A DNA stretch of 64,000 nucleotides from Octopus sinensis (Eukaryota): the NCBI RefSeq assembly GCF_006345805.1, contig NC_043000.1, positions 42,594,001 to 42,658,000 of the forward strand, written 5' to 3'. Made by a program: the position numbers and the translations under genes. Under the pieces are notes generated by a model. That model worked only from the letters and a program-made list of their open reading frames with translations. It did not search any database and was not told the DNA's origin. Shown here piece by piece: positions 1 to 64,000 of this stretch. The stretch's first letter is position 1. Each line of letters begins with the position of its first letter.

Positions 1-1441
1 AGTCTGAGTTGTTAAGAAGTATTCATCAGTAGCCAAAATTTAGGAAAGGAAAAAAGCTAAAAATACGTTAGAATTACATAGGTATGATGTTCGTAATGTT
101 CTTAGAGTTACATCAGTTTAAAACATGACTGAAGGAGTCTCCGTTGTGTGTTGATATATATAAAAATTTATTAAGGTTTACATTTTCTCAATAGATTAGT
201 ATAAAGGAGCTAATTTTAAACTCCCATACATGAAGTAAAAAAACAGGTGGACTAAAATTTATATTTAACCGTCAATAGTAAATACGGCTTAGATATTAGT
301 TTGAAAAAAATGTTTAATAGCAATTATAAATAGTGTGTGGTATATAAACTAAAAACTTTATAAAGTTCACATATATATACGAAGCAAAAACCAAAACGTC
401 CATTTCAACCATGCGGTTATTCACCCAGAATAATTCTGTAGCAAATATGTTTGTGGAGTGAATATATATATATTTATACGTAATTAGGATAAAGTAATTG
501 TTTAATGATTTATCAGTGTCCAGCGTACTAACAAGACCATAAGGGTTAATTTATATTTAAGTATAATTATAAAGTATAATTATAACAAGGGCGCTGAAGC
601 GACAACGTCTGTACGCTAAAAGTCGGGCCCAAATGGTCTGCAAAACTCTTAAGTTAGTAGTCCATTACCACAAGGTTGTATGCAAGGGAAATGGACAAAA
701 AGGATTTATAAAATATTGTGGACAACACTATATATCAAGATTTCGTGCTTTACGATATCAAAATCGTCTTCCACTCTTCAGTAGTGTAAATCAATCGTAA
801 ACAAATGGGAAATACATATACATACCATAGATATATGGTTGTAAAAATACGAGCATATACATGCATTTCACATAAATATATATGAAGCAAAAACATTTAC
901 AGTGATTCTGTCAACTGAAATTGCAGAAATACTAAAGATTTTGCTCCATGAATTTTAACTATGTTTAAATCATTACGAATGTCCTTTATTTTGAAGTTCA
1001 TGAATTCATCTGACAGAAACGGTTTCTTTACAATAACGTAATGTTTTCATTAATCAATGAAAGGAATCGTTAGAAACGGCTGTAATTGATTGATACCTGT
1101 TACTCATTTATATTTATTCACCTGTCTCGGAATCTGTCTTTCGTAAATATTATGAACCGCATACTTAACATAATGTACATGTCTGAATAGCTCAAGAATG
1201 GATTTCTTGACTCAGCTGGGTCCAGTTATCTTCAGACACTGCAGGTATATCATCCGGGTGTTACTTATGTACTCAAGTTTGATATTTGCATAATATTGTT
1301 GTTGCGTATGTATATTATTACGACCTAACGAGGTGCCTCAATCTAAGTACCTAAGTCAGTTGAATCTTATGTGTATGTGTGTGTGTGTTTATACATAAAT
1401 ATATATATATGGATAAACACACGGATGTGCTTATAAATCTA

Positions 1442-1474
<33 letters not shown>

Positions 1475-2428
1475 GTATTGGAATCTCCCGTCGAAGATGA
1501 CGTCTGAGTGTTCAGATTTTGCTGAACGACCTGCACCAATGTTTTGTCTATAGTGATCAAATATATACCCTGTTTTGTTTGCTCTCTCTCTCTCTCAACC
1601 AAATCGACGTGGTCTGAATAGGTGAACTGTATACCGCGCATTAGATGTCGAAGTGATCGCAGAGCAATGTGAGACGAAGTGTTTTGATCGGGAACATAAC
1701 AAACCACTCGGTCTTTTGTCATTTCTTTCTACTCTTCTCTACCATTTTCACCTATATCTAAGTCCCTCTCTATATTTCTTTGTTAATCGCTTCCTTTCCT
1801 CTACTCTCTTAAAATGCTTATAAAGTGCTTCACCATCTACCCAAATCAAAACATTGGTTCTCTGTAACATAAGATGTTCCCTAAAGATTCCTAGTGATTG
1901 AGCATCCAGTTTCACGCGCAACATTCAATGTAATGTTATAAGCAAGTACAAAGCAAAAATGTAGGTAGAAACAAATAATGTTAACTTCTGTTCATCGGAA
2001 TTTCTCTTTCATTTGCTCCGTATATTATAACTAGTACTATTATTAAATATAATACTTCATTAACAACTAAACTGGAAGCAGGCTTGGTGATTGTATTATA
2101 CGTGGAACTCTTAACAGAAGATGCATTATCTATTTGCACACACAACATTCAAGCACACACACACACACATACACACCACACACACACACACACACACACA
2201 TGCCACACAAACACCACGCACACGCACACACACACACACACACACGTATATACAGGTTTGGCCATAAGTCACCTGGCAGTAAATCAAAACCCGTTGGATT
2301 CCATGATTAAAATAAAAATATTTTATAAGAGATTTCGTTAATAAATAGACAATGGTTGAAAAAAACAAAAACTGATTTTAACTCGCAGCATTCAATTATT
2401 AAGCACTCATAATTGGAATGAATACATA

Positions 2429-2663
2429 CACTACTGTCAGAAATTAATTAGCACCCTTGATTTGCTCTTCACTCAAGGTATGTGCTGTCACCTAGTGGCC
2501 ATATCTCGAACTATTGCTTTGTTGCGAGTTCACTGTTGGACCGAAATCACACCATACTAAGTTTTCTCATCGCGTAAGACGTTTTGAACAGCTCATAGGT
2601 TAATTGATTTAACCTATTTAATGTAGAAATTTGAGAAGTGCTAATTAATTTCTGACGCAAGTG
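2429..2663. mobile_element. Tc1/mariner-type MITE (235 bp)
   Basis: 26-bp TIRs CACTACTGTCAGAAATTAATTAGCAC (2429-2454) and GTGCTAATTAATTTCTGACGCAAGTG (2638-2663), 3 mismatches, flanked by TA on both sides; no ORF. Confidence 0.8.
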
Positions 2664-2729
2664 TAAGATTGAACATTATTTATTTATGCAATTTTGATTT
2701 ACTGTCGGGTTAATTTCGGCAAACCCTGC

Positions 2730-2818
<89 letters not shown>

Positions 2819-2834
2819 CTATCTATCTATCTAT
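2730..2834. repeat. (ATCT)n microsatellite
   Basis: Direct reading; one of dozens of (TA)n, (CA)n, (ATGT)n, (TAA)n, (TAG)n and (AGAA)n tracts in the window. Confidence 0.95.
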
Positions 2835-2941
2835 TAAATTAAATAATGAGGGTAGAAATTGATATCAATCAATGAACATCAATTTAAACCAGTGGTCTAG
2901 CATATTTAAAAAAATCCAAAGATTTAAAAATTATATTTCAT

Positions 2942-3123
2942 TTAATAAGAGGAATGTCCACTGAAGTGGATTCATATACGTTAGAGATAGACGTGAAATC
3001 GCCTTAACACAAAGAGTGTGTTCTCAGGATTTTTTACTTGAGAACACACTCTTTGAGGTAAGGCGATTTGACGTCTATCTCTAGCGTATAGGAATCCACT
3101 TTAGTGGTCATTCACTTTATTAA
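2942..3123. repeat. Long imperfect palindrome (~87-bp arms), probably an inverted PLE terminal repeat
   Basis: TTAATAAGAGGAATGTCCACTGAAGTGG...AAAGAGTGTGTTCTCAGG / ATTTTTTA / CTTGAGAACACACTCTTTG...CCACTTTAGTGGTCATTCACTTTATTAA. Confidence 0.85.
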
Positions 3124-3528
3124 TTGTAATATCTAGCAATCTATATAATATATATATGTGTATATATGTATATATTTATGCATGTATATATAGATGATAT
3201 ATACATAGATATATATATATATATGTATATATTTAATCTATTTTATTTAATATAGAAGTATAGATTAGTAAGATTATTTAGATTAAACTTAATGTTTACC
3301 TCTATTTTTGTATTGAAGTATGAATATAGACATTAATATACGTATTTATTTATATGATATATGTGTTTGTGTGTGTATGTATATATGTGAATAGGTTTAT
3401 GTGCGTATTTATATTTGTATATGTATATACATTTTTTATGTGTGTGTGTGGGTGTGTGTATATATGTGTATGTGTATATATTTAGTATTGTACGTATGTA
3501 CATGTATGTATGTGTGTGCATATGTGTA

Positions 3529-3624
<96 letters not shown>

Positions 3625-3699
3625 TATGTATATATATATATATATGTATACGTATGTATAGTTATACCGCAAATTTTGATAAGTATTTTAGAGATTTTG

Positions 3700-5020
3700 G
3701 TTATGATCACTAATTTTAGCTTATAATTATAAGAGCATTGGGAAAGACTTTATAGTACGTTGATGAGTTACTATAAAAAATGTTTTTGAGATATTTATTA
3801 ATCATATAAGATTTTTAAAGTATATTTAATAATTAGTGGTTTTTAATCATTTAAATTATTTAATTTATTCTGTATTAAGTATTATTTATTATAGTTATTT
3901 TATTAATAAATCTTATAGTATAGAGTGATTTTATTCTTTATTTGTGACTTCATTCTATTTACACTTATTGAAAAACCATAACTGTTTCCATTCACAATCT
4001 TCATTGATAAAGCGTATTTGTTCCTCACGCTTAATGAATTCTTCAACAATTTATTATTTTTTTGCTAATAACGTAATTCCACGAGTATTCTTATAAACGC
4101 TGTAAAGACGTTTTCCGATTCAAAATTTTAGTTCATCACTGAACCTCGCTAAGATAAGTATTTATTATATTTAAGATCTTTGAAATGTAAATTTTAATAT
4201 TTTATAAGTCTTTGGTGTAATAATATTTTTCTTATGTAAATATCGTTGTTTATGTAATGATCTAATTATTGTAATTTTCTATATAATTATTAGATATTAA
4301 ATTTAAGTTTATTCGTAAGATATTACTTAGCGATAGATATGTTGTTTAATAGCAAGTATACGAGTTGTCTAAAGTTAGGTTTATGTATATACATGTATTA
4401 ATAACATTAATTGTAGTTTTAAATTACTCATAATTAAAATTAGATAAACTTGGATAAACTTAGATATGTTTCGACTAAAGATTGCTCCAGGCCATGTCTA
4501 ATTTAATAGCATAACTTAGTTATTGTCTTTTTAAATTGATATTTGCTAGTTTTATTCCCATTGATAAATATATTTATAGTATTTATAGTATTTATTCGAT
4601 ACTATATTACTACGAATTGATTATTTCTATATGTATTTTAAATATATGATTTCCGAAAGTTTGTTTGTTTGTATTTTTGAAATTAGCTATTTCATCTTTA
4701 AATATGAAAAATTAACTTATTAGGTCTTTATTATATGTGCATATATATTTATTTATAGAGATTATTTTAGATCTTAATTATAATATTTATATACATTTAT
4801 ATTTTCATTGATAATTTATATATAATAGTCATTTTTTTAAAGTAATTATGTAATTAGATATAAACTATTACCGATATTAGATTATTGGTGGGTGTCTTAC
4901 CTTAAAAATTAAAATTAATATTTAACATTATAATCGATTTTGATATAATCATAATCGTTAAATTTTAAGTTTCTAGTTTGATAATAGAGTTTATTATAAG
5001 TAAAATTATTATATTATTCA
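3700..5020 (-). pseudogene. Highly decayed Penelope-like retroelement ORF
   Basis: Minus-strand fragments such as MYIHKPNF...LLNNISI and HFKDLKYNK resemble PLE thumb/linker motifs (YIHxxSNHP...; KHFxKxxKxxKIFN). Many stops; boundaries approximate. Confidence 0.35.
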
Positions 5021-5023
5021 TAA

Positions 5024-5640
5024 TTAAATCTCAGAATGAGATTGAAACAGTAATCGCTCGATAATGTAAGGTATAGAAGCCATCTTATCATGGCTAACCA
5101 CATTAGAGAGGGGGTGTTACTGTAGCTTTATAGCCCCAAGAGATCTTCGTCTCTAGCTGGCTTTAGACACAATATCTGTGTCCTTGGAGTATTTGCAAAG
5201 GGAGGCCATCCCTTCCTCGCAAGCCTGAGTGATATGCTCGAACTAGTTTCGGGATTGTTGTCCCTCGTCAACGGGCGGTAACCACCAGGTAGCGATGAAA
5301 GTGAAGGCTCCTTTGCAAATATATATAAGTTTTTCTTATGGCGTCTGCCACTGATGTCGAAAAACGAACAGTAAGCATTATTAAATCTCAGAATGAGATT
5401 GAAACAGTAATCGCTCGATAATGTAAAGTGTAGAAGCCATCTTATCATGGCTAACCACATTGGGAAGGGGGTGTTACTGTAGCTTTATAGCCCCAAGAGA
5501 TCTTCGTCTCTAGCTGGCTTTAGACACAGATATTGTGTCTAAAGCCAGCTAGAGACGAAGATCTCTTGGGGCTATAAAGCTACAGTAACACCCCCTCCCC
5601 AATGTGGTTAGCCATGATAAGATGGTTTCTATACTTTACA
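5024..5640 (-). mobile_element. Retrozyme/pLTR-like element: 357-bp unit, partial tandem copy, then inverted copy
   Basis: TTAAATCTCAGAATGAG occurs at 5024 and 5381 (period 357); 5422-5528 and 5534-5640 form a near-perfect palindrome; contains an HHR. Confidence 0.8.
5236..5276 (-). ncRNA. Minimal type-I hammerhead ribozyme (U3 variant)
   Basis: Minus strand: GCCCG UUGACGA GGGA caacaa UCCC GAAA cuag UU CGAGC. Stem I 4 of 5 bp, stem II 4 bp, palindromic CUAG loop III. Confidence 0.7.
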
Positions 5641-5707
5641 ATATTATATTATTTATATCTTTAAAATATTGTTTAAATATTTCTGATTATTAAAAAAATA
5701 TTTCAAT

Positions 5708-5803
5708 TAACCTGCAGATTGACTGTAACCATAATTCGAATTATTAATTGAATTTAAATTATTTTTATTCGAATTGGTACAGCCATGAAACGATCGTAGT
5801 GTT
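5708..5803 (+). ncRNA. Degenerate type-I hammerhead with long stem II
   Basis: CUGCAGA (A6 mutated) UUGACUGUAACCA...UGGUACAGCCAU GAAA CGAUCG UA GUGUU; same GAAACGATCGTA as the HHR at 33819. Confidence 0.5.
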
Positions 5804-6140
5804 TTACTCTTTATCTTTTATTAAACTTTTAATACTTTTGATATTTAAATAATAATGATAAAAAAATTAATTAATTAATAAATAAAATAATATATAAATA
5901 TATATTGGTGGGTTTCTTACCTTAAAAATTAAAATTAATATTTAACATTATAATCGATTTTGATATAATCATAATCGTTAAATTTTAAGTTTATCAGTGT
6001 CCCTGATATTTAAAATTTATAAGTTTAAATTATAAAAAATTTTTTTAAAAATTAACTTTTATATTTTTATATTAATTTTATGTATTGGCTTACGTTTTTC
6101 ACTGTTTGATTTGCCTAATAGTGGTTTTAGCTCTAATTTA

Positions 6141-6210
<70 letters not shown>

Positions 6211-7425
6211 AAATACACACACATAATTATAGACATATATAAGCACAGGACAAAACACCAAAAAATATACGGTAAGAACAGAACATCACCAACGAATAGA
6301 AAATACGTAAACACATGATGAATGTTTCCTATCTTACCGTTGAAAGCTCGAAATAGGGAATAATTAACAGTCGACAATTGAGGAGGGCTTAGACTTATTT
6401 TAGTATTTTGTTTACGCTGTTGTTGTTACCTGTACCCTATGCGCATAGAGTGCCTGCATACTCATTTCCAGGGACAACACAGGTAATTGATAGCGATAGT
6501 AAATACGGATACTATTAACCCTTAGACGGCTACTACAACCGCTAACTCTGCTTACCTTATATGTGTGTGTGTGTGCGTTCGCGCGCGTGTGTGTGTGTGC
6601 GTGCGTGTGTGTGTGGATAACTATACATATATATATATAACTATCTATGTATACAGATTGAAATAAATACATATATGCGTGTACACACACACACACATAC
6701 ACACACGTATAGGCGGATACATGAGTATACCTGGCATAGTATGTAATACGAAAACGCCTGGAGCTGGATGCTTCTGCTGATAATTTTTGTGTTTCTTAAA
6801 AATTACATGAGTATTTCGTACAAGTGCACTTACTAGCTCTCTCCTATGATGTTGGAGTTTAAGTTATCTTCCTAGAACTTCCCCGTACATCAGTTTATAT
6901 GCGGCGTTGTAGACATAAAACACAACTTATGATGTAAGCTATTCGATAATTGGCATTAAAATTTTAAGCTGCTCCATAGATTCCAATACAAGCAACACGT
7001 CCTCTGCTTTGAAACGACTTTATTGCTTTAGGCTAACTTGTAGCTAGTAGCTAAATAATCGTTTAAGATATAAAATCAGTACCATTCATTTTCTTCAAAA
7101 TTTCACGACTTTCTCGATCAGATTGCAAAATTATTTCCTTGCAGTGGTACGTATATCTTAAAGGTACTTGAAAGTGAAATTGCTTGCTTGAGAGAGTGTT
7201 ACTAGTTTTAACATTTTATTCAGTGTGTTAACACACACGCAAAGACACTCACATATGCACACACAAACATACACATGTATATACATACATATATTTATTA
7301 ACATTCACCAAGACATGTAGCGCACACAGTCGTGTGCATATATATATATTGAGGCCCACATATAAACCCATTTACGGATACGTATGTTATATATATATAC
7401 ATATACATACGCACACACACACATT

Positions 7426-7498
<73 letters not shown>

Positions 7499-8468
7499 TT
7501 AAATTTACTTAGAAATTTCACATGTTTCGGTTCTTCTTGATAAAACGAACCTTATCAAAAATATTTTCAACAGTTAAGTGTAATAAAAAAGTTCATAATT
7601 TTTCTTACTAATCTCAACAGAATCCACGTGGTGTTTATTTTGTGGGGAGGAAGCATAATAGCTGCCTTATCCGTTGACTAAATTAGGGAAATGAACAGTG
7701 GCCGAAATAGCAGTAGCAGCACTGACTGTTGGTCGTAGTAGACTACTACGACCAACATTTCCCTATATCTGTATTTCCCTATATATATATATTTATTTCC
7801 TATATATATATTTATTATATATATATATATATATAATTTATAGTTCCACAAAAAGGTACTCTATCCAGTGAAAGATAAGTATGATTTAATACACACAATT
7901 ACAAATGAGCTGCTATTAGTTTCATGCTCCAAGGTACATGAGATTTATATAACATGCTAAATATCTTCAAGTAGTCTTTCAGGTTTAGTTCATAACGTTA
8001 GATTTATTTTAAAAAATCAGGACGTTGATCTATGAGAAAACATGCAAGAAATAAATAAATAAACGAGAAGAAAATATATGCGTGGTCGATGCAAAAAGTG
8101 GAACAAGAAGAAAGAAAAGAAAGGAAAAGAAAATCAAGGTCTCCGTCTTTGACTGCAGTAACCACAATGAGGTATGTATATATTTTTAATATAAACGGTG
8201 CAAAAAACCTTATATCGTGCTTTACAATCTTCCATTTCGGATATCAGCTGCCAAAGACTATCCTACAGTGGAATGTCTCACTGGATATACATGTGGAAAT
8301 ACGTAAATATCCGTAGATTATGTACAAAAAAAAAACAAACACAAAAATCGAGATGTTGGACTGAGCAGCCTTTATTTACTTTTGACGAGCATATGGCGTA
8401 GTGGTTAAGAGTTCGTGCTATTAATCTCAAGATTCCGAGTTCAACTCTAGGCAGTGACCTGAATAATG

Positions 8469-8543
<75 letters not shown>

Positions 8544-8557
8544 TCAACAACAACAAT

Positions 8558-8825
8558 AGGGATCGAAAATCAGAAACAATTCCTATCATAGTGGGCGCAT
8601 TAAGTATGATATAAAAATATCCAGACAAATACATAACAAAAACACCAGGACTTACAAAAATATATAACATACAGAAAATTGTACTACTAGGCACTGCACA
8701 CATCCTACGAAAAACACTTTCAATACAGTAACCATAAGAGCATCACAGCAAACCACAGCACGTACCCAAGGCACACAGAGCTGCGCTCGGTAGTGAAGTG
8801 AAAGCACGCTATAAAAATAAAACTC
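8558..8825 (+). mobile_element. 5'-truncated R4/Dong-clade (RLE) LINE 3' end inserted in (TAA)n
   Basis: Translates ETIPIIVGALSMI*KYPDKYITKTPGLTKIYNIQKIVLLGTAHILRKTLSIQ*, matching the R4/Dong C-terminal pattern IPIxxGALG...IQKxxLLGTAHILR; (TAA)n on both sides, the known Dong target. Confidence 0.8.
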
Positions 8826-8853
8826 AATAATAATAATAATAATAATAATAATG

Positions 8854-8937
<84 letters not shown>

Positions 8938-8940
8938 TAA

Positions 8941-8971
<31 letters not shown>

Positions 8972-9088
8972 AAGAATAAGAAGAATAAGAAGAATAAGAA
9001 TAAGAATAAGAATAAGAATAAGAATAAGAATGATAATAACAGCGAAAAATAACTTAGGAATGAGAACCTAGGTTCGAAATTTCCCCCA

Positions 9089-9135
9089 AGACTACTGATG
9101 AAAGCTGGAGAGTATATCAGCCGAAACGTCGTGTT
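9089..9135 (+). ncRNA. Minimal type-I hammerhead motif, stems partly decayed
   Basis: AGACUA CUGAUGA aaGCUG gagaguauau CAGCc GAAA cg UC GUGUU; core intact, stem I and the stem II closing pair mismatched. Confidence 0.55.
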
Positions 9136-9641
9136 AACAACAAACAAGATGTTGACAAATATCCGTCAAATGTAAATAATGTACATAATTCCTCATCTCT
9201 TAAATATAGAACTGTATGAGCAGCCTTTATTACATACTAACTAGAACTGCTTCAACTCACCATTATCAGCTCTTCCTTACTGAATGCGACATATATCATG
9301 AACAACACTGTGTTAATATCAGTCAAAAGATATATTAAACCATATTTTGAATTCGCACAGACGAGTTTGTGGTTCAAGGATGAATGAATATGCTGTTTAA
9401 TTTTTTTTTCCTTATTTTGATTTTATCGTTTTTTATTTGTCATTGGTATTTCTTTGTGGAATGTAAAAAATAGTACTTAGGTCGAGGTATAAAATTCGGA
9501 GAACCAAAATATGATTATTAAGCATCCAAATACATACATACATACATACATACATACATAATACATGCGTGTGTGTGTGCGTATGTATGTGTGTATACAT
9601 ACATATAGGTGTATGTGTATAAATATTACAATTAAAACATC

Positions 9642-9782
9642 ATTTACATTATTTACATTTGACGGATATTTGTCCTTATTTTGTTTGTTGTGTCAACAAC
9701 AAACAAGATGAGGACAAATATCCGTCAAATGTAAATAATCTAAATAATGTACATAATTCCTCTTCTCTTAAATATAGAACTA
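9642..9782. repeat. Fold-back copy of the 3' part of the 8377-9216 element
   Basis: ~49-bp arms (ATTTACATTATTTACATTTGACGGATATTTGTCC... / ...GGACAAATATCCGTCAAATGTAAATAAT); the right arm matches 9131-9213. Confidence 0.85.
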
Positions 9783-10319
9783 TATACTACAATTAAAAGT
9801 TTTTAAGCTATGATAAACCCGCCTATGTTTTTGGAGCAATGTATTCATCGTTACATCATCCTGGATAGAATTATCTCCAATTTTATGAAGGTACGATATA
9901 ATTTGAGCGAGATTTGGCTAATCTTCCAGTCTTTAGTGAGTTCAATTTGATTAGCTGGATACTTCCATCAATCCCATTGGACTTGTGCTTATGCTAGAGT
10001 AAGAAAATAGAATTATTGACACATTGTCGATAGTAATGGGAAGTGGAGAGAAAGAATAGTGGTAGAGGAGTAGTAAAGGAAATAGGGAGACTAAATGGAC
10101 GAGGAACAATTGTTCATGAACGAGCGGACTTTGACAGCTAATGTAAATATATGGAAAGCTTCCTAAGTTGTGCACAGTTTCAATTAACACCTTAGAATTG
10201 TAAGAGCATATCTCTATAGATTAACAATGTTCCATTAATTTATAGTTCTCCATTGTATCTTACTTCGTCTAAGCCTCTGTACAAATATAGGTATATATAC
10301 GTATATGTATGTATGTATG

Positions 10320-10363
<44 letters not shown>

Positions 10364-10412
10364 ATATATATACATATATGTATGTATGTGTGTGTATACA
10401 TACATACATAAT

Positions 10413-10446
<34 letters not shown>

Positions 10447-11797
10447 TCATGTGTGTGTATTGCTGTATTGAAGTGTGTATATGTATTTCATACACATATA
10501 CACACACACACATGTATATATATATATATATATAAACAGTGTCTCTTCGAAATCTGACGATCACTTTATCTCCTGCGATATCTTCTCTTTCGCTCTCTCC
10601 CCCCAAATGAAATCACGAAAGTATTTCCCAATTCATCAATCATATCTGATAGCTGATGACAATTAAATTGATTTTTCGTTGGTCGTAAATTGTTTGTATT
10701 TTACTATATTACTTTAGATTTTAGATTTACTTGTTTATATTTCATTTTATTTTAGAACAGAGTTTGCTTTTTGTTATGCTTTCTTTTTGTTCTTTCTCTC
10801 TTTCTCTTTCTGTCTCTCTCTCTTTCTTCTGCTTTTCTGTTTTCTTTTCTTTTCGCACGCTGCATAATAATTTCCGCTATACGTTTCATTTTATGTTGCA
10901 TTATTGTTGTGTAATGTTTTATTTTGAAATGCCAAAGTTGGATGGGCGTGAGGAAGTACATGCCCATTCAGTTACGTTTCGGTGCATGATCTACAATTTG
11001 AAGCAGTTAGAGCATAGGGAGAATATAGATCAAAGCAGCAGTAGCAGCTGGGTCAAGATTAAGGGCAGTTGCAGCAGCAGCAGCAGCTCAACTGGCAGAA
11101 TATGAAAAATTACAATTCGAGCTGAAACCTAATGCGGATTCAAGCGGAGACGAAACAATATAGATTTAGTGTGCTTCCTCCACTAGATACGGACAAACCT
11201 ATTTGGAACAGTACAAAGCATTGTATGTTATGCTTGTTGACTGTACAAAATGTTCAACAATTTAAAATCTGACCTGTTGCTAGTTCTCATATGGACGTTC
11301 GCTAAATATTATTGTACGGCAGTTTGTTAAATAGTATTACTTCAGTAAAATCATTTCCAACTCAAACTGTTGGTGATCTAATAAATAATTTCAATTCATT
11401 TTGTTTCATCCCTTGTATTTTAAAATATTATTTGTTTCTTTGGCCGGTATTCTGTGTTAAAATCTTGGTAGCATTAATATTTTTTCAGGTTTCTCAGTAG
11501 CCAACAACTACAAACATACATATTTCAGGTTCAGTATTTTAATATCTACCAATTTGCATTTAATGTTGAATTGGCGAACTGCTATTTTAGTGTGCTGATC
11601 AGATTTATGTCCGAGATATATAATATACTTTCTGAAATAGACGAATTTTAACGAAAAAGTTTTCAATGAGTTCTTTACTTTTTTTATACATGAATCATGT
11701 ATGCATGGAAATGTCTATTCCTGCTGAAAAATATTGTCTCAGAATTAATTATACCAAAGTCTATATATGCGTATGTAAGTTTGCATATGTAGACACA

Positions 11798-11842
<45 letters not shown>

Positions 11843-12499
11843 CCACCCACACACACACACACACACGCACACACATTTTGCTTGTATATACGTTTATGCA
11901 TGAATTCAAATAAATATTTGTTCAATCATATAATTATACTATCATATTATGGAGACAACTTGAGATATGTCATTGATTTAGACGTCATTATAAAAATAAA
12001 ATACTTAGGTAAGAACAATCCATTGCTATTTATATATTAGAAAATCGGAATTAATGATTCTGGCTGCGCAGTAGACTGAATAAGCTGACTAAATCGTTAA
12101 AGAGTCTAAAATAACGAGCTGCGTATTAGTTCAAAATCATTACGTCCTGAGTTAAAGTCACACCGTGATTAACTTCATTTTTATCCCATAAAGATTGATA
12201 ATATAAATTACGTTTCAAGTATAGAAGTCCCCTTGTAATTGCTAACGTTTTACCCAAACTGGCAAATACTATTCTTCAATAGCGTTATTATGTGCTTTCA
12301 GTGAACGATTTAGCCAAGCCCTGAGGTTCTCCTGTACTTCCTGTTCTCTTGCTTTGCTTTACATTCTGTTGTAATGTAATATGTGTGCATTATCTAACGT
12401 TGTGAATTTCCTGATGCTGCGTATAATTTGTAGTCGGAGAGTTTAGTTAATTAGTTGTTTGTGTCAGTTTTAATAATTTCAAAGGCACTCATTACAGAA

Positions 12500-13150
12500 A
12501 ATGTTTCTTCTCTTAATCTCAACATTCCGGTTATCCCTATTTTCATTCCTTTATATTTTGGTAATTTTTCCGTTTTTAAAAGATGCCTTATCGTCAATTT
12601 GAAATAAGAAAGCGATTGAGAAGCATATTGTTCTCGGTGGCATTTATCAACAATATCGTTTCCAGTAGCCTTAATCTGTATGGAATATCATATTCGACAC
12701 AATGCTAGATGTGTTTATCTATTCTGTTCTATGATTGTTTGATAAGTATAACATAATTTCCTGCATAAAAATAACTTCTGTACTCTTATGCCTGATTTTC
12801 TATTCACTTAAACTTATTACTGAGACAGCTAGATTATTGAAATTTATAACTTTATTTCTGATATTTAGCTCTGTCATATGTATTAATCTAAAACGCTTAT
12901 ATAATTTCCTAGAATTTTGTTTTTCGAATATTTGTGTGTATATTAATCAGTTTATCTTATTGATACTTAAATATTTGTTTTGATTGTGTCTGATGTAGCT
13001 CTCTTATCTTATATGATTATTATTGGATCTTACGAGAGGAAAAATATTTTATCCTTTTATAGTTCGGTATCGTGTTATTTCTCTGTTGTAATTGTTTTAT
13101 GAAGAAGCTAGGGTACAGAATTTGTAGGATTATTAGAAGGCCAGAAAACC
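12500..13150 (-). pseudogene. Decayed PLE GIY-YIG/C-terminal region
   Basis: Minus-strand fragments KQNSRKLYKRF, PY...KRYC, NMLLNR resemble the PLE C-terminus (KLHKIFN; PY...KRCxLC; LLNKR). Boundaries approximate. Confidence 0.35.
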
Positions 13151-13968
13151 ATCTTGCGATATTTAGTTTGATCTCTTTATGCCCAGTCCCTAAGAAACTC
13201 CGTGGTCGAGATAGATTTCTATAATCGGGTATTAATATCAAAATTCACCGCCGAGTACTGTAATTGATGTATTCGACTGCACCTCGCACCGTATTTATTT
13301 TCTACTGCTTATATGAGAAATGTTTACCATTGTAATCGTGGTGGGTAACAGAATTAATAGAACAGTGAACAAAATCTGCCCGTCTTCATTTTGAGTTCAA
13401 GTATAGCTTGGTCAAAATTCTCTTTCATCAAACACTTACTAATATAAGTAATTGTTAAACATTGGGATCGACTATATCGAGTACACTATTTCTCAAATCT
13501 GTACCTTTGTGATTTATGACAAGTTATATTCATTTTAAAATATATTATATTAACCTTAACCTTGTCAGATTAAACTCTGAGTAACTTATTCTTAGACTAA
13601 AGAATTTGTTTTGATTTCTCAATGGCTTTTATTTGAGAACAAACTAAATGTATAAAAAGTATTCATCTTCCAGTAAAACATTAATTTATCATTTCTAGTT
13701 CACAAAATATCCGAAAATAGAGCATAATGTTCATATGGATTAAGAGCTATACACGGTGAATTCTCCAGTCAATAAATCACAGACAATGTACAAGCGAAGT
13801 CAGCCGTTGTAAATGTCTATGTACGAATGATGGAATGATTATTAATTGAGAATCTGTGTGAAGGTATGGAAGTGTTGTTATAGAATTGATCTCGCAAATA
13901 CACCGTTCTGAATTCGACCCCACTGCACAGCAAATTGTCGAAGGGAGGCAACTTCAGTAGACAATAAC

Positions 13969-14004
<36 letters not shown>

Positions 14005-14019
14005 ATATATATTATATAT

Positions 14020-14059
<40 letters not shown>

Positions 14060-15242
14060 CTAAGATAGAAAGAGAAAGAAAGAGAGATAGAGAAAGAAAG
14101 AAAGAAAGAAAGAAGAAAGAAAGAAAGAAAGAAGAAAGAAAGAAAGAAGAAAGAAAGAAAGATTGATATAGTTTAAATGCATGACATGCAACGATTTAAT
14201 AAAAAAAATTCTGTATGTTCAATTATACTCCAAAATGATGGTCCTAAAAAGCTTAATTTGAGCTACATACATTTCGTTCTACGGCTTAGTCATTGGTTGT
14301 AATATCCGGAAAGAACACATACGGATTGCGTGAAGCCAAAAAATGAATTTATACCAATTTTCATGTCTTTACTATAAGTTTCTCCAGAATAGTAAATGTT
14401 CCTGCATCACGTATGTAAAAGATCATTTGCATGGGTATGCGGGTGTATGCGAATCTATGTTTGTGTGTATGTGTGTATGTGAGTAATGTAAATGTCTATG
14501 TGTATTCTATTCACATATAAATATACGTCTATTTAACTATTCAAGAATATCAACATATATTCAATTCTGCTGTTGGTAATTCATGAATGCGAGCACGGTG
14601 GATGATGTAGACTTTGACTTTTCTTTTCTAATGATGCTTTGCTTTTTATTGTTGAATATTTTCTTCTTGGTTACTCGTATTTTAGAAATATTCATCGACA
14701 ACTTTTTTGCTAGGCATTTATGTGTATGTATGTATGTATGTATGTATGTATGTATGTATGTATGTATGTATGTATGTATGTATGTATGTATGTATGTATG
14801 TATGTATGTATGTATGTATGTATGTATGTATTGTGTATGTGAAAATTATGCATATAGACAGGTAAGCAGTTAAGCCAGTCAGCAGAGCAATTAGGTATAT
14901 CTTGTCATCAGAAATGCATTTTAACAGTGATTTGCCCGTTGAAAATCTAAAATCAACGTCTCTTGTATTCATACAAAATAACTATTAAAAGCATAAAATA
15001 AACTAACTATAAAATATAATCAAACTTTATAAAATATCCATAAAAGTCGTTCATGTAAAAGGCATCATATAAAATAACTAAAATATAAACACGTGCTGAT
15101 CATAATATTATCGGTTCAATTTATAGACAGTGACTTTGAGCACAGTGATTTGTGCATTCATAGCTTCATTCTCCTAAAGTGTAATGAGTGTCAGCAGCAA
15201 TTGTTGCTGTCGTCTCTCCCTCCAGCTGTGATATTTTAAATA

Positions 15243-16358
15243 TTAAGGTGTTTCACACGAAATGTCGCATTTTAAATTACTTGTTATTCCAGTCATTAAA
15301 AACTCAATTACGTATACCTTGCATTTAATCTTGACTCGACTCTTTTTCTTTCCCAACGATGTTGCTATACAAAATTCGTACCCACAGACCTTATGAAAAT
15401 GATAACAACGAAACTATGTTGAGTATTTTCTCGTATGAGTGCAAACTGAGTCGCCTTGTCACAGAAGGAATATCAAGTGGTTTTGTTCAACCGGAAGTGT
15501 TCGGAGATGGTTCCTAAGCTCTTGTTCAGGAGATGATAGCCTTGAAAATAAACCAAGGGGTAGTCCAAAATCAGTTGTTCGGCATGATGGATTAAATGCT
15601 TAACAGATAGGTTTGTTCTACATAAGCTGAACGAGATGAAAAAAAAAAAGCCAGAAAAAAATAGACGCCCCGAAGTGTGCTTCTTATTGCTTTCTCGACT
15701 GGAAAAAGACCCCTTTTGCATCAAATCATTACTTGTGATGAGAAATGGATACTCTTTGACAACAGCAAGAGAACAGGACAGTGATTAGATGCAGGAGAGT
15801 CACCTAAACACTACCCTAACCCACCATTGCACCCTAAAACGTTAGTGATCACTGAATGGTGGTCTGCAAAGGGAGTTACTCATTATTCATTTTTGCAACA
15901 AGGAAATACGGTAACAGAAACATCGAATTGCCAGGAAATTGATTTTATACATGAGAATTTGAAAAAGAAGCAACCCAGACTAATGAATAGAGATGGCTCA
16001 TATTTACTCTACGACAATGAACGTCCTCACACTCCTCAAGCTACTGTCCAAAAGTTGCAAAGCCTAAATTATGAGATTTTGCAATATCCTCCCTATTCCC
16101 TTGATATCTCTGCTATTGATCATCACTTATCTAAGCATTTCGGGTTTTTCATAAGCAATAAAACATTCTTAAATAATAGAAGCTTTTTAGAAGCTAAAGA
16201 TGATCTTTTTTTTTAAAGATGGAATATATGACATAGAGAAACGTTGGCTAAACGTCATAAATGAACATGGATCATAATTTGATTAAATAAATCAGTTCTC
16301 TAACAACTCCGAAACATTTTAATGTTACCTTTTAAATATTTAATGTGAAACAGCCTAA
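15243..16358 (+). mobile_element. Defective mariner (D,D34D) transposon
   Basis: TIRs TA|TTAAGGTGTTTCAC and GTGAAACAGCCTAA|TA; ITCDEKWILFDN at ~15728; ORF 15827-16216 has YDNERPH and YPPYSLDISAIDHHL; internal deletion and stops. Confidence 0.9.
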
Positions 16359-16564
16359 TATTTCGCTGGGTCAAGTTTAAGTGGGTTGATATGAGGAAAA
16401 TGCATACTCGCCACAAAATATGCACGTAAGACAATTTCTGAAAGCATGTTAGATGTTACGAAGACATCGTTTGCCCCCAAATAACAATTGTTGTACTGTA
16501 CTTACTTCATAATAAAACTTCGATGTATTGAATCTCGTTACGTAAGTGTGGGGCATCAGAAGTC

Positions 16565-16815
16565 TTATAGTAAAAGTAAAGTTCCTTCCCGAGTCATACA
16601 GACTCATAAGGCCGGTTTCCAGATTCCCATGGCATATAAATTCTCTACTTGGAAGGGAACGCTGCTCTGTTGCAGGTTATTCATTTTTGCGAGCTGAGTG
16701 GACTGGAGCAACATGAAATGAAGTGCTTTGCTCAAGAACACAACACGTTTTCGGTCCAGTAATCGAAACCACAATCTTACCAACATGAGTCCAACACGCA
16801 AACCACTAAGTCACT
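16565..16815 (-). mobile_element. tRNA-derived CORE-like SINE
   Basis: Reverse complement of the 31835 family (TGTGTTCTTGAGCAAAGCACTTCATTTCATGTTGCTCCAGTCC), with B box GTTTCGATT. Confidence 0.7.
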
Positions 16816-18559
16816 TCGGAAGTCTTATACGGTCTGGTAAGTTCTCAAGTGTATATATGACGCCTTCATACCTCATTAGTCGAGCACGAAAGTCAGCTAA
16901 CACTTAATTCTTCTGAAAGATTAGAAGAATATTCCTATACATTCATATGTAATTAATACAGAATTAGATCCCGGATTCAATGGCAAGTGTAGAAGTGTTG
17001 TTTAGGGAGGAACATCTAGACTACTTGTGATTTTCTCGGTTACCATCTGTAGTTCTTTTAGTCCTCTTGAAGGATTCGAACTCGGTAATGTAAGCTTACA
17101 AGTTACGAGCATCTTGTGAACGTTACAATGCTTTAGGTGTTTTTAACGATGAGCTTCCCCAGACAATATGGTACATATTTAGAAATATATATGCCAACTG
17201 TTACATATTCTTCAAACGTTTACGGTCTAGTATTGCATACTAACAAAGCATTATTCTTTACTTGCAATGACGTCAGAATAGTTATATCTATTTACAGTAG
17301 CTGTGTCCATTATTTTTGCCTTTTCATTATTTGATATAATGCTATTTACATGTGGCAGCTACTTCAGACATCATTTATTGCTATAGAAATATGTGTTGTT
17401 TAATGTTTGGTTGTATTTTATTATTAATATCAAAATTGCATTCACATCAATATACTTTGCTCTCGTGTAATATTATACAGCATGTTTTATGTTTAGTTAC
17501 TCTTTAGTTACCTAATTCTTATTTAAGTTACTGTACATATTACAAAGTTGAACTGTTTAATACAAATGGCAAAACAGAAATAGTTTGCATACGGAGGCAA
17601 CATAAACGAATATCTAATAAAAATACTGTTAGTGTGAAGTTGAAAAAAGAAAACAAAAGCTACAACAAAATCTTCTGCGAGCTCATATGAAAACAGCCTA
17701 ATAAAATTGTATAGCGATGTGAATTAATGTCTAACGTAATTGTTGTTGCCATCAAACTGGAAAACTTACACGGGCAGACATGAAAATGTCTTAATGCAAT
17801 TCTTTATCTGCAATATCCTTCTATCAGAGGAACTTCTCTAAGCAAGATTGCAAAGATATTTATTTATTCCTATTTTGAAACTAAGTTAAACTGTATAACA
17901 GAGAAATATTTTGGCATATACAGAAACAAAATTTCTGTGCAAAACAGAGTTCATTCAATTAAATTAACCGTAGTATTTTACTGGTATTTGTGATATAAAT
18001 CTCTGATCTATGAAATCTAAGGTAGAAACTGTGTACATTGAGAAGAAAATATTATTATTAAAGGTTTAAATACCATAATACTTTTTGTTTTGTTGTCGAG
18101 AACATATTTGAAAATACAACACTTCCATAAATATAGGGTCTTTAATGTTTTGAGCAGACACTGTTCCGCACATACATAAAGACACACTCGTGCGCTTATT
18201 TACGCACACGCGCACACTCATACACCCAATCACACAAACACACCACACGTACACTCATACATATTAATGTATAAACATAGCTTGACTTGAAAAAAACCAA
18301 GAATAATGAAATGTGCTGGCTACATTTTATGAATTTCTGTCACTTGCAAACTCACTGGGTTTACGAAGCCAATGTAGACACTATCGGAGCGATTGCATTG
18401 GAAATTCTGCTCTGGGTTTAGTTCTGAAGTTTTAAGGCTCTCACTTTTTTCTTTTTTTGTAAGCTATAATAACTGTAAGCTATCGTAAATTCCTGACAAT
18501 GAGCAAAGTAATTTCCTCTGAATACCCTTGTACATATTCTTTGATGACTGTAATCTCAC

Positions 18560-20330
18560 AGTGATCAGTGGAGGCTTTGCTATATAACAAAATTCTGCAC
18601 TGATAATGACCCTACATAGTGAACGCATTCAACATAAACAAAAACAAACAAACAATCATAGCAAAACATAATACTGAATGGTTCCGAGAAATGATCATTC
18701 CCGGTTGTCATCGAGGAGATGTCACTGAATAATGCGGCGATTCATCCCATAAGGATGTACCCGAAACAGTTGTGAAGAGAATCAAATTCTGGCGGTCAAT
18801 CTTATCAAAGCATTTGACCGATATAAGTTGATGAGGACCCAAACCGTAGATCCATCTGGGATGTCGTATGATTACACATCAGACTACCGACGAAGGTGCC
18901 AACCTATCTACTAACACCTTGACCAAAAGTTTGAAGAGTTATGGTCTGTAAATTATTAACATGGTCTCCTTTCATAGTAGTGCTACTGGTCCTCGGCTAA
19001 AAGTACTGGAGGTTTTCCCTTCTGCTGCTAGTTGCCAAAGATATCTGTCAAAGGGTGTAGATAAAATCTGGTGTAAAAATAGACCAAGCCCATAGAGTAG
19101 GCCTACTTACTCAAGCGATGTGCATGTAGCAGTCAGTTACCGTAACTCAGTGATTGTTATCACCATTTCGCAACACTTCAATTGTCGAGAGTCATAGTAA
19201 CCGATCGAGGCAGTCATTGAAGTTCATCTTCGGCTTCAACTCACAACTCGTTCGGAATATTCAAGAAACGTACTGCTGAAAGGTCGTACATATATATTTG
19301 GGCACGAGTAGCATACAATTATCATAATCTGTCAAAGACTAATTTGTAGCATGGAAACGACATCGCGGCTTCTGTGCCTCGCGCAACCATCAAATGTCAT
19401 TAGTTGGTTCGTATCTTAGCGTACACACCTTAATTCCGAGAATACACTAGTAATCTCTTGAGGATGAGCCATTTGTTGTTGATACCCTTCTCTGTGCTTG
19501 CTTAAAAAATTTTCAGATACGATTTCAGTAGTATTTGCGTGTTACGAAGAATGCTTTCATTTTCCAGTATTCGGTTTCTTGCATTAATGACTGTGTTGAT
19601 CAACGTCTTAGTTCACAAATTTGTGGTATATATAGCCTCCGACTTTAAATCATGGACAACCTACACTATTTCTATCTACTGACCGACAGAAAACTTTGCT
19701 TAGATACAATTTAGAAGACCCAATACGGTTCCTCCGCGTTCACATTTGCACATTTAGGAAGTACCATCGGTACCTGTCAGGCAATTTAAAATGTCTGAGG
19801 AGGTTTGCAAAGCTAGCGAATCCTCCTCGCATATCAGTTAGCCCTATACAGTCCAAGCTGCATACATGACATTTTTGCAATCATCCACTGAAACAAAATC
19901 CAAGGCATTTTTGACAAAGATTACAGTCATCTAAAACAAATCTTGCCGCCTCACTCACATTGTGGGATAAACGGTTATCAGTCTGAGAGTATGACCTGGT
20001 TTCCGTTGCTGGTCACCTCCATTACCACTAACTTACCTGGTGGATCAAGAAAGACAGCTTTTATTGTGAGTTCCAGAGAATTCAGAAACGACTCAGTTAC
20101 CCTGCCTCCCAATCTTGATCGACTTAGTGATAGGTGCTCGTAGCCGAGTACGATAAGAGTGAACTCTAGCAAATATTCCAGTCTGTCTGTTGACCTCTAC
20201 ATTTATGCCCATTGGTCTGTGACCGTTGTGCTGATGGCACTGCTGGAACGAATTTTCGTATCTCTCTGATATTTGTTGTGTTTTTAACACAACATGTCCA
20301 TAACAGATGCCATCACAGGATAAATTCCAC
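18560..20330 (-). pseudogene. Tx1/L1-like LINE ORF2 remnant (APE endonuclease plus N-terminal RT)
   Basis: Minus strand: AVFLDPPGKLVVMEV (ORF 19978-20172), YWKM (~19560), YRPITL...KLLVKVL (~18930), AFDKIDR-like motif (~18800; cf. KAFDRVDH). Frameshifted. Confidence 0.7.
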
Positions 20331-22795
20331 AATAATTGTTCTATTAAAGCTTTGTTTATGTTAAGTATGATACACAGATGTCTACTTTAGTATTATTGCT
20401 TGTAATTCTGTTACAACGCCAGCAATTTTGAAGGGAAGGTGTTAGTCGATACCTTGTACGTTATTTTATCGACGCTGGAGGGATGAAAAGCCAAAGTTGA
20501 CTTCGGAGACATTGAACGAGGACGTAAATAATCAGATCAAATACCACAAAGCAATTTATTTGGCGCTCTAGCGATTCTGGCAGTCAAATAGCATTTAATA
20601 GAAACGTAATTCGAGTACAGGAGAAAGGACAAGGGTTAAAGAAGGTAAAACTAAATTGAACAGTGTAGCTGATAAGATTATCAGTAAAATAGTTGAAACA
20701 TCAACACATAACTCAGTGGCTCGTATCACCTTTTCTCAACACTCCTTTGTCTAGTGTCACAGCAGTCAATCGAGGCAGCGATTGAAGCTCATCTGCTCTG
20801 GTCCACCACTCGTTGTATCTACCGTCCCTTACCGTAACTCAGTGATTGTTATCACCTTTTCTCAACACTTCCGTTGCCAGTATTTGACATATCAACATAT
20901 TGATATTAGCAGGTGTGAACGAAGTTGCGGAAACGAACGGTCAAATACAGGTCAGCCGGTACCTCATAGGGAGCCTCAGATGATGAAGTGTAAAGGGCCT
21001 TGAGGAAATTCTTATGATACTGGATCGGTGAGAGTCGAGTAAATTACAGGAAAATGAAGAGAATTGTAGATCAAAGCAAACGTATCATATAAGGATAAAA
21101 GAAATCAGGAAAACGATAGAAAAAAATAAAGTGTGTCCCACTCCATTTTCATTTATTGTATTTGGCATTACTGTGAAATCTATTAAATCTTAAATTGACT
21201 ACTGTGACACAGCTACTGTGTCTTCAACTTCGTTTGTTCATAGAATATCCTGAAGTCAGGTATATTTCACTCCTCCCTACTAGCATGTAGAAAGTACGAA
21301 CTTTTACCATGAGTATAAACAAAAGTAATGTTATACGGGATAGAAGAATATCGAGATTTGAACCTTACATTGAATATAGTATGCAGTCGCGCACGTCATC
21401 ATTTTTTTTATTGTCACTTCCGTATGTACATATATTGAATTGTTCATGATATGAGTAGAGAACGGCAATTAATTTACGCAAATCTATGCCTTCACTGGGG
21501 TATAATTCTGGTCGAATAATGATCACAAATCAGCTCTTTAACCCTGGTTATTCTTATATTACTGATATATGGATCGGACATTTTAAAAGCAAATTCTATT
21601 ATATATTTACCGTTATATTTTACCGAACAACTAGACATATAGGCTATTGTTTGTAATTCATGGACACTGACAATTCGAGTGTTCCAGCAATTGTTACGAA
21701 TACTCAAGTTCATATATGTGTAAGTATATCTAGACTCCATAAATGAGCAAATATTCATCCCTGATCTCATTATAGTTGGTAGAAACAACAATTGTTTTAT
21801 CGGTTGGCTGATATGAGCACCGATCAACAAACAATTCAGTTCCCTGATATCCAGCGGCTTTGCCTAGTCTCAAAGTTTCCGCTACATCAGGCTGGTGAGA
21901 CACAACATATCGAAACACGGCTGGTCCCAGTATGCTGCTCATCAATGCGACAAGTGTGTTGAGCTAACGTTTGACTGCAGCAGAGAAGTTATTCTCCTAA
22001 GACATACACTACAGCGCCTAGCATATTTTAAGTTTGAAGCCGCCCAGGCATATTAAGACTAAGCATACTAATATTCATTCATAATTTACTTTTTGAGCAG
22101 TAATGTATATGCAAAACACTTTACTTTGATTCTGATGAAAGCAAGTAATTCGTTGACGGTGATTTGGCTGCTACAGTAGACATTTCATGTGATCTCTTGG
22201 AAAAGTCTTCTTTGCATTTTACACACACGTATTTCTTACATTTCTTTTGTTAATTTATCAAAAGAGACTATTACTAACTCTATTCAAATCATTTTAAGTA
22301 TCTTACCATAATATACATATACAAAGTTATATCAAAATGTTATCGTTCTCTGTCTCTCTCGTTTTAATAATAATTTTCTTTAGTGTTAACATGCAAGAGA
22401 ATAAAGCATCAGATTTTGACAGAGATAGATAGCGCAGGCAACATATAAATATGAAAACATAGCTGAAGATTTCGCTGAAGCAGTCAAGATGTCGCTATAT
22501 AGGCAGCGGTGGGTTTGAAATCTAGTAATGCTTGAAAGGTTTGGAACAATTCTGCTTTTACTATCCTAACAACAACTAAGATAAAATGGTTGCAGATAGG
22601 AATATTATTCAAGATTTGCATTTGCCAACAAATATATCATTAGCCATATTTTATTTGTCAGAAACAATCACGCGATACCGTTCTTTAAATTATCTGTATA
22701 GAATACGCGATCAAGACGTGGAGGAGAGGTATGTCTTAACTTCAGACAGTATATAGATAAAACGAAATGGGTGCGTGCATATATATATAAGTATG

Positions 22796-22883
<88 letters not shown>

Positions 22884-22887
22884 TATG

Positions 22888-22929
<42 letters not shown>

Positions 22930-22938
22930 ATAAGTATG

Positions 22939-22988
<50 letters not shown>

Positions 22989-22992
22989 CATA

Positions 22993-23039
<47 letters not shown>

Positions 23040-23254
23040 AAGTGAAAGTGTGCGCAAGTGTACATGCATACGTGACAGAGGTAGATAGAGGGACAGAGAA
23101 AATCCTGAAGCAATTGATAGGGACAGTAGACCAGAGAAGGAAGAACGATAAGAATAAATGGAAGTTAAGACTGTCTCATAAACGGAAGATTAGAAACTAT
23201 GTGAATTAGAGAGGTGCACTCTGTGCTTGAATAACAACAACAATAATAATAATC

Positions 23255-23817
23255 CTTGCTATTATAGGCACAAGGCCTAAAATTTGGGGGGAGCAAGTAA
23301 TGTTATCGACCCCCAATACTGAACCCGTATTTATTCCACCGACCACGAAAAGATGAAAGGGAAAGCCAACGTCGCCGAAATTAGAACTCAGGGCGTAAAT
23401 ACAGACAAGATGCTACTAAGTATTTGTCTGCAATTTCGAGACATGCGGAAGTCGATTACATCAATAGATATTTATTTTATCGACCCCTAAAGGATGAAAG
23501 GCAAAGTCAATCTCGGTGGAATTAGAACTCAGAACATGAAGATAGACGAAATGCCGCTAAGTATTTTGCCCGGCGCGGTAAACATTCTGCCATATCACGA
23601 CCTTAATAATAATAATTATCTTTTCTTAGGGGAGGGGACTAGTCGATTACATCGACCCCAGTGTTTTTTTTTTGGTACTTATTTATCGACCGCGGAAGGA
23701 TGAAATGTAAAGTCGATCTCGATGAAATTTGAACACAGGACGTGAAGACGGGCGAAATGCCGCTAAGCATTTTACCCGGCGCGGTAACGATTCTGCTATC
23801 TCGCCGCCTTAATAATG

Positions 23818-23860
<43 letters not shown>

Positions 23861-23868
23861 CAATAATA

Positions 23869-23900
<32 letters not shown>

Positions 23901-24270
23901 TAATAATAATAATAATATAATAATAATAATAATAGTAATAACAATAATAATAATAATAATAATAATAGTGGTTTCCAATTTTGCCACAAGCGCATCGACC
24001 CAGTGTTTAACTGGTACTTTATTTATCGGACCTGGAAGGATGACGGCAAAGTCGATCTCAGCAGAATTTGAACTCAAAACGTTTAAGATGGACGAAATGG
24101 TTAGCTGTATTTTGGCTGTCTAACCAGCAATTTTGAGTGGAGGGAAATTGTTTTTATCGCTCCTAACTTATGTTTTTGACCCATAGGATAAATGACAAAG
24201 TTCACTTCGGCGGTATTTGAACTCAGATTCATTAACCCTAAAGACATGCCACCAAGAATTTTTCCGACGT
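23255..24270 (-). mobile_element. Head-to-tail array of about five copies of one SINE-like family, partly separated by (TAA)n
   Basis: Recurrent TTTATCGACCCC..AAGGATGAAAGGCAAAGTC..CTCGG.GGAATT.GAACTCAGAAC.TGAAGAC.GACGAAATGCC at ~23330, 23480, 23685, 24020 and 24180. Confidence 0.8.
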
Positions 24271-24472
24271 TGCTCCTGATCATGTTCATGAGTGGTGACA
24301 GTGGCGGTCCTGGTGAGGAGAAGAGGAAGGAGAAACAGAATGATTCACTAAAATCCATCAAATCCACATTATCGATATTACAAAAAAGTTACAGATCAAC
24401 AAAAGGAAGACGTAAAAACGAACACTCATTCCAAAGATCCGATCTTCGAAGGCAGATCAAATGCGAATAATA

Positions 24473-25520
24473 CGAGGGAGAGTCAAAATTTATTTGCGCT
24501 CTTGTTTTTTCACTGTATTTACATAAAAGTAGGGGATAAACAAGTACGTCATTTTTCTGTATAGTCTCCTTTCTTTCCGTTGCACTAGGTCAAGCGGTCT
24601 ACAAGCTTGCGTATTCCTCCAAGAAGGTTTTCGGTCGGTCGTGCAACCATTTATACACCGTTTCCTTCACATCTTCATCCGTAGGAAATCGATGGTCACG
24701 TAAACCATCTTTGAGCGGTCCAAAGATATGATAGTCGGAAGGGGCGAGATCTGGGCTGTAGGCAGGGTGTACCAGCACCACAAAACCGAATTGGTTTGTG
24801 GTTCCAACAGTCTCGACGGCCAGGTGTAGGCGTGCATTGTCATGCAACAACAAAATTTCTTCTACACTAGGCTTCGGCGTTTGATGCAAATTGCTAGCGT
24901 CAGTTTGCTGGCCAGCAAAGCACTGTATCTTGCACTGTTAATGGTTCACCCCTTTTCCAGGTAGACTTCCAGGCCCTTTTGAGTAACAAAAACATCACCT
25001 TTCCCGCAGAAAACTGAATCTCGAATTTCTTCGTCGCTGGTGAGCCAGGATGTTTCCACTCCATACTCTGTCTCTTGGATTCTGTCTCATAATGATGGAC
25101 CCACATTTCACCTCCTATGACTATTCTGCTAAAACATTCTTCGCTCTCGTTTTTGTAGCGATCGAGTAAGCATTGACAGACTGCAAGACGTTTTGCAGTA
25201 AGCTCTCATGCCTTCTATCTTGCACAGACTTTGTGGAAGTCGAATTCATCGTGGGTGATTTGATAGGCAGAACCATGACTGATCTGCAGCGAACGAGCTA
25301 GAAGTCGGATCACTGATCTCTGTACATCTTAGGTTCACATTGCTAGTAGAGCGCCCATACTTACACTGTAAAGCCAGAAGGAAAGATGGCGCAATCAGAC
25401 TCAAACGTAGATCACGTGACCACAATAGTACTGACTATAAGCACGTATGCGCAGAAGGCAGTGTGACAATAATAATTATACGCTATGGCGAAAGTGCCGA
25501 TTACTTTTGATGGTGGCCCT
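24473..25520 (-). mobile_element. Defective mariner transposon (irritans-like TIR)
   Basis: TA|CGAGGGAGAGTCAAAA left end, ATTACTTTTGA right end; WVHHYETESKRQSMEWKHPGSP, SAGKVM, LLLHDNARLH, HPAYSPDLAPSDYHIFGPLKD. Confidence 0.9.
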
Positions 25521-25679
25521 GCCACTCCATCACGAGTTCAATGTAAACCTCATGGTAGACTGGTTTTAAGGAAATGGACTGTCACGTCTAGCAGTTCAAA
25601 CGATCATATTGAGTCTCCTTCTGTTCACAGCAGCTGCTACAGTGGTAGTAGTAGTAGCAGAAGTAGTAATAGTAGTAGC

Positions 25680-25747
<68 letters not shown>

Positions 25748-26485
25748 TAGAAGTAGTAGTGGTGGTAGTAGTGGTGGTGGTGGGTTAATGTTATTTGCCA
25801 TTCTTTTCACAACGCGGTACGTTTCTATAACTGTAACTATGTTGTTATCGCGGCGTGATAAGGAAAATTCTCCCCAGATAAAGTAGAATATTATTTGCTG
25901 CTAAGCGCCAGTAGGATAAGCGCAATCCTCTTGTTTTTATTAATTCACATTTAAGAAACGTAATCATTACTATACAGCATTTTTCAAAATAAAATTCAGT
26001 TACCTGAGCCTATTGGAGTTATCACCCTTTTTCTTTCATGCATCCAGTAGCAGCCCTTGCTATGATAAGCCATTTTTAGCTCTTAACGTGATGACTTATG
26101 AACAAGGGGATTCCATCTCTAACTATCACGACTTTTTTTAGGTCATAGAACATATATGAAAATTATAAATTGAAATCTGTGACTTCAAGGGAAAGAGATT
26201 TCACTGTTATTTCAGATAGCTTGGACGACTGCAAGAAGCTTCCTCACTGACTCCTCGGTAGCCATATTAATTTTGATGGTAACATCTTAGTTGTGAATGA
26301 CATTTTCTTGTCTTTCTTTTTTAATTTTATATTTCATATTTACGAAACTATTAGATGTGATAATAATTCGATTATTTCTATAGTACTTATTTATTTATTT
26401 ATTAATTAATTTATTGTTATAACTATTCCATTGTTTCGCATTTTATTGAATAACTCAAATTTCTTATCAATTTTCTTTCACACAG

Positions 26486-26517
26486 CTTCATCAAACAGCT
26501 ATTGCAAGTCTTATCAG
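26486..26517 (+). CDS. Candidate 32-nt internal exon of an unidentified gene
   Basis: Polypyrimidine acceptor TTTTCTTTCACACAG, donor CAG|GTATTA; open in all three frames; no recognised homology. Confidence 0.2.
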
Positions 26518-27340
26518 GTATTAAATTCTTGAAAATGTTTATTTTCAGAGCAGACGTGGAAAATGCGGGGAGAAACTAATATAATGAAATTTTGAACGTT
26601 TTCTCTTTCACAGTTTTCAAAGATATACTTATCACACTTCTGTTCTTTTTTTCCCTACTTTTCTTTATTCTTTCTTTTTATCTATCTACTTTCCTTTCTT
26701 TCTGCCTCTATTCATCTGTATTCACTCGAAGTAGAGAGAAGAATTGATTTTTATGCTGGGATATAAGTTAGTGGAATATTCAGAGAGGACTTATTAATAA
26801 CTAGTGTAATCTACTGCGATTAAATGGAAAGCTTATTATAGGGAAAGTGTGATAGTTATCACCGGAACAACAGCGGAGCACAATTAATATTGAAGACGAA
26901 AACCATCAGCTTTTTCTGAAGTCTACTACGATCAAAAGGTATTTTTGTTTTGTATTCCTTCATTTAAAAAAAAAAACTTCAATGGCCGTATGCATACATA
27001 CGTACGTACATCCATTCGTTCATTCTTTCATTCATTCATTCCTTCATTCATTCGTCCGTTCATACATACATATATACATACATACATACATATATACATA
27101 TATACATACATTAATTACTACTTACATACGGCGAGAATTCATTCATGCATATATATGTGTGTATGCATATGCATGTGCGTGCGTGTATGTGTGTGTTTGT
27201 GTTTGTGTGTGTATGTGTGTATATTTGTGTGGTGTGTGTGCGTGTGTGGATACTTATGTGCTTATATTGTATACACATTAAATTTAATTAATAAAAAAAC
27301 ACTGCCTGCTCATATCTATCTATCTATCAATCTATCTATC

Positions 27341-27371
<31 letters not shown>

Positions 27372-30300
27372 CTATTTATCTATCTACCTATCTATCAATG
27401 TTCCTGTCTGTCTGTCTGTCTCCATCTCTCTCTCTCTCTCTTTTACACTCTCTCCCTCTGTATATATATATACAGAATGCATGCATAGATAGATGAGTGT
27501 GTATACACACACACATATGCCACACACAGAAACTCACACACAAGTACACATACACCCACATATATATTCCTGATTCTTAATCCAGAAAAGAAACGATGAG
27601 CTATTTCTCAAACAATAAAATGATAGCTGAAACATTAGAGATAGTTCAGACTACTTTTGAGTGGCGAAACATAGATAGACACAAGCATACATCACATTCA
27701 CTCACACACACCTGCTCTTTCTCAAAAATAACAAGTTTACATAAAAGCATTTTCTAATAACAGAAGTACAAATTACATTTTTTTTTAAAGGATAAATGTA
27801 TGCACTTAAAACTTCTTTTGTATAATTGCTTACAGTTTGAAATGGATTGACTGCGTTGGGAAATTATAAATATATTTCTTAAGGTTCCTGTCTATCTACG
27901 TTTTCATTTACCAGTCCTTTCGTTTCACTATGAATAGAATCGAAGCCATGAAGGGAATGTCATTACCACTCATCCGGCTAGAAACAGCAACCAAGTCTAT
28001 CTTAAAAACAGACGGCTATATTTGTTAATACATTGTTCAAAATATAAAAAAGGAGGGATGGCGATAGCAGGAATCTCTATGAGATTTGGACTACATGAAA
28101 CGACAATAATTACAACTAAAGTAATAATGAATTTGAAACAATGAACCTAATACACAGTTGTTTCCTTGCGATATACCAAATTACCGTTGGACAATTTTTA
28201 TTGTGTATATTACCATAAATTCACATATATTTGATGAAATTCCAGAAACGCCTTGCAAGATTTGGTTACGTTATTTTTAGACTCTTTGTACAATTTCCCA
28301 CCTGTTGCTGAGATTAAAACTGTGTAGCAATCAAGTGTATAACGACACCAGCACATGTTCTTGTTATATACACTTGAATGCAGTACCCCAGGATAACTAT
28401 GGTATAAGTATAAAACCAATAAATCGATGAAAGAATACATTAAAAGCATGCATGGATTTACTTGATGTAATCAGCCGGTTGGAAAATCAATAAGATCAGC
28501 ACAGTCGAAGTCAACTGTATCGCATGTGTTTTCAGGGTTGATAAGGTACCAGTCTAAGGATGTGTAAGTGTTGACACATTGGAAGAGATTCCATGCCGTC
28601 TTTTATCCGATATTTTGTACCCTGACTTCTTAAGAGGTAGCTATAATGCGTTTCCTAGATTAACGCCATCTGATATTGAAGTTCAATCAGTTGCAAACAT
28701 TCCGACCAGATCTCCGATTAAGAATACTATTCTACCTTACTCAAACCAGAGTCTCTGACAAGGGAAAAAAGTAATGGGTACTGCCTTCGATCCTGTCTTA
28801 ACGTTAAAGAAAATTTAGAAACACTTGCTTCAATATAATGAAATATTCATATGAATGAAATGCCCCAGAATGATCATCATCCCATAACTGAAACTAGTGA
28901 AAGACTCGAAGAATAAAGAAGCACACACACAAGGGTATTTATACCTTGCAGAACCCATCTATCTTCAGGCGTGACCACAGCCATTTGTTTTCTATTTCTT
29001 CCTGAAGAAGAGAAAGAGAGAGAGAAAGAGAGAGAGTGGGGGAAGAAAAAAGGAGAAGTATAAAAATAGTGAAACCAGAAACGTTTCCTGTACTGGAAAG
29101 GTGCAGGGCACCGAACAATGAAGGGCAATGTTTACTTCGGCGAAATATTAACTCAGATCACAAAGAGCCGGAACGAATACTGTAAAGACTTCGATCCGAC
29201 GCTCCAAGAACTCCATTTGTTTGGTATTTATCAATGATTATAGGTAGTTATATACAACCCCACAGTGAAATTAGAACCCATGTTGCTTTGCTCATGATTT
29301 TGTGATGAAGATCATCCTTTTTCATTGTTATTTGACAATTCACGAAGAATCGTTATGTATTAGTAAATATCGATGAGAATGACCGAGTTGATTCTTATCC
29401 TACTTTCTCATGAGAATCTACTTTCACAATGAAATCAAATGCTGATACAAGCCAATAAAAGTGTCTCTATGTAGGAACACTTTAAACTATTAGAAATGGC
29501 AGTCAATTTTTCCAGTTACAATTCTGCCAGTTCACCATTCGAATAATGTCTAGCCCCGAACAAACGAGAGAGAATGTCAGAATGGTTTGAACTCAAAACT
29601 TATGAAGTTGAAACTAAATAACACAAGGCATTTTGCCGAACATTTGTAAGAATTTTGTCATTATAAAATTTGTAATAATTTATGAGCCAGTATCAAAACT
29701 TACATTTTCATGAAATACTTGACTGGTCGTCATTTTTCCCCCACATGAACCATAAGTTGATAACCTACATTCAATGATATTCCAAATATGATCACTGCCC
29801 TCATTTATATATATTTAAAATAGTACAGGTCAAGATATCATTAATCATTCAAAATCACCATAGGGTGTAAGTTCAGGTATATTTGGCTGCTGTTGTTGCT
29901 AAACTTTACCCACATTGGGAGCAAGAAATTCAGCAGAAACTGATAACATTGTAAATTTATACATCCTGATAGCATGAAAAACTACTTTCATTTCACTGTA
30001 GGTATTCATATGAACTTTCCATGTTTGGCAGTGTGATAAAACCATATAAAACTAGATACAGCGCTTACAGTCTTCCTTAAAATTGTGTCAAAATGTCAGA
30101 ACCATTTCAACTTAAATGCAATACAACCCAAAATAAACTGTATGTTATTAAATTTTAATATATAATGTTGTATATTTGTCTTGAACTTTTATCAACATTA
30201 ACAATAAAATATAATAATCTTTATTTAAAAATTGAGTTTTAGCGTTCTGCTGAAACGATATATCATCCTTCGTTTATAATATAGGTTATTAATAACTAAC

Positions 30301-30738
30301 GAGTAAACGAATGGATAGGATTGATTTCTGTCTCCCGTGTTCATCTTAGTTAAAAGAGACAGGATATTTCAATAAAGTTTAATTATGCAAATGTTACTGT
30401 GGTTTCGTTCTCACATATCAAATTAAATTTGCGTTTACGAGACGGGACAAATTCTTTATTTACTTTGTGAAGAGGAGAAAGGCATCACAGAAATACACGT
30501 ATACACAGGCACACGTACACAAGACACACATACAAGCCCACAAAACGCACATATGTATGCGTGAATATACATATTCAATTTTACATTAATGTATGTATAT
30601 ATACGCAGTTACATGTATATATACATGCATACACAGACACACACACACATATATATAACACATATATATATACATATATATTTATATATAATTATTAGAA
30701 ATACATGTATATATATATACATAATTATTATAAATACA

Positions 30739-30786
<48 letters not shown>

Positions 30787-31834
30787 AATGTACATGTATG
30801 CATCTATATATCTATATATCTATATATATGCACATACAAACTCACACACATGTATACATATATAGATACAGACTTTTAGATATATGCTTATACAAAACGA
30901 TGCATACCGATACATACGCTCGACAAACACATTAGAAATATACACCTATACACATGCTTTTCCATATAGGATGCAAATATATGAAACTATTGATTGACAC
31001 TCACATAGGACAGTCGTGATAGCAAGTAAGAACAAAACTTACAGAAAATAAACAAAAGGAAATAGGAAAGATAACTTCGCAAAACAAATGTATAAAACAG
31101 AAATAAGTTAAAATTACACGTTTACTATGACAGTAAAGAGGTATGTAAATAAATATTATTTGATATATATATATATTGTTATCTTCTCAGACATGAAAAA
31201 GGAAAAAAAAAGTTGGTTTGTGGATAATGTGACTGATACGGTGGAAGATTGATTGCGTGTTTTGTCGAAAAGATTTATTTAAAATTTTAGTTGTTTGGCT
31301 TATTGCTTCAAAACTTATTCCTTGGAATATCATTAAATTTAACTTACCCTCTTGAGAAATGTCTACCTCTGCGTGTATAGTGTATGTACATGCCTATGAT
31401 CATGTATATGTGTGTTTATGGGTGTGTGTGTTTGTGTGTGTTAACATTTATTAAAACGAATCCTTCCGTGTTGTTTTCTTCTGATACTCATTGCCTCATA
31501 CACCCCCTACACACACACGCACACACATACACTCACAGACACACACACATACACACACACTCACTAACACACACACACATACACACGCACACGCGCACAC
31601 AAATACATATGCATATATCGTCGCATGTATCTACGGTTGTTAGAATAGGAAGATTCCGTAGTTTCGAGTTCTTCCCAAGTCAGTGTCACCCACAGTTTGT
31701 TGTTCGCTAAAATGCAGTGAATGAAATTTGGTAAACGGGGAGTGCATGCCATGTCATCGTACGAACACAAAAACGTACATGTATATATGTATGTAATATT
31801 CATACGGTCACACTTCATGAATATATATATATAT

Positions 31835-32061
31835 GGAGGCGCGTAGCTCATGATCGTAAGATTGTGTTTTCGATTCCTGGACCGAGCGACGCATTGTGTT
31901 CTTGAGCAAAACACTTCATTTCACGTTGCTCCAGTCCCCTCAGCTGGAAAAAATGAGTAATGCTGCGATGGACTGGCGTGCCGTCCAGCTGCGGAATACA
32001 TACGCCATTGAAACCGGGAAACCGGGTCCATGAGCCTGGCTAGGCTTTAAAAGGGCGCATT

Positions 32062-32064
<3 letters not shown>
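31835..32064 (+). mobile_element. tRNA-derived CORE-like SINE with partly deleted head
   Basis: GGAGGCGCGTAGCTCA...TTCGATTCC...TGTGTTCTTGAGCAAAACACTTCATTTCAC...; inserted in (TA)n. Confidence 0.75.
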
Positions 32065-32094
<30 letters not shown>

Positions 32095-32097
<3 letters not shown>

Positions 32098-32345
32098 GAG
32101 AGCGATAACTATACTGAGAAGTAATGTTTATCGCCACTTCAATACGTAGGAACGGACATTACTACAGCTTTTAACCACAGAAGGAGCCTCCTCCAGCTGG
32201 TTATCGATACAATCTACACTAGATTTATATTGCAGGCACGGGAACCAACTCCCACCATCTTCTAGCAGACGACGGGACCACCAGACCGTCCAGTTTCTAG
32301 CCCTTCATGCTGATCCTCAGTGGTGAACAATTTTGACATATTATA
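32095..32345 (-). mobile_element. Short retrozyme-like element related to the 5024 and 45376 elements
   Basis: Non-repetitive island between (TA)n tracts containing an HHR and the shared downstream module. Confidence 0.65.
32279..32325 (-). ncRNA. Type-I hammerhead ribozyme, canonical core
   Basis: Minus strand: CACCA CUGAGGA UcAGC augaagg GCUA GAAA CU ggac GG UC UGGUG. Perfect 5-bp stem I, GUC cleavage triplet. Confidence 0.85.
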
Positions 32346-32365
32346 TTATGTATATATATATATCA

Positions 32366-32562
32366 CGTGATCAGATGTTGCTACACATCGCTGGTCACAA
32401 TGCGTTCGCATCATTTTAGCCTTCAAATGACGCCACCTCGCTGGTTAAGCGAGCAGGCCAACAGAAGAGTGAGAGAAAGAGTAGTAAAAGAGTACAGCAG
32501 GGATCACCACCCCCTGCCGGAGCCTCGTGGAGCTTTTAGGTGTTTTCGCTTAATAAACACAC
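32366..32562 (-). mobile_element. SINE fragment
   Basis: Reverse-complement similarity to the 47640-48010 SINE (CCTAAAAGCTCCACGAGGCTCCGGCAGGGG...CCCTGCTGTACTCTTT). Confidence 0.7.
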
Positions 32563-32829
32563 AGGTTGTGTGTTGATGTAACGGTAACACACTTGGTCGC
32601 GAAAGCAAAGAGATGTGGGTTCGTGTCCCGCGAGTACGGGTAAACCTAGGTTTTTCTTTTCTGTCGAGGGGATTATATGCCCCATTATTGTACTTGCGCG
32701 GTGCTCGCTGTTAATGTTGATAAAATAATATATGTTATGCGGTGAGGTTTCAGCAGGTATGATAACACTCGATCATCCTAGAGAGTAAAGAAAATGTTAT
32801 CATAAAAACCACAAGTTTTGTTCGATAAT

Positions 32830-33093
32830 GCTACCCATGTTTTCCGAGTCGAAACGTTAATTCATTTTACCAGTTTTCAAGCCAGGAAGACTGTTTGTCA
32901 ATTGGTTTTTGAGAAGATGACGTCTGAATAAGGGACGCTGCTCATAAGGAAAGAGAAAAAAAGAAATAGTATTTATGTCTTCTTTCCTTATAAGCAGCAT
33001 CCGTTATTTAAACATCAACTGCTTAAAAGGTAATTGACAAACGGTCTTGAAAAATGAGCAATTATATGCTTCGACTAGGAAACCTGAGGTAGC
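32830..33093. repeat. Old fold-back element (~120-bp imperfect arms)
   Basis: AAGACTGTTTGTCAATT...GCTGCTCATAAGGAAAGA pairs with TCTTTCCTTATAAGCAGC...AATTGACAAACGGTCTT; outer GTTTTCCGAGTCGAA pairs with TTCGACTAGGAAAC. Confidence 0.75.
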
Positions 33094-33099
33094 TATACT

Positions 33100-33870
33100 T
33101 TTTTTTTACAGGATATAAATTATATGTCTTGCATATTCCTTTAATTTATCTCATTAATGCAAATAAATTACTATTTACTAACTAACTATAAATCTATATT
33201 AATAATAATCTGATATATATATTTTTATAAATATGAAATGATTTCTATACTCCCCATCCCTATATAAGATACTAAAATTTATTAGAATCCTTTTGGAAAA
33301 AAACTATATAAAAGATATTTATTTAAAATCACCAGTAGGATTATGGCTGTTAAATGATTAAGGGCATTAGAAGTCTTTATTCTCCCTGCCCCACTAACTT
33401 CTGCCTACTAACTTTAGCTAAAATACATTCAAATGTACCAAAGTTAAATTCCTCATAAAAGGGTTGGATTTCTGGCTCTGCCAATTAAACTGTCCCTTCC
33501 TCAAAAAAAAAGAAAAATTCTTGATTGTCTCCACTGAACTTAATAGAAAACCCCCTCCCTATTGGTAAATCTAAATAACAAAGTGAACTCCGTGATAAAA
33601 AATCTGCCCATGAGTAAAGATTTTCTACTACCATGTTTTTACTAACGAAATTCATCTCCCTGTCTATATACCTACCCTCTTTGTAATGTTGGCAAATGGA
33701 ATAGGTATAAAAATGAACATTGTCAATTTAATTTTAAAAATTCCCTATGTGGCTGAAGAGTGCTCTATATTTTAAAACTGATGTAATACTTACATCGTTT
33801 AATTAAATGAAGTAGCATGAAACGATCGTACTACGCTACCTTTGGATATCCTTGTTGCTTATTTTGAGTA
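33100..33870 (+). mobile_element. PLE 3' end remnant with HHR-containing pLTR
   Basis: Fragments LLEKNYIK and KCTKVKFL resemble the PLE C-terminus (CLxEKxxI; KCxHxxKF); followed by an HHR at 33748. Confidence 0.5.
33748..33835 (+). ncRNA. Type-I hammerhead ribozyme with a 49-nt loop II insertion
   Basis: UGUGG CUGAAGA GUGCU [insert containing the GAUGUAA-uac-UUACAUC hairpin] AGCAU GAAA CGAUCG UA CUACG. Core intact, palindromic loop III. Confidence 0.8.
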
Positions 33871-34100
33871 TATATATATATATATATGTATATGTTTGTG
33901 CGTGTGGGATTGTGATTTTTGTGTCTGTGTTACAACGTGTTGATCAACGGTGTTGGTGTGGTTATGTCCCCGTAACCTAGCAGTTGGGTATAGGGCCCGA
34001 TAGAATAAGTACTGGGCTTAAAAAGCTTAGTGGGGTCGAAACAATCGGTTAATGTTTTAAAGGCGACACCCAAGAAAGGTCTCATTCTAACACACACACA

Positions 34101-34147
<47 letters not shown>

Positions 34148-34154
34148 CACACAC

Positions 34155-34185
<31 letters not shown>

Positions 34186-35618
34186 TTATATATATATATA
34201 TAACATGGATAGACAGTAAGTAAATCCTCATCAATTATTGGTCAAAATCTAATGCAACTTCAGTAGTTATATTATTTCCCTTCTGGTGGCGCCGACAGCA
34301 AAAAGCCGCTGGGAGATGGCGAGCCAACGAATAACGAACCAAACATGAAAGAAAGTGAAGAAAGAGACAATATATAAAGAAATACAGAAAGTGGACATAC
34401 AAATATCATATAAATGTAATTCAAGACAAGACGTTTAGTGGGTGGACAAAGACGAAAACAAGCAAGACGTCTAGCCAATTCGGAGCTGCAGAACCATGAC
34501 GTTCAAGGAAGGAAAAGAGGTCTGGTTGTTTAACAAATGAAGTAGGGAGTTGTGTGAAGACTATGTGAAACAGCTGGAAGGTCTGAAGTAGAAGAAGAGA
34601 AGGAGAGAGGGAGGGGAGATGGGAGGAGAGAAGGGAAGAGAAGAGGAGGGAGAGAGGGGAGAGAGAGTAATATGTCATCTATGAAGAAACTGACGCGACT
34701 TCGACTGACCTCGGTTTCTGACCGACATATGAAAATATTAAAGGGAATTTTATCACCATCTACATAGTCTTTTATTCGTTTGCTTCTGTCATTGAAATAC
34801 AGCCTCGCTTGGCAATTAATTTGAAGGGATTGGTTGATAAAAGTTTACCTCAGTGCTTATATTTAAAGTTTACTATTCGTTTTAGTTTCCTGATTGCTGT
34901 TCCGGTAACTTACGTGAACGCAAACTGACCATCATTTACTTCCAAAAGATGAAAGATACGCGTAAGCGTAAACATTCTCACAAAAGTACGCTCACACGCG
35001 CGTTCGAATTATAAATTTAGATTAAGAGCTTTTTTACAATGTGGAGACTGAATTAAATACTTATTAATTCTTAGATAGTCGACGAAACCACAAGCAAAGA
35101 AGGAACCGGTTCATTATTAATTGCGATACATTCTCCGCCTTTATTTACTTTTCTATATCAAGAAAAACCAAGGTGGTGACTAAGTTTGCTTAGCGGTATT
35201 TCGTCCGCCTTAAAGTACTGTGTTCGAATTCCGCCGTGGTCAACTTTGTCGTTTAACATTTCGTGGTCGTTAAAAAAAACAGTAACAGTCGAGTGCTGGG
35301 GGCAATGTAAACAATTTACGCCCTTCCCTAGAATTGCTGGCCTTGTGCTAAAATTCGAAACCAATATCAAGCAAACTACAACGATCTGCTTATATATATA
35401 TGTATAATATTAAAAGTGTAGCCTAAGGGAGAATTGTTTGTACATTAGCTATTTCGGACACAGTCTATACTATACCACAATAGGTTTCATATGTCAATTT
35501 AGATAATATTCTGATGCAGTAAAAAACAATTGTCTGTAGCGTTGAAATTATTCGAATACAATTATTTTTCATGCATACTCATTAGTAAAATCTACCATGG
35601 CTTTCCAATTACACATCG

Positions 35619-35652
<34 letters not shown>

Positions 35653-35969
35653 ATCGTCTCTTTTTCTCTTTCACACTCTCAGTCTTTCTTTCTTTCTCTC
35701 TCCCCACAGCAAACACACACACACACACACACTTTCTTTCTCTCTCTCTCTCTCTCTCTCACACATGTAGATTTCTCCCTCTTTCTCTCTTACTCTTATT
35801 TTCACACACAGAGTTTGTTTAAATTGTTGAGATGCATGTCATGGCAAATTCGTTAACACCTTTTTACGTTGGTTTCATAGGTAATAGTACGTGACGTGTA
35901 TCGTAAATAATTTGTTTTTTGTTTGACTTATATATCGGGTCTAGAAGTATTCTTTTCTGATACAGTAGT

Positions 35970-36178
35970 ACTTTTCTACTTTAGGCCCGAAATTTTGGGG
36001 GAGGGGGCCAGTCGATTAGATCGACTCCAATAAGCAACTGGTACTTAATTTATCGACTCCGAAAGAATGAAAGGTTAAGTCGACCTCGGCGGAATTTGAA
36101 CTCAGAACATAAAGACAGACAAAATACCGTTAGGCATTTCACCCGGCGTGCTAACGTTTCTGCCAGCTCACCGCCTTC
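35970..36178 (-). mobile_element. Well-preserved SINE-like repeat (23255 family)
   Basis: Minus strand begins AAGGCGGTGAGCTGGCAGAAACGTTAGCACGCCGGG with B-box-like GAGTTCAAATTCC; further copies at ~20400, 35165, 48100 and 49580. Confidence 0.8.
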
Positions 36179-36258
36179 GAAACTAGAAGCATTGAAAAAG
36201 AAACAGTTAACATTTTCATTCTTGTTTCAACAGTAGTTTACAAAAACACAGTCTCTAT

Positions 36259-36296
<38 letters not shown>

Positions 36297-37437
36297 TACA
36301 CACACATACACACACATACGCAGACACATACGCACACACATACTCTCTGTCTCACACTCATACATCACACACACATATATCACACATACACAAACTCATG
36401 CACATACGTACAGCACACATACACACACGCACTCTCTCTCTCTCATTCTCTCACATATATACAACATGCATACACATCCATATACACATAGCGTGCGTGC
36501 ACACGCAGGGTATCTCACACACATATGGTACACATACATGCATGCAGTACACTCAGTGTCTCTCCCATATACACAACATATTCATATACACTTTCTCTGT
36601 CTCTCTCACTCACTCACACAGATACAGAAAAATCACATACACACACATTCAATTTCTCATACACATACACTCACATACGTACAGCGCACACATTGTTTCT
36701 ATCTCATTCATAGAAATACATCATCTTGTGTACATTATATATCATTTCATACATTAACGTGTTATTAGTTCATAAATGATTGAAACATATTCGATCCAGT
36801 AAGAAAGTAATTCACTGTATTTTGTCATGGAAAAAGATTCTAGTAGTAGACAAATACACTAAGTCTGCTAGACGATATCCCTCGCCAATCATCAGGCACT
36901 ACCCACATAGCATAACAAACCTAGCTTGCTACACCATGTGAGGAGTGCCTGATGATTGTGCTAGGAACCCAGTTATGTTAAAAACGATTCTCTGGCATGT
37001 TCTAAGAGCATGAAACTAATAGTAGCACATGAAAACATATTGTGTTTATTAAATATTTATCTCTCACTAGACGGGGTACTTTGTTGTTGATCGTATCATC
37101 ACGACACAGTACGTTAAACGCACACACATGCACACACGCACACACATACACTCGCGCAAATATATACGGTAAAAGTATTATTTAAGTTACAATAAGCGTA
37201 CATTGCCGTTGCCGTCAGAGAAGCTGCACGAAATTTATCTAATCATACCACATATAAATCTTTTTAATTTACTTATAAATGCTTCACTCTACAGTAAATA
37301 TAATTTTGACCTTCATCTGTTCTTATAATGCAAGAGAAGCAGGGTTAAAAGAAATTTAACAATCGTGTGTGTGTGTATATATATACTTTTACATACATAC
37401 ATACATACATACTTACATACATACATACATACATACT

Positions 37438-37479
<42 letters not shown>

Positions 37480-37483
37480 TATA

Positions 37484-37523
<40 letters not shown>

Positions 37524-37586
37524 TATATGTATATGTATATATATATATATAATATATATGCATAGATATATGTATATGTATATATA

Positions 37587-37700
<114 letters not shown>

Positions 37701-38376
37701 GCATATGTCATATAATACGTTATATTTAATCCTGAATGGATGATATTATAAGACATTTATTCTTGAGTGAATGTGTCTCGCATGTTAATAAGTTAGATAC
37801 ATAAAATCATATTAGACAATGCATGTAAAGTTAAAGTTCAAGCATTTATAAGGTATTCTGGGAAATAGCAATACTATTATTGCAACCTCTTTACCTTCAC
37901 TGTTGTTCAGACATATTGCATTTTTCAGGCATTTGTAGCAATATAAACTAATACTACAATGATAATATTAATACTGCTAATAAAACAATATTTGTTTGTT
38001 TTTTTCCTGCTGAGGTCACAGTTTTATCGTAGCAATCTCGTTACGTGATAGTTGTGCAGGTAGTGGATCTCAGTTGTTTGAAGATGAGATACAGTTGTTC
38101 GAGCACTGTATCTTTATCTCCTGAATTCATGTGAAAAGGACTGAGTATTCTAGAGAGAGGGGTAGTCGTGGGTGTGAGGTAAGAAGCTTGATTTCTAATT
38201 ACATTGTTTTGAATTCGGTTCCACTGCTTGACACATTTGGAGAGTGTTTTCTACTGTAGCCTTGGGCCGACCAAAGCCGTGTGAATAGATTTTTTTGACG
38301 GAAACCGAAAGAAGCTCGTCGCATATATATATTGTATACTCTCTCTCTCCCTCTCTCTCTCACACACACACATACA

Positions 38377-38408
<32 letters not shown>

Positions 38409-38409
<1 letters not shown>

Positions 38410-38856
38410 CTCTTATTATAAAAGGCAGATTTTATCTGCCTCCCTTTGGGAGTTATAGAAATCTACAATATAGGATTTCTTCAATTACAATTTACCTAGC
38501 ATTTTTGAGAGTAGAATGCATCGCGTCATGCCAGGTCCAGTTTTTAAAATTTAAACTCCAATTAAGCAAAATTTACAGAAAACTCACATTCTGGTGTGTG
38601 TGTCAAATGCTTTTCTTAGTCTGGTTTACACCACACGCAAACGCACACACACAGTGTGCAACGAATAAAGTGAAACTAGATGAAATATTTGTTTCTGTCT
38701 ATGACGCTGATAGATACATGAGTAAAATATATGGGAAGCTAACACATAAGAGTGAGTGAAAATGTTCTTGGAAGAGAGTAAATAGCGACAGAGAGTGATT
38801 TGAGGAAGACTTTACATTAAATAACCGTAGTGGCTTGTGTTAGTAATAAAGTAAAC
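38409..38856 (+). mobile_element. Probable Helitron 5' fragment
   Basis: A|TCTCTTATTATAAAAGGCAGA start typical of Helitron 5' termini, inserted in an (ATAC)n tract; no hairpin-CTAG end seen. Confidence 0.5.
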
Positions 38857-39307
38857 ATACACTCATACATACATACATACATACATACATACATACATAC
38901 ATACATACATACATACATACACACACATACACACACACATACATACATACACACACACATACATACATACACACATACATACATACATATACATACATAT
39001 ACATACATACAAACACACACACACACATACACACACACAGTATTGAAGCTTGAGAACAATCAGATACATTTGCAACACATCTGTTGAAAATATTATTGTT
39101 CACACACATACATATACATATATACATACAGACAGACAGACAGATAGACACACACACACACACACACACATGATCCAGCATGGCCACAACCTCAAGGCTG
39201 AAACATATAAAAGAATAACAGAATATAAATGTGTGCATGTGTGTGAGAGAGAGAGTGTGTGTGTATATGTATGTATGTATGTATGTATGTATATATATAT
39301 ATATAAT

Positions 39308-39895
39308 AATGCGGTTTTTTCAACAGCTTTAACTAAAAGTCAGAGGGGAATGGGATAAACCACTTATATTAACTTGCTATAAAAGCAGGCAGTAATTTTA
39401 TCTTGTCCTTATTCATAGTGCAAGTTTTGAAGAGTGCATTTCGATTTTAACAGCTATTTTTTTCAAAGCTATATTGGAAGTAACAAAGGAGCATATTTGG
39501 CATATTTTACTTTATGAGTTCAATAAAGACAACAACGCAACGGAAAGTACAAGAAATATTAATGCAGTATATGGGGATTGGACAATAAGCGTAAGGCAGT
39601 GTCAATGGTGGCTCCAGAAATTCCGAGCCATAAACTACAGCCTAGAAGACGAGCCTCATCCTGAAAGATCTGTAGAACTCGACAAGGACATCCTGAAAAC
39701 CCTGGTGGAACAAAATCTCAACGTAACTGTTGAGGAACTAGCAGAGAAGCTTGGATTTGGTCATTCAACCATTCATTGAGACCTGTGTGCTATCGGAAAA
39801 GTCAGCAAATTGGGTCAATGGGTTCCTCACGAACTTTCCGAGTCTAATTGCATGCAGAGAGTGAATGTATGCTTTTCTTTGCTGTCACATCTCAC
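39308..39895 (+). mobile_element. 5' half of a mariner transposon
   Basis: ORF 39474-39779 MEVTKEHIWHILLYEFNKDNNATESTRNINAVYG...LEDEPH...TVEELAEKL (HTH domains), then WVPHEL at ~39819. Confidence 0.9.
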
Positions 39896-39914
39896 CACTA
39901 CTGCGCTATGTATA

Positions 39915-40552
39915 TCTATATATATAAAACTGTAGTTGTGTGAGTGTCTGTCCCCTTCGATTTAGATTCCTAACTACTCCCACATTTTGCGGTGCAGTTT
40001 AACCAAATTCGGGTAGCTTATAGTCGTGATTCATATCGAGCCCGTCTGAGTAGTAGCGCGCGTCTACAATGAGTCTACGATTTTAAAATTAATTCAACAT
40101 CATTTTTTATTCCATTTTAATGCATAATTTTTCGTGTGTCGATGGCGGCGGAGTTGGCGTCCACGCTCACACCTGCACCTGTGGGGAAGGGAGTGTAAGG
40201 AAATCAACGTCGTAATGCGTTGTCAAAGAGACCAGCGTTCTTTTAGAACAACGACGTCATGGCTTGAAGACACCAAAACAGAAATGGCTAAGAAAGCGTC
40301 TACATGAGTCTACGATTAAAAAAAAAAATTACCATCGTTTTTTTTTCCATTTTAATGCATTTTTTCGCTATTATATAAGGGAAGTAACTCTCTAAAAATG
40401 TCTACGATGAGTCAACGATTTAAAAAAAAATTTACCATCATATTTTTTCCATTTTTAATGCAGTTTTTGCTATTTTTTGGCTATAACTCTCTAAAAATGC
40501 TTATATAGTTATTTCCCTTACAAACCCGAGCAACGCCGGGCGATACTGCTAG
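39915..40552 (+). mobile_element. Complete non-autonomous Helitron (638 bp)
   Basis: A|TCTATATATATAAAA start; 3' hairpin CCCGAGCAACGCCGGG (40525-40540), 8-nt spacer, CTAG|T end; no TSD. Confidence 0.9.
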
Positions 40553-40583
<31 letters not shown>

Positions 40584-42585
40584 GTGTGTGTGTGTGTTTT
40601 GTCTGTCTGCCTCACATTACCGCTTGACAACCGTTGTTGGTGTGTTTACGTTCCCTTAACGTAGCTGTTCAGCAAAAGAGACAGATAGAATATGTAGCAG
40701 GCCTCAAAAAAATAAGTCCATGGTCACTTCTTCAAGGCGGTGCCCCAACATGGCCATACCGTAATGACTGAAACAAGTAAAAGATAACAGAATGAAAGAG
40801 TTGTATCCGTAACATAATGTTTTGACAGAATGAGTGTCATACACTATGTGACAAGACTGCACCCGTTAAGTTACGGCCAAAATCCACCTGGTGGGCTACT
40901 GTATAACTTTCCCTTACTCAGTTTTCCCGACAAAGTACGGTTGTAGCAGAAACTACAGAAGAGATAGTTTCCTAAGATGCTACATAATATCATGGAACAC
41001 CGAACCTCGTGTTGGCAAGCAAGCTTATGAATTATGCAGCAACACTGCACATGCAATCAATATCTAATAGATGGTTATATAAATATTTTAAATGCACTCA
41101 TATTTTTTGAAGAATTTATATAGTTTATATAGCAATTGGGGAACCATAATTTTATTGGTTACAATTTTTCTACGTACTGATCAGAGGATTAATACACTTC
41201 TGATGGTAATTAAAGAGTGAATATCAATAACTCGCTATGGTAAGTTTTCTGAAGGTGCTTCAATCGTATAGAGCCGGCTTGTCGATTTAACAACTTTGGA
41301 TGAATTATATACTCACTCATAATGTGTATGTATGTGTGTGTATGTGCGCGTGTTTAGGCGGGGAGGAAAGGTACAAATCTTGTTTATTAAAGTATTTAGC
41401 ATACTATTACGATGATGACGTCGTCATGTTGATTCCTGCATCAGGGTGTGTGTTGTCCTCTTAAGCAAGGTAGTTCATTTCGTGTGGATCTCTTCAGTCA
41501 GTTGTGATTAGAGATGTTCAGTAGCAATGCAGTTGTCTCTTCTTCCAGCTGTCGTACCTTCGATGCACTGCAGAATTATGGTTAGGATAGAAACTAGGCT
41601 GGGTGATGGTTTTTAAACGAGTATTCATTGCATAATCATTTCAGATGGATATCTGATTCACCGATTTTTAATCTTGTTTGCAACATCGCTCCTTTTTGAA
41701 TATTTGAAATATCTTACATGGACTACTTTTTAAATATTTAGACTATTAACGTTTCACTCGTCATATTTACACCTTCGAATAAAAGAGATGTTGGTGAATC
41801 TCCGTCGTTTGACGACGATGATTCAACTGAATAACCAACACCTGAAAATTAAAATGTAAATATCTAAGCATTCAAACTAAAAAGACATGTGACTCTTATT
41901 GTAATTCATACGCAAAATCAGCATGAAATAGTATGTGACATGGCTATTCTCTTTGACTAATATACGCAATCAATGCAACGAGTTTTAAGCTGTTTCTGCT
42001 CAGCCAATTTTACTCACACGTTATGGGTCGATGCGAGACAATATAAAATAACGCTTTCCCAAGATACCACAACTTGGAGTCATTGCGAGGACTTTGTACT
42101 TTTTAACAAACATTTTTGCAATGCGTTCATATTGCACCAACTGAAAGTAAATATTTGGTTAATGAATTATATTTCCAAAATATGCTAATCCTCACCCTCT
42201 CAGATATTAGTCCCAAAGTCTGAGTCCACAATGTCATTCAATAAAGCATGGTTCAGTACCTGATTTAACACCACCATCCTATCCGTTGTATACTTACGCT
42301 TTAGCAGAATTCATTATCATGCAAGCAGTTAGAGGAGATAGTCAGGTCCAGCGCCGTAGAAAATAACTTATATTTTCTTGGAGGCAATAACCTAATCAAG
42401 TTCGAGCAACTTATGAATCGCATCGTTTTCGCCAGCAGTGGGAGTCAGTGAATGTCTTTTTTTCACTATCTTTCAGCGTGTGGTGAAGATTTACATACAT
42501 AACGATCTTTCCCCCATTATTTTCCTATGACTGCTTTTCACAAGGCATAATCTCGTTTGTTATAGCCAATAATGAGAGAGTGGGT

Positions 42586-42627
<42 letters not shown>

Positions 42628-42629
42628 GG

Positions 42630-42663
<34 letters not shown>

Positions 42664-42777
42664 TGTGTGTGTGAGAGAGAGAATGTAAGAGTCATGACCA
42701 ATAATTGAATGATACATTATCTATCGACCAAAAACTGTTGAGCTGGCCAAATTGATATCGTTGGGATTTGATTTCAG

Positions 42778-42897
42778 GCTGCAAAGAACAATTACCACAG
42801 GAGACCAATGCTCTTGTGAATTCACTACCACTACCCTGAATGACCGAAAATCTGCGAATCTGACAAGTCGTGGCATGGTGAAAGTCATGTTTGCTTG
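42778..42897 (+). CDS. Candidate 120-nt exon (phase 2-2) of an unidentified gene
   Basis: TTTCAG| acceptor and TG|GTTAGT donor; open frame LQRTITTGDQCSCEFTTTTLNDRKSANLTSRGMVKVMFAW; complex sequence among repeats; no family recognised. Confidence 0.3.
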
Positions 42898-43314
42898 GTT
42901 AGTTATTCTTGTACAATTTGTTGCCGTGAAGAGAAAACACATTCGGAACTTCTAAAAATATGGGGGAAAAAATAAGCAAGAAACAGTAAATTAATACAAC
43001 ATCGATGAATGACAAAGGACAATGTAAGCTGTTAGTACTGCAAGGCAACTGATTGGATGATAAAAAAAATAGGAAAAAAGTTGGTGGAGCAGCAAAAGCT
43101 GCATCAGTATCAGTAGCTATGGCTCTTGATATTTAGCTCCAAGTCAGCCCCCATCTTCCAGATCTATAGTCCAAGGCGGTCTTACGGTGACCATCAAGTA
43201 TTACTGAATATCTTATATTCCGCACTGTTTCATTACACTTTTACAAAGAATAGAATATGATTTGAGGTATATCTGTTTCTAGTAGTAATAATAGTAGTAA
43301 TAGTAGTAGTAGCT

Positions 43315-43351
<37 letters not shown>

Positions 43352-43799
43352 CAGCAGCAGCAGTAGTAGTAGTAGTAGTAGTAGTAGTGTAGTAGTAGTA
43401 GTAGTAGTAGTAGTGTTAATATTGGTGTTGCTGGTGTTGTACTGCGACCTCGGTTGAAAAGGTCGGATAATAAATAACATCACTATGTTGGCAATTAACG
43501 AAGGTTAGCAAATAGATAAAACAATAAAAAATAGAATCAAGACAAAATAATGCAAGAAAACTGAATACGATATAACAAAACAAAACAAAATTCATGAAAT
43601 AATACTAAATAAAATGGCGGAATGCCAGCTATGGATTTGCTAACAGTGACCTCTAGTGATGGAAAGGAAAAAATGGCTGATCAATACTAAACAATTCTGT
43701 AGCTTTCAACTTTAACTTAATATTGACAAAATTCGATTTCATAGGATAATTTAAATCACATTGTCAGTGATCATTGCTTACATCCGCAACACACGCACG

Positions 43800-43977
43800 C
43801 ATACACACATACACACAACACACACACACACCACACACACATACACACACAGACACACACACACAGCTACACACACACATTCATGCATTTATATATCTAT
43901 ATCATAAACATTTATGCATATATTTACACACACATGTATACCATAAACATACATACATAGATACGTACATACATGCA

Positions 43978-44012
<35 letters not shown>

Positions 44013-44104
44013 GATTTTTGGTAGTATATCTGTATGTATAGAATTTTTGATGTGGTATTTTAGATAAATATACATAGACAAATACACATAAATATATGTG
44101 TGTG

Positions 44105-44179
<75 letters not shown>

Positions 44180-44898
44180 AACTCATATAGACATATATGT
44201 ATTCGTGTGTAAATATATATGTATACATACATACATGCATACATATATATATATATATACATACATATACACAAACATACTCATATATATACATATAAAC
44301 ATAGACTGTGTGATGACTGATCTATGAACACAGACGTATAGAGAAATACGTATGCAGTAAGAGAGACACAGACATACACACATACTCATACACTGTCCCT
44401 TTGTCTCCGTGTTTCTTTAAATCACTATAACTTTCTGTTTCTTTCTGTCTTTCACATATTCACTCTCACCTTTTCTCTTTTAACCATTTTTATGTAAAAA
44501 GAAACGCACACACATACATACACACGCACGCGCGCGCACACACACACCACACACACACACACACACCACACACACACAACACACACACACACACACACAC
44601 ACATACACACACAGACACACACACACAGCTACACACACACATTCATGCATTTATATATCTATATCATAAACATTTATGCATATATTTACACACACATGTA
44701 TACCATAAACATACATACATAGATACGTACATACATGCATGCATATATATATATATATATATTATATATATGGGATTTTTGGTAGTATATCTGTATGTAT
44801 AGAATTTTTGATGTGGTATTTTAGATAAATATACATAGACAAATACACATAAATATATGTGTGTGTATGTGTATATATATATATATATATATAATATA

Positions 44899-44937
<39 letters not shown>

Positions 44938-45297
44938 AACTCATATAGACATATATGTATTCGTGTGTAAATATATATGTATACATACATACATGCATAC
45001 ATATATATATATATATACATACATATACACAAACATACTCATATATATACATATAAACATAGACTGTGTGATGACTGATCTATGAACACAGACGTATAGA
45101 GAAATACGTATGCAGTAAGAGAGACACAGACATACACACATACTCATACACTGTCCCTTTGTCTCCGTGTTTCTTTAAATCACTATAACTTTCTGTTTCT
45201 TCTGTCTTTCACATATTCACTCTCACCTTTTCTCTTTTAACCATTTTTATGTAAAAAGAAACGCACACACATACATACACACGCACGCGCGCGCACA

Positions 45298-45320
<23 letters not shown>
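43800..45320. repeat. Near-identical tandem duplication, ~758-bp period
   Basis: AGACTGTGTGATGACTGATC at 44303 and 45061; the junctions lie in (CA)n tracts. Confidence 0.95.
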
Positions 45321-45375
<55 letters not shown>

Positions 45376-45379
<4 letters not shown>

Positions 45380-45613
45380 GAAATATTAAAATAACTAAGT
45401 CTCTCTACGCTGCATTGAAAAGGGGCAATACCCCGAAACGCGTCTGTAGCTGCCGGTCAAGTAGTGTGGAGCGACTGACCTCCCTTGTTCGAAGGTTATA
45501 TGGATACAGTTTGTGTATCAAATAGCTAACTTAAGGCGATGGCCTCATGGAGCTAATAAGCGGACAGCTTTTTTCTTATTTTTATAAGAATGCCATATTA
45601 GTATGGCGATAAC

Positions 45614-45620
<7 letters not shown>
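45376..45620 (+). mobile_element. Short retrozyme-like element in (TA)n
   Basis: ~245-bp island between (TA)n tracts with an HHR, the shared module and a terminal GCCATA-TTAG-TATGGC hairpin. Confidence 0.7.
45409..45450 (+). ncRNA. Minimal type-I hammerhead ribozyme, U3-A8 core variant
   Basis: GCUGCA UUGAAAA GGGG caaua CCCC GAAA CGCG UC UGUAGC. 6-bp stem I, 4-bp stem II, palindromic CGCG loop III, GUC site. Confidence 0.8.
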
Positions 45621-45667
<47 letters not shown>

Positions 45668-46218
45668 TTACTCGAACACTCATACTGAAGTGTGTTGCGT
45701 GTGATATATATGAGTAAATATTACTGTGTCTATTTATTAGCTTACGTAATATATACCATAATATACATTAGCGACTGGATGTACATATATACATAAACAC
45801 ACACACACACACGTACATGAGATATTTTCCTTTTCTTTCTCATCCGCCATCTCGCTATCTACTCTTTAGATATATCAACGTACGTGCATGCATGCATACA
45901 TACATACATAGAAACATACATACACCCACATATATAATCGTAAATATATTAACATATATATTAAAATATATACAGAAATAATCGTGTGTGTATGTATGCG
46001 TGCAGGATTTTTTATGCCTTAAGAGGTTACACGAACGCCAATAATCCGCTATCGTCGTCACCCGCCTGAACTGGCAGTGAATAGATCCACCAGTAACACA
46101 GGCTCCAGTTTGACTGCAACGTGCAGATAAAATGTTCACTTTCATTGTCCTTAGACCTGCACTCACACATACACAAAATTATTCTACACACACCCACGGA
46201 AATATATACATACATGTA

Positions 46219-46250
<32 letters not shown>

Positions 46251-46254
46251 TATG

Positions 46255-46285
<31 letters not shown>

Positions 46286-46599
46286 ATGCTCACACACACA
46301 TCACTATATATATATATATAAACTCGTGCACACTCGAGTGAATGCGTGTGTCAGCGCGTTTAATCAATGATCCTATATGCATGCTGGGACAGAAAGTACA
46401 CTAATATATATATATATATATATTACATAGAATATTATATCATATATTATATTATATTACACACACACATATATAGATATACGTATTTATATGTGTATAT
46501 ATATGTGTGTGTATATATATATATATATTACATATAATATTATATCATAAATATAATATATAATATTATACTACACACACACATTTAGATATATGTGCG

Positions 46600-46635
<36 letters not shown>

Positions 46636-47639
46636 TAAGGTATGTAGAAAAATACAACATGGACAAGAACGTATAACTCATAGAAGACGATACAATAAAC
46701 ATGGACAGGACATTCGAACCCCTCAGTCTTCAGTCAATGCGTATAGATATACGTGTCTATTGTAGTATTTCATCATTACACACAATTTGGAAGGAAACAT
46801 TTAAACAGATGGATATTACAACATACACGTCCGCATACACGCACATCTTCTGTCTCACTAGAGATCAGAAAGGCATTCATTATCAGAGATTAAATCGTTG
46901 AGATAAATATGAGCTCGAAAAGAACCTATTCTTCCCTTCCAGCCACATTATTTTATTTACGGAGTAGGCATAGAAACAAGAAAGGTTTTCTACTAAAACC
47001 GGACAGACCTGGTGCGAAAACTTGAGATAGCATGTACTCCGTAAAAGGGATCCAAGTTCGAAGATTTATCTTAATTCGTGTGACGGATTTTGTTCTCATT
47101 CTCTTGAATTTCTAGATATAAACTGTTCAGGTGACTATAGTGTTGTCCATAGCAGTTTAGTTCAGTTCTAACCCAGTCTAATAGCTGTTGTAAGTAAAAA
47201 GAAAGAAAAGAAATATACAAAAAAACTGGGGCATAACACTTGAAGTGATTACAGTAGATAGGTTATATACCATGGCCATATCTACTTGGATGCTTCTTAC
47301 AGTTTGCTTAGTGCTTAATAAGAAATTAAATCCGCAAAACACAAGCTTGCAGTTGCGCATATGTGAAAGTCAATACGCAAGTATTTTTTGTTAGTCGTCA
47401 CTGCAGGTAGTGTAGAGCATATGAAATCCTACGTATCAAATGCCTTTAACCAAGCCATTCCACATCTTTATTTATCAAGTCACCATTGCTCTTCAGACGA
47501 AAGTACGGAATTATTAAAATACTATGATGAAACACGGCTATGGTGACATGCATTGGATTCGAATCTAAACCTACCTATTTGCGAACTGAATTTCTCACCT
47601 GTGCAGCTATGCTTGACGCATACACTAAAAACAAAATTT

Positions 47640-48010
47640 GGAGGCGGAATGGCTTAGTGGTTAGGGCAGCGAGTTCGTGGTCGTAGGATCGCGGTTTCGA
47701 TACCCAGATCGGGTGTTGCGATTGCTTATTGAAAAAAAATACCTAAAGCTCCACGAGGCTCCGGCAGGGATTTGGTGGGGAACCCTGCTGTACTCTTTCA
47801 CCACAACTTTCTCTCATTCTTTCTTCCTGTTTCTGTTGTACCTGTATTTCAAGGAGCCACCCTTGTCACACGCTGAATCTCCCTGAGAACTACATTAAGG
47901 GTATACGTGTCTGTGGAGTGCTCAGCCACTTACACGTTGATTTTACGAGCAGGTTGTTCCGTTGATCGCATCAACTGGAACCTTCGTCGTCGCAACCGAC
48001 GAAGTGCCAC
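47640..48010 (+). mobile_element. Full-length tRNA-derived SINE
   Basis: A box TGGCTTAGTGG and B box GGTTTCGATACC; body shared with copies at ~32400 and ~41800. Confidence 0.8.
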
Positions 48011-49336
48011 GAAAGACAAAATAAAATTTGGAAATGAGTTAAAGGTTAATTTTTGAGTTTTCTCGTTTCGTGCTGCCTTCTTGTGCAGAGACCAACATTG
48101 GTTTCAGATTTTAGCACAAGGCCATGAATTTCGAGGGAAAATGTAAGTCGATTTCATCGACCACAGTACGTAGCTGGTACTTATTTTATCGAACCTGAAA
48201 GAATGAAAACGAAGTCGACCTTGGCGGAATAGTGTAAAAATTAATATTAATATTAATATTAATTTGCATAATTTTCATTTTCTCCATGGCTTAATTTGAA
48301 AAGGTAGAGTAGTATCCATGCGTGTTTCGATAGTTTCCGAAACCGGTTAGTGGAAGGGTAAAGAAATCCACAGGCTATAAATCTGGCCCTAATTCTTGCA
48401 ACGGAGATTACACATCTAAAATTACTCGGAGCGGAGGAAATGATGCGAAACTGAGCGACAAATTAATTCTCTTACCCAGAACTGGGAACTTTATACCTGA
48501 CTTTGTTTACCACAGTCCACCTAAAAGAAAAAAAAAGACCTAAAAGGAGCCGATCAACCTCGAAAAGAGGAAATATCATAGTCACCACACTTCGTGATAT
48601 ACGAACGTATCTGTGTATATGAATTGCTTTTTCTTACTTTTGGGCATTAAATTTTCCAGAAGCATTTATCCTTTCAAGTGAAGTAAAGCAGTGTCATAAT
48701 ACTGAAAGTTTTCTAAGTCGTATTAACATATAAACGAAGAAGGAAAACAACTGCTTGCAATAGTCGATTCAGACAACATTTTGCTATGAGTTTCCAAGTT
48801 GCTTTATTGTACTCGTCACAATGCTTGGATTTATTCTTTATCTGCTCTGACGAAGCAGGCCTATAAGCTAAGCGTTCATTCATGATCATCCCATCTTAGT
48901 TTTAGAAACGTATGTACCACTAATTTATCTAGGAGTTACTTCCTTCAGTAAGATGGCGAGGAGCAGTTTTGGAGAAAAATTGGTTGCTATTCATAGCAGG
49001 CCAATCAATCGCTTCTAAACTCTCATTTGAAGTCTCACAAGACGTTTTTAATGTTGATGAAATTTCATATTGCTACTAGAAAAGAAAGAGTAAAAAAAGA
49101 GAGGAGGAATAGATATTTCGTATTGAAACACTAGGACTCATTATTTACAGAAATAGGTAATTTTGACATAATAATAATGAATCATTATTTCTAGAAATGC
49201 AAATTAAGTGAATTATCTAGGGAGCTGAAACAGTTTCTTAAGCAGAAAATATCGATTTCTTATGTTAACACAGGGTTATAAATATATATGGAGAGTAAAA
49301 TTGACAGATCTGGACTCATAACATAAAGATCCGTAA

Positions 49337-49380
<44 letters not shown>

Positions 49381-51543
49381 CAAATTCGACGATCGAACTC
49401 TTTTATCAAACTACAAACATTATGATTGGCTAGAATGGCATAGGATATATCAGTGATTGGTTTAGTTTCATTATTGTTCCAGCCTGCTCTCTCGTAAAAA
49501 CATAAACCACAATCGAAAGTTGGCCTGGGCGTGATTTGAACTCGTATTGTACAGACGCCCATAAAAATACAGTGTAGTATTTTTTTCTACTCTAGGCACA
49601 AGGTCCGAAATTTTTGGGGAGGGGGCCAGTCAATTAGATCAACCCTAATACGCAACTGGTACTTAATTTATCGACCCCGAAAGGATGAAAGGCAAAGCCG
49701 ACCTTGAAGAAATTTGAACTCAGAACATAAAGGCAGACGAAATACCGCTCACCACCTTCACCTAAATACAATGACGTATTATCTCTGCTGGTTTACTAAT
49801 TGTGTCTACTTACAGCGCTCGTATTTGTGAAATTTAACCAACACCATGTCTCTAAACAATAACCTAAGATGTATTTCTTATAAACGGTCGAAGGCTTCTT
49901 GAAAATATAATTACTACATTCTCATAAAAGCGTGTTATTTTTTTGTCTTCTATCTTTTTCCAGTCCTATACTTGAATCCCCAACAAGTGTAATTTACGTG
50001 TAGCAGTCTCCATCACTCTCTCAACATCATTCTCTTAATCGCTATTTGTATTTTTACGTTTTTTACTTTATCTTTCTCGCTCTATTCGTTTCTCAGTATC
50101 TGACTCATACACAACCTTACTTTATTTTCCTTTCATTCATTTACCTAAACGTTTTCTTCATATTATTTCTCGTTGCTCTCTCTCCCTATATTTTTCTGTT
50201 TCTTTTCCCCTCTCATCGGCTGTTGTTTCATTATTTTCTCAGTTTCATTCACACTATAACATCTCTCTTTCCCCCCTCTTTCCGTGTAGTTATCTTCTTT
50301 GTTTTCAATATGTCTCTCTTGATATTTGAATAGCATTAATTTTTCCCAAGAAAATATACACATACAAGATTTTCTTACTTTCAATGCCCTTGTATCTCTA
50401 TATCACTATGCATTTATATATATATATGAATTAATATTTATGCATGTGTGTGTGTATGTGCAGCTTTCATTTACTATTATACATTCTTATTTTACTAACA
50501 CTGTGCAGTATATGCATTTATGTATGTATTAGACGTATACGTTAATTTAATTATGTGTGTATGCATTTGATATATTTGTGCGTATATATATATATCTGTG
50601 GCTACGTGTGTCACGGTAAATTTTCAAATATATGATAGAACTTTGTGGATATAAAGCAATAAGAGTAATAAAAGCTGACGTAGGCATAAACATAAGCATA
50701 CGTGCACGCGCTCGCGTGTACACACACACACACACACACACCTAACGCTATATTTGTGTGCACGTATCTATATGTCTTCCTCTCAAAGTATCCTCATATA
50801 TGGCGCCCACCCACCAGGGGCTCATTATTTATTGTACACGTTCATGCTCAACAGAGAGGAATAAAGAAAACACTATCTACGTCGATGCGCAATAACAGTT
50901 AATTATTTCAGTTTTTATCAGCTTCCAAACAGCATATGTCTAATACAGCTTGAAATACCTGAATTTTCTCTATAGTTCTGCAGTTTCTAAAGCCTTTATA
51001 CATCATGGCTTTTAATGGGAACGAGTATGCAGTGTAATATATCGGTGATACTTATCTAAATAGTCTTTCTAAACCCGTTTCTCGCTCGGCTAAATTCTCT
51101 AAGCTTTCGGCTCTTACTTCATAAATCCTTCCTGCAAAACCCATCATATCGTTTATTTCTCTTCCTTGTGTGCCTTGAATTAAATATCTAGCAAGGACAA
51201 TTAATTTCACTGCTTGACTTAATCATAATGGCATGCGAATATAATTCTCAATACCCGTTGAACGATTAGGTGGGTCAGAAGACAACAGAAACCAGACATT
51301 TACAGCTGACGACGTTCGAATCTACGCTATACTGAACAAGGAATAGGAAACAGCTTCTCAGAGGAAATTTGCTAACTTCTAAAGAATCCATGTCATTAGG
51401 TGGAACAAAGAAAAAGTTTATGCTTTGTCAATACTACTTTGAAAAATGTCTGAGAACAAAACATAATTTAAACATTTTAAGCAGAAATATCTCTTTAGAC
51501 GGTCAGTTCTTTGAACGCTGTATGAGGATCAAAGGGCATACAT

Positions 51544-51597
<54 letters not shown>

Positions 51598-52879
51598 CTT
51601 TTAAAAAATGTTTATTTTCGAACAAATGCTATCATCAGCTGTAAACCTTTAAACAGTCCTATGGTGTAAATAAAAATTTTTTGCTTGTAATAATTACTTT
51701 ATACTTACAGTGGAATCGAACGAGCACTCTTCTTAATATAGTTAGCTATTTTAATAATGTAAACTTATTTTTGCAAAGGATCGAAATCGATTTACGTACT
51801 TGGTTCGAGGTCTGTAATACGAGTATACCAGTCTTGTTCAAAATTGCGTATGACTGTTTCTTATATATGTGTGAGTGTGTGTGCGTGCATGTGTGTGTGT
51901 GTGTGATAATGTGTTTCTGTAAGGATTAATATATTTTGAGAAGGATGTCGATAAAAATTTGTTTTGCCAGAATTAGGTTTCTATCCTCATACTAAAAGAA
52001 GATGAATATGCATATAATAATTATCATCTAGCCTTCCCGTATTAAGTAAGTTTCATTAAACAAATCAGATTGTAAACCTACCAAATTGGTTAAATATGCT
52101 AGCATTGCATCTGTAGGTCAAGTATTATGATGAGCTGATAAACTAGAACTGGGATTAAAGACCAACATGTAAAAATCTACGTGGTTACTTAATCATGTAG
52201 AAGAGGCAGAATTATCACCAAATCACAAACCACGCTTTCGAAACTGGAAGGAAACATTAGTCGATGTTAATATTTGTGGTTCTTCTTATCTATAGCTCAA
52301 GCCCCATAAAGCAGTCTTGGCTTTACTGTATATCTAAGACTTGTCGATAGATTAAAATATATAAAACCCTCTCATTAGCTCCTACGCTTACTTTCGAGAA
52401 CGATATATGCGTATCAGTCCTAAGGTATTTGATAAAAATACACCAGACTCTTTACGAAATATAAAGCCATCAGCCGAGTTGATTCTGTAAGTAGCTACTT
52501 ATGGAGAGTGCTTGTAGCTTTTCACCATAAAATTTGAAACCATTTCAAGGAGATGCACTGTTTCTTTTATACGTACTCTGTTAAGCCAAGGATAGTAAGC
52601 ACCAATACATTGGTATCTATAAACACAAAATTCACTGTTATTTGCATAATCTTCAAGTTCATAACTGAATTTAGCTTCCAGACACTAATACAGGAAGTTG
52701 TGATATTCTGCCGTATATATATATATATATATATGTTACATTTGAAATATCAATTTTCATCTTTGTGGTGACTCGTCTGCTAGAAATAACAGCTAAATTT
52801 CCCTCGAATAAGATATCTAGAAACTAGAAGCGAGTACCAAGGAGAGCATCCAGGAAATAGCTACTTCTATCAACCAGAG

Positions 52880-52915
<36 letters not shown>

Positions 52916-52929
52916 GAGACGGTCATCTT

Positions 52930-54080
52930 TTGCCTTTGAACACACACACTATTTATTTGAGATTTACTTCAGCTGTATTATTAGTTTATTTCTCAGAATC
53001 TTTCGTCACACATTCTGTGACCTTTTCAACGTCTTTCTTCTGTGACTCCTCTTCTCTCTGGTCTTGTCCTGTCACTTCCATTTTATCTTTGTTGTGTGCA
53101 TGGATATGGGTTTGTATATTATACAGTACCCATATCTTGTATTTATTTATTTTTTATATTATATCTTTAGTCGTCACGTTGCGTAGTGTGGTGGAGTGGG
53201 GATGTGGGTGTTTTTACTTCATTTCCATTTTCTGTTGAGGGTCGGTCTATTTTCAATTATGTGTGTGGCCTCAATAATCTGTCTGAGTATCGTGTCGGTT
53301 CTACATATCGATACGTCTATGTTATCTCCCCATATTCTAATTTAGGATGGTGGTGCAGTACTGACAACCTGTTGTCCTCCTTCAGATCCCGCCAGTGTTC
53401 ACTTATTTTACGGAATGTCTCTCCAAGGTACATCGTTGTCCTGCTTTTGTACTGTCCCTCAGTATACTTTTTACTATAGACTGCATTCCTACTTTTACAA
53501 TTAATATATCAGCTAACTCTACATACTATACAATTCCTCTCCGTACGGGGGTTTCTTTTAAAAGGGCATGTTCTACGGATCAGGTATTTTATGGGTGTTC
53601 CTGGCCTTTCTACTACTCTAATCCTTAGATTCATCTTTTCTAAAATAATACGCTAGTTCACCTCCAGGCTAATATCGACGAACATGACACTCTGGTATTT
53701 TTTGTTGTCATAACATGAGTCAGTGTTACCTATCTTCCTCTTAGTTCTTTCAGTGCTATTCGAAGAGTTACTCCTGTATAGCAGACAGGTCCCATTTGTG
53801 TCCTTCTCTATGACGGTCTTAAATTTTACCGTGACTCTTTTGTACACCCTAATTCTATTTCTTTGACTGTACCCAGAGCACTGCATGCATTGGATGTGTC
53901 TCTCTAATTCCGTTGGGTCGCACATGCGGGACAAATACGATTTTTTAAATAATGAATTTGGTATTTTCCGTGATTGCTGCGTTCCAGTGGATCAGATATG
54001 TGAAGGCCATGGATTTGGCATGGTGCAAATGGAGGATATGGACCTTGCTATTCTTTGTTTCCATCTAGGGCTCAGTGCCT
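52930..54080 (-). pseudogene. PLE remnant: RT thumb plus GIY-YIG endonuclease
   Basis: SRMCDPTELERH...SGYS (cf. RxxxxCS...NGYP), GIV* followed by YLGETFRKISEH, and RQIIEATHI on the minus strand. Confidence 0.7.
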
Positions 54081-55089
54081 AAAACAGGTAGTATTTAGTT
54101 GATGTGCTTAGTAGGATAATCTACTGTTACCTTAATAGTTTGGTTGATGAAATTAGCTATTTGCTGGATGTTTTCCATGGTACTAGCTTCTAGTTCATAG
54201 CTATCTAATTCGAGGTAAATTTGGCTGTTATTATTACCAGATGAGTGACCACAAGGCAGACAACTGATATTTGAAAGGTAATGATACCTGAAATGCACGA
54301 TGATCAATAAAAAATATTAGTTACGCACAGGAAGAAATAATCTGTAAATTTCTAGTTCTTATACAACAGTAACATCTCATTTACATGACGGAAACTATTC
54401 TTTAAAAGAAATAGCAAGATAGGCCTGTAGGAGATCACTCGGTTCCATAGAAATGGCAGCCAACAAAATATCGTTGAACTAACACGATCCTCTCTTTAGA
54501 AAAAGGAAATAATACTGGATAATTCTCTTCTCGACCCAATAAACCTGAACAAACTGTGAGGTAGTCGAGGTTGGAATTCATGTAAGATAGCGCTGCTTGT
54601 TGAGCACACAACAATGGATAAGTAAAAGAAACGCAACTGATCAACGAAAAATCTGCATCAACAGATGTTGCAAACTCAGCGAATACATTTACCAAGATTA
54701 GTGCGATAAATATGTCTATCTACAATAAGAAAATTACATTATATATATTCACTGTTATCATTTCCCGGTCTGAAAAAATTAGCAATTTATGGGGAAATAT
54801 GGGAAATAAATAAAATCAGTTTTGGATATATATCTAACTACCTTTGATGTGAAGTTGATTTCATGAAATAACGCATATGCTGAATTAACTATAGATAGGG
54901 ATAGTAGTGTGTGTGTGTGTTTGTGTATTTGATACAGTATGCTAGAAATGCAAATGAACACAACATACATGTATGAACATATATGTATATACATATACAT
55001 ACATGCATTCATGTATACACATGTATACACATATATACATCCACACTCACACACACAGGCACACATATTTATGTATTACTATGTAACTG

Positions 55090-55320
55090 TATCGATCAGA
55101 TTATCGGATGTTACACTACACCACTGGTCACAATGCGCTTCTTATTGTTGTAGTTTTCCAATGATGCCAGCCCTCTCACTAGGTAAGCACACCAACATGA
55201 GCTGCAACACCGTCAAACGAAATGACTTGCTCAAGAACACAAGACACCGCCGGACTAGAAATCGAAACCACGATCTTGCTATCGTGGATGCAACGCCTTA
55301 AATACTGGACCACGTCACTT
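55090..55320 (-). mobile_element. SINE (composite of the 31835 and 32366 families)
   Basis: CTTGCTCAAGAACACAA...ATCGAAACCACGATC head/core, plus CTGGTCACAATGCG tail shared with 32391. Confidence 0.6.
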
Positions 55321-55449
55321 CACAAACGCACACACACGCAGACACACAAACACACACACACACACGCACACACATACCCTTACACGCTCGCATACACAGA
55401 TACATATATACATATATGTATATATACATATATATATGTATATATGTAC

Positions 55450-55525
<76 letters not shown>

Positions 55526-56464
55526 ACTATAAAAGTGAATTTGTATATGTGCGTATGTGCGAGTGTGTGCGCGCGCGTATGTTCGTTATACATTCCAAAA
55601 CCGAGTTGCCGGTTTTGACGTAAGGAGTATCAAAAGATTCAGTAAGCTTTTGGCTACCAACTAAAGTATAATTTCATTCACATACGTGCATTAAAAAAAT
55701 TAACATCATCATTTTTCTTTTAGTTACCGATCGTAAACAACATTTTATATTACCACCACAACGACGATGGCGACACATTTTGTCTATAAATGTATTCGTA
55801 CGTTCGTTACGTGTAGTATTTCCTTATCATTTCTCACATTGTTTCCATTCCTGCCGAACATGTTTTTTACCTCTTACTTATATCAGTCATTAGACTGTGG
55901 CCATCCTGGGGCACCCCCTTGGAATTTTTCGCTGATAAATTAATCCCAGAACGTATTAATTTTTTTTAAAACCTGGTACTTATTCTATTGATCTCTTTTG
56001 CCAAACTGTTAAGTCACAGAAGTAAACACACCCTCAGTTGTCAAGTAGTGGTTGGATGCACACACATTCATACATACATATATACATGATGGGCTTCTTT
56101 CAGTTTTCATCTACCAAAACCACTCACAAGACACTGGTCAACACAGAGCAGAAGAGACTGTCCAAGGTTCTGCGCAGTGAGACTGAACCCAGAACCATGA
56201 AGATGGGAAATGAGCTTCTTACCACACAGCCGCATAGATTCTCTCCAAATTCCTCACATACGTTTTAGGACCTTTTCATTTTTGTCTCATTTTTATCTTG
56301 TAGAACTGTCTCAGTTGTATGAAAAATATCGGTACAAGGCCTCAAATTTCGGTGGCTGAGCTGTAAAGAATTGATTTGACTCCAGCACATAATTGGTATC
56401 TATATTAATTTCAGTGGGACTTGAACATTATATATATAAATAATTGAACAAAAACGCAACATTC

Positions 56465-57870
56465 GGGCGGATAGGCGATACAAAGGCGGACAGGAAAAAT
56501 AGGAATTAGAAGGACAAGAAAGAAAAGGACACGTTATTCGTTGCCTTCTTTCGTCAGTCAAATTACTAGATATCCTTACAGTTTCGGGCAGTTACATTTC
56601 AGACCATTCGATCTGGTTGCCCCACAAAACGTCTAAGTTAAGAGCATTAGATTTTTTGTAAGAAAGCTAACGAATGTGTACGACAACAAAGACAAAAAAA
56701 CTGAGAACATGTTACACAATTACAAATACAAACAATAAGAATATAACAACAGGTGTCATTCGGTTGAGGACGAATCAAATTGAGCTGGCGTGTGTAAAGT
56801 GAAAGCCTTAAGGCAGGAACATAGGAGATAGACATAAGAGGTGTTGGCGGTCAGCAGTAAAGCCAAGAAAGGCAGATCATGGCTGGCCGAACACCGGTCA
56901 CATGGAAGAAGGTGAGAGGGGTAGGGAGCAGCGGGATTGAAGGATTAGTAAAGATCAAAGAGACACAAAGAAAGGTACAGTGGACATAAATGAAGAGGAA
57001 AAGTGGGAGTGACAGAAAGAGAAGGCCAAGAAATGTGAGAGAGAAGGACGAGGAAAAGAAAAGAGGAAGAAAGTATGAGGGTGACTAAAATTCATAGTAA
57101 AAGAATAGTACAAAATTTAGATACATACTCACTATAAAGTGAGCTAACGTACGTACGCTGCTATATGTATATATAAATATTAATAAAAAAAACAAAGTGC
57201 AATAAGGGACAATAAAACATTCGGACAGATAGACGATACAAAGACGGATAGGAGAAACAGCAATTAGAGGGACAGGAAAAAAGGGATGGGACATCTGTGG
57301 CCTTCTAACGTCAGTCAAGTTACCAGATATCCTTACAGTTTCGGGCAGTTACATTTTAGACTGTTCGATCTGGTTGCCCCTCAAAAAGTCTAAGATAAGA
57401 TCATTAGATTTTTTGTAAGAAAGCTAACGAATGTGTACGGGAACAAAGACAAAAACTGAGAACATGGTACACAATTACAAATACAAACAAGAATATAACA
57501 ACAGGTGTCTTTAGACTGAGAACGAATCAAATTGAGCTGGCGTGTGTAAAGTGAAAGCCTTAAGGCAGGAACATAGGAGATGGACATAAGAGGTGTTGGC
57601 GGTCGGCAGTCAGGCCAAGAAAAGAAGATCATGGCTGACCGAACACCGGTCACGTGGAAGGAAGAGAGATGGGTAGGGTGCATCTGGATTGAAGGATTAG
57701 AAAAATCGAAGAGACGAAGGGAATGGTACAAGGGAGATAAATGAGGAAGAAATGTGAGAGTTACAGAAAGAGAGATCCAAAAAATGTGAGAGAGAGGGGG
57801 AGCGAGAAAAGAAAAAGTGAAGAAAGTATGAAGGGGACTAAATGAGAGTAAAAGTTGTACAAAATTATAT
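56465..57870 (-). repeat. Two diverged tandem ~756-bp units, probably pLTRs of the adjacent PLE
   Basis: TCCTTACAGTTTCGGGCAGT at 56574 and 57330; the units lie 3' of the minus-strand PLE ORF. Confidence 0.75.
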
Positions 57871-57899
57871 ATATAGATATATATAAATGTTAGTCCAAA

Positions 57900-60290
57900 T
57901 CATTACTAATTCAAATTATTTGCCGGTGAAGACTTTTGATGCCAGATTTTGGGAGACCATGGACCACTCGTGTAGTGAGTTGATAACAGCGAAATCTTAT
58001 CTCGTGTTATCTTATCGTGTTATCTTATATCTATTATTTTTTGAAATAGTATTTCCAGGTGCCGTTCGAAGGTCATTTTCTAATTTCATTTAATTCTGTG
58101 TACTGTATTGAATAGTGGAGGATCATTTGAGGCCGTTAATGATACGTTGTAATATGATTATGTGATGAAAGCTCAGATTCTTTTGAGGATGCAAATAGCT
58201 CGGATTCTTTGCAAATAGCTCGGAATGTTAATATCATCTTAATGAAGTATTTTCCCATGTACAAAGGATACAGCGTTTACGGCGGCTTTAGAGAGAAAAA
58301 TTGGTTGACCTATTTAGGAGCATTTTCAAGTAATCAAATTCTGTGGACGCATTATTTTTTCTCTGTCCTTAGAATGTCAGGTATTTCAATTTTTTTAATG
58401 TTTGGTATGGACAAATCGCACCTGGCAACAACATTCAAGGTTGAGACTGATGAAAGACAGAGTATAAAGATGATGGCATATGAAATTCTGGGCCAGAAAC
58501 TTTTAAGTATCTAAGAGCACATCATGCGAGCTATATCAACCTTATTGTTGATGTAGACGTTCTAGTTTGGACTGTTTTAGATTACGTATGTTTTAGATTA
58601 GAAAGATGTCCTCACTTGGAAAATAAATGAAGTTTTTAAGGGGATATATCCCAATGTAGATGAGCTACATTTTTCTGGTAACTAAAGAGGAACATTCCAC
58701 TGGTGTATTATGCTAAATTTTACTTATTAGTATCATGATATTCGAAGTACCGAACGTTATGTCGGTGATAATGTTTTTGAAGATTACTCGGTAACAGTGA
58801 AAGAGGTCTTAATCTATACAAACGTTGTCACTTCGTACTCTTTACAGTTGGAAAGAAGATTTGATAGAGAAAATTCTTACAAATAGCATAATTGGAATAT
58901 TTTAAAGAAAAGTTACTGACTTTAATGATGAGAAATATTAATGAATTTATGATGGTTATGATTAAGGAAAGAAAACGACAAATATAGTTGTTGAGAAACC
59001 ACAACGGGAAGAGCAGATGTTATAAAATGACATATGAAGAATGCACAGGAAGAAATTTAAGAAAGATGGGGCACGAAAATAAGAAATATTGAAGGGAGGA
59101 AAATAAAGGGTCGAATATATATTTTTAATTGGTACCTGAGGACTCTGACAGAAACTAGAAATATGACAAAAGAGGTAAGATATAAAAACTTCGAAATCAT
59201 CGTTCAAGGTGATGTGAAAAGTAAAGAAGCAAAATGGTAAAGATGAAAAGAGAAGGAAAAAAGAGAACAAGGTAGATTCAATTGAAATTAAAGTACAATA
59301 TGTTATGTATGAGAGGCGTTGGATAATTTATTAAAGCCGTGCTTTGGCAAATTAGTGCGAGCAAAAATAAACTATGATATGCTAAGACAGTATGGAGAAT
59401 GCAAATGAAACTGACAACGATATAGAAAAGAATTATGAACACTAAAGGTACATATATGACAGAGATTTATGAGAAAAATGCTTAAATGATAACTTTCATA
59501 TTTATGGTGACGATAAAGACTCAATAACATTAGATGAATGGTGGCAGTTTCTGATAAAAATGGGGACTTTTAATTTGAGTTTAAGTGTTATTAGATTTAT
59601 TAGTGTTCCGATGTAATGTCTTAAATACGCCAGGAATACGAGATGAATTTGTGCGATATATGCCATATTTTCGGGCAGAGTTAAGCAGCGCGTATAGGAA
59701 TGAAAAAGAGTACATATTTTAGATTAATATTGATAATTACATTAATATTAAATGGCTATGTTTATAAAATAAGATGCTTTCAGAGCAAAAAAAACAAAAT
59801 AAAACCCCCCAAAAAACCGAAACAAGACAAAGAGATGTTAAAAATGCTATTGCGGGCTGATATTAAAAATCCCATTAATATTAAAGGTGACTGTTTAAAA
59901 AAAATATATAAATCTAGTTAAAATGATCTAAATCACTGAAATTACAATGGGATATAACAAAAAGAAACTTATCAAAAGGAGATGAGATGAAAGATGAAGC
60001 CTGTTGAATTATATAAACGTCCGAAATGACAATGCGGTATGACAAAAGTAGGAATACATTATACTAATAGGGGTGGCCTGATGTGTGACGTAGATTAGAA
60101 TGGTAGTTTAAAAGTTGCAAGTAAGTTAATAAAAAAGAAATATGTATTGGAAATGTAATATGAAAAATTATAAGCTATGTGAAGGTTGGAGTAAATATCA
60201 AAGATGAGCTAAATTAGCTGACCTAGCGCTAAAAAAAGGAGAGCAAAATTAATATATATATAAATGTAGGTTGTGGATGAAGAAGAACAT
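57900..60290 (-). pseudogene. Long decayed Penelope-like ORF (RT to GIY-YIG)
   Basis: Degenerate motifs in the expected order on the minus strand: LP...IRP (~60080), VFLAYLRHYIG (~59625; cf. RYIDDxxG), CQF...YC (~59400), LNVVARCDL...LRT...VH (~58400), NGLK (~58130). Confidence 0.5.
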
Positions 60291-61399
60291 AGGCACTTGT
60301 CTTATTCCTTTAGCATTCTAGTTCTTTTACCACCATTCCGATTCCTATTGTACGACCAACCAATCAAACAAACACACTCACAGAATAATATATATATATT
60401 TTTTCCGTCATATCTCATTGTAATTCTAGTTCTCTAGATGCTTTTGTTTTCATATTTTTTACCAAACCTCATTTCATTTCGATTTCTTTTTGAAATATAT
60501 ATTGTTATATGGGCCTTTGGATAATTTCGACATGTTTTATACCCTTCTTACTCCCAAATCCTATTTTATAGCCTCAACCACTATTATTAACACAATTCTC
60601 AATATTAATCGAATATATGCTTTACTCAGTTCACATAGATGCTACTTTATACTGCTTGAAAATAAACTATCGTACACATCCATCTCAGAATTGCCTATGT
60701 ATTTCCATCATTCCAGCCAAACTATAAAACTTCTGCTTACTTAAACCGTAATTACAGTCCCTTTCCTGTCATAGCAAAGCCGACTCTTTATCTAGTTTTA
60801 TTGATAATTTACTCACATATATTCATTGTCACTTTACCTTTGAAGGCTTTCTTTTTACGTGCTCACATTTTGTTTTATTGTCGTTCATTAAATTTACCTC
60901 CGGCTTCAATAATTCTTATCTATTTCGACCAATTTACTTGTATCATTCATACTAATTCCTTATCTGATAATCTATTTCTTTCTACGATAAGTTCCAACAT
61001 CCGGCACTAATAACAACGCGACATATTTACCCCTTCAGTTATAAATTCAGATCATATTCAGCTTGAATTATCTTACTTATTTTCAAACATAAAATTAGAC
61101 CAACTTCATATTTACTCTAAAATATACATCAATTCCTAGCGTTCGATTCTTCTTACTTGCATCAATATTCTACAATCTTCTGTCACCTTCAAGTTATTCC
61201 GTAGCCTTATTTGGTAAAAGATTTTTTAACATCTGCTCCGCACATCTCTTTCAAATGTAAAATCTTCGTTTTCATCTGTCTGTATCACATCTTAAAATCC
61301 CTACGTTCTTTCATCATCATCCTCGATTGAAAATTTAATTAAACTAACACACAAAAAAAATATATATATTGAAATATTTTTACCGAGGAAGATCTAATG

Positions 61400-61459
61400 T
61401 CACTGATGCATTTCCTGTTGTCCTGTTATATATTACAGAAACCTGAAACGTACGTATGA
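61400..61459 (+). ncRNA. Degenerate hammerhead motif
   Basis: UCA CUGAUGC (A9 mutated)...UUUCCUGU/ACAGAAA...GAAA CGUACG UA UGA. Confidence 0.4.
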
Positions 61460-61610
61460 AGTGATTTCAAAATATCACTTTTGAGATTGACCTCATTATT
61501 GCATCTCACGCACACACAGATACACACACACACGCACACACACACACAGCTTCAAAATAGAACTTTATCATGGAAGAATAAGAAATGCTCATTCTTTATA
61601 TTTTCTTCAG

Positions 61611-61644
61611 GTCACGTGGTGGTGGTGGGGTCAATGAAATTTGA
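61611..61644 (+). CDS. Candidate terminal exon (phase 2) encoding SRGGGGVNEI*
   Basis: Strong acceptor ATTCTTTATATTTTCTTCAG, followed by complex UTR-like sequence with ATTAAA at ~61942; reading frame is a guess. Confidence 0.25.
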
Positions 61645-62099
61645 CTATTAATTATTGCTGACTGCTATTGGATGGGGTTGCTGCTGACTGACAATAGAAT
61701 CAATAGCAGCTGAATGCTACATGGTGGCAGACAATTTCCTCACGGAGATCAAGAATAATCTCTTTTGTTATGGGTGTATGAGATCGTCAATATTCAGTGA
61801 GTTTTAAAGTGATTTGTAAAATTCATGAAAATATTTTTAACAAAATATCAATGTTACAAGGAGTCAATCAATCCCAACTGGATAGTAAGATGACTGTGAA
61901 GTTGTTGGTTATGGAGAAGAATTGTACTGCGAGTAACGCGGATTAAAACTTATGAAAGCATACTTTGGAAAATTCTGTTTACATACGTTTGTAATTTTGA
62001 ATATACATGCTATTTCATAACATTTATTCTCTTCATATTGTCTCACATACAGCAGTATTCAACTTCTTTCCTTAAGCACACACATAGTCCTGATATATA

Positions 62100-63727
62100 C
62101 AGTTGCGGCCAAAATGTTCAGAACGGCATTGTTTTCGTCAGAAAAGTAGGTATAAGTTTTTATCAAAGTTGTTTTATATTCTATAATTTTCCCAAACAAT
62201 AAATACGATATGAATTGTTATTGTCTGATATTTTGGTGTAATTTGAGAGGATAATATAAAACGTATGGATGATTTAGTGATTTACTGCAAAACCCATGGC
62301 GGCCAAAATGATCAGAACGGTTGAAAGTATAACAAAATAATCAAAAATGACAGAGAATACTGGAATTATTTAATATTTAGTGTGAGGACCTTTAGCTTCA
62401 ATCACACTTTGACATCTTCGACTGCATGAGGAAATTAAATTTTCAATTTCTTGCTGGGTAATCTTATTCCATTCTTCCTGAAGGGCATTCCATAATTCCT
62501 TGGTTGTTTTAGGATTTCTGTCTTTCGAAGGTTTTCCTAGAATATTCCACACATTTTCAATAGGATTGAGATCTGGGCTTTGAGCAGGTCAATCCATAAC
62601 AATAACCTTTTCAGCCTTGAGGAAGTTCATGATCACCTTAGCCTTTTGACATGGGGCATTGTCCTGCATGAATATCGGTGGTCGCTTAGCTGAATTTCTC
62701 AGCACAGGTAAGGCATGATCTTTTACAAGTTGTTTATAAACTCCTTCATTTACCTTTCCATGTAATTGCACCAAAGGGCCCCACGCCATCTCTAGATATC
62801 ATCCCCCAAACCATGACACTTCCTCCACCGAATTTAACACTAGTCTTAAGGCATTTAGGCGACAACTTTTCACCTACTTTTCGACGAAAGTACCTTTTCC
62901 CATCTGAGCCAAATAATATAAACTTAGATTCATCACTGAATTGCACTGTTTGCCATTTTTATTGAGACCATAACACATTTCGGTTGCAAAGGTAAGATGA
63001 CACTTTTTATTCTTGGAGCTGATCAGTGGCTTCACTGCAGGTACTCTTGCTTGTAGGCCATGTTCAACTAAACGACGAGACAGTTTTTCGAGATAAGGTT
63101 TTCTTCAGTACAATGCTCATTTCCAGAGAAACAGCAGCAGCTGTTTTAAATCTGTCCTTTTTAACCAATTTTACCATAGCACGATCTCCTCTCTTGGTCG
63201 TTTTCTTGGCCTACCTGTAGATTTTCTTGCTTCACACGAACCACAATCATCGTAGACCTTAAGAATACCGTGAACAACACTTTTTGACTTGTTAACAATC
63301 GTTGCAATATACCCAATACTTAAATTATCATTCTTTCGAAGCTTAATAATCTGCTGACGAATTGGTAACAGAGTAAGTGGCATTATATTAACAAAGTACA
63401 CTGCAGATATTCTTACTAATGTTTAGTAAACGAACCGTCACGTAAACAAATTCAAACATTAGAGTTCGCCGGTTAAATATACTAAAATACAGAGTAAAAG
63501 CAACCGTTCTGAACATTTTGGAAACCATGGGTTTTGCAGTAAATCACTAAATCATCCATAGCTTTTGTATTATCCTCTCAAATTACACCAAAATCTCAGA
63601 CAATAACAAATAATACCGTATGTATTGTCTGTGAAAATTATAGAATATACAACAACTTTGATAAAAAAACTTAAACCTACTTTTCTGACGAAAACAATGC
63701 CGTTATGAACATTTTTGGCCGCAACTG
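62100..63727 (-). mobile_element. Near-full-length Tc1 (D,D34E) transposon with IR/DR-type long TIRs
   Basis: TA|CAGTTGCGGCCAAAA...TTTTGGCCGCAACTG|TA; ~225-bp TIRs (62100-62323, 63501-63727), each with two DRs GCGGCCAAAATG(T/A)TCAGAACGG. Confidence 0.95.
62370..63383 (-). pseudogene. Tc1 transposase, frameshifted
   Basis: GRPRK, FSDESKF, KFGGGSVMVWG, QDNAPC, QSPDLNPIENVW, ending KGPHTKY*; split across several frames. Confidence 0.93.
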
Positions 63728-64000
63728 TATATATCAGGACTTAACTCTTGGATCGATAATGATACGAGTGAGCAGTCTAATGTGGGTCTTGTGTTAGCAA
63801 GACCCACATAACAAAGCCAAGGCTGTGAGAAGTTTTCAGAACATTTATAATGAAATAGTCTTACTGCTGTTTCTGAGATATTAAGGATATCCTTTGATCA
63901 GAGACGGTGTGAGCAAATATTTGAGTTCGAATTATTGTAGAAAAGGAAGAGATAGGGAATATAGAGGGAAAGAAGAGAATGAAAGTACAAATAAGATATA

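What the first reader, a model, noticed from the sequence alone, without database searches (positions are those of the whole stretch)
45376..45620. Three divergent hammerhead elements share a second, covarying structured module at a fixed distance
Seen: elements at 5024-5380(-), 32095-32345(-) and 45376-45620(+) have low primary identity. Each has an HHR followed 58, ~50 and 58 nt later by the same architecture. Read antisense to the HHR: A (5124-5182) AGCU-uuau-AGCC-ccaa-GAGAU cuuc GUCUC-u-AGCU-GGCU-uua-GACACA auauc UGUGUC; B (32165-32232) CAGCU-uu-UAACC-acagaa-GGAG ccuc CUCC-AGCU-GGUUA..AAUCUA cac UAGAUU; C (45503-45561) GCUU-au-UAGCU-ccau-GAGGC cauc GCCUU-AAGU-UAGCUA-uuu-GAUACA caaac UGUAUC. 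The stems covary (AGCC/GGCU, UAACC/GGUUA, UAGCU/AGCUA), the loop is always C-H-U-C, and two stems cross as in a pseudoknot. The G-U wobbles favour the strand opposite the HHR. All three also carry a GCGAT(A/T)A motif near the 3' end. Known: minimal type-I HHRs mark PLE pLTRs and non-LTR retrozymes. Inference: a conserved second RNA or cDNA element that I do not recognise, such as an RT-recognition or priming signal or an antisense ribozyme. The helix order is HDV-like but the 7-bp P1 and catalytic J4/2 CNRA are missing.
Basis: partly seen in the sequence, partly recalled or inferred. Interest (0 to 1): 0.8.

Follow-up and report, generated by a model that had tools for sequence, protein, structure and literature searches.

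The report
Conserved RNA hairpin in hammerhead retroelements
The three elements are copies of one large family of ~360-base, non-coding, hammerhead-carrying repeats whose 'second module' is a hairpin domain kept by compensatory changes in over 14,000 copies; it likely folds on the RNA strand and would be the handle by which a Penelope-type reverse transcriptase picks these RNAs up for copying.

Summary
A, B and C are subfamilies of one superfamily of 357-364 nt repeats with a type I hammerhead (HHR) in a 2.7-Gb, probably octopus, genome: tandem units, inverted 5'-truncated arms and two alternative 3' ends, as in Penelope-like elements (PLEs) and non-LTR retrozymes. The module core occurs 14,685 times (control 153). 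Its nested stems covary strongly. The proposed pseudoknot stem shows no covariation, the C-H-U-C loop is not invariant, the GCGAT motif is not homologous in A, and it is neither HDV-like nor twister-sister-like. Strand evidence leans to the HHR strand (12 G-U against 4 A-C fixed pairs), not the opposite one. The fixed spacing arises because the spacer is one arm of a long rod with the HHR at its tip. The module is the best-conserved part of a unit that is structured throughout, survives in a young subfamily with a mutated HHR core, and lies 60-125 nt upstream of the two inferred reverse-transcription starts. Most likely role (about 50%, untested): RNA recognition signal for a PLE RT-endonuclease. 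No autonomous PLE carrying it was found.

The parts
45374..45404 (-). Element C: short inverted arm, the 'long' 3' end of the unit, pointing outwards into (TA)n
45405..45615 (+). Element C: 5'-truncated unit of the young C subfamily (unit 363 nt), ending at the 'short' 3' end before (TA)n
45409..45450 (+). C: type I HHR, U3-A8 core variant, palindromic stem III, predicted cleavage after 45444
   Evidence: U3-A8 variant described in PMC4209133
45451..45497 (+). C: 3' arm of the long rod that carries the HHR at its tip (partner arm lost here by truncation); this is the fixed spacer
   Evidence: predicted folds of full units
45503..45519 (+). C: hairpin S4 (6 bp)
45523..45555 (+). C: module core, stem S2 (5 bp) - 4x3 internal loop (AACU/UGG here) - hairpin S3
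45559..45568 (+).
45592..45607 (+). C: hairpin S7; the GCGAT motif overlaps its 3' arm
5024..5380 (-). Element A: full 357-nt unit ending at the long 3' end; HHR 5241-5277, rod base 5308-5320 with 5191-5204, S4 5166-5182, core 5131-5163, S8 5' arm 5117-5123, S7 5079-5094, S9 about 5028-5042
5381..5539 (-). A: second, 5'-truncated tandem unit
5523..5644 (+). A: inverted arm ending at the short 3' end; joint lies in S4
32095..32345 (-). Element B: old, decayed single copy between (TA)n runs; HHR 32284-32325, S4 32206-32220, core 32172-32203, S8 5' arm 32159-32165

Best explanation
The three elements are copies of one superfamily of 357-364 nt non-coding, hammerhead-bearing repeats with Penelope-type insertion structure, and the module is a covarying nested hairpin domain of that unit which likely folds on the hammerhead (RNA) strand and would serve as the recognition signal by which a Penelope-like reverse transcriptase-endonuclease loads the RNA. 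Shown: family membership, tandem and inverted arrangement, two alternative 3' ends, covariation of S2/S3/S4, no pseudoknot covariation. Inferred steps: tandem arrays are transcribed; the unit folds into a rod with the HHR at its tip, then S4, the S2/loop/S3 core, an S8-closed junction with S6/S7, and S9; a PLE protein supplied in trans binds this 3' domain, nicks AT-rich or (TA)n DNA on both strands and starts cDNA at two internal sites 57-70 and 110-125 nt downstream of the core, which leaves one short-ended and one long-ended arm joined head to head. HHR cleavage and circularisation would supply monomers or circles but may be dispensable. Confidence by part: retrozyme/PLE-type identity about 0.95; RNA-strand fold about 0.75; RT-recognition role about 0.5.
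For: Architecture: units of 356-357 (A), 363 (B, C), 364 (H), 360 nt; 16 of 21 A loci with an inverted arm have one long and one short end, none two long ends; bimodal 3' ends in A (13 short, up to 35 long, of 50) and young C (9 short, 11 long, of 39). This matches the PLE 'tail' (PMC8557442) and the two internal RT starts with extension of both strands shown for the anole PLE, whose minimal template lies just downstream of the HHR and whose insertion does not need HHR cleavage (PMC11167929). Constraint: S2/loop/S3 is the best-conserved block in 14 full units (mean column identity 0.82, loop strands 0.95-0.96, rod arms 0.53-0.57); compensatory changes at 13 of 17 pairs. In 30 copies picked by their 3' hairpins, 20 keep the module and 10 are 5'-truncated before or inside it; none skips it internally. 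A divergent, young, abundant subfamily H keeps all stems with new letters while its HHR core reads CCGAUGA in 37 of 39 copies. Strand: family-fixed inner non-Watson-Crick pairs 12 G-U vs 4 A-C; G-U in S3 of H in 46 of 51 copies; HHR strand folds lower in 8 of 11 full units, better z-score in 10 of 11 and lower in 5 of 6 further ones; alignment fold -23.3 vs -20.9 kcal/mol.
Against: No autonomous PLE carrying the module was found: the model hit none of the 3' UTRs of the Neptune-like, Nematis-like or Penelope/Poseidon-like families examined; module copies next to PLE ORFs were separate insertions in (TA)n. No binding or RT data exist. Strand evidence is modest: 12 vs 4 is about p 0.08 two-sided (by hand) and events are not independent; the script missed A-C pairs seen by eye in young C (S3) and in S8 of the C lineage, and a G-U in older C; family A folds lower on the antisense strand; for the isolated 77-nt modules z-scores favour antisense in B and C. 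The internal loop is not invariant (AUCA/UAG in H). Six of the 14 units in the conservation count were found by the module pattern itself. The anole element's required region is nearer the HHR than this module's downstream start sites.
Confidence: 0.5

Rival explanations
1. The domain acts in the life of the RNA rather than in RT loading: it binds a host protein or stabilises the linear or circular retrozyme RNA (ligation, export, protection from decay).
For: Metazoan retrozymes accumulate as abundant, highly paired circles (PMC7229834); the whole unit is structured; contigs from probable RNA runs cover the C unit across the unit junction; no PLE 3' end resembles it.
Against: The module persists where the HHR core is mutated, so it does not track with presumed circle formation; it sits in the same 3' domain as the two insertion ends.
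Confidence: 0.22
2. One reading: the structure works on the strand opposite the HHR, as a cDNA signal (pause, strand joining, second-strand priming) or an antisense pseudoknot.
For: A few fixed A-C pairs on the HHR strand; family A folds lower antisense; the inversion joint of window element A lies in S4.
Against: No pseudoknot covariation; G-U excess on the HHR strand; 5' ends and inversion joints are scattered over the unit in A and C, with no pile-up at the module.
Confidence: 0.1
3. The core is a second, new small self-cleaving or ligating ribozyme built on the conserved internal loop.
For: Two stems around a conserved internal loop is the plan of minimal twister-sister-like ribozymes (PMC11620745); the loop is as conserved as the HHR core and persists where the HHR is mutated.
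Against: Loop sizes (4x3 vs 6x5) and letters differ, no conserved C-A site; loop letters change in H; no Rfam ribozyme match; no pile-up of 5' ends at the loop.
Confidence: 0.06
4. The conserved block is a DNA element (internal promoter or endonuclease site) and the stems are a by-product.
For: High primary conservation of S2 and the loop; PLE pLTRs carry internal promoters (mentioned in PMC8557442).
Against: Compensatory changes at most pairs of three stems are not expected for a duplex protein site.
Confidence: 0.07
5. No function: the module is shared only by descent.
For: All subfamilies are homologous; the shuffle control ignores relatedness.
Against: Several independent double changes per stem, also in the divergent H lineage, while spacers diverge to 53-60% column identity.
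Confidence: 0.05

Closest known systems
Non-LTR retrozymes (Cervera and de la Pena 2020, PMC7229834; bioRxiv 10.64898/2026.07.22.740005)
   Same: Short tandem units with a type I HHR, no protein, unit size like mussel (350-400 nt) and axolotl (331, 353 nt) retrozymes, highly paired predicted fold.
   Different: Mostly dispersed monomers to short arrays with inverted arms and a tail; a covarying non-ribozyme domain conserved across subfamilies was not mentioned in the passages I read; circles and cleavage not shown here.
pLTRs of EN+ Penelope-like elements, esp. anole Poseidon PAc (PMC11167929; PMC8557442; PMC4209133)
   Same: HHR followed by a structured region with two alternative 3' ends; partial tandem plus inverted 5'-truncated copy; AT-rich/(TA)n targets; U3-A8 HHR variant.
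   Different: No ORF; tail 44-60 nt rather than 30-40; no sequence link found to any autonomous PLE family examined in this genome.
HDV-like ribozymes of R2/RTE-type elements
   Same: Only that a hairpin sits between the arms of another stem.
   Different: No covarying crossing stem, S4 lies outside rather than inside the P2 equivalent, no P1.1 or J4/2, no Rfam match.
Minimal twister-sister-like ('lantern') ribozymes (PMC11620745)
   Same: Two stems around a conserved internal loop, variable apical loop.
   Different: 4x3 instead of 6x5 loop, no conserved C-A cleavage site.

Membership tests
Non-LTR retrozyme | Short tandem units, each with a type I HHR | tested here: met
   Arrays with 356-364 nt units; HHR cores vary (U3-A8 in C, U3 with G8 in A, U4C in H)
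Non-LTR retrozyme | No protein-coding capacity | tested here: met
   Longest stop-free frames in three arrays 35-111 aa; one 118-aa frame in window copy A; no PLE protein match inside units
Non-LTR retrozyme | Self-cleavage of multimeric transcripts | not testable with these tools
   needs an in vitro assay
Non-LTR retrozyme | Expression as linear and circular monomer RNA | tested here: inconclusive
   Contigs of runs guessed to be RNA cover the units; no run on record as RNA; contigs show neither strand nor circles
Non-autonomous PLE derivative | Partial tandem plus inverted 5'-truncated copy | tested here: met
   21 of 30 A loci have an inverted arm; also C and H
Non-autonomous PLE derivative | Tail: two alternative 3' ends, one at each side | tested here: met
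   tail about 44-48 nt in A and 55-60 nt in C and H, longer than the 30-40 nt of PMC8557442
Non-autonomous PLE derivative | Sequence shared with the pLTR of an autonomous PLE | tested here: not met
   No model hit in the 3' ends of the Neptune-like, Nematis-like and Poseidon-like families sampled; Naiad and Hydra families were not sampled, so the search is incomplete
H-type pseudoknot | Second, crossing stem kept by compensatory change | tested here: not met
   absent in H
HDV-like ribozyme | Nested double pseudoknot with P4 and J4/2 between P1 and the 3' arm of P2 (recalled) | tested here: not met
   S4 lies outside S2 on either strand; no Rfam hit
Twister-sister-like ribozyme | 6x5 internal loop with a conserved C-A cleavage site | tested here: not met
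   4x3 loop, AGCU/UGG in most units against PMC11620745

The most novel reading that the evidence does not exclude
A cephalopod retrozyme superfamily carries a dedicated, evolutionarily conserved RNA domain that recruits Penelope-like reverse transcriptases it shares no sequence with and sets the two internal priming sites: the first defined RNA handle for this telomerase-related RT class, more essential to the element than its ribozyme.
Probability: 0.3. Interest if true: 0.75.

Novelty: new variant of a known kind. Interest (0 to 1): 0.48.

Why it matters
How Penelope-like RTs, the closest retroelement relatives of telomerase, choose their RNA and start internally is open, and the mobilisation of animal retrozymes by PLEs has rested on co-occurrence and phylogeny. 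Here more than 14,000 copies in many subfamilies give a natural mutagenesis of the whole RNA: a covariation-backed structure, two mapped insertion ends with the PLE tail signature, and a subfamily that spread with a mutated ribozyme core. That makes RT recognition directly testable on a 360-nt template. If the module proves to be only a stabilising hairpin, this is still a new abundant retrozyme family, but an ordinary one.

Tried and rejected
Rfam: window scan to E 1 gave only microsatellite/inverted-repeat miRNA matches below gathering score (150 of 159 listed); 8 family loci, 0 at gathering score; HHRs themselves were not detected by Rfam. Idea that S4 is a strand-joining hot spot (from window element A): rejected, joints scattered. 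A local hairpin 'S5' upstream of S4: better explained as part of the rod arm. A long-range partner for the internal loop: no column compensates the G/A/U changes at loop position 2 in 85 C-lineage copies (read by eye). Autonomous partner: GIY-YIG family search (150 of 5029 candidates scored), Nematis-like protein search (150 of 7636), Poseidon-type motif pattern (134 matches, 30 loci read): none carries the module. Protein homolog search returned only Neptune-like relatives among the 120 listed. Motif look-up in the supplement of PMC8557442 showed no module in the passages displayed (first two places per term). Metagenome scan: 114 matches, chance level, 3 weak model hits among 80 (E 0.02-0.3), none with HHR context. 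Expression: no RNA holder listed on record; contigs uninformative on strand. A loose HHR regex had 25 of 96 false hits and was replaced by a strict one (31 of 96 vs 2 of 96). end-mapping was spoiled by (TA)n flanks and redone. Earlier findings: none returned. The supplement of PMC7229834, which shows mussel and other retrozyme sequences and folds, could not be read, nor that of the bioRxiv preprint; a similar domain could be drawn there.

Full report
Setting. The window lies on contig C4 of a 2.72-Gb genome rich in microsatellites. I infer an octopus from size and repeat content; no call shows it. The window holds no coding part that belongs to the three elements.

Observation. The quoted letters are present. 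Each element has a type I hammerhead: C with the U3-A8 core variant (described for PLEs in PMC4209133, first quarter of the text read), A with U3 opposite G8, a GUU site and a C-A mismatch in stem I, B canonical. Cleavage site to hairpin S4 is 58, 58 and 63 nt in family register.

What the elements are. Genome searches gave 19, 109 and 51 matches for C, A and B (lower bounds; 18, 40 of 2088 and 40 of 845 candidates scored). Copies form tandem units of 356-364 nt, often with an inverted, 5'-truncated arm (21 of 30 A loci), in (TA)n or AT-rich DNA. 3' ends are bimodal, counted from the end of stem S2: A 13 at +64-70 and 35 at +110-114 of 50 (the 35 is an upper bound, since the reference ended there and copies that run on into a next unit fall in that class); young C 9 at +55-66 and 11 at +122-125 of 39, 16 running on. 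Of 21 A loci with two arms, 16 have one long and one short end, none two long ends, 5 other (two of them one array; the query selected for one long end). This is the PLE arrangement and 'tail' (PMC8557442, passages and section 11 read), which in the anole element reflects two internal RT starts with extension of both target strands (PMC11167929, first half read). Short HHR-bearing tandem units without protein are non-LTR retrozymes (PMC7229834, passages and discussion), proposed to derive from PLEs (bioRxiv 10.64898/2026.07.22.740005, first fifth and passages).

One superfamily. A pattern for the module core alone has 14,685 matches against 153 for its control. 258 copies kept from 268 pattern hits (10 without relatives dropped; one false hit dropped later) fall into 87 units, 12 with three or more copies. 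A and C align at 62%; B shares the same blocks. Linkage to the HHR holds both ways: 31 of 96 module-picked copies have a strict HHR 79-101 nt upstream (control 2 of 96; many others are truncated or decayed); 17 of 30 HHR-picked loci (15 of 28 arrays) have the module, the rest being other PLE ribozymes or chance hits (pattern 8,247 matches, control 930).

Structure. On 120 distinct model-aligned copies the three nested stems are 89.4% paired (shuffled 79.0, slid 31-54), with double changes at 13 of 17 pairs (the alignment was fitted to this structure and the shuffle ignores kinship). An unfitted alignment of 14 full units predicts S2, S3, S7, S9 and HHR stem II; it did not recover S4, S8 or the rod, whose arms align poorly between lineages. 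Single-sequence folds show a recurrent plan on the HHR strand: a rod of about 60 bp with the HHR at its tip, S4, S2/loop/S3, a junction closed by S8 holding S6 and S7, then S9; rod-base, S7 and S8 letters change in step between lineages (read by eye). The spacer between HHR and module is the rod's 3' arm, which accounts for the fixed distance. The short end falls inside the S8 junction just after S7, the long end just after S9.

Pseudoknot. The crossing stem has no covariation, can form in full in 18 or 22 of 87 units (permutation means 13.7 and 19.4), is not compensated when the loop changes to AACU or AUCU, overlaps the 5' arm of S8 in B and C, and is absent in subfamily H. A 2-3 bp tertiary contact is not excluded. 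The helix order is therefore not HDV-like, and the 4x3 loop does not match twister-sister-like ribozymes (PMC11620745, abstract and passages). Rfam has no match.

Strand. Cells in the alignment: 145 G-U against 80 A-C, inflated by a misregistered S4 in B. Family-fixed inner pairs from G-U-free folds: 412 Watson-Crick, 12 G-U, 4 A-C, 13 other. Full units fold lower on the HHR strand in 8 of 11, 5 of 6 and 2 of 3 as circles; family A is the exception. The isolated modules do not decide it. Net: HHR strand, about 3 to 1.

Constraint. S2/loop/S3 is the best-conserved stretch of the unit (6 of 14 units were found by that pattern). No copy among 30 picked by S7 and S9 skips it internally. Subfamily H (364 nt, 94-98% identical copies, 2469 first-look candidates) keeps every stem, changes the loop to AUCA/UAG (51 and 50 of 51) and has CCGAUGA at the HHR core in 37 of 39. 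That U4C harms cleavage is recalled, not tested; the anole work shows insertion without HHR cleavage.

Partner. The genome has autonomous PLEs with intact ORFs: Neptune-like (775-883 aa frames, RT plus GIY-YIG) and Nematis-like, and a decayed Penelope/Poseidon-like family; clade labels rest on recalled motifs and PMC8557442. Each has its own HHR and none the module. Naiad and Hydra families, listed for octopus in the supplement of PMC8557442, were not sampled.

Mechanism. Shown: family, arrangement, ends, covariation. Inferred: RNA-strand fold, trans-mobilisation by a PLE protein, recognition through the module and neighbouring 3' domain. The main rival is a role in RNA stability or host-protein binding; the data cannot separate the two.

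Novelty. Five literature searches returned no paper describing such a domain in retrozymes or pLTRs; passages of an octopus repeat annotation (PMC13282606) and the giant squid genome paper (PMC6962438) mention PLEs or hammerheads only as counts. Unread supplements and Repbase/Dfam could hold these families. Verdict: a new, abundant variant of a known kind, with a real but differently built second domain; interest 0.48.

Noticed in passing
L469, L484-L513 (e.g. G000:C1:9388560-9388900): Divergent young subfamily H: HHR core CCGAUGA in 37 of 39 copies yet thousands of candidates genome-wide; all stems kept.
   Followed up: partly
window 52960-54193 (-): Decayed Nematis-like PLE (RT C-terminus and endonuclease, 50-60% identity to an intact relative) with a U3-A8 HHR-like motif near 53029-52995, ending in (TA)n.
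   Followed up: partly
window 5090-5107: One contig of run X6 has five clustered A-to-G differences over element A, as from A-to-I editing of an inverted repeat; single contig, no DNA control.
   Followed up: no
window 5523-5539: The inversion joint of A sits in hairpin S4 with the loop flipped, as expected if two cDNA ends joined through the 6-bp stem; not a family-wide hot spot.
   Followed up: yes
window 45405; L001-L006, L011, L012, L014-L016: Many C copies begin just 5' of HHR stem I, several with the same joint to an inverted long-end stub; partly selected by the query, possibly an RT stop or microhomology hot spot.
   Followed up: partly
L142:5439-5770; L190:6640-7100; L468: Retrozyme copies inserted into (TA)n runs at the ends of Neptune-like elements, mimicking pLTRs.
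   Followed up: yes
L141-L147, L270-L275: Several PLE copies with intact long ORFs (Neptune-like with an upstream ORF1; Nematis-like), candidates for currently active elements.
   Followed up: partly
window 31835-32060 and about 32350-32600: SINE-like repeats flank element B on both sides (read by eye).
   Followed up: no
window 15785-16216, 24599-25205, 39396-39779, 62157-63667: Tc1/mariner-like transposase fragments (by eye) and a 167-nt inverted repeat pair 1.2 kb apart.
   Followed up: no
L396-L401, L411: The Penelope/Poseidon-like family has a tRNA-like stretch upstream of its HHR in the 3' UTR (by eye).
   Followed up: no
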